Part shown: one piece after another, positions 1-64,000 of the stretch
Position numbering within the stretch: the stretch's first letter is position 1
How the letters are laid out: every line of letters starts with the position of its first letter
Source of the DNA: Prasinococcaceae sp. CCMP 1430
Lineage: Eukaryota > Plantae > Prasinodermophyta
DNA length: 64,000 bases
Assembly (NCBI GenBank): GCA_013416795.1
Contig: RQSC01000026.1
Coordinates: forward strand, 517,812 to 581,811
Direction of reading: 5' to 3'
Translations under genes and position numbers: made by a program
Notes under the pieces: generated by a model
Seen by the model: only the letters and a program-made list of their open reading frames with translations
Told to the model about the DNA's origin: nothing
Database searches by the model: none

Positions 1-642
1 GAGATCGGCTTCCACCAGGTCCTCTGGCGGTCCCAGTTCTTCCGGCGCGAGACTCAGAGCGACGGCTTCGCATACGTGCTCAAGGTCTGGAGGACGTATC
101 GCAACTTCAAGCATGTGGACGCCCTGAGGCACCGCACGAATGTGCCCGACGATGAGCTGTTGGCCGCGCTCAAGTTGGCGGAGGAGGCGTGCGAGCAAGC
201 CACACCGGAGGAGGTGCTCGAGCTCGGCCTGTTCGACGATCTGATGTTCCAAGCTCCCCAGGCCCCGCCCGCGCGAGTGCCCGTACCGGCAAATTCTTTC
301 GCACCCGCGCCGTGCACCGCGAGGAGCCTTGTTCAATCCACGGAGACCCGCAGACTAGCATCGTTTAATCATTATCATTATGCAACTACACGCGCATTTT
401 CCATATTTGAAATCTCAGCTCTATCAACCCCTTTGAAATCCATCCTCTTCCTCTTCCAGCCCGACGGCGGCGCACGCCACACCGCGCGCCGCGGGGGCGC
501 GCACGCACGCAGCCCCCCCCCCCTTCCCCGGGACCGCCCGATGGCCCTCCAGCAGCAGCGCCCTCCCCCCCGCCCCACTCTCCCCACCTCCTTCCTCGCC
601 GCGCCCGCTCCGACGACAACCACCACGACCACCCTCCAATAA
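1..642 (+). CDS. 3' part of an unidentified ORF entering from outside the window
   Basis: Frame 1 is open from base 1 (EIGFHQVLWRSQFFRRETQSDGFAYVLKVWRTYRNFKH...) to TAA 640-642. Codon use is coding-like to ~340, then AT-richer. No motif recognised. Confidence 0.35.
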   Translation, partial: EIGFHQVLWRSQFFRRETQSDGFAYVLKVWRTYRNFKHVDALRHRTNVPDDELLAALKLAEEACEQATPEEVLELGLFDDLMFQAPQAPPARVPVPANSFAPAPCTARSLVQSTETRRLASFNHYHYATTRAFSIFEISALSTPLKSILFLFQPDGGARHTARRGGAHARSPPPLPRDRPMALQQQRPPPRPTLPTSFLAAPAPTTTTTTTLQ

Positions 643-871
643 CAGCACCCCACAACAACGAGCGAGCGAGATGCCCCACCATCCCCCGACGACCACCGCC
701 ACCGCCATCGCGACAGCAACAACCGCAACCCCCCCCCTCCCCTCCCCCCCCCTGTCACGCCTCCTTCTCTCCTCACTCCACCACCACTCCTCCTCCTCCC
801 GCGACCCCTCCCCCCCCGCGCTCCGCGTCCTCTCGCACCAGCAAAAGCCGCGTCATCCTCCACCCCCGCCA

Positions 872-1660
872 TCAACGGCGCGACGTCGAGATTCGGAAGA
901 AGACACCCCGCCGCCCTCGCCCTCGCACCCCCCCCACACCGCCCGCAACGACGACGCACCCACCACACCAACGACGACGACCCACTGCACGTACGCGCAG
1001 CTCGCCGCGCGCTTCGTCCGAGTCGCTCGCGGCGTCGCGTGCGGTGCGAAGGACCCCCTGCACCTGGCCATGTGATTGCCTGCCCGCCCCGGACGCGCGC
1101 GCGCTGCGCGGGCCTGTCCGTCCGCTGGCCTCGCCCGCGCCCAGCAGGTTGCGCCGCACCTTTTGCGCGCGACGCCGTCGCCGCTGCTCCAGCGACGACG
1201 CGGGCGACGCGAGCGCGGCGAGCGCGTGGAGCTCATCCGCACCCGTGTCCTCGAGGTCGTAGCTGGGCAGCGAGTTGGGCAGGCGCAGGTCCGCAACGTC
1301 CATGTCCGAGGGCGCGCGCACGCAAAGCACCTCGGAGCCATCGGAAGCGCGCAGCACGACCACGCCGCCGTCGGGCACATCGCTCGCCGCGCACACCACG
1401 GCGCGGTACGCGCGTTCCGCCGCAGAGCGCTTCTCCTGCGCACGCGCCGCGTCTGTGGCGGCATCAGCGGCGGCGGCGACGACCCCATCGACACCGGCAT
1501 CGGCATCGGCGTCGGCATCGGCATCGTCGCAGCCATCGCCATCGCTGCTGCCTTCGCCTCCTCCCCGGCCGCTCACCTCGACCGCGGCGGCGCGCAGCGC
1601 TCCGCCGCCGCCGTCGCCATGGCCTCCGACCAAGAAGGCTGCGATGGAGAAGACGCTCGA
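872..1660 (-). CDS. Possible exon or fragment of an unknown protein
   Basis: The minus frame gives protein-like text (RAVVCAASDVPDGGVVVLRASDGSEVLCVR...LRLPNSLPSYDLEDTG) with high GC3. No start, end or family established, and the strand is ambiguous. Confidence 0.25.
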   Translation of the reverse strand, partial: SSVFSIAAFLVGGHGDGGGGALRAAAVEVSGRGGGEGSSDGDGCDDADADADADAGVDGVVAAAADAATDAARAQEKRSAAERAYRAVVCAASDVPDGGVVVLRASDGSEVLCVRAPSDMDVADLRLPNSLPSYDLEDTGADELHALAALASPASSLEQRRRRRAQKVRRNLLGAGEASGRTGPRSARASGAGRQSHGQVQGVLRTARDAASDSDEARGELRVRAVGRRRWCGGCVVVAGGVGGVRGRGRRGVFFRISTSRR

Positions 1661-1689
1661 TTTTGAGGATCCGCCTGCGATCGATCGTG

Positions 1690-3320
1690 GGCGCTCTCCC
1701 TGCCCGCGCCCCCCCGCCTCGCCCCGCCGCCCGCGCTGCGCGTCGTGGCGCTCGGGGGCGAGCCCATGCGCCGCGGCGTGGTGGAGGCGTGGGCGCGCGC
1801 CGTCGAGCTGCGCAACGTGTACGGCGTCACGGAGGCGTGCGCGTACCAGACGTTTCACAGGATGCGCCCGGGCGAGGACCCCATGTGCATCGGCGCGCCG
1901 CTGCCGTGCTGCGCGGTCGACCTCGTGCCTGACGACAGCGGGGAGGAGGAGGGCGACGATCACCACGCGGCAGCGTCGATCGGCGTGCTGCGCGTGCGCG
2001 GCCCCACGGTCGCCTCCGGCTACCTGGGCGGCGAAAGAGGCGCCCTCACGGAAGCGTTCGCCACGGACGAGCGGAACGTCCGCAGCTTCCTGACCAACGA
2101 CCTCGCCTACGAGCGCGCGCCCGACGAGCTGGTGTTCGTGGGCAGGCGCGACGGCCAGGTGAAGATCGCGGGCGCCCGGGTGGAGCTCGGGGAGGTCGAG
2201 GCGGCGCTGGGCACGTGCCCGCTCGTCGCGGGCGAGCGAGGCGTCGCGGCCGTCACGGTCCTCGCGCCCACGACGCACGGCTCTCCCGCCGCCGCCGACG
2301 ACGACGCACAGCGAGCCCCCTCCAACCCAACCCAGCTCCTCGTCGGCCTGGTCGTCCCCCACCCCTCCGAAGAAATCCAGGCCCTGCCGTGGGACGCCGC
2401 GTGCGAGCGCGCCGCCATCGGGGCCTGCGCCGTGCTGCTGCCCCAGCACGCCGTCCCCTCGCGCGTGCTCCCGATCGGCGACATCCCGCTCACCGCGTCG
2501 GGCAAGGTCGACAGGCGCGCGCTGGCGCGCTTCGCGCGCGCCGCGCTGGGGGCCGAGGCGGAGGCGCGGCGCGCGCGCGCCCTCGTCGTCGAGCAGGAGC
2601 AGGAGCCCCCACTCTCGCGCCTCGAGCGCGCGGTGGCGGGCGTGTGGGCGGCGGTGCTGGGCGCCGAGGTCGCCGACGTGCTCGCCGACTCGTCGTTCCT
2701 GGCGCTCGGCGGGAACAGCCTGGCGGCGCTGCGCGCCTCGCGGATGCTGCAGCGCGTCGTCGTCGCCCCGCGGTCCTCCGAGGCGGCAACCGTGGCCCTC
2801 GCCGCCGTCGAGCGCGGCATCGACGCCGGCGAGGCGGCGGTGCTCGCCGCCGGCGCGAGGAGGGCGGCGAAAGAAAAGGCCGCGGCCTGGTCGTCCGAGG
2901 AGGAGGACGCCGCGTGCCTGTTCGGCCTGGACATGGGGGCGCTCGCGCCGTGCGAGCTCGTGCTCCGGCCCGTGCTCCGCGAGTACGCCGCCTTCCTCTC
3001 GGGCCGCGGCGTGACCGTCAGCGGCGACGCGGGCGCCCAGCAGCCCCACCGGCAGCACCCCCCCCTCGGGAACGCAACCGCCCCCGCCGACCAGACGACC
3101 CACTGCCCACAGACACCACCACCACCACCACCACCACCACCAACACCAACGCTCGCCGACCGCCTCCTCATCCAGACCTGCGGCGAGGGCCGCGGCGCGG
3201 TGGCGCGCGCGCTCCTCGCGACCGGGGCCTCCTCCCCCGACGCGGCCCTTCCCGACGGCTTCGGCGCGCTGCACGCCGCCGCGGCGGCGGGCGCCACCGA
3301 GTGCGTGGGCGCGCTTGCAG
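1690..3320 (+). CDS. NRPS-like/AASDH-like protein fragment: C-terminal adenylation domain + peptidyl-carrier (PCP) domain + ankyrin-like repeat
   Basis: LRVVALGGEPM, RNVYGVTE (A5), VRGPTVASGYL (A6), FLTNDL (A7 variant), GRRDGQVKIAGARVELGEVE (A8), GKVDRRAL (A10), PCP LGGNSL (Ser at 2717), then GFGALHAAAAAGATECVGAL (ankyrin-like). A possible A1 motif CTYAQLAAR lies at ~985-1010. A2-A4 are absent and there is no clean start or stop. Confidence 0.85.
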
Positions 3321-4188
3321 CGGCACAAACGCCCGTTCGCCATCGTCCTCAGTCTCCGTCTCCATGGCGAAGTCCGAAAAGTAGTCGCGAGAGCCGAAGA
3401 AGCGCGAGTCCACGAGCGAGCGAAGCAGGCCGCCTGGCAGAGCTGCGACCGTATGGCGGCGTTCCGCGCACATGGCCAGCAGTGCCACATCTGCGACGCT
3501 CGCACGTCGGCCGACGACGCGCACGGCGGCGACGGCACAGCGTGCGGCCCGCACGAATCGTGCACGAGGTCGCAGGTCCTCCCTGCCCGCGGACGATGGA
3601 ACCACGGTGGTGTCCATGCCCGAGAACGCGCTTGCGCTGCCAACCCTGCGGCTGCTGTGCCGCGCGGCGTTGAAACGTCCGAAGTTCTCACGCGCGACGG
3701 CCGGGAAGCTGTCCTTCGAAGGCACCGATCGCACTGCTATCCACGGGTGGCGCAGGCACTCGGCCGCCGTAGGGCGGCTCGCGTAGTCAACAGTGAGCAT
3801 CGCCCTCACCAGCTGGCGCGCGGGCGCGCCCACGTGCGCCCACTCGCTCTCGACCCACTCGATCCTGCCGTGCACAATCTTGCGATAGACGGACATGTGC
3901 GCATCCGCCAAGCCTTGCGGATGGGTGCCGGCCGGGGGTGGATCGGGGGAGAATGGGAAGCTGCCGCAGAGCATGATAAAGAGCATCACCCCGAGGCTCC
4001 AGACGTCGCACCGCTCATCGTACGGCTGCCCGAGCAGAATCTCAGGCGCGACATAGTTGGGCGAGCCGAGGCGCGTTGCGAAGCGCGCATCCATCCCGTT
4101 CTGCACGTCTCGCTTCTGCGCAAAGCCAAAGTCGATGAGCTTAACTTCGGCATCCTTGGCGCCGGTGGCGAATACGACGTTCTCGGGC
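3168..4188 (-). CDS. Ser/Thr protein kinase, CAMK-type; C-terminal exon, 5' part lost at the gap at 4348
   Basis: After a cag acceptor at ~4189: PENVVF...VKLIDFGFA...RLGSPNYVAPE...YDERCDVWSLGVMLFIMLCGSFPF...RPTAAECLRHPWI (subdomains VIb-XI). The true 3' end is uncertain beyond ~3320. Confidence 0.85.
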
Positions 4189-4348
4189 TGGCGAGCGCAC
4201 CGGACAGGGTCGTGGACGATTTCGGCGCACGCAGGCCGCGCATGCGCTCGTTAGCGCTGCGAACAGAGAGCAAGTCGAGGCGTGCGGATAGGCGATGCGA
4301 CCTGACCGTGCCGTCGCGCGCGCCCGTGCGCGCCCGCAAGCGCAATCN

Positions 4349-5399
4349 GTGCTGGAGCCCGGACGGCTCGCGCCTGGCTTCGGCGAGCTACGACACGACG
4401 GTGCGCGTGTGGGACGCGTCGACCGGCAAGGCGGTGCACGTGCTCGAGGGACACGAGGATTACGTGTACTCGGCGTGCTGGAGCCCGGACGGCTCGCGCC
4501 TGGCTTCGGCGAGCTACGACACGACGGTGCGCGTGTGGGACGCGTCGACCGGCAAGGCGGTGCACGTGCTCGAGGGACACGAGGATTACGTGTACTCGGC
4601 GTGCTGGAGCCCGGACGGCTCGCGCCTGGCTTCGGCGAGCTACGACACGACGGTGCGCGTGTGGGACGCGTCGACCGGCAAGGCGGTGCGCGTGCTCGAG
4701 GGGCACGATCGTCAAGTGTGCTCAGTGTGCTGGAGCCCGGACGGCTCGTGCCTGGCGTCGGCAAGCTCGGACAACACGGTGCGCGTGTGGGACACGTCGA
4801 CCGGCGAGGCAGTGCGCGTGCTCGAGGGACACAAGGCTTATGTGGTCTCGGCGTGCTGGAGCCCGGACGGCTCGCGCCTGGCGTCGGCGAGCGGAGACAT
4901 GACGGTGCGCGTGTGGGACGCGTCGACGGGCAAGGCGGTGCACGTGCTCGAGGGACACACGCATGCAGTGGCTTCGGTGTGCTGGAGCCCGGACGGCTCG
5001 CGCCTGGCGTCGGCGAGCTGCGACAACACGGTGCGCGTGTGGGACGCGTCGACGGGCAAGGCGGTGCGCGTGCTCGAGGGCCACAGTTATTACGTGGCCT
5101 GGGTGTGCTGGAGCCCGGACGGCTCGCGCCTGGCGTCGGCGGGCTGGGACAAGACGGTGCGCGTATGGGACGCGTCGACCGGCGAGGCGGTGCACGTGCT
5201 CGAGGGCCACACGGATGTCGAGAGCTCAGTGTGCTGGAGCCCGGACGGCTCGCGCCTGGCGTCGACGAGCAACGACAACACGGTGCGCGTGTGGCGATTC
5301 ACTTTAGGACTACCTGGCATATACACGCGCTTGCGCTCGCGCGAACTTCAGCGTCGATCCACTCGAGCCCACTGGAGCACTCAATCGGCACACGCATGA
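4349..5399 (+). CDS. WD40-repeat protein, C-terminal part with highly conserved internal repeats; N-terminus missing at the gap
   Basis: About 7.5 copies of CWSPDGSRLASASxDxTVRVWDASTGxAVxVLEGH, then a unique tail to TGA at 5397-5399. Confidence 0.9.
4350..5295 (+). repeat. 126-bp tandem repeat array (8 unit starts) encoding the WD40 repeats
   Basis: tgctggagcccggacggctc recurs at 4350, 4476, 4602, 4728, 4854, 4980, 5106 and 5232. Units 1 and 2 appear nucleotide-identical. Confidence 0.95.
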
Positions 5400-5539
5400 G
5401 CTTCGAGGCGAGAGCTCGCGCGTGGCAATGGCAGTAGCTGCGCTCTTCCTTAAGAAGTGTGTCACGTGGCCCTGGCTTCCTCGCCGGTCGCCAAGGTGAT
5501 GCTGTGCACGGCGTCGCCCTGCTCGCTCGCAAAAATTAA

Positions 5540-6854
5540 TCAAGCCCCTGCTCTCGCTCGGTGCCACTCGAGCGTGGGCGCGGCGATGCCGAACGTGCCG
5601 GTGACGCACACCACGGCGCGGCCGCGACGGCTCGCGCGGCCCGCGAGCGCCAGCGCCGCGTCGAGGGCCTCGCCCACGGAGGAGGCGACCTCGGCGACGG
5701 GCGTGCCCCTCGCGCCTCCCTCCCCGCCGCCGCTCGCGAGGACGGCCCGCCACGCGGCCCCAGGGGATGAGGAGAACGGCTGTCGCAAGCGATGCGGTTN
5801 GTGTCCGCACGCGAGCTGCGACCTTGTGCTGACCGCCCTGAGCGCTCGCCGCGGCAGGTGGCTATGGGAGGACGAGCCCAACGGCTACGCCAGCCTCGTG
5901 CCGAGGGAGGACAGAGGCGGACGCGATTACGAGAACTCACACTGGCAGTGCATCGTGGCCGCAGAGTGGCCTGGCGTGGGGGCCTAGGAATTCCTAATAA
6001 GTAATAACGCACTAATAACGAGGCAAGTGCTCGCACGGCAGTCCCGGGCAAGCTCAAGGCTGCGCTTCCCGCACTACCTAGGAAGGTTCCGACCACATAT
6101 CGCTCTAGCTCTAGCCCTCTACTAGACTAGCTAACTCTGGCTAGCTCTCTACTAGAGTAGTTCTACTCGCTGGATGGCGTGCGAGCCACCGCGCTCAAGC
6201 GGCGATAGCGGCCGCCCCCCGCCGCCGCGCCCCAGCTCGCCACCTCCGCCACGCGCACGAGCGGCGCGCCCGCCCTCGCGGCCTCGTCGGCGACGACCTC
6301 CATCACCTCGGGGTAGGGCTGCGGCGCCACCACGAGGGGCACGCCCGGGCGGGCGACGCCGGCCTTGGCGCGCGCGATGCTCTCGAGCGTGCCCCCGAGC
6401 GCGTCGGCGTGCTCGAGGTGGACGGGCGTGAGCACGGACGCGGCGAGCCCCGCGCCGTCCGGCGGGGCGACGTTGGTGGCGTCGCGCACGCCGCCGAGGC
6501 CCGCCTCGAGGATGGCCACGTCCACCCGCTCGTCGGCGAAATGCCGCAGGGCGAGCGCCGTGAACGCCTCGAAGAAGCTCAGGGCGCCGCCCTCGGCCGC
6601 GGCGGCGGAGGCGACGGTGCCCCGGTGCCGCGCGCACAGCGCGTCGAGCTCGGCGGCGGACGCCGGCACGCCCCCGACGCGCACGCGCTCGCCGAAGTGG
6701 ACGACGTGCGGCGACGAGTACTCGCCCGTCGCCACGCCCGCCGCGCGCAGCACGGCACCCAGCAGCGCCGCCGTCGAGCCCTTGCCCTTGGAGCCCACCA
6801 CGTGCACCAGGCGCATCGCGCGCCGCGCCGCGCCGGCCGAGGCCGAGCTGCCGG
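5540..6854 (-). CDS. folC: Folylpolyglutamate/dihydrofolate synthase (FolC family), fragmented
   Basis: VHVVGSKGKGST, YSSPHVVHFGERVRV, SFFEAFTALA, ILEAGLGGVRDATN, HLEHADALGGTLESIARAKAGV at 6190-6850; C-terminal AVVCVTGTF at 5540-5790. The middle part and N-terminus are missing at gaps. Confidence 0.9.
5858..5987 (+). CDS. Orphan terminal exon of an unidentified gene (WLWEDEPNGY...NSHWQCIVAAEWPGVGA*)
   Basis: GCTGAC branch point at ~5828, cag acceptor at 5857, TAG at 5985-5987 followed by three TAATAA. The upstream part is cut at the N at 5800. Confidence 0.45.
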
Positions 6855-7089
6855 NNNNNNNNNNNNNNNNNNNNNNNNNNNNNNNNNNNNNNNNNNNNNN
6901 NNNNNNNNNNNNNNNNNNNNNNNNNNNNNNNNNNNNNNNNNNNNNNNNNNNNNNNNNNNNNNNNNNNNNNNNNNNNNNNNNNNNNNNNNNNNNNNNNNNN
7001 NNNNNNNNNNNNNNNNNNNNNNNNNNNNNNNNNNNNNNNNNNNNNNNNNNNNNNNNNNNNNNNNNNNNNNNNNNNNNNNNNNNNNNNNN
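6855..7089. other. Assembly gap (N run); other gaps at 4348, 5800, 16835-16848, 39058-39585, 46163-46984, 48980-49321 and 60086-60087
   Basis: N characters in the sequence; most gaps abut extreme-GC or (CG)n stretches near gene 5' ends. Confidence 0.99.
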
Positions 7090-7099
7090 GCGCAAGCAC

Positions 7100-9234
7100 A
7101 TGCCGCCCCGGGAGAAGAAGCGCGCGCCGTCCGCCGAGCCGGCGGGCGCGCCGCCGGCCAAGGAGGCGCGGCCGCCGGCAAAGCCTGCCCCTCCGACGAC
7201 CGCTCCCGCTCCCGACGACCACATCGATGGCGACGGGCAAGAGAAAGAAAACGCGGTGCCCGTGGTGCGCCTCGGGCGCACCGAGTGGGCCGACGGCCGC
7301 GCGTGCACGCACGAGGTGGCGCTCCCGCCCGAAACAACAACAACAACAACAGACGCCCCCCCATCCCCGTCCCCATCCCCATCCCCATCCCACCCTACCC
7401 ACAAAAAACGCGCGACGTCGATGGCCAAGCGCTACCCCTTCCGACTCGACCCCTTCCAGCAGCAGTCGATCGCGTGCCTGGAGGACGGCGAGAGCGTGCT
7501 GGTGGCGGCGCACACGTCCGCGGGCAAGACCGTCGTCGCGGAGTACGCCGTCGCCATGGCGCTGCGCGACGGCCAGCGCGTCGTGTACACGTCGCCGCTC
7601 AAGGCGCTCTCCAACCAGAAGTTCAGGGAGCTGCAGGAGGAGTTCGGCGACGTGGGCCTGCTCACCGGCGACAACTCGATAAACCCCAACGCGAGCTGCC
7701 TGGTCATGACGACGGAGATCCTGCGCTCGATGCTCTACCGCGGGTCGGAGGTCGTGTCCAGCTGCCGCTGGCTCATCATGGACGAGATCCACTACATGCG
7801 CGACAGGGAGCGCGGCGTCGTGTGGGAGGAGTCCATCGCGCTCGCGCCGCGCGGCGCACGCTTCGTCTTCCTCAGCGCGACCATCCCCAACGCCCCCGAG
7901 TTCGCGGGCTGGGTGGCGCGCCTGCACGCGCAGCCGTGCCACGTGGTGTACACCGACTACCGCCCGACGCCCCTCGAGCACTACCTCTTCCCGGCGGGGG
8001 GGGAGGGCATATACCTGGTGGTCGACCGGGGGCGCACCTTCCGCGAGGAGAACTTCGAGCGCGCCATCGCCGCGATGGAGGCCGCCTCGCGCGAGCGGGC
8101 CGAGAGGCGCGCGGTGGAGGCCGCGCTGGCGCGCGAGGGCGGCGGCGGCGGCGGCGGGCGCCCCTCCTCCAACAGCAAGGCCGTCGTCGCCCCCCAGAAC
8201 AGGAAGGGCGGCCCCTCCTCCGACATCTACAAGCTCATCAAGATGGTCATGAGCAAGGGCTTCGACCCCGTGATCGTCTTCGCGTTCTCCAAGCGCGAGT
8301 GCGACAGCCTGTCGCAGCAGATGGCGGGCATGGACCTCTCCGAGGACGGCGAGAAGCCCATGGTCGACCAGATCGTCGAGAGCGCGCTGGCCTGCCTCGA
8401 CCCGGCCGACCGCGCCCTCCCTCAGGTGGCCAACCTGGTCCCCATGCTCCGGCGCGGCATCGGCGTGCACCACAGCGGCCTGCTGCCGCTGCTCAAGGAG
8501 CTCGTCGAGGTGCTCTTCCAGGAGAACTTTCTGAAGTGCCTGTTCGCCACGGAGACGTTCTCCACCGGCCTCAACATGCCCGCCAAGACCGTCGTGTTCA
8601 CCAACGCGCGCAAGTTCGACGGCGAGGGCTTCCGGTGGATCTCGGGCAGCGAGTACATCCAGATGAGCGGGCGCGCGGGCCGCCGCGGCAAGGACGACCG
8701 CGGCGTGGTCATCCTGATGATGGAGGACAAGATGCAGCCCGAGACCGCCAAGTCGATGGTCAAGGGAAAGCCCGACCCCCTGTACTCGTCCTTCCACGTG
8801 TCGTTCTCCATGCTCATCAACATGGCCAGGTCGGCGGGCGGCGTGGAGCCCGAGGAGCTCGTGTCGAAGACCTTCGCGCAGTACCAGGCCGAGCGCGCCA
8901 TGCCCGAGCTGCTCGCAAAGGCCGAGCGGCTCGAGGCGGAGCGCGACGCGATTCAGGTGGACGGCGCCGACGAGAGCGCCGTGCGCGACTACCTGGACGC
9001 CGAGGCGCGGCTGGGGGCCGCGCGCGCGCAGGCGCGCGCCATCACGCACGCGCCGCAGCACGCGCTGCCCTACCTGCAGGGCGGGCGCCTCGTCAAGGTC
9101 GCCGCCGCCGCCGGCGGCGACGGGCGGGCCTGCTGGGGCGTGGTCATCAAGAGCACGCGCACGGGGGGCGCGAGCAGCAAGGCCGAAGGAAAGAAGGCGG
9201 CCTCGGGCGGCGACGGCGCCGAGGCGGACCCCGT

Positions 9235-9267
<33 letters not shown>

Positions 9268-10415
9268 GAGGGCTTTCGGCAGGGTCTGACCCCAAATGCG
9301 CCTCCGTCGTCTGGGGCTCCCTCCTCCTCCTCCGCCTTGCTCTCGAGTATCCCGAGGTGGCGGTGCTGGGCGTCCCGCTCACGCGCGTGGTGGCCATCTC
9401 CTCGCTGCGGGTGAAGCTGCCGCCCGAGGTGCGCACGCCCGAGGGCAGGGCGCGAGCGGGCTCGGTGCTGTGCGAGGTGCTCAGGCGCGTGGCGGCCAAG
9501 GGCGCCGACGCCCCGCGCTCCGGCGACGCGAGCACAAAAAGAGCGGCCGCCGAGCCAAAGCTCCTCGACTCGAGCCGCGACCTCGGCGTGGACGCGCCCA
9601 TCGTGGGCGCGCTGCAGGGCAGGATCGCCAAGCTGGAGCGCAAGCTGCGCTCGCACGCGCTGCTGGGCGGCGCCGACGCGTCGGGCGGCCTCCCCGCGGC
9701 GGCGGCGGCGGCCGTCGAGGCCGTGCGCGCGCGCGAGCGGCTGAGCGCCGCGGCCGAGGAGGCGCGCACGGAGGCGGCGGTGGCGGGGGGGCTCATCTTC
9801 AAGGACGAGATGCGCGGGCGGCGCAGGGTGCTCAAGCGCCTCGGATACGTCAGCGGCGAGGACGTGGTGCAGCTGAAGGGCCACGTGGCCGCGGAGCTGG
9901 GCGCCGCCTCGGACGAGCTGGTCATGTGCGAGCTCATCTTCTCGGGCGCCCTGCAGGAGCTCTCGGGGCCCTGCCTGGCCGCCGCGGCGAGCGTGCTGTC
10001 CTCGCCCGACCGCAAGGCGGCCGCGAAGGACAACACGCAGCCGCGGAAGCGCCTGCGGGACGATCTGGAGCGGGTGTACGAGGCCGTGTGCACCGCGGCC
10101 AAGACGGTGGGCAAGGCCATGGTCGAATGCCGCGCGGGTGTGCTCGACGCGGACGACTTCGTGCGCTCGTTGTCGTCCGAGGCGATGGAGGTGACGCACA
10201 TGTGGGCGAGCGGCGCGTCGTTCCCCGAGGTGCTCAAGATCGCGGGCGGGTTCGAGGGCAACCTCGTGCGCGGCCTGCGGCGCACGGAGGACCTCATGCG
10301 GCAGGTGGCCACCGGTGCGCGCAGGGCCGGCGAGGACGCGCTCGCGGAGGCCATGGAGGACGCGCGCGAGCTCGTGCGCAGGGGGGTCGTGTTCGCGCCC
10401 TCGCTGTACCTGTAG
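7100..10415 (+). CDS. MTR4: Ski2-like DExH-box RNA helicase MTR4/HEN2 (exosome cofactor); frame change at ~9240-9350 (intron or frameshift)
   Basis: YPFRLDPFQQQS, AHTSAGKT, TSPLKALSNQK, MTTEILRSMLYRG, IMDEIHY, FLSATIPN, GIGVHHSGLLP, FATETF, QMSGRAGRRG; C-terminal DSHCT domain ending RRGVVFAPSLYL*. Confidence 0.95.
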
Positions 10416-10820
10416 CCGCAGCAGCCGCTGGCGCCAACGCGCAGTGGCGCAGCAGCGCGCCTCTAATAACTCGAGCCACTCTCGCTCGCTCGCTCGCTCG
10501 CTCGCTCGCTGCGCCCGCAGCCACAGCCGCCGGCGCCCACGCGCAGTGGCGCAGCAACGCGCCTCTCACGAAGAGAGCCGCTCAACAACGGTCAACGGTG
10601 CGCACGCACCGAGTAGTTGTTTCACACGAGCGCGCGCGCGAGGACGTCCGGGCGCGCGGCCGGCGCGAGCGGGCGCTTCCGCCGGTGGCGCGCGCGCTCT
10701 CGGGCGCTTCCGCCGGTGGCGCGCGCGCTCTACACCTCGTCGGGTGCCTGAAGGAGGCGTGCACGACGGCGGCGCCGCTCGGGCGCTTCCGCCGGTGGCG
10801 CGCGCGCTCTACACCTCGTC
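10416..10820. repeat. Local tandem duplications between the MTR4 and TIMELESS stop codons
   Basis: A ~45-bp unit (...gcgcagtggcgcagcaNcgcgcctct) occurs twice, flanking a (CTCG)n run. gggcgcttccgccggtggcgcgcgcgctct occurs three times (~10671, ~10702, ~10781). Confidence 0.85.
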
Positions 10821-13800
10821 GTCCGAGTCGTCCAGGACGGCGGCCGCGCGGCGGCGGCCGGCCGCGGCGGCCGGCGCGGGCTTGGACGGCACGTCGTCGA
10901 CGAGCTCGTCCGCGAGCTCCTCGTCCGCATCCTCGAGGAGCTCCTCGTCCACATCCTCGAGGAGCTCCTCGTCCAAGTCCCTGACGGCGGAGATGCGTCT
11001 GCGCTTCGCGCCGTGCGACGATAGCACGGCCACCGGCGCATCGTCCTCGTCCTCGACCTCCTCCTCCTCCTCCGAGTCGCCGTCAGTCGCCGCGTCGACC
11101 GGCGCGCGCTTCCGCTTGGGCGGCGACCACGCAATCGCCGGCGCGTCCTCCAGCCGCTCGGCCGCCACCTCGGCGACCGCGCCTTCCGCCGCGGCGACCG
11201 CAGCGGCGATGGCCTGCTGCCAGTCGGCGCCCTTGGACCAGGGCAGGACGAAGAATGGCCGCTGCGGTCCACCCGGCGGCGCAAAGCCCAGCGACGCGAG
11301 CAACTCCACCACGCCGGGGTGTTCCACGGCCTTCCACTCGTCCGAGGTCACCGGCGCGAGGGCGAGGTCTTCCGCGGCGCCCTCCTCCTCGGTCAGCTCA
11401 GTGGCCGCGTCGATGCGCGCGCGCACCATCGCCAGCGCGTCCGAGGCGCTCAGCCCGCTCCAGCGCTCGCCGTAGATCGCGAGCACGCGCGCCGCGGCGG
11501 CGGCTCCCTCGCAGTCCGGGAAGGCCGCCTCTGGCGCGGGTGCGTCGCCGTCGACCCCCTCAGAAGGCTCGTCGTCCTCCGACGACGCGTCGGCGAGAGC
11601 GGCGGCGCCCTCCCTGCGCTCCTGCGCGCGGTCCTTCCTCCGCTGCGCGGCCCTGCCCGTGCGCTCGCCCTTCTGTCGCAGCCCGAGCTGCACCAGGCGC
11701 TGCGACACCTGGTTGGGGTTGTACTCCGCGCTTGAGAGGTGCGCCTTGGGATGGACGGCGGCGGCATTGAGCTCGCTGGCCATCCGGCGCGTCGCGTGTG
11801 GCTGCGCCCTGAGCTCCTCCCAGAGCTCAGCGAGCTTCGCGTCACCCTCGGCGGTCCACAGGCGGCTCTTGGGCGCACGCGGCGCCCGCCGGCCCTCCTC
11901 GTCGCTGTCCCCAGCCATGATCGCAGCGATGTCGTCACCATCGGCGAGGACACCGGCACCGCCGCCGACGTACTCGTCGACGTCGTCGTCTCCGAGCGCA
12001 TCTCCGCCCTTGCGGCGCCCGCGGCGCCCCTTGCCACGCGGGCCGGGCCGCTCCTCGGGAAGCTGGTAGTCGTTGTCGATCAGATCCACCTCGTGGGGCG
12101 TCTTCCAGAAGAGCGTGTCTACCAGCAGCAGGTTGCCGAGGGGTCCCTTGAGCTTGCGCACGTAGTGGCGCGTCACCTGCGCAGCGAAGTGGCGCAGCTC
12201 CTGCTGGTCGCGGCGAGCCTTGGGGCCGCTGAGGTTCTTGTCGCTCAGGACGCGGTAGAAGAGGCCGAGCACGCTGAGCTGGAAGAGGTACGCCTCCAGG
12301 CCGCAGTCCTGCGACAGGCGCGAGAGCATCTTGACAGCCGCGTGGTTCAGGGCCGGGTCGTTCGTGGCGTAGCCCTCAAGCAAGAAGCAGTAGTTGGCGA
12401 ACACGCGCACGTGCCCAAACGCCGCCACCTCGTGCTTGAGATCCATTGCGACCTCGTGCTTTCGCACGATCATGCCCTTGCGCCCCGCACGCTTTCCTTT
12501 CGCCTTTTCCTCGGGCGTCGCCTCCGCAGCTCCCCCCTCGGCCTCAGCGCCGCCGGCGCCGTGCGCCCCCGGGCCCTCGGCGTGACCGCCGTCCGCGACC
12601 AAGTTGCCCCCCCCGGCCGCGTCCTGCAGCCCCGGACGAGCACCGTCTCCTTCAGCGCCGACGCCATCCGCGGCGGCAGTCTGGTCCGCGGGAGCCGGAG
12701 GGGCCCCGTCGCCCTCGCCCTCGACCGCCGGCTCACCAGCGGCGGCGGGTGTTTCGTCCGCGCGCGGCTCGATGGGCGCGCCCGCAGCGGGTGGCTCCGC
12801 TGCCGCCCCCTCAGAGGCGTCGGTCGCAGCGGGCTCACCGCCTTCTGCGGCGGGCCGCTCCTCAGCGTCGGCCCCCGGACCCGGCGCACTTGTCGCCGCG
12901 GGCGACGCCTCAGCCGCCTGTGGGGGGGAAGGGGCCGCGAGCTCGGCGCCCGTCTCGGGAGACGGCTCGTCCGCGGGACGCTCGCGTGCGGGCGCAGCCT
13001 CTGGGCTCGGGGACTTGCCAGTCGCCGCGATGCTGCGAGGCAGAGGGGAGGGTACCTTCTCCTCGAAGTCGAGGCCGAGGCCGTCGAACGGGAAGTTGAC
13101 GTCTGCCAGCTCGTAGCCGTCGTCTTCCGCCAGGCTCAGCTTCAGGCTGGCATCATCGGGCCCGGGCTCGACCCAGTCTCCCAAGGTCGGCGGCAACGCG
13201 AGCTTGGCAATCTCCATGGGATCGGCGCCTGGCGACGCCTCATGCGGAGGGCTCGGCGGCGGCGACGGCGGGGGCGGACCCTCCGTGTCCTCAGGCCCGA
13301 CGTCTGTCGCCCTCTCATCGCCCTCCTCCGCAGGCTCGTGCTCCTCGGCGTCACCGTCGGCCTCCTCCGCAGGCTCGTGCTCCTCGGCAGCCATGGTGGC
13401 CCAGCCCGTGGGCTCGTCCTCCGCCGGCTGCGACGGCGCGGCTTGCGTCGGGTCGAACTCAATCTGCATGCCGTCACCGTCGCCCTCGTCGACGCGCGCC
13501 ACGAAGGCGGCGCACTCCTCCTTGCAAATCTTCTTGAGGGTCTTGTCCTCCCCCTCCGGAAGGCCCAGGGCCTCGACCTCGCTCCTCACCGACTTGATGG
13601 AGACCTCCTGCACGGTCTCCTCTGTCACTGCAAAGAGGACGCGGCGCACGGCGATGCGGAGGGCGTACGTTTCGTCGCTGTCGGCAGCATCTCGAGCCCA
13701 CAGGTGGTCAATCTCCTCCTGCAAGACACGGCGCACCTCGACGTCCGGAGCCTCCCTCTCACCCAGGCGCATGAAGGCGCCCTCCAGAACGCCACCCTCT

Positions 13801-15790
13801 TGAGCAGCCTCGATGCCCTCGCGTCCGACGCCCGGGACCCTCGAGAGCGCCCAGCGCGCCGCGAAGTGGATGGCAGCGGTGGTGGCCACCTGGGGTGGCT
13901 CCTCGCCTTCGCCGTCGCCAACAACGAAGTCCTCCGGGGCAACGACCGCGGCGGCTTTCGCCTTGTTGGGCACCCTCTGCCTCTTGGTCTTCAGGACGTA
14001 CACGCTGCCGTGCTTCTGGGTCATGGCCTCGAGCATGCGCAGCGTCACGTGCGTGGCCTCGACCATGTCGACCATGAGCGAGCGCGGGTGCTTGTAGCGG
14101 TCGAACGTCCGCGTGCAGACGCGCAGCGCCGGCAGCAGGCCGACGTCGGTGGCGTCATGGAAGAGCTTGAGCTGCAAGGTGTTGGCCACAAGCTTCTCGT
14201 CGTGGGAGCCGACCCGAGCAGTGGCGTCAAGCACGTGCAGCATCTGCTTGATCAGGCCCATGGCGGCCGACGCCGTGCGCAGGTCGCCCTCCTTGGTGCT
14301 GACAAACTCGGACATCTCGCCCTTCACCATGTCCGCGGGCAGCGATTCAAGCCACTTGCGGTTGGCCAGCTTGAACATCGACTCGTCAATCGTGGCGGAC
14401 AGCGCGCCGAACGAGCGCCCGAGCGCGGGCAGCTTCCTGTGCGCCTCAACGCGCGCACGGCCGCGGGCCTCCTTGTCGAGGCCGGCCTCCTTGGCCTCGG
14501 CCGAGGCCTTGGAGACCTCCCCGACCCCGTGCTCGATCCACAGAAGCTGGTACTCGCAGAAGAAGCGAGCCACGCTCATGAGATGCCGGCCGTCGGACTC
14601 GAGGACCTCCCTCGAGCCAGCCGCGATGGCGCGCTTGGTGATGGCGATGATGTCGTTGTACGGGCCGCTCAGCATGTCGTCCGCCCACTGGCGGAGCTTG
14701 CGCAGCACCGACGCGTCGCGCGAGCCCTGTGCCGCCGCCTCCTTGTCGACGTGCGCGCTGGTTGCACGCATCGCCTTGATTGCCTTGCTGTGCACCGACG
14801 CGACCTTGGGCTTTGGCGCGTCGAGCAGCACACCCGCGTCGACCGCCGGCTTGGCGCTCCTCCACGGGTTGATGTGCTGCGCCTTGCCGTACTTGTCCTT
14901 GCGCTTGAGCGTGCCGCCGAAGCGGCTGTGGCGCGACTGCTCGACCCCGCGCGAGGCGGTGCGGAGGCGCTCCTTCTCGGCGCGCAGCGTCGCCGCGAGC
15001 GAGCTGCCGTGCTCGGCGGCCGCCTTGCCGGGGTCGGCGCGCTTCGAGCGCCTCCTCAGCCCCGCCTCAAACACGGCCTTGGCGCGCTGCCCCTTGAGGG
15101 CGTAGTGGATGATCTCGAGCAGCAGGAGCGAGCGGCTCTGGAACACCGGCATCGCCGCGATGGACAGGAGCAGCGACATCACGTTCTCGTCGAAGAGCAC
15201 GGTGAGCAGCTCGTCCGCCAGGCGGCTCATGTGGTCGGCGCCGGCGGCGCGGTGGCTGTTCGCGTCAGGGTCCGCAATCGCCAGCAGGTTGCGCACGAGC
15301 GTCAGCACCAGCTCGATGACGGCGACGTCGTTGTCCGTCTGGTGGCCCCTCTGGATGTTCATGAGCGGGTCCAGCACGAAGTCCACGATGGCGCTCAGCG
15401 TGCTCTGGTCCGCGTCGCGGTCGTCGAGGAAGGCCGCCTTGCACGCCTGCAGGTCGGCCGCGTGCACGCGGCGGCGCTCCACGACGTCGTCCAGCGGCAG
15501 CGTCAGGAAGACGGCCACCTTGAGCGCCGCCAGCAGCATCTTGGGCTCGTGGCCGTGGAGCGTCATCAGCGGCACGATGTGCTTCTTGAGCACCTGCAGC
15601 TCGGCGCACAGCCTGTACGTCGGGCGCCGCTGAGGGTCGTCGCGGCGCAGCATGCGCTGCACATCCTGCAGGCACTCGAGGGTGTCCTCCTCGAGGAGGT
15701 ACTCGCCCGTGTCCCTGTCAAAGTGACCCAGGCCCTCGCACACCGTCAGCAGGTCCTCCTCGCGCTCGTCGCCGTACTTGGGAATCGGCG
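10809..15790 (-). CDS. TIMELESS: TIMELESS/TOF1/Swi1 fork-protection protein (~1650 aa; start exon not located)
   Basis: N-terminal GEYLLEEDTLECLQDVQRMLRRDD, VIELVLTLVRNLL, EAYLFQLSVLGLFYRVL, and a Myb-like LWTAEGDAKLAELWEE...QRLVQLGL. The frame has no ATG before the in-frame TGA near 15820. Confidence 0.88.
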
Positions 15791-16189
15791 CGGGCGCGCC
15801 CGCCCCGAAGCGGCATCACCGCCGAGGATCTCCTCGCCGACGTGCCGCCGCCGCCGCAGCAGCCGCTGCCGCCGCGGCGCTGTGGCGCCCACCTCCCCTC
15901 CCGTCCTCCTCCCAGCAGGCGCTCGCGCCGACGGCGCCGCGCGCTCTGCACCGCGCGCCTCCGCCAACGCAAACCCTTTCCAACACTTCACGTCCAAGTA
16001 CCTACTTCCCCGTGAATAAACCTCAAACATTCAGACCCCAAACACCTTGCGCCGCTTCGACCCATCCCCTTCCCCCCCCCGTCCCCCGCTCGACGATCGA
16101 CGGAAACTGTTCATTCGCACGCGCTCGTCCCTGCTTGTGCCTGCCCAGTCGCCATCTGTTTCGCCATCTGTCTGTCCGTACCGGGGTGT

Positions 16190-16850
16190 GACGCGGGGTG
16201 TGGGGCGAAAGCGCGCGCTTTCGCCCCACACACCCCCCGCGCGGACCAGGCTGCGGATCCGGGGCCCGCGGCGCACGCAACGGCTCGCGCGCTCGCTCCC
16301 TGGCCGGATGCCGCGTTTGGCCCCGCGCGCGTGCCCCCCCGCCCCCCGTCCGTCGACGGGGCGACGCGAAAAACGCGCGCGCGCGCGGGCGCGCGCCTTT
16401 TTCGATTTTCGGATTTTCGCGCGCGCGCGCGCGCGCGCGCGCGCGCTGGCGCGTGCCGCTTTTCGCGCGCGCCAGCGTGTCGCCCGCCGGCACCCACCCA
16501 CCATCCGACCCAGCCCAGCCCAGCCCAGCCGACCCACCGAGGGGTGCGTTGCCGCGTCAGTCAGTCTGGATCATTCGGAGGGTGCCTGCGCCTCCGCCGG
16601 CGCCGTTCGGCCCGCCACACCAATCAAACCATCGCCATGGCACAGGCGGCCTTTCGATCGGTCGATGCGATGCGATGCGACGCGACGCGAGCTCGAAATT
16701 GTCTCCCGTGGGTGAATATGCCTCGGTATCGCGTGGCGCTCCTTTTTTTTTTTGGACGGGGCGGCGTCGAGGCATCGCTCGTTCCTCGTTCGAAGCCGGG
16801 CGATTTTCGCGCGCGCGCGCGCGCGCGCGCGCGCNNNNNNNNNNNNNNCG
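16190..16850. promoter_or_regulatory. Putative bidirectional promoter (TIMELESS / BLD10) with E2F-consensus sites and (CG)n tracts
   Basis: TTTCGCGC at 16415, 16461 and 16805; (CG)n of ~14 units at 16418-16446 and 16808-16834; lies between divergent genes. Confidence 0.55.
16198..16231. repeat. Perfect 34-bp palindrome in the TIMELESS upstream region
   Basis: gtgtggggcgaaagcgcgcgctttcgccccacac equals its own reverse complement. Confidence 0.9.
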
Positions 16851-16903
16851 CGCCTGCTGCGAGGCGGGCCTTGAGGGGCGCGGCGAGAGCGCGCGCGGCC
16901 GCC

Positions 16904-19900
16904 ATGCAGTCCGGGGCGGACATGACGCGCCAGGCGGACATGCAGGAGCGCCTGCTGCGCGCGGGCGTGGACGTGGGGCACGCCGCCAAGGGCGGCGGCT
17001 GGTCGCCCCTCGCGTACGCGCTCGCCGACGGCGCCCTCGCGCTCGCCAAGGAGCTCGACGGCAAGCGCGGCGCGGCCGCGGCCGCGCAGGAGGAGCTCAC
17101 CGCGCGGCGGTCCAACGTGGACGTGCTTCAGCGCGACCTCGAGCGACTGGTCAAGGAAAACAACGAGCTGCACGTGCAGCTCATCCGCGCGGGCGAGGAC
17201 TCCGCGCGGCAGCTCAAGGAGAGCGCCGCCAAGCTCAAGTCGGCGACGGACGAGGCGCAGGCGCTGAGCTTCTGGCGCAGCACCGCGACAGAGAAGATCG
17301 GGGCGCTCGAAGCGGACAAGGCCAAGCTCGCGAAGAGGCTCGACGAGCTGCTCGAGAGCGGCGTGCAGCCCACGCGCGGCGATGAGGTGGGCGTCGCGGG
17401 GCAACGCAGCGCGGTCGACGCCGTCGCGGCGGCGCTCGTGACGCCCGGTGGGGGCGCGTCCGTCGACGCGGCCAACCTGGTGGCGTCGGGGACCGTCCCC
17501 ACCGTCGAGGCCTCGGGCGTGCTCGCGGCCGCCGCGCGCGCGGCTGCCGCGCGGCGAGCCGCCGTGTCGAGCGCCAGCGTCGACATCACGCGCATGGCTG
17601 AGCAGCGCCTGGCCACCGCGAACCGCGAGGTCGAGGGCCTGCAGGCCAAGCTCGCCGAGGCGCTGGCACAGATCGGCCAGCTGCAGGCGGGCCTGAAGCA
17701 GCGCGACGCCGAAATCGGCAGGCTCGGCGCCGAGGTCGCCGCCACGCGCGACCTCGAGAAGCTGGCGATCAAGGACAGCCAGGCAATGGTGACCCGATCC
17801 AACGCGGAGCTGGAGCGCCAGGTGGACCACCTGACCAAGCGCTTGCTCACCACCGAGGCGGCGCTCAAGGAGAAGCTGCTGCTGGAGGACGAGTGCAAGT
17901 CGCTGGAGAAGGATATGGCGCGGGCCAGGGCCGAGGTTGAAGCCGCCAAGCGCGACGCCAAGCTCTCCGAGGACGCGGCGTCCGCCGAGCGCGCCGCGTT
18001 CAGGGCGGAGTGCGCCCAGGCGGCGCAGGCTGCGAGGGACGCCGACACCGAGGTCAGCGCCAACCGCTCGCGCGTGGCGGAACTCGAGAGCAAGCTCGCG
18101 GACTCCGCCGCCGCAGTCGGCGAGCTGCGTCAGCGGCTGTCCGAGTCAATGCAGGAGGTGCTGCGCATCAAGCAGTCGGCGGGCGACCTCCCCACGGATC
18201 ACCAGCTGTCGGCGGAGCTGGCGCTCGCCAAGGAGGCGACGACGGCTGCGCAGGACGAGACCGCCGCTGCACGGGCGGATGCTTCCAGTGCCCGCGCGCA
18301 GGCCCGCGCCGCCGCCGACTCTGCGGCGAGCGAGGCGCGTGCCGCGGCCCTCGCCAAGAGGGAGTGCGAGGCTGCCACCTCGGCAGCAGGAGCGGCGCAG
18401 AAGCGCGTCGGCGAGCTCGAGCGCGCCAGGCGCGAGGCCGAGGAGGCCCTGGCGGCGGCCAAGGAGAGCGTGGCCAGCATGGAGCACCGCGTCGCCGCCG
18501 CGGAAGGAGCTGCCCAGCGTGCGGAGAGGATGCACCAGGCCGCCGAGAGCGCCGCGCTCGTGGCGCGCGAGGCGGCGGCCGAGACGGCGAAGGAGCTCGA
18601 AGAGACCGGCCGGAGCCGTGCCGAGGCCACGGCAGGCTTGCGCACCGCCGAGGCCGAGCTCGCGCGCCTCAAGGTGCGCGCGGACACCGCCCAGCGCGAG
18701 GCGCTCGAGGCGGAGGCGCGTGCCGCCGATGTTGAGCGCGAGCGCGCCGTGCTCGAGTCCGAGCTGGCCAAGGAGCGGTCGAGCGCCGACGCGGCGCGCC
18801 GCGAGCTTGCAGCGTCCGTGGAGGCAGAGACTGCCGCCAGGCGCGCGCTGCAGGAGGCACGCGAGCGTGGCGACGGCCTCGCAGCGGAGCGCGATGCGCT
18901 CGCTGCGCTCCGCGCCCGCCTGGAGAGCGCCGAGAGCGAGGCCGAGCAGCTGCGCGTGGAGGTTACCTCCGCCGCCGAAGCGAGAACGGCGCTCGAGCTC
19001 GAGCGCGATCGCCTCGTCCGCGACGGCGAGAACTCGCACCGCGAGCGCGCTTCCCTGGAGGCCGCGCTGGACTCCGCGCAGGCGGAGCGAGCGCGCCTCG
19101 CTGGCGCCGTGGCGGACTTTGAGGGCCAGATGGGCGCCATCCAGGCAAGCATTGTGGCGCTTGCAGGCGAGCGCGACACCGCGCAGTCTGCACAGGCTGC
19201 CGCCGAGGCGGCGCTTCGCGAGATCCGCGAGGCGGACGTGGAGCTCGCTGTGAGCCGCCGCGAGGTTGGCGCCGAGGTGGCCGCGGCCAAGCGCCAGATC
19301 TCGACGCTCGAGGCGCGCGCCAAGGCTGCCGAGTCTGCACTGGAGGGCACAGAGGGCCGCGCTCGGACCGCGCTCGCGGCCGCGGCCGCCGCGCGCGACG
19401 AGGCGGGCGAGGCGTCCCGCGAGCGCGCGCGCCTCGAACACGCCCTGTCGCTCTCGGCTGTCCAGGTCGAGGAGCTGCAGGCCTCCCTTGGTGACGTGCA
19501 GGGAGAGGCGATCAAGATCAGCTCAAAGCTGAAGGATGCCGAGACCAAGCTGGGCGAGCAAGAGGCGGAGCTCGTCGCGCGCGAGGGCGAGATCGAGGCA
19601 TTGAAATCGCTTGTGACGCAGCTCGATGGCACGCGCGAGGAGCTCGTAGGCCGCCTGAAGGGCGTGCTCGCGGACAAGACGAACGTGGCCACGCGCGCCT
19701 CCGACCTCGAGGTTTCCAAGCAGGCCACGGAAGATCGCCTCACGCGTGCCGACAACGAGGTGGCGCGCCTGCGGCAGGCGCTCGAGACGCTCGATCGCGA
19801 GCGCGACTCGATCCTTGCGGACGCGGACGTCCGTGCCGAGGCTGCCGCCGCCGACCGCTCGCGCGCCGACGTGGCCGCCGCTGAGGCGGAGGCGGCCCGG

Positions 19901-21532
19901 CGTGCGCTCGACGCGGCCGAGGCGCGTGTTGACGAGGCCGCCGCCGCCGCGCGCGCGGCTGAGGCCGAGCTTGAGCGCCTCCAACGCACCAACGAGGACC
20001 TCGTGGCCGAGCGCGAAAAGATGCTTGCCGAGTCACGCGCACAGGCGGAGGAGATCGCGGCCGCCGCTGGCGACCTGACCTCCATGACGCGGGAGCAGCA
20101 GGCAGTGAATTCCGACCTCGTGGCGATGCGCAACGCCAAGGAGGCCGCGGACGAGCGCGCCGCCAAGGCCGTGCGTGCGGCGCACGAGGCTGAGCAACTA
20201 GCCGAGGCGCGGCGGAACGAGCATGCCGAGCTGCTCGAGGCGTACCGCACACTGGGCGACGAGAACCGCCGTTTGGCGCTCGCGCAGGCCGCGGCGGAGC
20301 GCGAGGCCGAGGAGGCGCGCTCCGCGGTGGTCAACAGCAAGGAGATGGCCTCGTCGGAGAGTGCGCGCGTGCGCACGCTCGAGGACGACAACAGGCGCTT
20401 GGCGATCGACGTCAGTGCCTACCAAAGGCAGGCAGACGGTCTCGCGCGCACGCTGGAGAGCCTCGAGGAGCAGCTCAAGGCCGCGAGCACAGAGCGCGCA
20501 GCGCTGCTGGAGCAGGCGCGCAATGCGCAGACGCTGGCTGCCGAAGCCGAGGCGCGCGCGTCGGGGCTGGCACGCGAGCTGGCAGCTCTCGAGGCGCGCG
20601 CTGGCGGCGCGCACGCCGACGCCGACGCCGCGCGCGGCGAGGGGGCTGCTCTTGCGGCAAGCCTGGCGGCGGAGCGGCAACACGTGCGCGAGCTCGAGGC
20701 GCTCCTGCAGGAGACGCGGCGAGCGGTGCATGGAAAGGAGGCGGAGGTGACAACGGCCGAGGGGGCGACGCGCGCCGCAAAGGAGCGGGTGCGCGCGCTC
20801 GAGGACCAGGCGGGTGCGCTCACTAGGCAGCTCGCCAGCCTGCAGGAGCAGCGCGCAAGCCAGGAGCGCGAGCTCGTCGCGCTGCGCGCAGCCGCAGGCG
20901 TCGACGCCGCGCACCAGGCCGCCCAGACGACGGCCAAGGTAGGGGAGCTGGAAAAGGCGATCGCTGAGCGCGAGGCATCCCTCGAGGAGTCGCAGAAGGA
21001 AATCGAGCGGCTGCGCAAAGAGGCCGTCCTGTCTCCAGGGGCCGCAAGCGAGGAGGTGCTGGAGGAGGCTGCCGCCGCACGCGCGCGCATCACCAACCTG
21101 GAGGCTGAGGTCGCCGGTCTGAAAGAGGAGAACGAAAAAGCACTTGCACTCATGTCGAGCCTCGACGCAGAGCGTCAGGCGCTCCAGAGCGACAACGTGA
21201 CCCTCAGCCGTGAGCTCAAGGAGCGCTCCGCGGCCGAGTCGACGCCGGAGTTGGACCAACTTCGCGCTGAGCTCGAGGAGGCGCGGCGAAGCAAGGCCGA
21301 GACTGAGGCGGACTTCCACACGCTGATGGCGCGCGTGGAGGACTACAAGGACGGCAACGCTGACGGCTCCGAGGCGGAGCTGCGAGCACAGCTGGAGCAG
21401 CTGAAGGCGGAAAACGACCGGTTGGGCGAGATGGTGGCCGACGCGGAGAGCACGTGCGCCGCCCTGCGAGAGGAGGCCGCCGCGCTGCGCGCCTCGCTCG
21501 AGGCCGAGGGCACCGGCGAGACCAGCAACTGA
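16904..21532 (+). CDS. BLD10: Centriole cartwheel protein BLD10/CEP135-like, 1542-aa coiled coil
   Basis: N-terminal LERLVKENNELHVQLIR...DEAQALSFW...KIGALE resembles the CEP135/BLD10 N-terminal signature (L.RENN.L...L). The rest is an uninterrupted heptad-rich A/E/R/L coiled coil of similar length to BLD10. Confidence 0.72.
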   Translation: MQSGADMTRQADMQERLLRAGVDVGHAAKGGGWSPLAYALADGALALAKELDGKRGAAAAAQEELTARRSNVDVLQRDLERLVKENNELHVQLIRAGEDSARQLKESAAKLKSATDEAQALSFWRSTATEKIGALEADKAKLAKRLDELLESGVQPTRGDEVGVAGQRSAVDAVAAALVTPGGGASVDAANLVASGTVPTVEASGVLAAAARAAAARRAAVSSASVDITRMAEQRLATANREVEGLQAKLAEALAQIGQLQAGLKQRDAEIGRLGAEVAATRDLEKLAIKDSQAMVTRSNAELERQVDHLTKRLLTTEAALKEKLLLEDECKSLEKDMARARAEVEAAKRDAKLSEDAASAERAAFRAECAQAAQAARDADTEVSANRSRVAELESKLADSAAAVGELRQRLSESMQEVLRIKQSAGDLPTDHQLSAELALAKEATTAAQDETAAARADASSARAQARAAADSAASEARAAALAKRECEAATSAAGAAQKRVGELERARREAEEALAAAKESVASMEHRVAAAEGAAQRAERMHQAAESAALVAREAAAETAKELEETGRSRAEATAGLRTAEAELARLKVRADTAQREALEAEARAADVERERAVLESELAKERSSADAARRELAASVEAETAARRALQEARERGDGLAAERDALAALRARLESAESEAEQLRVEVTSAAEARTALELERDRLVRDGENSHRERASLEAALDSAQAERARLAGAVADFEGQMGAIQASIVALAGERDTAQSAQAAAEAALREIREADVELAVSRREVGAEVAAAKRQISTLEARAKAAESALEGTEGRARTALAAAAAARDEAGEASRERARLEHALSLSAVQVEELQASLGDVQGEAIKISSKLKDAETKLGEQEAELVAREGEIEALKSLVTQLDGTREELVGRLKGVLADKTNVATRASDLEVSKQATEDRLTRADNEVARLRQALETLDRERDSILADADVRAEAAAADRSRADVAAAEAEAARRALDAAEARVDEAAAAARAAEAELERLQRTNEDLVAEREKMLAESRAQAEEIAAAAGDLTSMTREQQAVNSDLVAMRNAKEAADERAAKAVRAAHEAEQLAEARRNEHAELLEAYRTLGDENRRLALAQAAAEREAEEARSAVVNSKEMASSESARVRTLEDDNRRLAIDVSAYQRQADGLARTLESLEEQLKAASTERAALLEQARNAQTLAAEAEARASGLARELAALEARAGGAHADADAARGEGAALAASLAAERQHVRELEALLQETRRAVHGKEAEVTTAEGATRAAKERVRALEDQAGALTRQLASLQEQRASQERELVALRAAAGVDAAHQAAQTTAKVGELEKAIAEREASLEESQKEIERLRKEAVLSPGAASEEVLEEAAAARARITNLEAEVAGLKEENEKALALMSSLDAERQALQSDNVTLSRELKERSAAESTPELDQLRAELEEARRSKAETEADFHTLMARVEDYKDGNADGSEAELRAQLEQLKAENDRLGEMVADAESTCAALREEAAALRASLEAEGTGETSN

Positions 21533-21643
21533 GGTTGTTCTCCTGCAGCGCTGCCTCTCGCATAGTAGTCGCGCGTATTTGTGCCTCACTCATCGCAAAT
21601 CACTGCAATCAATAACATTGAGACGCCGATTCACAGGAAAGGC

Positions 21644-23251
21644 TCAGCTAGTCGGCACGAACGCGCGCACGAAGGGCTGCGAGGCGTGAGCACCGGGGTA
21701 CGACACCTCATCGGGGCCGCCGGCGCACACGCGCGACGCGCGCGAGGCCATCCTCGCAGTGCGCGCATAGAGCGCGCGGTGCTCTTCGCTGCGCGCGTAG
21801 AAGGCGCTCGAGGGGGCGCGCGCCTCCGTCGAGAGCTTGCCCAGGAGCCGCAGCGCGGACGCCATGTAGTCGGCGTCTGCTGGCACGTAGAACGCGCACG
21901 CTCCGCCCCCTGGCGAGAAGTGCACATTCACGGTCCCAGCTGCACCCATCGCCAACGCATGAAGCTGCAGTTGCGGGACGTGGAGCGGGTTCACGTTTGC
22001 ACGCGCATCCATCTCGCGGACAACCTCGAAATGGGGCATCCCGTGCGTCGAGCGTGTACGCCCAGAGCCATCGCGCGGCTCGAAAAAGGGCGAGCGCGAT
22101 TTGACCTCGACTGCCAAAAGGACGACGTCATCGAGGGGCACGCCCAGAACGCTCGCGGCAACGGCGCGGTGCGACGCGGCCGCCTGCGCGCTCACTGGCC
22201 GTTTGGCGGCACCAAGTGCGAGCAGCATGGCCTCGGGCGGTGTGGGCGATGCGGTCGCGCGAGCGGTTGCGGCCGAGGCCGCCACAGCTGCCGCTGAGAA
22301 GGCCATCACGGCGTCCGGCGAGGCGCCCAGAGCGAGTTCGGCGTCCACCGTACGCTTGCCGAGCCTTTGCAGCACGTCCTCCTCCACCGGAAACATGCCG
22401 CACTCGAGTAGCACAGCCTGCGGGAACAGCGCCGCAGTCGCGTGCAGCGCAGCAGCCTCCTGGATGGAGCCTGCGGCCATGGCCACGCTGCGCGAGCCAC
22501 CCCTCGCAGCTCGCAGTGACATGCGCGCCATGTCAGGTGTCACTCCCCAATCCATGTCCACGTCCTTGGTGTTTAGGTTGTAGTCGAGTATGCGCACTGC
22601 CTCAGCAGCGGCGGCCTCGGCGTGGCAAAGCTGCGGCAAGTGCTCGGTGAGAGCGGCGCCCACATCCTTGAGGGTCTGGTGCGCACCAAGTATGCGTCCC
22701 CTGCTGACGATGCTCTTGGGCATACTCAACGCCTTGGGCGCGGGCGGTTCGAAGAATCCCAGCGCCGCAGCGAACGTCGACGTCGTCAGCCGACCGACGT
22801 GAAGCTCGCGCCACTGGATTGTGTCTTGGCGTGTGACAGCGGCCTCGTGCAGCGCAGCGGCGCGTGATCCGTCCACCGGCGGTGGCAGCCCCACAAAGCG
22901 CTCACAAGAGCGAAGCACGGCCATGCTTGGTGCGCGCCATCCCAGATTTGGCACGCGCACGCCGGCCATGCGAATCTGCTCGCTCTGGCACTGCGCTCGC
23001 GTGCCCTGCCCCTTCCGCCCACGCTGTTCTGGCTCCTCCCTCTCCTGACCCTCGCCCATTTGCTGCGGTGCCAGCCCCGCGGCTACCTGTGCTTCTGACT
23101 GCTTCGACTTGGCGCCGCCGGAACGCCTCCGCCGCCTCTTTGACCCCCTCCGCGCGCTCCGCGCTGGTGGCGGCCGCGCCGCGCCCGGTACCGCCGCACC
23201 CGGAGGTGGCTGCTGCGGCGGCGACTTGTCGGTGTCCATGGCCTCATGCAT
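21644..23251 (-). CDS. YqaJ/lambda-exonuclease-like PD-(D/E)xK nuclease
   Basis: QDTIQWRELHVGRLTTS, AGSIQEAAA, LGASPDA, AVEVKSRSP and HVPQLQLHAL occur in the order of the YqaJ family motifs. N-terminal basic tract KRRRRR. Confidence 0.75.
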   Translation of the reverse strand: MHEAMDTDKSPPQQPPPGAAVPGAARPPPARSARRGSKRRRRRSGGAKSKQSEAQVAAGLAPQQMGEGQEREEPEQRGRKGQGTRAQCQSEQIRMAGVRVPNLGWRAPSMAVLRSCERFVGLPPPVDGSRAAALHEAAVTRQDTIQWRELHVGRLTTSTFAAALGFFEPPAPKALSMPKSIVSRGRILGAHQTLKDVGAALTEHLPQLCHAEAAAAEAVRILDYNLNTKDVDMDWGVTPDMARMSLRAARGGSRSVAMAAGSIQEAAALHATAALFPQAVLLECGMFPVEEDVLQRLGKRTVDAELALGASPDAVMAFSAAAVAASAATARATASPTPPEAMLLALGAAKRPVSAQAAASHRAVAASVLGVPLDDVVLLAVEVKSRSPFFEPRDGSGRTRSTHGMPHFEVVREMDARANVNPLHVPQLQLHALAMGAAGTVNVHFSPGGGACAFYVPADADYMASALRLLGKLSTEARAPSSAFYARSEEHRALYARTARMASRASRVCAGGPDEVSYPGAHASQPFVRAFVPTS

Positions 23252-23264
23252 CGCTCTTGCGCCC

Positions 23265-23975
23265 TCAAACCGCGCCTTCGAGCGCGAGCGTGGTCGCCAA
23301 CGCGAACGAGGCGAGCACGCAACCGGCACCAATGAAGTCACCGAGGACAGGGCCGCTGTCCCTCTCTCCGGGAGGAAAATACTTGTCGGCGGCGACGCGC
23401 GGCGGGTCGAAGCCGCTGCCCGCGAGCGGAGTGGGATTGCAGCGGCCAAGGCGCCAGGCTGTGAGGAGCGTCCCACGCCTACGGTCGCGAGCGTCAGCTT
23501 TTGTGCACAAGGACCGCGCACGCCCACGCACGTGCTTCGCGCTGCGCTCCTGCGCGCGACGTACCAGACGCCGTACTGCGTGTAGCACTCGATGGAGTAC
23601 TCGGAGCACGAAGGCACGTACCGACACGCGCGGGGAAGAAGTGGAGAGATCTCGCGACGGTAGAAGCCGAGTGCCGCAAGGGCGGCACGCGTCGGGACGG
23701 GTACGTCCCCGTCGCCGCCGTCGTCGCTGTCGACTTCGCCGCCACCGTTGCTATCGCCCTCGCCCTCGTCCCCGGAGGGTACAATGGCGTCTTCGTCTCC
23801 ACTGGCGGCGTGGCGCACGCCTCTCCCCGAGCGCGCGGTGGAGAGCAGCGCCGCCCGGAGGCGGCCGGCGGTGCACGCTCCACAGACGCACGCTCCACGC
23901 GGCACCAGGCCCGCAGCCCGCGCGCGCAGCCGCGCGGGCCTCTCGCGCGCACGCCTCGGCGCACGCGTACAGCCT
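23265..23975 (-). CDS. yidD: YidD / membrane protein insertion efficiency factor (haemolytic-domain) homologue, probably plastid-targeted; intron 23479-23564; start not located
   Basis: GFYRREISPLLPRACRYVPSCSEYSIECYTQYGVW spliced (gtacgt...gctgac...gtag, 86 nt) to RGTLLTAWRLGRCNP...GFDPP; stop TGA at 23265-23267. Confidence 0.88.
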
Positions 23976-24425
23976 GGAGACCATCCTCATCGACTACTAC
24001 ATGGAGCGCTATTGCGGCCAGCATCAACCGCCCAGCGCGGGCCTGCGTCCCCGAGAGCGGCCGGCCGCCAGCGCCGGCGCCAGCTCGAGCGACCACGCAG
24101 CAACAGAGCGGTCGGAGGGAGCCGACTCGCTCGCCGCCGCGCGCTCGGCGCGCACGCACTGGCGCCCCCCCCGCCCCTGCCGCATGGCCCTATCATCTCA
24201 TCTCGGTGCGCCGCCCAGCGCGGGAGCGACGCGAGGGCCCCACGTACGTACGTCGATGGGGTTTGGGGTTCGATTTGACTTTTGGGGGTTGGTCTCCGAT
24301 TGGAAGGTTTCAGGGTCCAAACCTATCGCCTTGGCTTGGCGAGGAGGGAAGGGGTTAGCCACACGGCGCGCGTGGTGGTGGGGCGCTGGACCGCTGGCGC
24401 GGCCGACCCGCGGCCGTGGACGGTC

Positions 24426-25709
24426 ATGGGGGCTGGGGCGGGCGGCGCACGGCCGTGCGAGTACATAGGCGTGACGGCCGGCGGGCTGGAGCGCTTCCTC
24501 GCCGCCGAGGTCTCCGAGCGGGGCGGCCAGGTCGCGTGGGTGCGCCGCGGTGCGGTCGCCTTCTCGCTCGAGCGAGGGTGCGCGCGCCAGCTTCGCACAG
24601 CTGACAGGATTGTCGTCGCACTCACCGATCGAGACGCCGAGCCGCAGGCCGTCGGGCGGGACAAGGACGTCGCGCTGGAAACAACTGAGGAGACGGCACG
24701 GGCATGCACGCGAGCAAATTGCAAAGCGGCGCTCGAGATAGTGCGCGCTTGGCGCTGCGCCGAGTGCAGTGGCGATGATGATGTCCCGGCGGATGCAGAC
24801 GTTTCCTTCCGAGTGACATGCAAGCGAACGGTCGCGACGCACATCGGAGGCGCGCAACAGCAAAAGCAGGCATTCTGCAGTGTAGACGCGGCCGGCGCCT
24901 TTGGTGCCGGCGTCGCGGAGGCGGCTGGATGGCGCGTCTCCCTGCGCGCGTGGCACATCGACGTGTTCCTGCTCATCGAGGACGATGCGCTCGCGTTTGC
25001 TGGCCTTGAGCTCTTGCGGACGACGACGCTGAAGGGCAGGGCGATGTCGGTGCCGCTGTATGCGCTGAGGCCGTGGCGTGCTTCCCTCGTGGAGACAGCG
25101 CTGAAGCCTAGTGTTGCGCGTGCGCTGCTCGCCGAGGCGCGCGTCACTGCCGGAGACATCGTGGTGGATCCCTGCGGCGGGGGAATGACTATCCCGCTTG
25201 AGGCGGCCGACGTGCAGGCGGGACCGTGCCAATACGCCTGCGTCGGCATTGGTGGGGACGTCGACGCCGACCCGCTCGTGTGCGCGATGGCGAACGCAGA
25301 AGCTGCTGGGCGTCATGCGCCGGCAGTCGGCGTGCTCAGGTGGGACGGTGGGGCGCTCCCGCTGCGCTCGGGGATTGCAGACGCCGTCGTGTCGGACCTG
25401 CCTTTTGGCAAGAGGTGCGGCAAGCCTGGGCAACGGGGTGGTCTGTATTCCCGGGTCGCGCGCGAGGCCGCGCGGCTGCTGCGTCCCGGCGGGAGGGCTG
25501 TCTTTCTATGCTGTGGAAAAAAATCTTTCGATGTGCTGGAGGCAGGCGGGCGTGGGTTTCTCAAGGCGCTGGCGAGAGAGCGAATCACCATGGAGCTCGA
25601 GGCCACCATGTGCGTGTTCGAGCGCGTCGGCGGCGCGTATGTCGGGCTAGCGGCTGAGGCGAGTTGCGCCGACGGGAGCAACACCAATGGTGCGGCGAGC
25701 AACGGATAA
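24426..25709 (+). CDS. THUMP-domain RNA methyltransferase (UPF0020 / THUMPD2/3-like)
   Basis: GLERFLAAEV, THUMP-like FRVTCKR, TALKPSVARALL, VVDPCGGGMTIPLEAA, GGDVD, WDGGALPLRSG.ADAVVSDLPFGKR. Confidence 0.85.
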   Translation: MGAGAGGARPCEYIGVTAGGLERFLAAEVSERGGQVAWVRRGAVAFSLERGCARQLRTADRIVVALTDRDAEPQAVGRDKDVALETTEETARACTRANCKAALEIVRAWRCAECSGDDDVPADADVSFRVTCKRTVATHIGGAQQQKQAFCSVDAAGAFGAGVAEAAGWRVSLRAWHIDVFLLIEDDALAFAGLELLRTTTLKGRAMSVPLYALRPWRASLVETALKPSVARALLAEARVTAGDIVVDPCGGGMTIPLEAADVQAGPCQYACVGIGGDVDADPLVCAMANAEAAGRHAPAVGVLRWDGGALPLRSGIADAVVSDLPFGKRCGKPGQRGGLYSRVAREAARLLRPGGRAVFLCCGKKSFDVLEAGGRGFLKALARERITMELEATMCVFERVGGAYVGLAAEASCADGSNTNGAASNG

Positions 25710-25784
25710 TAATACTTTTAGTTGACCATTAGGATTGCGGCCACGCCTGGACCACAGCGGCGGCTGCGCCGGCCACTGCAGCGA

Positions 25785-27200
25785 CTAGCTGAAGTGTCCG
25801 CTGTCTTTGAGTGCCGCGCTAATGTCGGCGTCGGTGACGCCGCCGACCGGCACGAAGGTCTCACCGGTGATGGACTCGTACAGCAGCACGTAGCGTCTGC
25901 TGAGCTCGGTAACGAGCTCGACGGGCGCTTCAGGGAGCGTCTCGTCGTTGTAAGGGTCGCAGTTGGCTGCAAACCACAGGCGGAGGAATTCTGCGGGCGC
26001 GAGAGCAGGTCAGCATGCCGCCCACGGCATGGGCGACTCGCATGGCAGCGTGCGACGAAGCCCTCACCGCCAGCCGGCGGCGCGCAGCGACGCGCACTCA
26101 CCCTTGTCGATGTTTTCCGGCTCCTCCCCGGCCGCGTGGCGCTCTTCGTACGAGTGTGCTAGCCAGTACCTGCTCGAGTCGGGCGTGTGCACCTCGTCCA
26201 CCACGCGGATAGTTCCGTCGGCGTCCTGTCACGAGGCGGCGGGTGCTATCTGTCAGCGTCGCCGTAGGCGAATGCGCAGGGCGAGCTCGCCGCCGCGCAG
26301 CCGCAGCGCTCACCTTTCCGAACTCGTACTTGGTATCCACCAGGAGGAAGCCCTTCGACGCCGCAACCTCCTGTCCGCGCTTGAAGAGCTCCTTCGCGAG
26401 CCGGGCCGTCTCCTCGGCATCCTCACGGCTCATGAGGCCGCGCTCGATGACACCCTCGAGGCTGATGGGCTCGTCGTGGTCGGCGGCTTTCGTGGTGGGC
26501 GTAAGCACGGGCTCGCTCAGTTGGTCGTTCTTCCGAAGCCCATCGGGGAACGAGTTGCCGCAGTACTCGCGCTCGCCGTTGTTGTAGTGCGTCCACAGCG
26601 ACGTCGAGGTCGACCCCGTGATGAAGCCGCGCATGACGAACTCGACCGGGAAGACCTCGCACTTCTTCATCACGGACACGTTGGGGTGTGGCGTCGAGAG
26701 CAGCGCGTTGGGCACAATGTCCTGCGTCTGATCGAACCACCACCGCGCCACGCCGTTGAGCACCTGGCCCTTGAACGGGATGGACGCCAGGATACGGTCG
26801 AAGGCGCTCTGGCGGTCGGTCGTGACGATGGTGAACAGCCCGTCGTCGCCGGCGTAGTACGTGTCGCGGACCTTGCCCTCGGTGCGTGCACCGAAGCCCT
26901 CCAGATGCGTGGTTCCTAGGCAGTCACCCTCTTCCACCGCGCGCGACACATACGCCGGCGCGGGGCCCTCCACCTTGACGACGGGCGCGTCTGCCGCGGC
27001 CGCGCGCGCGGCCGCGCGGCGGGAGCCGCGGGGATGGAGAGCCGCGCCGCGCAGCGCCGCCCAGGCGGGGTGTGTCTGTGTCGCCCCCGCCTGCCGCACG
27101 CGGCGGCGTGCGAGGAGTGCGCGGCGCTTTTCGCCAGCCGCCGCATGCGGCGTCGCGTCGCACCACTCGACCGTAAAGTCAATACCACTTTGCATTCTCC
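25785..27200 (-). CDS. purC: SAICAR synthetase; introns 26226-26313 and 25991-26101; start uncertain
   Basis: [58 protein letters not shown] | [12 protein letters not shown]...NIDK | EFLRLWF. Splice phases are consistent. Confidence 0.95.
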
Positions 27201-27517
27201 GTCGCGCATTTCGGAATTCAATTGCCGCAACCTTCGTTTTGTTCGTGTTTGTTTGGTTTGGGCGTGTTCCCGCGGGCGCCCGCCGGGGCTGGCTGAGGGC
27301 GGCGGCGGGGGCGGGCGCTGCGCTGTGCGCGGGCGTGCAGGAGAGCGCGCCTCTGTCGGCTTGTGCGTGCGTGCGTGTGTGCAGGCGGGCGCGCGAACGC
27401 GCTGTGCAGGTGGCTGTGTGGGGGGAAGGGCGCAGCCACAGAGCGCGCCGGGTGCAGCGCGGCGCGGCGTGAGGCGCGCGCGCGAAGGGAGTGGGCGAGC
27501 GCGCGGCCGGCGGGGCC

Positions 27518-28200
27518 ATGGCGGGGGCCGGCGGCAGCGGCGTCGACGGCGTCGACGAGTGGCCCCCCGCGCTGGGCGAGGCGCTCTCGCGCTCGCTGGC
27601 GTTCCAAGGGTACCCGCTGTCGCATCCGGTGAGCCACCCGGTGTGGGCGGACGAGAGCGCGTATCCGGGCGCGTGGGATGGCGCGCGCGCACGGGCCGAC
27701 GGCTCGGTCGCCTCAACAGCGCGGCGGCTCACGACGCTCACACGCGATGACGTGGCGGCGCAGGCGACAATCGAGTACTACGCGCGCGTCGCGCAGGAGA
27801 GGTTCGGCGCGGCGATGGAGGCTGCGCAGACCGCGCGCGCTGCGGCGCTCGCGCGCGTCGAGGCTGCACCGCAGCAGCGCAGAGAAAGCCTAAAGAAGGG
27901 GGCGAACGCCGCGCGCAAGGCCGCCGCTGCTGCTGCCGCCAACGCTGCAGGCGGTGGCGTCGCCACAGACTCGTCTAAGGCAGGCGTGAAGGTGCGCGCG
28001 CTCGCGCGGGCTGATGCGCGCACGCCCCATAGTGAGCGTTGGTGCTCGTGAGCATACGCGCACTCAAACGCATGTATGCGTGCGCGCTCACACACACGCG
28101 CGCGTGCACACATACACACACCCGCGCACACACGCAGAAGGCGGCTGCCTCGCCTGTTGACAAGGCCGCGAAGAAGGCTGCCAAGCCGAGGGTGGCAGGT

Positions 28201-28231
<31 letters not shown>

Positions 28232-28656
28232 TTCAGCAGCAGCAGCAGCTTCAGCAGCAGCTGCACGCGCAGCAGCTGCAGCAGCTGCAGCTGCAGCAGC
28301 AACTGCGTCAACAGCAGCTGCAGCAGCTGCAATTGCAGCGGCAGAGCATGCAACAGCAAATGCAGCCCGCCGCGTCCGGCCTGCCGCCCCAACCCGTGCT
28401 GCAGGCGATGCCGGTGTACCGCGGCGCGGCCGCGCAGGCGCAGCAGGTGCAAGGGGCGCCGCCGCAGGCACATCCCGCTCACTACCACGTACAGGTCGCG
28501 GCTGCCGTGGCTGGCGGGCCGGCGCTGCACCAGGTGCCGCTCCAGCAGCAGCAGGTGCAGCCGTCGCACCAGCAGGTGGCGTTGCAGCAGCCGAAAGCCC
28601 CGCAGCAGGGCGCGCACCCCGCGCAGCAGCACCAAGCGCCAGGCACAGCGCAATAG
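27518..28656 (+). CDS. Unknown protein with a polyglutamine/Q-rich C-terminus; intron 27992-28137
   Basis: Exon 1 (158 codons) joins in phase 0 to KAAASPVDKAAKK...(Q)n...APGTAQ*; donor gtgcgc, acceptor cag. Confidence 0.65.
28203..28370 (+). repeat. Imperfect (CAG)n coding microsatellite
   Basis: Runs of cag interrupted by ctt/ctg/caa, encoding QQQQQQQQQLQQQQQLQQQLHAQQLQQLQLQQQ. Confidence 0.95.
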
Positions 28657-28973
28657 CACACTACTAGTCTAGGCGAGCGAAATAATCACGGTCGGATGAG
28701 ATCGAGTTTCGTTCGTGCGCATGCACGGCCGCTACATCGCCACCGCCGCACGAGGCGTCCCCGGGGCAACGGCTCCCACCTGCTCAAAGCGCGCGATCAG
28801 AACCGCACGCGCCTCGGCGAGCGCGTCGGCGCCCGCGCCAGCGGCGCCCCTTCATCGCCAGCTAGGGCCTGCTTTGCCACCGCGCTCCTCGAGCGCGTCG
28901 GCCCGAGGTCCTGCTCAGACATGCGATCCAGTTTTACGCTGGTGCCCCCCGCGCAGCAGCGTGCCAAGCTAGA

Positions 28974-30900
28974 TCAGAAGACGAGGGGGCACAGCATGAC
29001 CGAGCCGTTGGTGAAGGCCGCGGCGAGCGTGCGCCGGCTGGTGCGCGCGCCCGCGCGCTGCGAGTGGAGTGCGACGCGTGGCGCGGCATGGCGCTCGGCC
29101 TCGCTGCCGAGGGAGGAGGCGCGCGGGCCCTCCACGGCGCCCACCAGCGACAGCGAGAGCACGGGGTCCAGGCGCGACGACAGCAGCACGACGCGCCCAC
29201 CGGCCGTTGCCACGGCAAGGCGCTCGCCCGTCGAGTCCCACGCAAGCGAGCGCACCGACGGGGGCGACGGCGCGCCATCGCCGTCCGCGGCGGGCATCGG
29301 TAGATCCACAGGCAGCAGCTGCGCGTCAAGCGACGGCGGTCCCAGCGTAAAATGCAGAGCTACCAGCGGAGCGGCCTGGGCGGCGCGTGAGGGCAGAGCG
29401 AGGTGGTGCATCGAATGAGCACATGAGGGGCGGGTGGGTGAGCAAGGGGTCAGCAGCAGGCTGGCTAGAGCACGGGTCGCACGCGCCCACGGCCGCGCCG
29501 ACCGAGCGCGCACCTTCTCCAGTGCGAGCAGCAGCACATTCCCCTCCGGATTCCAGCACGCATCGTACACGTGGCCGTGCCCGCCCGCCCACGACATTGA
29601 CTTCCAGCTGTCCGTATGCCACACCCTGAACCGCCCCCCGCTGCCATGCGAGGCGAAGAGGTAGTCGCCACCGGGCGACCACCGCAGCACGCCAACCTCG
29701 CCAGCGCGACGCCACAGCGGGGTCGGCACGCGAGCCGCCGCGTCCCACACAACCACGGACACCCCCCCGGAGCTGGCGCCGCTCCCGAGCCTCTGGCCAT
29801 CGGGGCTCCACGCGAGCGAGCTCACTCCGCAGTGCCCACCGCACCGCATGAGCGTCATGGTCTCCGTGCCTGCGTCTGCGCCACCCTTCCTGCCGCCGCC
29901 ACCAGCGCCGGCGCTGCTACCGCGGGCGGCCCCCTTCCAACCCGCCTCTAGACCCTTCCAGAGGGCCACGCCCTCAGCGCATCCCACCGCCAACGTGCCC
30001 GGGTGCGACGGGCGCCACGCGAGCGCACGAGCGTCCGTCTGGAGGGCGCTGGAGAGCACCGCCGGCGCGCGCAGGCCGAGCGCGGCGTTCGCGAGCGCCA
30101 TGAGCGCATCCTCCAGCTGCGAAGCGACGTCGGCAGCAGCAGCCCCATCGTCGGCATGCTCATCGATAGCCCGCGCCCGAATGGCGGAGTCGATCGCCTT
30201 GGAGGCCGCCTCGACCTCCATGCTGCCCTCGACGGACACACCCGACAGCAGCGCTGCCGCCTCATGCATGTGATGGAGCAGCGCGTCGGCGCCCCCGCCG
30301 TCGGCAGCAGCACGTTCGCGCGCTTGAAGGAGCTGCGCGAGCGCGTGCGCAGCAATCCGCGCGGCAGCAGGCGACGGAGGCTCCATGTTCTCCAGATCGT
30401 ACACGACCACCTCGCCCGACGCGCGCGCCACTGCCAGCGCCAGCCGCTCGGGGTGCAGCGCGATGGGCGGGGGCTGTGGCCCGCGCGTGCCCTCGGCGGC
30501 GGCGGCACCGCCGCCTATGAGGCCGCGCACGACGGAAGACGCCTTGTCCGTCCAACCAGCGATCACCTCAGCGAGAGCCTCGCGCGCCCGCTCAGCGGAG
30601 GCCTTGGACACCGTCGCCGCGCCCGAGCGGCGCAGGTAGCTGCGCGTCCCGTCGGCGGCAAGCCGCTCGGAGAAGCCGGCGGCGGCGCTGCCAGCACTCC
30701 CGCCGCGCGCCCCACCGCGGCTGGCCGCTTCGGCGCGCACTTCAGGGAGCACCGCCCCGCGCATCAGCATGTCCTCCACATCACGCTCGCACCCCGCTGC
30801 CACTAGCGTGCGGTGCACCTCGCACAATGTCGGCCGCGTGTAGCCGCCGCCGCCGCGGCGCGGTCGGCGGCGGTAGCGCTTGCGCGCGGCGTCGCGCTCG
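28974..30900 (-). CDS. AAAS: ALADIN (AAAS) WD40 nucleoporin; in-frame intron 29376-29513; start uncertain
   Basis: TLCEVHRTL, LAWRPSHPGTLAVGCAEGVALW, VSSLAWSPDGQRL, LRWSPGGDYLFA, FRVWHTDSW, PPSLDAQLLPVDLP, AWDSTGERLAV, end MLCPLVF*. Confidence 0.85.
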
Positions 30901-31227
30901 CGGCGCCCTGCGCGCGGGCGGTTCTGGCCCGATCCTCCCTGTGCGTGCGTCGACACGGCGTCACCCCTCCTCCCACCCCAATCCCTCGCTCCCACCACCC
31001 GCCGCGCGCGCCTCTCCCGCCCTCCCGCGCGCGCCTGTGTGGCCTCCGCGAGCGCGCGCGCCGCGCGAGTACGAACTGAACGTCCCAGGGGAGGGGGGGG
31101 GGCGCGTCAAACGTGAAACCGCGTTCCGAATACCAAGCCCAGGTCTAAGGGGTGCACGGACCTGGGTGGGAAACTACATTGATCCGTTAGACCAGCGAAG
31201 AGACCCGGGTTCTATTGCGAACGCCCC

Positions 31228-32042
31228 CTAGCAGATGCGCCGGAGCTCGACGACGAAGACGAGCGTGGCGTCGCCGGGGATCTCGGGAGGGGAGCCGCGC
31301 TTGCCGTACCCGAGCTTGGGCGGCACCGTCAGCCGCCGGCGCTCGCCCTCGCGCATGCCTGCGACGCCCTGGTCCCAGCCCTTGATCACCTCGCCTGCGC
31401 CAAGCGTGAACTTGAACGACTTGGCCGCATCGAACTGCGAGCCGTCGGACGCGAGCGTGCCAACGTAGCTCATGTCGACCTCGTCGCCGCGCTCGGCCAG
31501 GGCGCCGCCCTCACGCCCTTCGCGCAGCGTCTCCACGCCCACGGATTCGCCCTCCTTGGGCTTGAGCACCACGCCCGGCAGTGCGAACTGGGCGGCCGCG
31601 AGGAGCGCAGCAGCAGTCAGCACACGTCGCACATTCGCGGCGGGCGCCCCATGAGCATTCGACTCACTCTCTGTGTCCCCCGCGCCTCCAGCTTTCCCTT
31701 CGCCACGCCCTGAGCGAGCGCCTTCTTGAACGCCGTCGCCTTCACCTCCCCGTATGCCTTATCGCAGAACTTCTTGATCGCCTGCCTCGAGGCGCCCGCG
31801 GGGTCGGCGAGCGCGTCGATCGCGGCGATGACCTGGCAGCGCACGAGCGGGCGGGGAGGACGCGTCGGCACAGGCGCGTGCGATAATGTCAGCATTGCCC
31901 GTGTGCCGCTCGCAGCCCAGGCGCGTTCGCAGCACCTCGGACTTCTAGCGAGCTTGCGGCAGCGCGGCCGCGCGGAGCGGAGCGGCGTTGTACAGGTACA
32001 CACCTTGTCGAGCACCGTCTTGGGCGCCTTAGGCGGCGGCAT
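31228..32042 (-). CDS. Linker-histone H1 globular (H15 winged-helix) domain fused to an FKBP-type peptidyl-prolyl isomerase, ~187 aa; exons 32004-32042, 31668-31832, 31228-31587
   Basis: [13 protein letters not shown] | [22 protein letters not shown]...[21 protein letters not shown] | FALPG...YVGTL...FD...[36 protein letters not shown]...LVFVVEL. Both introns are GT-AG and phase 0. Confidence 0.85.
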
Positions 32043-32350
32043 GGCGGCGAGGCCCCGGCGCCAGTCGCGCGCCTGCGCGCAGGCGTGGGGCGCACGTCTC
32101 CAGCGCAACCCGCGTGCTGTGGCGCGCCCGCCGTGGGCGCACGCCGTGCGCAGGCCGCATGGCGCGGCCCGGCGTGACCGTGCGCGCGTAACGTAGCCGC
32201 CACTTCATGTCAATTCGCGTCAGACTCGCGCGGACTTGTACGATGTATGAACGACGGCTGCAGCGTGAGGACCAGCGACACCGACTGGATGACTTAGGGC
32301 GGGGCTCAGAGCGCGGCAGTTCTAGGAGCCTACCGTCGCGCGAGCGCATC

Positions 32351-33954
32351 CTAGGCGAGCAGCGCAGCCCCCGCGGCGGGGCCCGTGGCGAAGACGTACT
32401 CGTCGAGCCTCGCAGCGTCGGCGGTGCCCGCGGCGACGCGCGGCTTGTAGTAGGCGGCCTTGAGCGCTTCGATGAAGCCACCCACGTGCCCCGTCTCGAC
32501 GAGCGACACGGTGCAGCCGCCCCAGCCGGCACCGGTGAGGCGCGCGCCAAGCGCGCCTGCGTCCTTGCACGCACGCACGAGCTCATCGAGGTCGGCGCAG
32601 CTGCAGTCGTAGTCACCCGCACAGCTCGCATGCGATTCGTCCATCAACTCGCCCAGCTTGGCGGCGACGTCCGCCGGCGCGCCGCCCGCGTCGCAGGCGG
32701 CCTTGAACGCGGAGACGCGTGCCGTCTCGGAGTACACATGGCGCGCGCGCTCCTGCAACCTGAATTCGGTCGCGTTGGCGAGGACATCCTGCGCTGCTGC
32801 GGACGCGTTGGCGAACACCTCGGCGAGCGGCACCCCCACTGCCTTGGCGGCTTCCTCCGCGCTGTACGGCGTGGCCTTGAGTTTCTCCCCCACAGCATCG
32901 GTGGCGCCCGTCAGCCCGCCGTAGAAACGCTCCGCCTTCTTCAGCGTGTCGATTTCCGACGCGGCCGTCGACGGAGCCTCGCCAGCGGCAACGGCCAGCG
33001 CCGCTGCAGCGAGGCGGCACTCCACCACGCGATAGTTGTACTGCGTGGCCGCGCTCACGGCCTTCTCCGACACGAAGAGCGAGTTGGCGATGACGAACGT
33101 GTACCCCTCCGGCAGCGCGACGCTCGTGGCGCGCACCGGGTTGAATTCGACGAGCTTGGCGCTGCCACGCTCGCCCAGCACGCTGATGGCCTGGTCCATG
33201 CCGCCGCTCATTGTGCCGATGTGCTGCTCGCACTTCCGGGCGAGCTCGGCGAGCTCAGCGCGCGGAAAGTCGAGGCCGTGCGCGGCCATCACTGCGAGAG
33301 CGCTCGCAACAACAAACGCGCTGCTCGACGACACTCCGGCGCCCGCGGGCACGCGGCCGTGCACCGCGATGTCCAGCCCCGAGGGCCCGGGCACGTCGTA
33401 CCCGGCCTCTGCAGCGTGTTCGAACACCCCCTTCGACGCGCGCGCGAGACACGAGCGCGTGGAACAGATTCGGCGGTTTCGGTCAGCGGCCTGATTACCA
33501 TCGGCACGCCTGCGGCGCTCTCGGGGCCGCGCGCCAAGCGCGATCGCCCGATCGTCCGCACCTTGTACCCGCAAAGGAAGTAATTCGCCCACGAGTGCGC
33601 CGTGCGGTCAACCTCCTGTCGGGGGTCCGCCGGGAACTCGGCGTCGGCGTAGCGCTCGTCAACGTTGGCCAGGCGCAGCATGTCGCTCGTTGCGTTGGCA
33701 CGCGCGAGCACGACAGTGTCCTGAGCGATGGCCATCGGGAGCACCGAATATCCCTCGTAGTCGATGTGCTCTCCAATGAGGTTCACACGCCCGGGGGCGC
33801 GCGCCACCACGATGGGCGCAGCGTCGCTGCCGCCTCCTCCGCCACCGTGCGCCCCCTCGAACCGAGCGCGCAGCGCCGCGAGCCGCGCGGCCGCCGCCGG
33901 CGCGTCATCGTACGCGTCCGCGAGGTCCACGAGGCGCGGCACGCGGTCCGCCAT
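32351..33954 (-). CDS. GALK: Galactokinase / GalNAc kinase (GHMP family); intron ~33431-33561
   Basis: RAPGRVNLIGEHIDYEGYSVLPMAI, PAGAGVSSSSA, SGGMDQAIS, ELMDESHASC, GARLTGAGWGGC. Confidence 0.95.
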
Positions 33955-34211
33955 CGTCCCGCCCCGCGCCTGCAGAGCGGGGCGCTGGGAGTGCGCGTGT
34001 GTGGGTGCGGCTGGCGCGAGGGGGCGCGAGGTGTGGCGCCGGCGTGGACGCGCGCGCATGCGAGCAGCAGCGCCGCAGCGCCCACGGCAGCGACGCGCAC
34101 CCCGCTCCAAAGAGGGTTTCCGCCAACCCCAACACGCACGTCCAAACGCCTCACCACAGCGGTATCGTGACACGCCGCGACCGTTTCGGACGCGAACGTT
34201 TTGATGGGAGC

Positions 34212-34219
34212 AAACCCTA
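34212..34219 (+). promoter_or_regulatory. Telo-box AAACCCTA in the divergent GALK / transporter intergenic region
   Basis: Exact AAACCCTA; related motifs at 42492, 42519, 47081, 47909 and 55276. Confidence 0.55.
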
Positions 34220-34589
34220 AATACCGCTTCCGCGGAAGAGCTTTGATCGCACGCCCCTCGAGGTCGCGCTGGGGCACGTGCGCCGTCAGCCCTGCGTTAT
34301 CCGCGGGCAACGGACGGTGACGGTGTTGAATGTCGCACTGCGTTTTCTGTAAAGGACTGCGTTTTGCATTCCGATTGCCGCCCGAAAGTTCGGCGCGCGG
34401 GCACGAAATGCGGACCCACACGCACGCACACCGCCGCGCGTGCGCGGCGAGCGGGGCGACCACAGCGGGCGCAGGCGGCGAGGCGGGCTCCGCCTCCCTT
34501 GCCCTCGCTCGAAGCCTCGAGGGGACGGCGGCCGGCCGATCGGATCGGCGCCCCCCTCTCCCCGTATCCTCCCCATCCTGGGCCCCGCG

Positions 34590-35916
34590 ATGGCGTCGGT
34601 GGCGCGCGCGGGCGCGGCGGCTGCGCCGCCGCAGCCGGGACCGCTGACGCGCCGGCCCCGGCGCCGGCGCCCGCGGGTATCTCCGAGACGGACGCGATGA
34701 TGAACGTCATCAAGGCCGTGCTTGGCGCGGGCGCGTTTGCGCTGCCGTGGGCGTTTGCCAGCGGCGGTATCGTGCTGGCGAGCACCACCGTCGTGTGCTC
34801 CATGCTGGTGTGCCAGTACATGGTTTCGTTCCTCGTGCGCTCGCGCAACATGCTCCCAGCCGCCGACGCCGCCAAGGTCGATGCGTACACTGACCTGGCG
34901 GTGCAGACCATCGGCCCCAAGGGCGGCCTCGCGACCGAGCTGATGGTGCTGGTGTGCTGTTTTGGCATCGCGAGCGCGTACATGGTCTTCGTGGCCGACA
35001 CACTCGCGACGCTCATCGTGCCGTCGGTCGTCGGCATTGGCCCGTACTCCACGCCGGAGGTGCTGCTCTACCAGCTGCCGCTCTTCGTCATGCTAGCTTG
35101 GATCAAGAAGGTGCGGGCGCGATCGCGATCTCACAAACCTTGCCCCCGTTCGCGTTGTCTCACCCCGCTGACCCAATGGCGCGCGCGCAGATGTCTGGCC
35201 TCAGCCTTATCTCCTTGCTGGGCAACGTGAGCGTGGTGACCGGCATGGGCTTCGTGACCTACTACGCCTCGACGCTGGGCTCGTCGCTCGCCCTGCTGCC
35301 GATGTGGAACCCAGCGACCTTTCCCATGTGGTTCGGCTCGGTGGCGTTCCTCTTCTTCTGTCACTTCAACCTGCCCGGCGTCGAGTCGGCCATGACCGAC
35401 AGGGCCAAGTTCTCGGCCGCATCCCTCAAGGGCTTCTCTTTCTGCGCGGTCCTCGCCATGGTCTTCGGCACCGTGGGAGCTGTGGCCTTCGGCCCGGGCG
35501 TGGCTTCCAACGTCATCACCGATCTGCGGGGCACCGGCCTTGTGATCATCGTGAAGCTGCTGCTGTGCTTCAACCTCCTGGCGACCTTCCCGGTGGTGTG
35601 CCGCACAGCCTTCGTGACCATCGAGAAGTTCGCCAAGCTTGGCGGCCTCACGCTGGGCACGTGGTCCTCCAACGCGGTGCGCACCGTGTACGTCATCGCA
35701 GCCGGCCTGACTGCCATCGCCATCCCGTCTTTCGGCAAGCTGCTCGGCGTCGTGGGCGGCTTCTGCTGCACCATGCTCACGTGCATGTTCCCGCCGATGA
35801 TGCTGCTGGCCGCCTCCAAGCGGACGGGCAAGGAGCTCGACACCGTCACCAGGGTCGCGTGCTACGCCACCATGGCGCTCGCCGCCGCACTCGGCATTTT
35901 CTCTATCATCGCATAG
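34590..35916 (+). CDS. Amino-acid transporter (AAAP/Aa_trans family); intron 35111-35190; start approximate
   Basis: MMNVIKAVLGAGAFALPWAFASGG, YTDLA, FGSVAFLFFCHFNLPGVESAM, FGTVGAVAFG, IPSFGKLLGVVGG; about 10-11 hydrophobic segments. Confidence 0.9.
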
Positions 35917-36349
35917 GGGTGCCAACTCTCGTAGCCATCTCATGCGGATGCCCACTCTCTAGTTGCGCGCGAGGCCGGGCCCAGTGATTAGAGCGCGGGA
36001 ATTGCTGCGCCTGGGTAACACCGTCACGCAGTCAAAAAACACATTTACATGGTGTGCCGGTCAACTCGCTAGCAACCATCTCTGCGGCTGGTTCGCAAGC
36101 ACCGGTGCGCGTGGGCGCCGGGGAGTGGTGGCGGTGGCGCTGTTGTGTGGGGGGCGGGGTGGGGTGGGGGGCTCCTACCCCCACTTCCTCTTCCTCCTCC
36201 CTCCCTCCCCTCCCTCCCCTCCCCCCACCCCATCCCGCCGCCCTCTTCTGGCTGGTGGTTGCCAGCAGCAAGCGTCGACTTCAAAGAATGGTCCGAGCGA
36301 GGCGCGGCCGCCTTGGGCGCCGCTGGACCTGCGCACACCAGGGCCGCTG

Positions 36350-38851
36350 CTACGCGGTCACGTCCGAGAGTTCGGCCACTAGCCTCTGGATCTCCTCGAG
36401 GGACTTCTCCGGCGTGTAGCACGGGTGCTGAGCGCCGTCGTTGGCACCGCACACCGTGATGCGCATGGCGCCGTCCTCGCCCGCGTCGACGAGCGCCGTG
36501 TCGCCCACCTCGAACTCACCCAGGAGCAGAGCCTCGCACATCGGATCCTCGATCATCGACATGATGGCGCGGCGCATCGGCCGCGCGCCCATCGCTTGAT
36601 CGTAGCCCTGGTTCAGGAGCGAGTCCATCGCGCGCTCCGTCACCCGCACGACGACGCCCTTGGCCGCCAGCCGCTGCCCGAGGTCGTTAAGCATGTACGT
36701 CGCGACCATGCGCACGTTGTCGCGCGTGAGCTTCTTGAACACCACCACCTCGTCGATGCGGTTGAGCAGCTCGGGTCTGAAGTACTCCTTGAGCGCATCC
36801 AGGACCATGCTGCGCATGCGCTTGAACACGCCGCCGTCCTCCTCCGTCTCATCGGGCACCTCGAAGCCGAGGCCGCCGGCCCCGTCCTTCATGATTGCCT
36901 GCGCGCCCACGTTGCTCGTCATGATGAGCAGCGTGTTCTTGAAGTCCACGACGCGGCCCGTGCTGTCCGTGAGGCGGCCGTCCTCGAAGACCTGCAGAAG
37001 GATGTTGAACACGTCCGGGTGCGCCTTCTCCACCTCATCAAGGAGCACCACGGTGTACGGGTTCCTCCGCACAGCCTCGGTCAGCGTGCCGCCGTCGCCG
37101 TAGCCAGCGTAGCCCGGCGGCGCGCCGATGAGCTTGGCCACGGTGTGGCGCTCCATGTACTCCGACATGTCGAGGCGCACCATGTGGTTGTCCGTGCCGA
37201 ACATGTGGTTGCAGAGCGCCTTCGTGAGCTCAGTCTTGCCGACGCCGGTGGGCCCGGCGAAGAGGAAGACGCCCTGTGGCCTGTCCGGCGACGCGAGGCC
37301 GGTGCGCCCGCGGCGCAGGGAACGCGCCACGGCGTGCACGGCCTCCTCCTGGCCGATGACCCTGCCGGTGAGGTCGTCCTCGAGCGTCAGCAGGCGCGCG
37401 CCCTCGTCCTCGGTGAGCTGCTCGAGCGGGATCTTCGTCCAGGCGGCGGCGACGGCCTCGATCTCCGCGGCGCCCACCTGCGCGACGACCTCGTCGCCGA
37501 GCTTCTGGCTGCTGGCGGCGGCGGCCTCGCGGCGCTTGCACTCGGCGTTGAGCTCGCTCCACACCGCCGAGCTGTCCGTGAGGTCCGTCTGAGACTTGGC
37601 CACGGCGGCTTTCTTGGCGGCCTTCTTCTCCTTGAAGGCCTCGATGCGGGCGCGGCTGCCCGCCTCGTCCATGAGGTCGATCGCCTTGTCCGGCAGGAAG
37701 CGGTCGGGGATGTATCGCGAGGAGAGCTCAACGGCAGCCTTGAGCGCCTCGTCGTCGAACGAGACCTTGTGGTGCTCCTCGTAGTACTTGCGCAGGCCCT
37801 GGAGGATCTCCAGCGCCTCGTCCGGGCTCGGCTCGTTGACGAACACCGGCTGGAAGCGGCGCGCGAGCGCGGCGTCCTGCTCGATGTACTTGCGATGCTC
37901 GTCGAGCGTGGTGGCTCCCACGCACTGCATCTGGCCGCGCGAGAGCGCGGGCTTCATCATGTTGGAGATGTCCATGCCGCCCCCGCCGCCGCCGCCGCGG
38001 CCGATGGCGCCCGCGCCCACGAGCGTGTGGATCTCGTCGATCATGAGGATGAGGTCGTCGTCGCCGACGACCTCCTCGAGCAGCTTGGTCACGCGGTTCT
38101 CAAGCTCGCCGCGCTCCTTGGCGCCCGCCATGAGCAGGCCCATGTCGAGCGAGACGATGCGCTTGTCGACAAGGAAGTCCGGGCACTTGCCCGAGACGAT
38201 GCGCACGGCCAGGCCCGCGCCGATCGCCGTCTTGCCCACGCCGGGCTCGCCGAGCAGGATGGGGTTGTTCTTGCGGCGGCGCGCGAGGATCTCCACGCAG
38301 CGCGCGACCTCCTTGTCGCGGCCGATCACCGGGTCGATCTTGCCCTTGCGCGCGAGCTCCGTGAGGTCGGTGCCGAACTCCTCGAGCATGGACTCCTGTT
38401 CGCCCTTCTGGCCCGCCTTGCCCGCCTTGCCCGCGGCCTTCGCCGCCGACACGTTGGCGCCCTTGTCCGGGGGCGTGCCCTTCTCGGCGCTCAGCTCCGT
38501 CTGCAGCTGCGCCAGCGCCCCCTCGCGCAGCTTCATGGGGTCCTCGCCGAGCGCGCGGATCATGTCGCTCACGCCCTCGTCAACCTCGAGCAGCGCGAGC
38601 AGGATGTGCTCGGCGCTGATGTACTGGTGGGAGAGGCGCTGGCTTTCCTTGACGGCCTCCTCGAAGGCGCGCTTGGCGCCGATCGAGAACGGCACCTCGC
38701 TCGTGGGGCGCATGCCCCCGCGCGGCGCCGAGCGCGCCTTCTTCACCTGCGCGACGGCCGCCGGCAGCTTGATCGTCGTGCCCAGGTACCCGCCCGAAGA
38801 GTCCTTGACGCCCTCGGCGATCAGCCCGAGGAGGAGCTGCGCCGTGCCGAC
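36350..38851 (-). CDS. CLPD: Plastid Hsp100 chaperone ClpD (ERD1); upstream exon(s) not located or in the gap
   Basis: Clp-N repeat, [29 protein letters not shown] (ClpD-type rather than ClpC AGTKYRGEFEER), [29 protein letters not shown]. Confidence 0.88.
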
Positions 38852-40199
38852 CTGCGCGCGGCGGGGTCGCGGGGAGCGCGCGTCAGCCCCCGGTGCCGCG
38901 CGGGCGCGGCGCGCGCTCGGCGCTCATGCTCGGAAAAAAGGCGCGTCGATCACGCCCATCCTAGGTCTGTTCCTACGTGAATGGACACACAGTGAGATTT
39001 CTTCCGGATGGTCGTATCTTCTGGGTGATACGTACTGTGAATGGGGTAAGGTTCATANNNNNNNNNNNNNNNNNNNNNNNNNNNNNNNNNNNNNNNNNNN
39101 NNNNNNNNNNNNNNNNNNNNNNNNNNNNNNNNNNNNNNNNNNNNNNNNNNNNNNNNNNNNNNNNNNNNNNNNNNNNNNNNNNNNNNNNNNNNNNNNNNNN
39201 NNNNNNNNNNNNNNNNNNNNNNNNNNNNNNNNNNNNNNNNNNNNNNNNNNNNNNNNNNNNNNNNNNNNNNNNNNNNNNNNNNNNNNNNNNNNNNNNNNNN
39301 NNNNNNNNNNNNNNNNNNNNNNNNNNNNNNNNNNNNNNNNNNNNNNNNNNNNNNNNNNNNNNNNNNNNNNNNNNNNNNNNNNNNNNNNNNNNNNNNNNNN
39401 NNNNNNNNNNNNNNNNNNNNNNNNNNNNNNNNNNNNNNNNNNNNNNNNNNNNNNNNNNNNNNNNNNNNNNNNNNNNNNNNNNNNNNNNNNNNNNNNNNNN
39501 NNNNNNNNNNNNNNNNNNNNNNNNNNNNNNNNNNNNNNNNNNNNNNNNNNNNNNNNNNNNNNNNNNNNNNNNNNNNNNNNNNNNNGGCAGCGCGCACGTG
39601 CGGGCGCGCGCGCGCGCGCGCGCGCGAAAAGGCGGGAACCTTTTCGCCGCTTCGCCGCCGCGCGCGCGCGCGCACAGAGCGAGAGCAGCCACGAACCGAC
39701 GCGCGCCAACAGCGACGGACGGACGGACAACTGGGCGGAGGCCATTCCTATTCGTTCGTACACTACCAACCAACCAACCCACCAACCCACCAACTCACAC
39801 CGCGGCTCGATCGATCGATCGCTGGATCGATGCGCGCGACGTGACGCCACGCAGAGACCACGAGACGCGGAGACTACCCGGGGGAAGATCCACCAACCTG
39901 TGGCGCTGACAAAACAACAAACCGCACCCTGTGAGCCACCAGCAAGCCAGACGTCAAGCAAGAGCACGCAATCAAGGCGTGGGACCGCGGCGTGCGTGCG
40001 ATCGAGCGCGTTCAAAATATCGGTCCATCAAAATATCCCCACCACGTCACCGCACCGCGCCACGCTTTTTTCTTCGCGTTTCTTTCCGCTCGATTTTGGG
40101 ACGGGAATTGGCGCGCCGCCGCCGCGGATAAAAACGCCCGCCGATCGAGCGGCTGCGCGCGCGCCACACACGCACGACCATAAATCCAATACGCTATGT

Positions 40200-40835
40200 A
40201 TGCACACCACGGTGAGCGGCGCGGGCGGCGAGCAGGCGACAGTGGACGCCGCCAAGAAGCGCGTCATGCGGCTCGCCGCGGGCACCGGCCGAGGGACGCG
40301 CGCCGCGCCGGAGCGCGCCGAGGAGATGCTGGAGGCGTTCGAGGCACTCGAGGGGCTGAACGCCACGCTTGCTCCCGCGGACGAGCCGGAGCTCCTGGAC
40401 GGCTGGTGGGCGCTCCTCTACAACGCACCGGCGGACCCAGCGAGCGCGAGCGTGGCCAACACAACGGAGGGGCCCGTGTTGGGCAGGCTCCGACCGTTCT
40501 TCCAGTTGTTCGCGCGCTCCACCGGACAAAATCAGGAGATCGACTCGCGAGGGGGCACGGTCGCCAACGTGGCCGACTTTGAGCTTCTGGGCGGCGCGGT
40601 GAAGGGCTCGCTCAATCTGCGCGGCACGTGCGCACGCGCCAGCTCGACGAGGCTTGACGTGGAGTTCACGGACGCCGTCCTCACGCTCGGCGGGTGGAAG
40701 GGCACGCTGTCGCTCAGCGCAGTGCGCCCTCAGGGCTGGGTTGAGACCACGTTCCTCGACGGCGACCTGCGCCTGGGCAGGGGAGACAAGGGCAGCATCT
40801 TCGTCGCGTACAGAGGGGCCGAGCGGGACGGATGA
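40200..40835 (+). CDS. PAP/fibrillin family protein (plastoglobule); start possibly upstream
   Basis: LDGWWALLY, QNQEID, VANVADF, RLDVEF, GWVETTFLDGDLRLGRGDKGSIFV. Confidence 0.88.
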   Translation: MHTTVSGAGGEQATVDAAKKRVMRLAAGTGRGTRAAPERAEEMLEAFEALEGLNATLAPADEPELLDGWWALLYNAPADPASASVANTTEGPVLGRLRPFFQLFARSTGQNQEIDSRGGTVANVADFELLGGAVKGSLNLRGTCARASSTRLDVEFTDAVLTLGGWKGTLSLSAVRPQGWVETTFLDGDLRLGRGDKGSIFVAYRGAERDG

Positions 40836-40914
40836 GCGAGGCGCGACGCTTCGACGCTCGCGCAGCAATGCGATCCGGCAATGCTCACACACACGTTAAT
40901 AAGCTCACGCCGAA

Positions 40915-42120
40915 TTACGGCGTGGCAGTTTCGCCTTGCGCGCCCGCGGGCAGCGGCGGCGGCGTGCCGGCGTACGCCTGCAATCGAGCCTCAAGCATGG
41001 CGCAGTGGCGCGACCACTCGCCGAGCATCTCGCGCACGCGCTCGTTCTCGGCCTGCGCCTCGACGGCCAGCTCCGCGGCGGCGGCCGCTTCGTCCTCGCG
41101 CTTCGCCGCCGCCTCCTTCGCCGCGCGCAGCTCACCCGCCAGAGCGTCGTGCTCGCCGCGAGTCTCCCCTAGTGCCGCCTCCGCGCGCGCGAGCCGACGC
41201 TCAACCTCGTCCAGCTCGGCCGCCGCCGCATCCCTGCCCCCCTCAGCGCCGGCGCCCTCCACCTGTGCCTGCAGAGCGAGCACGCGCTTGCACAGTGCGC
41301 GCTGGCTGTTCTGCAGGTAGTGGATGAGCTCAGCCTGCCGCTCGAAGGCCGCGCGGCCGAACGCCCCGCCACCGCCGTTCTCGCCGCCGCTCGCGGCGCC
41401 CACGGCCGCCTGCGGCTGCGAGATGGGCAGCAGCAGCGCCGACGCCCCGCCCGGCGCCGCGCCGCCCAGTCCCCTGAGCAGCTTCTCGGTCCCACCCAGC
41501 GATGCTGCGGCGTCTGGCGTACTCGAGGCGCGCGCGTGCCGCATCGCCGCCACGCCAATCGCCGCCATGAGGCCGAAGGCGACGCTCATCTCCGTGACCA
41601 CCAGCAACTGCAGCGCCCGCACGCGCCCGAGGCCAATGCCGGCGAGCGCGTCTGGCCATAAGGCGAGCAGCGCAATTGCCGCGTCGGCGAACGCAGTGGT
41701 GAGCACGGGCGCCGACAGGAGCATCCTCGTCCGCCTGTAAAAGCGCACGTGCCCGCGCCGCCACTGCCTCCGCCACTTGAAGCGCAGGTAGCGCTCCAGC
41801 AAGCACGCCGCGGGGAGAGCCAGCAAGCTCAGCGCAGCCTTGGCGCGGAACTCGGCGTCGTCGGTGTCGAACTTGAACCCAGGCCAAAACAAGACCGCAA
41901 GGAGCGTAGCTATGGCGGCCGCCGTCGCAAGCAGTCCGACCCACGGCTGCAACGGCTCCTCAACACTGCTGTCGTCTGCGCCCGCGTCGCCGCGGAAGAA
42001 CCCCCGGCCGTTCGCACTGCCGCCAAGCAGCGGCGCCTCCATGCCCTCCGCCGCCGACGGCCAGCCGCTGGAGCTCGCCGGCTCCTGCATCTCGGCCGGT
42101 GTAGCTGCTCGCCGCGGCAT
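40915..42120 (-). CDS. TMEM192-family membrane + coiled-coil protein (plant FIP1-like)
   Basis: Four hydrophobic segments, RGHVRFYRRTR, QAELIHYLQ, and a coiled coil with ENERVREMLGEWS (plant homologues read ENERLRAILGEWS). Confidence 0.7.
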   Translation of the reverse strand: MPRRAATPAEMQEPASSSGWPSAAEGMEAPLLGGSANGRGFFRGDAGADDSSVEEPLQPWVGLLATAAAIATLLAVLFWPGFKFDTDDAEFRAKAALSLLALPAACLLERYLRFKWRRQWRRGHVRFYRRTRMLLSAPVLTTAFADAAIALLALWPDALAGIGLGRVRALQLLVVTEMSVAFGLMAAIGVAAMRHARASSTPDAAASLGGTEKLLRGLGGAAPGGASALLLPISQPQAAVGAASGGENGGGGAFGRAAFERQAELIHYLQNSQRALCKRVLALQAQVEGAGAEGGRDAAAAELDEVERRLARAEAALGETRGEHDALAGELRAAKEAAAKREDEAAAAAELAVEAQAENERVREMLGEWSRHCAMLEARLQAYAGTPPPLPAGAQGETATP

Positions 42121-42529
42121 GGTCAGAGCCCTCCGCCCCCACTTCCCCCGCCCACCACTTCCTCCCTCGCCTACAGTGCGCGCCGCTGCACGTGCGCACG
42201 GACGCTGCGCTACACGACGGCGCCGCCCGCGCGCTGGGGCGCACGTGCGCGCCAGCCGCCTGGCGGGCGGGCGGGCGGGCGCGCGGGCAGGCGAACGCGA
42301 GCACGCACAGGCCCTCTCCGCCCCTCCCTGCACCGCACGCCCCGAGCGGCACGGCGCGGTTCCCCACCCGTCTGGCGTGCCCCCCCTCCCCCTTTCGCTG
42401 GACTCCAGCGCCGCTCCCCTCTCCACGTCGCCCGCGTTCGAAGCCGCTCGCTCGCTTCCCAGGAAGGAGGCCCTCGAAGTGTGCGCGGGATAACCCTAGA
42501 TGTAACCCCAACTATTTCTAACCCTAACC

Positions 42530-43564
42530 ATGAGTGAGCCCGACGTGCGGCGCTTGCGGATCGCGCGCCGCCGCGCGCGCGCCACTCGGCGCCGCCAGCT
42601 GCGAGCCAGCTGGGGGAAGGGGTGATGGGCGTGGTGGTGTGTGGCGTGCCTGCCGGCGCGCGGCAGGCCGTGCGGGGAGGTGCAGCGTGCGGAGGCGCGC
42701 GCCGGCTGCGTGCCCGCGGAGGAGGAGGGGGAGGCGCATGTGAGGCGCCGCGGCACGCTGGCCGCGCTCGTGGCGGGGGCAGCCGCAATGGGGGCGGGGC
42801 GACCTCGCGCGGCGAGCGCGGCTCCCGCTCCCGGCGCTACGAACTCGGTCGCGCTCGTCACCGACGGCGGCCGCGAGGCGTTCGGCAGCGCGAGCGAGGC
42901 CCTCGCCGCGGCGCCGGACGGTGCTATCATCGAGCTGGGCCCAGGGACCTTCAGCGAGCGGCTCGTCATTGAGAAGCCAATCACCGTCCGTGGGGCGCCG
43001 GGTGAGGCGACGACGCTCGAGTGGACGACCAAGACCCCATATGAATCTGTCATCGATGTGGGCTGTGGTGGCGTACGCCTCGAGGGGCTCCAGCTGCGCC
43101 ACGCGTCCAAGTCTGTCGCGCAGAACTACGGAGTCTTCGTTCGCGAGGCGGCGGAGCTCGTGATGGTCGACTGCGCCGTCACCTCATCAACCGGCAGTGG
43201 CATAGGCGTGGAGGGGGGCGCGGCGCGGCTTGAGGGCTGCACACTGAGTGGTTGCAAGGCGCACGGCGCTGCGCTGTACGGCGACCTCCTGGGCAGCGCG
43301 AGGGACGTGGCGCTAGTCAATTGCGTGCTCGAGGGGAATGGCGGGGATGGGTTGCTCGCCAGGCAGGGTGCGAGGGCGACGCTCCAGCGCTGTGAGCTCA
43401 GCCGCAACCGCGGCGCAGGCGCCGCCGCCGTCGACGCGCGCCTTGCGCTCGAGGGCTGCAGCGCGACAGCGAACCGGGTTGGGGTCCGCCTCGAGGGCCT
43501 CCGTGCCAGGCTCGATGACAGGGGTGCCAACGACTTGGGCGAGATCGTCACCAAACAAGCGTGA
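42530..43564 (+). CDS. Right-handed parallel beta-helix (pectin-lyase-like) protein with a bipartite/twin-arginine targeting peptide; possible 45-nt intron 42622-42666
   Basis: ALAAAPDGAIIELGPGTFSERLVIEKPITVRG, repeats such as GSGIGVEGG / GAALYG / GNGGDGLLARQG / NRGAG; RRRGTLAALVAGAAAMG...ASA before the mature region. Confidence 0.75.
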
Positions 43565-43805
43565 CGTCGTCGGTGTCGTAAGCTCATGTCTAATACGGGG
43601 CCACAGGCAACAGCGTGGAGCGCAAAGGGAGGAAGGGGGAGGGGGGGGAGGGAGGAGAAGGGTCCACGGCCCTCATCCGCGCGCGCGCCCGTGCCGCTGC
43701 CAGCGCTGGCAAAATCCGATATGCTTACACTCGACAGCGGCTCGTCCACACGCCCCGAGGCGAGGCCTCGGCGCGTGCTCAGCACGCGCTCCGGCGTCCT
43801 CTCCA

Positions 43806-45362
43806 TCAGGCGGAGTTCACGTCGCGAAAGAACTGCAGGGTCTCCTCGAGCGCGCCCACAAAGGTGTCCACCTCCTCGGGCGTGTTGTATATGTACAAGC
43901 TGGCCCGCGCGCTCGCGTTGATGCCCAGCTCGCGGTGCAGCGGCTGCGTGCAGTGGTGCCCCGAGCGCACGGCCACGCTGGCCGTCTGGTCCAGAATGGT
44001 CGAGATGTCCGTCGCGTGCGCCACGTCCGACGTGAAGGAGGCTAGCGCCGCTCTGCCCCCGGGGACATCGGGCGTGGGGCCCAGCACGGTGACGCCCTCC
44101 ACCGCCGACACCCTGTCGTACAGGTACCGCCCCAGCGCGACCTCGTACTCGTGCACCTTCTCCATGCCGATCTCCGACAAGTAATCGCACGCCGCGCCCA
44201 GCGCGATGGCCTCGCAAATAGCTGGCGTGCCCGCCTCGAAGCGCAGCGGCGGCTCGGCGTACGTCGAGTGGCTGAGGTAGACGTCCTGAATCATCTCGCC
44301 GCCGCCCATGAAGGGAGACATGGTCTCGAGCACGTCCATCCTGCCCCACAGGAAGCCGATGCCCGTCGGGCCACACATCTTGTGCCCGCTGGCGACGATC
44401 CAGTCTGCGCCGAGGGCCTGCACGTCCACTGGCATGTGGGGCACGCTCTGGCACGCATCGAGCAGCACCTTCGCACCCACCCCGCGCGCTGCCGCAATGA
44501 CGCTCTCCACCGGGTTGACGCACCCGAGCGTGTTGGACACGTGGGCCATGGAGACGAGCTTGGTGCGCTCGTTGATCATGCCCAGCATGGCGGCCTCGTC
44601 GAGCATGCCCGTCGCGGCGTCCAGCGGCGCGTGGCGCAGCACACAGCCCGTGCGCTCCGCGACGAGCTGCCACGGCACGAGGTTGGAGTGGTGCTCCATC
44701 ACCGTCAGCACCACCTCGTCCCCCTCTTCAAGGTTGTCCAGCCCCCACGCGTACGCGACGAGGTTGATGGCCTCGCTTGCGTTGCGAGTCCACACAATCT
44801 CCCGCTCGGATGTCGCGTTCACAAAAGTCGCCACCTTGCCGCGTGCGGCCTCGTACTCGTCCGTCGCTCGCGCCGCGAGGGCGTGCACGCCGCGGTGCAC
44901 GTTGGAGTTGTACTCAGCGTAGTAGCGCTGCGCGGCGAAGCAGTCGTGGGGTGCAGGGCGCGGTGGGGCGGGCCGGGTGCGGGGGGCGGCGAGGGCACGT
45001 CAGCGCGTTGCGCGCGCGCATTTGCGGGCGTCGCCGCGCGCGCTTCTTGCCGGTGCGCTCACCTCCATGACGTCCATCACCTGCCGCGGCTTCTGCGACG
45101 TCGCTGCGGAGTCAAGGTACACGACCTCCTGCTGCGGCGCGCTGATGAGTGGGAAGTCGGCGCGAAGCTTGGCGCCCAGGGAGAGGTCGCCATACTTGGC
45201 CAGCGCCTCTGCCGAGGGTGGGGACGAAGCCGCGACCGCCGCGGCCGCGGCCGAGGTGGTCAATGCGCGCTTCCGCGCGATGTGGGCCACCGCGCAACGA
45301 CGCTTCTCGCGGCTGCGCGTGCTGCCTCCCCACGGGCGCGCCCACTGGGAGCCGCTGTACAT
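43806..45362 (-). CDS. SUFS: Group II cysteine desulfurase SufS (plastid NFS2); intron 44928-45062; start uncertain
   Basis: [20 protein letters not shown] | [65 protein letters not shown]. Confidence 0.95.
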
Positions 45363-46162
45363 GGGTGCCTTCGAGGCCCATCGCGACGTCTGGGCGTTCC
45401 AGCAGCGCCACCGCGCCGCCCTGCAGGAGGCAGGCCTCACGCGCGCTGACGTGGGCGAAATCGCGTCCAAAATCGGCCAGCTGTACTACAACTTCTACCT
45501 GCGCACGAGCGAGACGAAGTTCCTGCTCGAGTCGCTGACGTTCTACGAGGCCATCCGATCGAGGGGGTACTTGGACTCGCCGCCGGGCTCGAGCGTGGAC
45601 ATCAAGCTCGCGTCGAAGCAGCTGCGCTTCTACGCGCGCTTCGTGGTCGTCTGCCTGCTACTCAATCGCCACGAGCACGTTCAAGAGCTGCTCGGCGAGC
45701 TCGAAGGGCTCGCGGACGGCTTGCCCGAGGGTGCCGATGCGTCCGAGTGGTCCATGGTGGTGGAGGAGATCCGCAAATTCATGTGGGCGGACGACAAGCA
45801 CTCGCTGCCGCGCACGTCCGCGCCTCGCGGCCTGCGCGCCACACCGGGCGTGCACGGCACCTTCGGCGAGGCCGGCGGCTTCCGCGTGCGATCGGCGATC
45901 CTCGTGTCGTACTCGGACCAGCAGGTCAAGTTCTCCACTCTCACGCTCGACATGTACCGCATGCTGCAGGCGCTGGAGTGGGAGTGCGAGGGGAGCCCAG
46001 ACGGGGAAGGCGGCGCGTGGCAGACGAAGGATGCGGCCAACGGCTCGGCGGCGCCACTGACGCCCGCGCCCGCCGCCCGCGGCGCGGTCGCGCAGCAGAT
46101 GGCCACCCCACTGCCCGGAGAGGAGGACGCCGGCGCCGGCGGCGCGGGCGGCGCGGCCGACG
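45280..46162 (+). CDS. SCAI: SCAI (DUF3550) homologue; 3' part lost in the gap; alternative ATG at 45145
   Basis: [18 protein letters not shown]...GL, VGEIASKIGQLYYNFYLRTSETKFL, FYEAIRSRGY, KQLRFYARFVVVCLLLNR, VKFSTLTLDMYRMLQALEWE. Confidence 0.9.
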
Positions 46163-47936
46163 NNNNNNNNNNNNNNNNNNNNNNNNNNNNNNNNNNNNNN
46201 NNNNNNNNNNNNNNNNNNNNNNNNNNNNNNNNNNNNNNNNNNNNNNNNNNNNNNNNNNNNNNNNNNNNNNNNNNNNNNNNNNNNNNNNNNNNNNNNNNNN
46301 NNNNNNNNNNNNNNNNNNNNNNNNNNNNNNNNNNNNNNNNNNNNNNNNNNNNNNNNNNNNNNNNNNNNNNNNNNNNNNNNNNNNNNNNNNNNNNNNNNNN
46401 NNNNNNNNNNNNNNNNNNNNNNNNNNNNNNNNNNNNNNNNNNNNNNNNNNNNNNNNNNNNNNNNNNNNNNNNNNNNNNNNNNNNNNNNNNNNNNNNNNNN
46501 NNNNNNNNNNNNNNNNNNNNNNNNNNNNNNNNNNNNNNNNNNNNNNNNNNNNNNNNNNNNNNNNNNNNNNNNNNNNNNNNNNNNNNNNNNNNNNNNNNNN
46601 NNNNNNNNNNNNNNNNNNNNNNNNNNNNNNNNNNNNNNNNNNNNNNNNNNNNNNNNNNNNNNNNNNNNNNNNNNNNNNNNNNNNNNNNNNNNNNNNNNNN
46701 NNNNNNNNNNNNNNNNNNNNNNNNNNNNNNNNNNNNNNNNNNNNNNNNNNNNNNNNNNNNNNNNNNNNNNNNNNNNNNNNNNNNNNNNNNNNNNNNNNNN
46801 NNNNNNNNNNNNNNNNNNNNNNNNNNNNNNNNNNNNNNNNNNNNNNNNNNNNNNNNNNNNNNNNNNNNNNNNNNNNNNNNNNNNNNNNNNNNNNNNNNNN
46901 NNNNNNNNNNNNNNNNNNNNNNNNNNNNNNNNNNNNNNNNNNNNNNNNNNNNNNNNNNNNNNNNNNNNNNNNNNNNNNNNNNNNCGGCGCGCGCCGCGGC
47001 TGACCGCGGGCGGGCACGCGAGCGGGCGACGCGGTCGCCGCGTCGATTTAGGTTCGAATATATTAGGGTGAAGAAGTGTGTAGGGTTTAAAATTTCTCAT
47101 TGCATGTGCCTTATCAACGGTGTACGACGTCGTCTTCAATCAATCGGGTCTGTTTGTTTGTCGCGACTGTACGATGCTTTCGAGGAGTGCGCCAGGCGTG
47201 CGGCGCCACACCGCGCGCGCGGCGCGGCGCCAGTGTGCCGCCCCGTCCCACCTCACCGCCTGCCGAGCACACGCTGTAGGGAAGAGCAGGCCCGCGCTGC
47301 GCGTTGACTGGCCGCCGCCAAGTGCAGCGGCGGGGTCGTTGCGGGCAAAAGCGGCGAGCCATACTGCGTAAGGGGGGCAAGATGCGCGCGGCAACGGAGT
47401 GTGCGCTGCAAACACTCTGTATCGCGCGCCAAGTGCAAACAACGCTGTCAACGTGTGCGCAGCAACGTGTGCGCAGGCGTGCCACTCGTAGCCCGTGGCC
47501 CGTGCTGCGTGCGGCGGCGATACAAGGATGGTTTGCCGACCTCGAGAATTAGCAGTACGATGCAGCATGTTTGCGGGCACAGTACCCGGCACACGCACGC
47601 CGCGGTGTCGGTGACGGCGGCTTGCGGGCGCGTGTCGGCCACACCGTGCGCAACAAGCGCGTGCTGCTTGGACCGCCGCCCCCGCCAGCCCCCGCCCCGT
47701 AACGATGGGCCGTGCAGCCCCTCGCCCGGCACGCGCGCGCTGTGGCGCGCAGAAGCGCCGGCCCACACACCCCATCCAAGATCCCACGCACGCGGCGAGA
47801 ACACGTGCACACAAGCACGGACAGAGTGGTGACTGCGTGCCGCACACGGCAGTTAGGGGTAGGGTTGAGCTCTGCAGGGGTGGCAGTTTTGGTTTAGGAT
47901 TGAGGTATTAGGGTTTAATGTTTTGTTGTTTTTCTG

Positions 47937-48615
47937 CTACAGCTCCTGCTTGGCCGCTTGCTCCTTCGCCTTCTTCTCCGCTTTCTCCTTGCTCGCTCTG
48001 GCCTTGGCCTCCTTGGCCTTGGCAGCAGCAACCTCGGGGTCCTCGTAGAAGATCGCCCGGCCGCAGTGCTCCCCGGCATCGCACGGCCCGAGGCACTGAC
48101 ACTCGCCCGTCGAGGCCTGCGAGAGCATGTATATGTGGTCGAGGCTCTCCACCGTCCAGCCCGACCTCTTCAGGTTGCTGACCTTGCAGCTCAGGCCTTC
48201 GCATGCCCCGCCTGGCGTGTGCAGGACGCACTTGCACTGCGAGCCTTCTGCGCTGCCGCCCGCCGCCGCGACGGAGGTTCCCTCGTGCAAACTGTCGGCG
48301 CGCGGCCGCAGCGTGTGTGGGGAGGGGGTGGGGGTGGGGGGAGAAGAGGGGAGGGCCGTCAGTCGCTGCAGGGCACACCGCAGGATTCGATGCCGCGCGC
48401 CGGCGCACGCACCCGTTGAACCACACCGTGCATTTTTGCTCCGAGCACGCGCTGCTGCTGCCCGCGCCCGTGCCCACCCCTGTCCCCGCTCCTGTCCCGG
48501 CATCGGCAGCGGCCGTGCCGGCGAGGCCCGCGGACGCGACCGCCACCGCCACTATCGCCGCCGCGATCGCGCCTGTCGAAGCAACAGCCACCCCCCGCGC
48601 GCGCCCGCGCGTCAT
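47937..48615 (-). CDS. Small secretory-pathway Cys-rich protein ending in KQEL; intron 48292-48412
   Basis: Hydrophobic signal (AIAAAIVAVAVASAG), spliced CTVWFNG|LHEG in phase 2, about 9 Cys, K/A/E-rich tail, C-terminus KQEL*. Confidence 0.65.
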
Positions 48616-49339
48616 CGCCGCGCCCCCGCGCGAGCGCGTCCAAGGCGCACTCGCGCGAGGCCAGGCCAGCTGATTATTCCCCTTCCCCCCTTCCCCTCCC
48701 CCTCCCAAGCCTCCCCTCCTCGCCCGTCCCCCCTCGCGCCCGATCGGCGCGCGAGCGGTGTGTGGCGCGGCGACCGCACCTGTCTGCTGCGCGGGTCGGC
48801 AGACGGAGCTTCGCCACGCATCATCTCAATCAATCCCTGTTCCCCCCCCCCCTCGATCGACACACACACGCCCCGCCGCGACCCCTCGGGGTCGATCGTC
48901 GCCTCCGAACCCGTCATCGGATCCAAAACTCCGCGCGCCGCCGCCGCCGCCCCCGCCGGCCGGGGCCGGGGCCGGCGGCNNNNNNNNNNNNNNNNNNNNN
49001 NNNNNNNNNNNNNNNNNNNNNNNNNNNNNNNNNNNNNNNNNNNNNNNNNNNNNNNNNNNNNNNNNNNNNNNNNNNNNNNNNNNNNNNNNNNNNNNNNNNN
49101 NNNNNNNNNNNNNNNNNNNNNNNNNNNNNNNNNNNNNNNNNNNNNNNNNNNNNNNNNNNNNNNNNNNNNNNNNNNNNNNNNNNNNNNNNNNNNNNNNNNN
49201 NNNNNNNNNNNNNNNNNNNNNNNNNNNNNNNNNNNNNNNNNNNNNNNNNNNNNNNNNNNNNNNNNNNNNNNNNNNNNNNNNNNNNNNNNNNNNNNNNNNN
49301 NNNNNNNNNNNNNNNNNNNNNCGGGCGCGCACGGCGGCG

Positions 49340-50698
49340 ATGGCCGCGACGGCGCCCGCGGCGGACGAGGCCGCCGGCGCGCGCTACGCGCTGCCGTCGT
49401 ACCGGCTGTCGGAGCTGAGCGAGGAGGAGGTCGCCAAGCTGCTGCAGCGCCCGCGCATCGACTTCACCTCCATCTTCGGCCGCGTGCAGCCCATCGTCGA
49501 CGACGTGGGCGCGCGCGGCGACGCGGCCGTGGCGGACTACACGTCCAAGTTCGACGGCGTCGACCTCGACGCGGTGTGCGTCCCCGTGTCGTCGCTGCCC
49601 GAGCCCGAGCTCGAGCCCACCATCAAAGCCGCCTTCGACGTGGCCTTCAGCAACATCAAGGCCTTCCACGAGGCGCAGAAGACCGAGATGCCCACCGTCG
49701 AGACCATGCCGGGCGTGCGCTGCGGCCGCGTGAGCCGCGCGATCGACCGCGTCGGCCTGTACGTGCCCGGCGGCACGGCGGTGCTGCCCTCGACCGCGCT
49801 CATGCTCGCGGTGCCGGCGATGATTGCGGGCTGCGAGACCGTCGTGCTGGCCACGCCCCCGCGCAAGGACGGCACCGTCTGCCCTGAGGTGGTGTACTGC
49901 GCGAAGAAAGCCGGCGTGACGCACGTGCTCAAGGCCGGCGGCGCGCAGGCGGTCGCCGCGATGTCGTGGGGCACGGAGACGTGCCCCAAGGTGGACAAGG
50001 TGTTCGGCCCGGGGAACCAGTACGTCACGGCCGCCAAGATGATTCTGCAGAACTCGGAGGCCACCATCTCCATCGACATGCCTGCGGGCCCCAGCGAGGT
50101 GCTCGTCATCGCCGACGGCGAGGCCGACCTCAGCTTCGTCGCCGCCGACCTGCTCTCGCAGGCCGAGCACGGACCGGACTCGCAGGTGGTGCTGTGTGCG
50201 GTGGGCATGGACGTGGGGGCGCTTGAGGCTGAGGTCGCCCGCCAGGCCGATGCGCTGCCGCGCGCAGACATCACCGCCAAGGCGCTCGGCCACTCGTACG
50301 TGGTCGAGTGCGACACGATGGAGGATGCCGTCGCCTTCTCCAACCGCTACGCGCCGGAGCACCTCATCGTCAACGTGGTGGACGCGGACAAGTACACCGA
50401 CTCGTTCACAAACGCGGGCAGCATCTTCGTCGGGCAGTGGACGCCCGAGAGCGTGGGCGACTACGCGAGCGGCACCAACCACGTGTTGCCCACGTACGGG
50501 TACGCGCGCATGTACGGCGGCGTCTCGCTCGACGCGTTCGTCAAGAAGATCACGGTGCAGAGCCTGTCCGCGGAGGGCATTGTCAACCTTGGGCCGCACG
50601 TTGAGGCGATGGCTGCTGTGGAGGGTCTGGATGCACACAAGAACGCGGTGACGCTGCGCTTGGCCAAGGCGCGGGAGGAGGTCGCCAGCGAGCAATAG
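49340..50698 (+). CDS. HISD: Histidinol dehydrogenase; transit peptide probably in the upstream gap
   Basis: [83 protein letters not shown]. Confidence 0.97.
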
Positions 50699-50902
50699 CG
50701 AGGTCGCCTGCAAGCAACGGTTTTGTACACCCAGTAAACTTTTGATAGCCTAGCATGGCAGCGTTCTTGACACCTCTCGCTGTACACTCGAGGCTGCGCG
50801 CGCGCGGCAGCGAGCACCGCACACGTGTCTCGCTCAACCCACGTCGCTGCAGTGGATGAGTGTGTGATTCTGGTGTGTTTCTTACAAAATCTCCGCGACG
50901 TG

Positions 50903-52579
50903 TCAGTAGTTCGAGTGAATCGCGTGACGGGCCTTCCCGTGCCCCAGCATGGGTGCCTCCACGTCTTCCGTTTCCCCGTCGTCTTCCAGCACGAAGGTGT
51001 TATCCGCCATACCGCTTGCCACATGCGACGTCACCGCATCGCCACCCGCAGAGCCCGCACTCTTGCTGAGCTCGCCGCGCTCGTATCTTTCGAGCTTCCA
51101 ACGCGAGAAGCACGCCACGCCAAAAATGACCACCACCAATCCCAGGACGTTCACGGGCGTGAGCTCGTCGCCGTACACGCCCATCGACACCATTATGGTG
51201 AAGACCTGCGGGACGAGTGGAAACATGCACGTGGCAGAACATGAGTGGGGACGTCAGGATGCGCTCGGGCTCTCGGCCAGACCATGCCAGCGCGCCTGTG
51301 CGCGCTGGGCCGCGCGACCGCACGCACCTCTTTGCACACGCCCGCGACGGTGACGGTCACCGCCGACGTGTCGCATACCAGCTTGAACTCGGCCGAGGTC
51401 ATGATGAAAGCGAGCACGGCTCCCACACCAACGAGCAGCAGTGTCTCCACGAAGTTGCTCATGCTCGAAGTGTACCAGCTGCCCCCGAAAGCCGACCAGG
51501 GTCGCTCGATCACGATGCTCGCAACGAGGACCGTGACCGCCATCACTGGCATGAGCATCACCAGCGAAGCCAGAGGCGTCGTGATACCCAGGTCCTGCCT
51601 CGCCACCATCTTCTGCATGAGCACCCATCGCGCGCCGCTCATCGCGCTCGCACTCATGACCAGCACGAAGCCGCCTGGACGGCGATTTTGCGGGCGCGTG
51701 CACGAGGTCAGCACGGGCGCAACGGGCGCGAGCCATCCCACGCCGCGAGCGCATCGCCTGGGCAGCGCGCACGCAGCGCGGGGGTGCGCGCGCGCGGCAG
51801 CGCATCGCACCGAGGTGGAACTGCGTCTCGCCGGCGACTGTCAGCACCACGCCCAGGCAGATCGTCGCGATGATGCCGGCAAGCGCCCAGTTTGGCTTCT
51901 CAACGCGCGCGAGAAAGGCGAAGAGCAGCAGAAACGCCGGCGAGGAGCTCTTGCACATCGTATAGAAGCTCACGGTGATGTACACGAGCGCAAGGTTCGA
52001 GGCGCCGATGTCTATGCCGGTGCACACGCCCGTCGGCGCCACGCCGGACAGGAACTCCTCCCAGCCCAGCTCGCGATGCGGGCGCTGGCCGGCGCACGCG
52101 GTCAGGCGCAGCACACCGGCGGCCAAGAGATACTGGTACAGAAACTGCAGCGCCGTCATCAGCAGCGGAGCGGGGAACGCGCCTCGATGCGAGCCGACCA
52201 ACCCGCGGTTGAAGATGCTCAGCGCCGCGCTGCACGCAAACCACACGGCCGCGACGAGCACGTTCCTCGAGACGGTGAACGCCAGTGCCTTTCGCGATCT
52301 GCCACCGCCCTGCGCGAATGCCGCCTTCGAACCCCCGAAATCTGCCCCTCCATGCCGCCCGAGCGCCCTGCGCGCCACGCGCTGCCTGCGCCAGCGCTGC
52401 AGCCTGAGCGCTACCGCTCGCAGCCGCGAGAAGCGCTTGCGAGCGACGAAGCGCCGCGCGAAGCGCTGCAGCGTCACGGCGGCCTCGCGCTCGCGCGCGG
52501 CGGCCGCCGCGGCGGCATCGTTGCTCGCGTGTGGCGACAGCGACGATTCCTGCGGCGGCTGGCCGTCTGCGACGGCCAT
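50903..52579 (-). CDS. SLC35C2-like nucleotide-sugar/TPT-family transporter with N-terminal IQ-like motifs; exons 51811-52579, 51328-51674, 50903-51205
   Basis: LSIFNR..., FPAPLLMTALQF, VAPTGVCTGIDIGASN, ITVSFYTMCKSSSPAFLLLFAF...EKP | GGFVLVMSASAMSGARW...TSAVTVTVAGVCKE | VFTI...GDELTPVNVLG. Splice phases are consistent. Confidence 0.88.
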
Positions 52580-53970
52580 GGCCACTGTGGCACGGACAAG
52601 TGAGTGTGCGCGACCACGCTGCCAAGCCGACACCACATACGCCCCGGCAGCAGCAACCGAGCGCGAGACATGAGAGAAGATGCGATAACGCAGGGTCCAC
52701 TCTTTCAAAAATGATAATCAATGAGTATCAAAATTCTGCGGACTGTTGAGGTTTTGTGTCGCAACCATAAATCGCGCCCACGTCAAATCCAGTCGGTGGA
52801 GGGCCACCCCGCTTGCTTGGCGCACACACCAACCCGTCCGGTCTTGTAGCACCAGGCGCGCGTGCGAGTTCGTTTGCTCCCGCGCCCAGCACGCGTGCGC
52901 GCCCATCGCCGCCCAAAGCGGCTCATGCAGAGCCCAGGGAGCGCAGGGAGGCGCCAACGTGCCAAAACAACGGCGCAAGGACCTTTCACCCAGCTGGCAC
53001 GGACAATTGTCGGGCTCGCGCGCTTCAGGATCGCGGACCAGTGCAGAGCGCCGTGGAGCATTCGGCGCGCATGCGGTGAGCCAGCGAAGGCGAGCAGCGG
53101 ACAGTTCGAGGAACTTGGGGAGCCGTCCGCCCATCGCACGCCCACTTCCCGCACGTCCAGTACCCGCAAGCCCTACGTCTCATACAAGGAGACGCGGCTG
53201 GCACTCACAGCGAGTGTACATCGAGCATAGACATTATCACAAGCGCAGCAGCGTGCGGCGCGTCGCCTTTACTCCCAAGCGATACATTCCCTTCACGGCG
53301 AGAAGAACAGTGGCGGGCCTCGGGCCGTGTCAGCTCACTATTCACATGAGCTAGGCCAGCCAAGCGCGGCACACAGGACACGCCGCGTCCGTTGCGTCTG
53401 CTGACAGCACAACCGGTGCGCCATCGGACCGCGCGCGAGCAGGCTACCCACAACCGCGCTGTGGCAATCGCGCTCAGGCAGCGTCGGCCGCCAGGCACCC
53501 GCCCGTCGACGCGTTGTAGCATCGCCTACGCGCCGAGGACGTTGCTGCGTCCGCTCCGCGCGCCATCCCGCGCTGACTGAAGGTCGACAAAGTAGTGACG
53601 CGCTCAGTCATGCAAACTCGCGCGGCGGAGCCTCTTCCAGACTCTGTCCTCGGCGCCCCTCGCATGTCCGCCGCAGCGCCTCGCCAGAGCATCGGCACTG
53701 CTCTACGATTTTCGTTTTTTTTTTTTTTTGCGCACGTTCGCGCGCGCGCGTCGAGACCCGCGCGGGCGCCTCTCCCCGCGCGCGCAGCCCAGCCCACTCC
53801 CCACCACGCGCGCGCGCCCTGCAGTACTCAACCCTCCGTCCTGAGTCACGCCCATCCACTCATCGGCGTGCGCGCGCGGCGTGCGCGGCGCGCGGCGCGC
53901 CAGTCGCACCTTGAGGTCCGTGTCGGCGCGCGCGCGCGCGATGCCCTAGTGTTGCGCCCCACCCGAAAAA

Positions 53971-54351
53971 TTAATCGCCCTTCCTGCGGAACGAGCAGCC
54001 CTCAGTAAGGCGCGCGCGGCCGCCGGTCGGCTGGCACAGCACCGCGTTGCAGCTGCCGCAGAGCACCACGGTCTGCGAGTGCGAGAACACCGTGGTACTG
54101 CAGGTGTCGCGCGGCGCGGGCGTGTCAGCGCAGCCCTCCCGCGCGCGGCGCTCGGCGCCAAAAAAAAAAAAAAGGACAGCCGCCGGCTCTCTCGCGGCGC
54201 CGCGCGCCGCGACGCACATGTTGAAGCAGCCCTGGCACTTGACGTCCATGAAGAACGAGTTGGGCGACTGCACGAGGCGCTTGAGCTTGTGCTTCGACTT
54301 CTCGAGCTCGGCGGGCGGGTTGAGCAGGTCGATGTCCGACTGGAGCGGCAT
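53971..54351 (-). CDS. RPS27: 40S ribosomal protein S27; intron 54098-54217
   Basis: [38 protein letters not shown] | [16 protein letters not shown]...[20 protein letters not shown]. Confidence 0.98.
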
Positions 54352-55126
54352 GGTGTCTGCAGGGAGGCGGGGCGGTGCGCGCGCTGTGGCGCGGCCCCGA
54401 GCGCGCGCGCCTGTCCGAGCGCATGCGCTTTGATGTAGCCGCCGCGCAGCAGCCGCCCGCGCGCGCGATCGCGCCGGCCAGCGGCAATGCGTTCTGATAC
54501 CGCCCGCCGGCTGACCTCGCTTTCGCATGCGCTCCCGCGGGGGCGGCACAGCACATACGCGCGCATGCGAGAGCGCGCGCGCACGCGCATGCGTTCCATT
54601 GAATCCGCTTTCGCCATCAAACGTAATGGCGGGCACGGGGGGTGGGGGCGGGGAGTTTTTCGGCGCGGCGTTCCGCGGATTCGCACCGAGGACGCGCGCG
54701 GCAAACGCACAAAAACGGTGCATCCGCGGGTGCAGAGCGTTGGCGGAGGCGACGGAGACGCACCGACGAAATAGGCATCCGCGGGAACGAGGATACGCGC
54801 AGCGATCTGTTTTTTTTTTTTCCTTGTCCAGCTGGGCGCTCGCCGCGGGACCCGGCAAATGAAAGGGTCCCGGGTGACATGCAATTGAGTTCAAAAGGCG
54901 CGCGCGTATAATTGGGGTTTTCCTCGGCGCGCGGCGACCGCTGAACACAAATTCAGATCAAAATCGAGATGATCGAGGGTGCAGCGGGGGATGGAGGTTT
55001 GGGTTTGAGCGGTCAACTGCAACTGGCGTCGGCGTCGGGCGCGGCCGTGCGGCGGCCAGCGGGCGCAGCGTGACAGAGAGCGCGCCGCCGACGCGCGCCC
55101 CTCGCCCCTCCAGCAGGCGGCGAGCG

Positions 55127-56765
55127 ATGTTCTGCGCGATATCGGGCGCGGCGCCCGAGGACGCGGTGATCAGCACCAAGAGCGGCCACCTCTTCGAGCG
55201 CCGCCTCGTGGAGAAGTACATCGCGGTGCGCAGCGCGCGGCGCCGCGCGGGCGGGCGCGCCCGGCGCACGGTGGCAACCCTAACGAACAGCACTGCGTGC
55301 GCCCCATGTCTGCGCGCGCGCGCTCGCGCGCGCGCCGCGGGCGACGTGCCCTGGTATCTGACGCCCGCACGCGCGTGCGTCGACCGTGCAGGAGCACGGC
55401 AAGTGCCCGGTGACACAGCAGGAGCTCACTGCGGATGATCTCCTGGCGGTGAAGACGAACCGCGCCGTCGCGCCGCGCCCGGCGGCGGCGGCGTCTTTCC
55501 CGGGGCTGCTGCGCTGCCTCGCGAGCGAATGGGATGGGATAATGGTGGAGGCCTACGAGCTGCGCCAGCAGCTCGATACGGCGAGGCAAGAGCTGAGCCA
55601 CGCGCTGTACCAGCACGACGCCGCGTGCCGCGTCATCGCACGCCTGACCAAGGAGCGCGACGAGGCACGCGCGGCCGCCGCGAGCAGCTCCGTGGCGGTC
55701 AAGCGCGCCGCCGAGGAGGACGGCGCGCCCGCAGCGAAGCGCGCAAAGACCGGTGGGCGCCTTGAGGCGCTCATGGCGGCCATCCAGGCCAAGGCCGCCG
55801 AGCTGCAGGGATGGCGCAAGAAGCGCGAGCTGCCGGAGGGCACGCCAGCTGCTGACGCATTTGCTGGGTACGATGCGGAGAAGTCCAAACCGCTGCACAA
55901 GACGACAACACCGGGCGTGCGCTGCCTCGACTGCGGCGCCAGCGCCGAGGGCGCGCAGCTGTCGCTGTCGGGCGGTGAGGACGGCCAGGCTGTGCTGCTA
56001 GACGTGGGGGCAGGCAAGATCGCGGGGACCCTCAAGGGGCACAAGGGGGCGGTGACGGCCGCGAGATTAGTTGGTGGGGGGGATCAGGTGCTGACGGGCG
56101 GTGCGGACGGCACCGTGCGGCTGTGGAGTGCAAAGGGTGGGAAATGGGCGCAGGTGGCCTCCGCCGACGCGCACGAGGGCGGCGTGACTGCGATCAGCGT
56201 GCACCCGACGGGCGAGGCGTTCCTGACTGCAGGTGCAGATGGCACGTGGGCTCTTTTCGACCTGGCGTCGATGGAAGAGCAGCTGAGGGCGAAGTGCAGC
56301 GCGGTCGTCACCTCTGCGGTGTTCCATCCCGATGGCCTGCTTGTCCTGGCGGGCTGTGCCGACGGCAAGCTGCGCATGGTCGACCTCAAGTCGCAGGGGG
56401 AGGCGGCCGCGATCGACGCGCACGGCGGCGCAGTGGTGTGTGTGTCGGCGAGCGAAAACGGGTACCACGTGGCGACAGCGGGGCCGGAGGGCGTCAGGGT
56501 GTGGGACCTGCGCAAGCTGAAGCAACTCGCGTCGCTGGACGTGGGCGGCGCGGGCTCGAGCGTGGCCTTCGACCCTTCAGGCCTCTTCCTGGCTGCCGCG
56601 GGAGCCGGCGCGCTCAAGGTATTCGGCGCCAAGCAAAAGTGGGCGACGCTCAAGGAGTGGGCCGCCGAGGGCGGCGTGTCGGCATGCGCCTTCGGCCCGG
56701 CTGCTTCCTTCGTGGCGTCGGGCTCGGCCGGCGAGCGGCACGTGCGCACGCGCTCGGCCGCATAG
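55127..56765 (+). CDS. PRP19: Pre-mRNA processing factor 19 (U-box, coiled coil, WD40); intron 55226-55391
   Basis: MFCAISG..PE..VIS.KSGHLFERRLVEKYI | GKCPVT, EWDGIMVE, RQELSHALYQHDAACRVIARL, followed by WD40 repeats. Confidence 0.97.
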
Positions 56766-57243
56766 GCGCTTGTAGCGCGCTGCTGCGCCAGGTAACCACC
56801 GGCAAGTGTGACAGCGTGACACCCACCCACCCCTGCGTTGCGCGCCCTGCGGGTGCGGTATCGACTTGCGCGCCTTTCTGCCGGCGTGGTGTCTTGGTCT
56901 CGACGTGCGCCGCCGTCGCGTCTGAAATTCGAGTCGGGCCGGAGAACCTGCGGATTAGATTTCAAACGGGAATCGGCGCGCAATGCCGCGGCGCGATTGC
57001 GGCAGAAAGCATCACCATATATCGGCCCGTGCGCACGCGCGGGTCGGCATTTTTACGCTCCGTCGAATCTACTGTGCGCGCGCGCGCGCGCGCGCGAGCG
57101 CAGGAGACATGCGCAGGCGCCACACTGCGCCCGTGCCGGGGTGGCGTGCGGACAGCGCGCGAGGCTTGCAGGCGGGATTCGGGTGCGAGAGTGCGCCGCA
57201 CGCCGTCTCGCTCGAGCCCGGGGGCCCGAGCGGCGTGCGCGCC

Positions 57244-58419
57244 ATGGGCGGCGGCGGCGAGGCGGAGATCCCGCAGGACCCGCTGCTGGTGCTGCGGAGC
57301 AAGATCTCCCTCGCGGCGCTGTGCGGTGACGCGGCCCGGGCCCGGGCGCTCGCGGCGGAGATCACGGCAGAGTGCGAGGCAGGGGCGCGGGCGGGGGTGT
57401 ACGAACGTGCGACGCGTGAGCTCGGGCTGGACGCCGATGCGGCGCTCATCGCGCGCATGCGTGCTGCCAATACCGCCAAGCTCGCAGAGATGGACGCGAA
57501 GATTGCCGACGCTGAGGAGAACCTGGGCGACTCCGAGGTGCGCGAGGCGCTGCTCGCCAAGGCGGAGTACCTTCTGGGCGTAAATGGTGGTGGCGAGGAG
57601 GCCGAGAAGGCGCTCAAGGCGTGCGCGGATAAAACGGTGGCTGTGGGCCACAAGATCGATATGGAGCTGTCTTGCATCCGCGCAGCGTACTTCGCACTCG
57701 ACATAGAGGGTGCCAAGGAGCACATCGAGCTGGCGAAGAAGTTGTTCGCCGAGGGTGGCGGCGACTGGGAGCGCAAGAACCGCCTGAAGGTGTATGAGGG
57801 TCTCTTCCTGCTCATGGCCAGGAAATTCGACAAGTCCGCGGACCTCTTGCTGGACTCAATAGCCACCTTCACATCCACAGAGCTGCTCCCGTACGAGACG
57901 TTCGTCTCGTATACGATCATCACCGCCATCTTCACCCTTGAGCGCATGCGTCTCAAGAAGAAGGTCGTCGACGCCCCCGAGGTGCTCGCTGTGAGCTCCA
58001 AGATCCCCAATGTGGCGCAGATGCTCAACGCGTTCTACGAGTGCAGGTATTGCGACTTCATGGTGGCGTTCGCGGCGGTCATTGACGAGGTCAAGCTCGA
58101 CCCTTACCTCAGCAGGCACAGCAGGTACTTCGTGCGAGAGGCGCGCGTGGCTGTGTATTCGCAGTACCTCGCCAGCTACCAGAGCGTGACCGTGACTTCG
58201 ATGGCGAGCGCATTCGGCGTGTCGACCGAGTTCCTGGACGGCGAGCTGAGCAGCTTCATTGCGGCTGGGCGCCTGTCGGCGAAGATAGACAAGGTCGCGG
58301 GCATTATCACGACTAGTCGCGCGGACATCAAGACGGGCAACTTCAACAAGGTGATCAAGGAGGGCGACGCGCTACTCAATGACGTCGCGAAGCTGAGGGC
58401 CATGACCAGCGCGGACTGA
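57244..58419 (+). CDS. RPN7: 26S proteasome lid subunit RPN7 (PSMD6)
   Basis: AEENLGDSEVREA, GGDWERKNRLKVYEG, LLLDSIATFTSTEL, YFVREAR, QYLASYQSVT, GRLSAKIDKVAG. Confidence 0.97.
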   Translation: MGGGGEAEIPQDPLLVLRSKISLAALCGDAARARALAAEITAECEAGARAGVYERATRELGLDADAALIARMRAANTAKLAEMDAKIADAEENLGDSEVREALLAKAEYLLGVNGGGEEAEKALKACADKTVAVGHKIDMELSCIRAAYFALDIEGAKEHIELAKKLFAEGGGDWERKNRLKVYEGLFLLMARKFDKSADLLLDSIATFTSTELLPYETFVSYTIITAIFTLERMRLKKKVVDAPEVLAVSSKIPNVAQMLNAFYECRYCDFMVAFAAVIDEVKLDPYLSRHSRYFVREARVAVYSQYLASYQSVTVTSMASAFGVSTEFLDGELSSFIAAGRLSAKIDKVAGIITTSRADIKTGNFNKVIKEGDALLNDVAKLRAMTSAD

Positions 58420-58494
58420 CCGCTGGTCACTGTAAATACTGTGATCCTGTCTGGTGGTGGTAGTCTTACGTAGTGTACAACGATGCAGTCGTTC

Positions 58495-60060
58495 CTACCC
58501 CTTGCTGCTGGGCTCCCCCTGCACGCCCGGCCGTGTGTCCTCCAGCAGCTGTCGCATCGACTTGCCGCACTTGCCGTCCGCAACACGCACCCTGCGCTCG
58601 TCGCTGGCGAGCCCAAGGAGATGCTCGTGGTCGGCTTCCAGCTCACTAAGGCGGTCCGCCAGGTCGTCACACTTGGCAGTCAGCGAAGCCTCGCGCTGGG
58701 CGGCTTCGGCGGACTTCTCTTCTAGCACGTCGGTGAGGCGTCCGACCTCAGCCTCGGCGGCAGCGCGCCCGGCCTCCTCGGCCTCAATGGTCTCGAGCAG
58801 GGACTCTTGCTTGGCTTTGTTGACGGCGAGGTCTGCCTCTGCCTGCTCCTTGAGCGCGTTGGCCTGGTCGGCTGACTGTCTTGCGGCGTCCTCAAGCTCC
58901 TTGGCGGCGGTAGCGGCTGCATGTGCGTGCGCTGCATCAGCGATTGCCGAAGCGCTCGAGGTCTCAAGCGCATCGATTGTGCCTGCCTGCGTGGCGGTGA
59001 GCTCCTCGAGCTCAGAGAGGCGGCCTTTGGCCTGCGCGAGCTCCTCGTCACGCTTTTGGAGGCGCTCCTCCGTCGCTGTCAGCGTCGCGTTCACCTTGTC
59101 GTAGACATTCGTCAGCTCCCATATGCGCCGGGATTGCTCTGAGAGTTTGATAGGCAATCCCGCCATCTCGGTTACCTCATGCTCGGCACGCCTGCGGCGC
59201 GTGCTCTCGTCGCGCAGGCGTGCATCGAGCTCTCTTGCATGCGCCGCGTGCTCGGCGGCGTCCTTGGCGCTGGCGCGCGCACCCTCCTCAGAGATGAGGA
59301 GCTGGTCGCGTGCACCGCGCAATTGCGCGTTGAGCATGTCGCACATGGCCTCGGCTGCGTCGCGCTCCGCCGATGCTGAACGCACACGGTCGGCGAGTTC
59401 AGCCATCGTGGCCTCGCTCTCGCGCAGCAGCACTGTCAAATCGCCACCGAACGCTACCTTGAGACGCGCCTCCGCCTGCGACGCGAAGATGGTCCAGATT
59501 TTTGCGAGCAGCGTGCGCGGGTCCTCCGCCGCTGACAGCAGCTCGCTCACCAGGGAGTGAAACCCAGCTGTGTAAAACTCGACCATCCGCTGGATGCGAT
59601 CGAGATTCTGCACTGCGAGACCGGCGCGCCGCAGGTCGTCCTCGGACAGCGTGACACACGGCGCGCCGTCGGGAGCACCTCCGCAGTCGCCAGCTAGCGC
59701 GGCTGCCAGGCGCTCAGAGCGGCGCGAGTGGATGGAGGGAAGGCGGCCCGAGTGGTTTCCGCCGCCTTGAGCGGCACCACCGCTTCGATTGCCACTGCTA
59801 CCGTCTGCTTTCTGGGTGGCCGCGTGGCCGCCCCTGCCGCTGCCGCTCGCCAAGTTCAGCCCACTCGTCGTCTTCTTGGTTGGAAGGCGAAAGCTAGGCG
59901 CGTCCTGCGGCTCCCACGCGCTCAACATTGAGGTGTGTGAGCCCTTGCCCGCACCGCCCGTGGTGCTGAGCGACGCTGCCTGGAGGTCGCGCAGGTGATT
60001 TCCCAGGCGAAAGAGGTCGCGCGGCCGCGCCACTGCCGCCGCGCCGCCGCCGCCTGCCAT
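58495..60060 (-). CDS. Uncharacterised coiled-coil protein (~520 aa)
   Basis: Open frame from ATG 60060 with a low-complexity N-terminus, a globular segment (LDRIQRMVEFYTAGFHSLVSEL...LLAKIW) and a long heptad region. Confidence 0.7.
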   Translation of the reverse strand: MAGGGGAAAVARPRDLFRLGNHLRDLQAASLSTTGGAGKGSHTSMLSAWEPQDAPSFRLPTKKTTSGLNLASGSGRGGHAATQKADGSSGNRSGGAAQGGGNHSGRLPSIHSRRSERLAAALAGDCGGAPDGAPCVTLSEDDLRRAGLAVQNLDRIQRMVEFYTAGFHSLVSELLSAAEDPRTLLAKIWTIFASQAEARLKVAFGGDLTVLLRESEATMAELADRVRSASAERDAAEAMCDMLNAQLRGARDQLLISEEGARASAKDAAEHAAHARELDARLRDESTRRRRAEHEVTEMAGLPIKLSEQSRRIWELTNVYDKVNATLTATEERLQKRDEELAQAKGRLSELEELTATQAGTIDALETSSASAIADAAHAHAAATAAKELEDAARQSADQANALKEQAEADLAVNKAKQESLLETIEAEEAGRAAAEAEVGRLTDVLEEKSAEAAQREASLTAKCDDLADRLSELEADHEHLLGLASDERRVRVADGKCGKSMRQLLEDTRPGVQGEPSSKG

Positions 60061-60201
60061 CGCGCGCGCGAGCGCGCAACGCGCCNNAGCGCGCGGCCGG
60101 CGCGCGGCGCCTTGCGCGGCTGCGGCCGGGAAGGCGAGGAGCGTGGGTCCGCCCGCGGCGACCCCCCGCCCGGAGGGCACCACGCCGCGCGCGGGGCGGA
60201 G

Positions 60202-60978
60202 ATGCGCGCGAAACGCACGCGCGACGCGCGGCGCGTCGCGCGGCAGGTGCGCACCCGCTTCGGCCTGCTGCCGCCGTTCAAGGTGCTCGTGGATGGGGGG
60301 GTCGTGGAGGAGGCGCTCAAGCGCAGGCTCGGCGCGCTGCAGGACGTCTTTGCCAAGTTCTTGGGCTGCGTGGCCACGCCGTGCGTCACCAAGTGCGTGC
60401 TCAACGAGCTACGCGAGCAGAGTGACGCGGGTGACCGCGGCACCTTCATCGCCGCCCGGCGACTCCAGTGCCTCAGGTGCCCGTGCAGCACCAAGCCCGT
60501 GGGTGCGCACGAGTGCATGCGCGCCATGGTTGGGGACTCCAACCCCGAGGGACTTTTCGTCGCCTCACAGAACCGCGAGCTGCGCAATGCTCTCTCAAGA
60601 GTGCGCGCCACGCCAACCATGTTCCTGGGCAAGCACGGCCTGGTGCTGCCGCGACTCTCTGACGCCCAGCTCGGCGCCGCGGCTGAGGAGCACGCCATTG
60701 CCGCGGGGCTCTCGGCGGTCGACAAGAAGGCCGTCATGGATGCACAGAGGGCCGCCGCGGAGGCTGCCGTGGCGAACGAGCGCACCTTCAAGAAGAAGGC
60801 CAAGGGCCCAAACCCATTGGCAGTCAAGAAGAAGGTTGCCAAGCCTGTTCAGCAGCAGCAGCAACAACAGGCACAGGCGCCTGCCAAGAGGAAGAGGACT
60901 CGCAAGAGGAGGCGCGGGGGGGGCAAGTCGCAGCCAGACGCCGCCGGCGTTTCTGTCGCCGACGTGGGGGAGGAGTGA
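60202..60978 (+). CDS. UTP23: SSU processome PIN-domain protein UTP23
   Basis: RFGLLPPFKVLVDG, TKCVLNEL, VGDSNPEGLFVASQ, KKKAKGPNPLAVKKK. Confidence 0.93.
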   Translation: MRAKRTRDARRVARQVRTRFGLLPPFKVLVDGGVVEEALKRRLGALQDVFAKFLGCVATPCVTKCVLNELREQSDAGDRGTFIAARRLQCLRCPCSTKPVGAHECMRAMVGDSNPEGLFVASQNRELRNALSRVRATPTMFLGKHGLVLPRLSDAQLGAAAEEHAIAAGLSAVDKKAVMDAQRAAAEAAVANERTFKKKAKGPNPLAVKKKVAKPVQQQQQQQAQAPAKRKRTRKRRRGGGKSQPDAAGVSVADVGEE

Positions 60979-61398
60979 AAGGACGACCCGCTCGCTCCTT
61001 CAGCAGCGCCTGTGCAGACGCTGAGCCTCCGGAGCGGCGGAGTCGATCGGGCCGCCGGCACACTGTTGTTCCAACGCGCGCTAGGCGCCCGCGCGTACGC
61101 ATCTGCGCACGCACTCGCGCAAGCGCGCATGCACGCGGGCGTGCCGTCTCGCGGCGGTGCGCTCGCGATTGTAATTCTACGCAAAGTACACTTCATTTCC
61201 TCGCGCTCGCGCGGCGATTTCCTTGGCAGGGGTGGCGCACGGGCGTGAGCAGCGGCGAAACCAGGACGACTCGCGCGCCAGCACCTCGGCAGCCCACGAG
61301 CACCGGCCAGCACACGTCTGACAAACCGGGGGCGTGGCTCGTGCCATGCTCATCCGCGCCGCAGCCTTCTCCGCTCCTTTTGTCCTCGGCCATCCCCT

Positions 61399-61983
61399 TC
61401 AAAGTTTGCTCTTCTTGGTCTCCTCCTCCGCCTTGGCAGCAAACGGCAGCTCGCAGTCCGTATCACACTGAGCCATCTCAGCTTCCGGCTCGGCGACAGT
61501 CAAGTTATTAGCCGCCGCGGCCGCCGCGGCGAGCTGCCGCCCGCCTGGCATCCATCGCGAGATGGTGTGGCGGTGGCGCGAGATGATGGCGTAGGCTCCC
61601 GCCACGAGCCAGCGGAAGAGGGGCGTGCGCAGCAGCGCCACGAGCCACCCCAGGCCGACGGCAGCGTACGCCGAGAGGACGGCGTCGGGTCCCTTCACGA
61701 TGGAGACAGCCATGCCGTCGTTGATCATCGAGCCGTCCTCCTGCGCGACGAGCGTGTGGAAGGTGTCGAGCGCGTCCTGCCTTGCGACGCCGGCGCCGTG
61801 GCTCCACGCATCGTATGAGGGCGCCGCCACGTCTGCGAACGCCACGCGGCCGCGACCGGCGTCGAAGAGCGAGAGTAGGCGCTTGTTCGTCAGGCAGACC
61901 ATACACGCGCCGTCGTACAGCACCTTGGCTCGCCACTGCGCGGTTGCCGCGCCGCGCCCCGCCGCGCCGCCCGCCGCGGCCAT
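61399..61983 (-). CDS. DCC1-like thiol-disulfide oxidoreductase (DUF393)
   Basis: KVLYDGACMVC (DxxCxxC), GPDAVLSAYAAVGLGW, YAIISRHR. Confidence 0.88.
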   Translation of the reverse strand: MAAAGGAAGRGAATAQWRAKVLYDGACMVCLTNKRLLSLFDAGRGRVAFADVAAPSYDAWSHGAGVARQDALDTFHTLVAQEDGSMINDGMAVSIVKGPDAVLSAYAAVGLGWLVALLRTPLFRWLVAGAYAIISRHRHTISRWMPGGRQLAAAAAAANNLTVAEPEAEMAQCDTDCELPFAAKAEEETKKSKL

Positions 61984-62610
61984 GCGTGCGCCGACACACA
62001 CGCGCACACACGCGCCCCCCCTCCCCTCACCCCCCACGCGCAGCGCCCCGCCTGCCGCGCGCTCTGTGGCAGGTCGCCCCGCGGATATGTACGCACACAC
62101 AGGATCGCGCGAGCCGAGATTTTTCATCGCGCATATCATCCCTTTCTCCCGCAGGGGCCTTCCTCGGAATCCCACGGAATCCAATAGGGAATCCATGTGT
62201 AAGTTACAAAGCGCGGCGGTCGCGTACGCGCGCGAGCCACGCCCGCGAGGCGTCGGGGTTCCGCCCCGGGCGCGCTACGGCGCGGCGCGCGCGCGGCGCC
62301 ACGCGCCGGCCGTGTGGCGGGCCCCCGCGGCGCCGCTCGTGGCACCGGGTTGGAGTGCTCCGGTGCGTCGCCGCCGCTTTGGGATGAGGCTGGGCCTTCC
62401 CACACGCGCCACGACAAAACGCATCGAGGAGCATACTGTAAACCCTGATTTAAAGCTGTACGATGGTATGCACAGTAATTGAGGGAAGGGGCGAGACGTA
62501 CCCCAAACGCAAAACCTTTTCTCTGTCGCGTCGCGTCGCGCCGCCGGCGCTGACGGCTGAACGGCGGCTGGCTGCGCGGCCGCCACGGGGCGAAGCGCGC
62601 GGACGAGCAG

Positions 62611-63495
62611 GCGCGCGCGGCGCGCGGCGGCGATGGCGGCGACGACGGTGACGGCATGTACGAGGACGCCGAAGGCAATCCGATACCCCAGGGCGACGCC
62701 CCCCAGGGCGGCGCGGACGGCGGTGCCGACCTGGGCTTCGACGACCCCTTCTTCATGAACGTCGATGACGGCGTCGACCCCTTCGCGGCAGATGCTGGAA
62801 AGGGCGCCAAGGGCAACAAGAAGGCCAAGGGTGGCAAGAAGAACAGGAAGAGGGGCGCGGAGGGTGGGGGAGACGACTCAGGCGAGGATGGCGCGGGCGA
62901 TGAGGCGGCGCGGCAGAAGCGCGCCGAGCTCGAGCTTCTCCTGATGGACGACAATGCGCTGCGCATGTCGGCGCGAGGTGTGTCAGCGGGCATGGCGAGC
63001 GCAGTGGCGGGCGGCGCCGCCGCCGATGGCGGCGAGGCGGGCGAGCGGCTGAGCCGCAAGGAGCGTCAGCGCCTGAAAAAGCAGCGGCGACGCTCGCAGC
63101 TCGCGGAGAACGACTCCGACGGCGAGGCCGAGGCCGCTGAGGACGGCTTCAAGGTGAACGTGGAGGACAGCCGCTTCGGCGCGCTGCTCAGCCGCCCCGA
63201 GTTCGCGCTCGACCCCACCAACCCGCGCTTCGACCCCAAGAGCGCGCTCTCCCAGGAGGTCAGCGCGGCGCGCAGGCGCCGGGACGCACGCGAGGCTGCG
63301 CGCGAGGCAGGTGCGCGCGCGCCTGGCAAGAAGGGCGGCGCGAGGGGCGGCAAGAGTGGCGGGGAATCCGACAAGCTGCGCGCAGCTCGAGAGGCCGTCG
63401 CCGCCGCCGAGGCGGCGGCAGCAGCCAAGAAGAGCGGCATGAGCAGCATGGTGAAGAACCTCAAGCGCAAGATGGCCGGCCGCGCCCAATACTGA
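62611..63495 (+). CDS. ESF1: ESF1-like C-terminal region with NUC153 domain; upstream exon(s) not located
   Basis: GFDDPFF, RAELELLLMDD, FKVNVEDSRFGALLSRPEFALDPTNPRF (NUC153). GCTGAC at ~62549 suggests a preceding intron. Confidence 0.7.
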   Translation, partial: ARAARGGDGGDDGDGMYEDAEGNPIPQGDAPQGGADGGADLGFDDPFFMNVDDGVDPFAADAGKGAKGNKKAKGGKKNRKRGAEGGGDDSGEDGAGDEAARQKRAELELLLMDDNALRMSARGVSAGMASAVAGGAAADGGEAGERLSRKERQRLKKQRRRSQLAENDSDGEAEAAEDGFKVNVEDSRFGALLSRPEFALDPTNPRFDPKSALSQEVSAARRRRDAREAAREAGARAPGKKGGARGGKSGGESDKLRAAREAVAAAEAAAAAKKSGMSSMVKNLKRKMAGRAQY

Positions 63496-63697
63496 GGCGA
63501 CGCCTTTCGAATGTTAGTGTACAGACATTACAGTGCCCCGTGGACCCTCGTGTACATGCACAGGCGGTCGCCCTGCTACATCTCTCTCTCTGCCTTTCTC
63601 TCTAGACGATCCGCCTGCTGGCACTCTCACTTCGTGAGCGCGCGCTTGCGCTTGCGCGTGTGCAAGTGCGTGTTTGTGTGCAAGAGCGCGTGCGGCC

Positions 63698-64000
63698 TCA
63701 GTGGCCCGCCGCTGTGTGGACAGCGTCCGCGGCCTCAGTCGCGGCGCTGACGATGTCCTCGAGCCCGCTGACGGTGTAGTAGCCGCCAAGCTGCGCGAGG
63801 ATGCCTTTGCCCGTGGCGAGCTCATTCACGAGTGCGCACGTCACGCCCACCATTGCGAGCCGCCCGTTGAGTCGCTCGCCCGAGAGCATGCCGGAGAGGT
63901 CGTCGTACGCGCCCTTTTCCTGCACCTCGACGCGCGCGTCCGCCTTGGCCGCCGCCGGCGTCACCATGCGCGGCCCGCCGCGCGGCCCGCCCGGCGCAGC
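63698..64000 (-). CDS. LHC-like one-helix protein (OHP/HLIP type); transit peptide runs off the window
   Basis: ERLNGRLAMVG...ELATGKGILAQL chlorophyll-binding helix motif. Confidence 0.88.
   Translation of the reverse strand, partial: AAPGGPRGGPRMVTPAAAKADARVEVQEKGAYDDLSGMLSGERLNGRLAMVGVTCALVNELATGKGILAQLGGYYTVSGLEDIVSAATEAADAVHTAAGH

Follow-up and report, generated by a model that had tools for sequence, protein, structure and literature searches.

The minus strand of the window (the whole 64-kb stretch of DNA that was analysed, with a G+C content of about 70%) carries at positions 32042-31228 a real, transcribed three-exon gene that encodes a protein with an H15-FKBP architecture. The protein has about 187 aa and consists of a basic H15/GH1 domain, a linker of about 12 residues, and an acidic FKBP domain with a complete aromatic pocket. 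The gene is an ordinary ortholog of a catalogued and automatically annotated family, and what is new is only that this family appears to be unstudied. Compared with the characterised nuclear FKBPs, it appears to be an unstudied variant with a new targeting module.

The ATG of the gene, as read from the sequence, is located at position 32042 on the minus strand, and the parts of the gene are listed in Table 1. Exon 1 opens helix 1 of the H15 domain (…KTVLDK), and the position of intron 2 is within the last beta-strand of the H15 wing. Both introns are in phase 0 because all exon lengths are divisible by 3. Exon 2 alone matches the Pfam family Linker_histone with an E-value of 7.2e-11 and 42.6 bits (cut-off 22.4) over profile positions 8-61 of 74. 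For exon 3 alone, the match is to FKBP_C, with an E-value of 3.4e-31 and 107.8 bits. The FKBP domain is the next module after H15, and the protein stops three residues beyond the FKBP match, so that it has no Lys-rich tail; the absence of an H1-type tail had already been claimed in the earlier note on this DNA.

Table 1. Features of the H15-FKBP gene, with positions in the window.
Feature	Positions	Strand	Description
Exon 1	32042-32004	minus	ATG + 12 codons, [13 protein letters not shown]; short basic N-terminus
Intron 1	32003-31833	minus	171 nt, GTGTGT...CCAG, GT..AG, phase 0
Exon 2	31832-31668	minus	55 codons; H15 winged helix as far as the hairpin turn, [10 protein letters not shown]
Intron 2	31667-31588	minus	80 nt, GTGAGT...CCAG, GT..AG, phase 0
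Exon 3	31587-31228	minus	119 codons + TAG; last wing strand FAL, linker of ~12 residues, FKBP-type PPIase domain
Stop codon TAG	31230-31228	minus	from the sequence
Minimal 5' UTR	32043-32051	minus	X1 contig begins at 32051; GCCGCC before the ATG
Start of 3' UTR	31205-31227	minus	X2 contig 31205-31573 + X4 contig 31207-31486

Fourteen public runs contain parts of the 64-kb stretch, and four of them (X1-X4) were compared over positions 30900-32400. Run X1 has an organism label identical to that of the runs covering the whole stretch, and X4 stands under the same label; the RNA status of both X1 and X4 is a guess in the run records. X2 and X3 are marine metatranscriptome libraries. A single 537-nt contig of X1 aligns at 32051-32002, 31830-31668, and 31587-31264 with 0 mismatches and leaves out two minus-strand segments of 171 and 80 nt that have GT..AG ends. 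At the first junction, the placement of the contig is ambiguous by 2 nt, which the GT..AG ends resolve to 32004/31832. The contig is intron-free compared with the intron-bearing genome, and it is therefore regarded as cDNA. The earlier note had joined the three exons in phase 0 across 31667/31588 and 32003/31833; both junctions are exact in the X1 contig, and together with the exon lengths they confirm this joining. Exon 3 is covered by contigs in all of the runs X1-X4, and the contigs of X2, X3, and X4 cover it and about 23 nt past the stop codon with 0-3 mismatches. The locus is also present, with about 99% identity and with both introns, in metagenome DNA scaffolds of Tara Oceans. In exons 1-2, these relatives (about 99% identical, with few variants) show two third-position changes and one replacement (P4S). 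The Tara loci were retrieved by identity to the exon 3 ORF, and the variation observed in exon 3 is biased for this reason.

Open reading frames at the locus separate the two domains, as was pointed out before, and both mechanical ORF calling and the gene calls of public metagenomes reproduce this split. The Tara gene calls at the locus are prokaryote-style and consist of a 141-aa Linker_histone ORF and a 134-aa FKBP_C ORF. Intron 2 has an in-frame GTG/ATG, where ORF callers start a false FKBP-only protein (ORF 31228-31632). P0001-P0003 are FKBP-only proteins that begin in intron 2 (31588-31632) with a hydrophobic, signal-peptide-like leader. The interpretation of the P0001 ORF as a secreted or ER FKBP was rejected because intron 2 is the source of this leader and is removed in the X1 contig. 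P0138 (141 aa) is 100% identical to exon 2, and its sequence fits an unspliced read-through ORF that would start at the ATG of exon 1, read through intron 1 and exon 2, and reach intron 2 (31617-32042). Another protein, P0004 (134 aa, ENA metagenome), has about 87 residues identical to the window FKBP ORF and diverges sharply after the motif [10 protein letters not shown]; this pattern suggests an assembly chimera that was joined within a conserved motif. Split ORF calls could mislead automated localisation or family counts.

The architecture had been proposed as possibly rare or unreported, and this proposal failed, since it belongs to a large family in green algae, haptophytes, and diatoms that is automatically annotated, with one JGI label naming both domains. 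A search with exon 3 (119 aa) returned 1322 relatives at E ≤ 1e-10, and about 80 of the best 120 contain both PF00538 and PF00254 in about 173-209 aa, with 55-70% identity. With the diatom member P0110 as the query, 704 clusters passed E ≤ 1e-20, and both domains are present in each of the best 120 of these 704 matches, which have 173-285 aa. Most family members have about 180-200 aa. Named members from green algae include those of Micromonas pusilla CCMP1545, Tetraselmis striata, T. astigmatica, two Pyramimonas species, and Cymbomonas tetramitiformis, and named haptophyte members include those of Pavlovales sp. CCMP2436 and Coccolithus braarudii. Diatom members were found in Striatella, Fragilaria, Epithemia, Chaetoceros, Cyclotella, Cylindrotheca, and Coscinodiscus. 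The transcriptome of the choanoflagellate Helgoeca nana also has a member, which may be a contamination. Several clusters of the ESM Atlas contain both Pfam families, and the three listed hold 94, 100, and 73 members. JGI names some members "FKBP.../linker histone H1 and H5 family". MICPUCDRAFT_37175 (Micromonas pusilla CCMP1545) and T492DRAFT_904603 (Pavlovales sp. CCMP2436) are catalogued members, and the Chaetoceros tenuissimus member is catalogued as 'FK506-binding protein 2'. The earlier note had also considered that the architecture might be both widespread and characterised. The first part is correct; as to the second, no study of the H15-FKBP architecture was found in the open-access literature, and a survey of chromatin evolution (10.1101/2021.11.30.470311) does not mention FKBP.

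The window gene agrees with the catalogued family in its domains, in their order, and in its N-terminal motif; it has a similar length and is 66-70% identical over the FKBP exon. There is no architectural difference between them, and the intron positions differ. On the family alignment, exon 3 of the window begins directly where exon 2 stops, with neither a gap nor an overlap between them. The N-terminal motif of family members is M-[A]PPKTVLDK, and KTVLDK of exon 1 agrees with this consensus. A phmmer search of 1.84 billion representatives with the 55-aa exon 2 gave 19 matches at E ≤ 1e-3, which is no gauge of distribution because the query is too short. Three close H15 relatives of exon 2, P0140 (746 aa), P0142 (505 aa), and P0146 (486 aa), have four H15 stretches each. 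In a tree, exon 3 of the window groups with the haptophytes (Pavlovales, Coccolithus) with a support of 92/93, apart from the other green algae. Diatoms, Pyramimonas/Cymbomonas, and Tetraselmis form separate clusters in the same tree, the backbone of which is without resolution and gives no reliable origin. The placement of the window gene is only a hint of non-vertical history because its row has about 117 columns.

The intron positions of two orthologs were compared with those of the window gene. In Pavlovales CCMP2436 (L002), the whole protein is encoded in one uninterrupted 549-nt ORF. In Micromonas pusilla CCMP1545, a single exon encodes the H15 domain together with the beginning of the FKBP domain, and the sole intron (219 nt; L001 3328-3546) interrupts the FKBP domain between GTL and ESDG. 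The second intron of the window gene sits exactly at the wing/linker boundary, whereas Pavlovales has no intron and that of Micromonas differs from both window introns. The intronless gene of Pavlovales indicates that the fusion is independent of splicing, and the boundary intron is probably lineage-specific because it is absent from both of the other genomes examined. Its position carries no information about the way in which the fusion came about. Exon shuffling recorded by the boundary intron was also considered, and it was rejected on the intronless Pavlovales gene and on the boundary lying inside one exon in Micromonas.

The fold of the H15 domain was studied in a structure model of the family member P0011 (69 aligned members), which stands in for the window protein. 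The model has a mean pLDDT of 90.3, with helices at residues 5-16, 24-35, and 40-52 and strands at 56-59 and 63-66. The H15 part is followed by a short linker of lower confidence and then by the FKBP sheet; the pTM is 0.63, and the inter-domain geometry is not fixed. Modelled alone, the N-terminal domain reached a pLDDT of 90.2. The best Foldseek matches of the H15 model are H1.0, H5, Hho1p, and H1.4 with TM 0.77-0.85 and about 30% identity, and KAT6 and bacterial winged helices rank below the H1/H5 globular domains. A search independent of Foldseek with the whole P0011 model found H1/H5 at Z 10.7-11.4 over 67-68 residues. Moreover, the family H15 profile matches the PDB sequences of H1.0 at an E-value of 1.2e-10 and of H5 at 1e-8. 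Together with the Pfam match of exon 2, the profile and fold matches bear out the H15 identity claimed earlier. The claim that the final hairpin of the wing is completed only by exon 3 is also supported by homology: the last strand of the model is 63-66 (RFAL), and the exon 2/exon 3 junction of the window lies between R and FAL. The 70 N-terminal residues of P0011 are wholly occupied by the H15 fold. A search for a nucleoplasmin-like (NPL) domain on the window exons and on nine family members gave no match at E-value limits from 0.01 to 1. The N-terminal domain has the winged-helix form, including two beta-strands, and the basic helix-loop-helix bundle of FKBP25 is absent.

Known nuclear FKBPs offer the closest comparison for the function of this protein. 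NPL FKBPs, such as Fpr3/Fpr4, Drosophila FKBP39, and Arabidopsis FKBP53/FKBP43, likewise have a C-terminal FKBP domain and an N-terminal chromatin-directed module (PMC5476585, PMC4414354, PMC7026663). In contrast, the H15-FKBP protein is without the NPL pentamerisation domain and without acidic tracts, and it has about 187 aa compared with about 390-480 aa in NPL FKBPs. For targeting, it would use a monomeric DNA-binding winged helix, whereas NPL FKBPs use a histone-chaperone domain. FKBP25 (FKBP3) is likewise a small, nuclear, two-domain protein with a nucleic-acid-binding N-terminal domain, a flexible linker, and an FKBP domain (PMC4824100). The N-terminal domain of FKBP25 is a helix-loop-helix bundle (PMC4824100), whereas that of H15-FKBP is an H1/H5-type winged helix. 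Taken together, the analysis suggests, with moderate confidence, that H15-FKBP acts as a chromatin-tethered prolyl isomerase or chaperone and not as a chromatin-compacting linker histone. We infer its nuclear location, its DNA or nucleosome binding, its catalysis, and its substrates. The H15 module would dock the protein on DNA or nucleosomes via its helix-3 site, and this docking would keep the FKBP pocket a few nanometres from chromatin proteins. Among these, the prolines of the H3 tail at the entry/exit region of the DNA are possible targets, and the outcome would be a tethered prolyl isomerase or chaperone.

A narrower form of this reading comes from the comparison with yeast Fpr4, which is the nearest parallel that has been studied experimentally. 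The FKBP domain of Fpr4 isomerises H3 peptides at P16, P30, and P38 (PMC5476585). It acts on H3 prolines and is positioned at the entry/exit region of the nucleosome, which is the binding place of H1 (PMC5476585). It needs linker DNA, binds the nucleosome where DNA enters and exits, and competes with H1, and this placement depends on the basic patches of the FKBP domain itself (PMC5476585). The FKBP domain is basic in Fpr4, whereas it is acidic in H15-FKBP; with an acidic FKBP domain fused to a basic H1-type domain, an Fpr4-like placement by a different route is proposed. H15-FKBP might then be a prolyl isomerase dedicated to the nucleosome entry/exit site, with its pocket beside the H3 tail (P30/P38) or the linker histone, which is a tentative idea and rather doubtful in this specific form. 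If it is true, algae reach by domain fusion what yeast Fpr4 gets from the basic patches of its FKBP domain. It would also provide a natural and genetically separable system for testing histone proline isomerisation in chromatin regulation.

The DNA-binding sites of the H15 domain give mixed indications about such tethering. The H15 part is basic, with a family median net charge of +6 and a pI of 10.0, and exons 1 and 2 of the window together have a net charge of +8. In GH5, the helix-3 K69 site (R47, K69, R73, R74) contacts nucleosomal DNA, the R42 site (R42, R94, K97) contacts linker DNA, and K69 is the largest contributor to nucleosome binding (PMC3130272). Site positions in the family were read from a HMMER alignment to H1.0 with these GH5 definitions (PMC3130272). 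All members have R47, 93% of them have K69, and K occupies the R73 position in about half of the members and the R74 position in about a quarter. The K69 site is half kept in the window protein, where R47 and K69 are present, R73 is replaced by A, and R74 by Q. The R42 site is absent in the family: R42 is replaced by P in 80%, R94 is mostly non-basic, and K97 is replaced by G in 96%; the window protein has P, A, and G at these three positions. In addition, the wing loop is about four residues shorter than in H1.0/H5. Linker histones H1/H5, Hho1p, HP1BP3, and KAT6A/B share the winged-helix fold and the conserved equivalents of R47, K52, and K69. Compared with H1/H5, H15-FKBP is without the Lys-rich C-terminal tail and without the R42/R94/K97 site, has a shorter wing loop, and carries a fused enzyme. 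The protein is not a linker histone by two defining features, because the R42 site and the Lys-rich tail are absent. The reading of the H15 domain as dyad-targeted, which the earlier note had put forward, is plausible. Canonical chromatosome-type binding is not assured because the R42 site is absent, and the binding target may be generic DNA or something else.

These features bring up the strongest of the alternatives, in which the same gene is not directed to nucleosomes, the H15 domain serves as a general nucleic-acid or protein handle, and the FKBP domain works in RNP or ribosome biogenesis or more generally in the folding of nuclear proteins, as has been proposed for FKBP25. The missing GH5 linker-DNA site and the shortened wing agree with it, and H15-type winged helices also occur in the non-histone proteins KAT6A/B and HP1BP3. 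In FKBP25, the FKBP domain is preceded by an N-terminal domain that binds nucleic acids (PMC4824100), and this protein has been tied to nucleolin and the pre-60S subunit, as reported in the work that PMC5476585 cites as its reference 25. However, by both sequence and structure the N-terminal domain is closest to true H1.0/H5 globular domains, which rank above KAT6 and other winged helices, and the two residues of the K69 site that are retained in the family include the main contributor to nucleosome binding in GH5 (PMC3130272). We consider this alternative unlikely, and the chromatin-tethered reading is preferred, although the loss of the R42 site, the shorter wing, a shorter 40s loop of the FKBP domain, and the loosely defined arrangement of the two domains in the model count against this reading.

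The FKBP domain keeps its pocket throughout the family. The 69 members all have Y104, F115, D116, F123, V130, I131, W134, and Y157, whereas F121 and F174 are each kept in at least 90% of them (P0011 numbering). All ten pocket residues are present in exon 3 of the window. Their spacing in the family fits that of Y26, F36, D37, F46, F48, V55, I56, W59, Y82, and F99 of FKBP12, apart from a one-residue insertion and a four-residue deletion. The best PDB match of exon 3 is the FK1 domain of wheat FKBP73 (per-domain E-value 8e-26), which is identical at the pocket positions and has a 40s loop four residues longer. In the search that did not rely on Foldseek, the whole P0011 model matched FKBPs at Z 17-18 with an rmsd of 1.4-1.5. 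The active-site residues are indeed kept, as was claimed before: all lie in exon 3, are conserved across the 69 members, and agree with wheat FKBP73 FK1. Conservation of the pocket across distant lineages suggests that it is under selection, which points to a working ligand or substrate site.

A second alternative gives the FKBP fold a non-catalytic role as a binding or chaperone surface, with the protein acting as a tail-less competitor of H1 or as an architectural factor. Catalysis is not needed for what the Fpr4 FKBP domain does to chromatin arrays, as found with FK506 and the F323Y mutant (PMC5476585), and a tail-less globular domain would take H1 sites without compacting chromatin. Nevertheless, eight invariant pocket residues and two conserved in at least 90% of the 69 members indicate selection on pocket binding, and the FKBP part is acidic (pI 5.4), in contrast to that of Fpr4, whose DNA-binding surface is basic. 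A purely non-catalytic role is thus improbable, slightly more so than the general handle described above. The wrong joining of two adjacent and independent genes (an H15 protein and an FKBP), as the two separate products of prokaryote-style ORF callers might suggest, is extremely improbable, since the three exons are joined on one contig at exact GT..AG junctions, the fusion occupies one exon or one ORF in orthologs, and the H15 fold, judged from the model, is incomplete without the first residues of exon 3.

Few layers of chromatin regulation have been tested as little as the isomerisation of histone-tail prolines. The nuclear FKBPs known so far are brought to chromatin by nucleoplasmin-like or helix-loop-helix domains, and the compact H15-FKBP offers a simpler arrangement that occurs in nature. 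It is conserved in phytoplankton groups that dominate ecologically (diatoms, haptophytes, and prasinophytes), and its two halves are separately mutable.

The neighbours on both sides of the H15-FKBP gene are located on the same strand. The upstream neighbour (32351-33592, minus strand) encodes a galactokinase-type GHMP kinase. Its products in the Tara scaffolds (L004/L005 842-1780) match GalKase_gal_bdg and GHMP_kinases_C, and its 3' end is covered by contigs of X1 and X4 from about 32306. Downstream, a 674-aa ORF (28974-30998, minus strand) contains segments that look like WD40 by eye.
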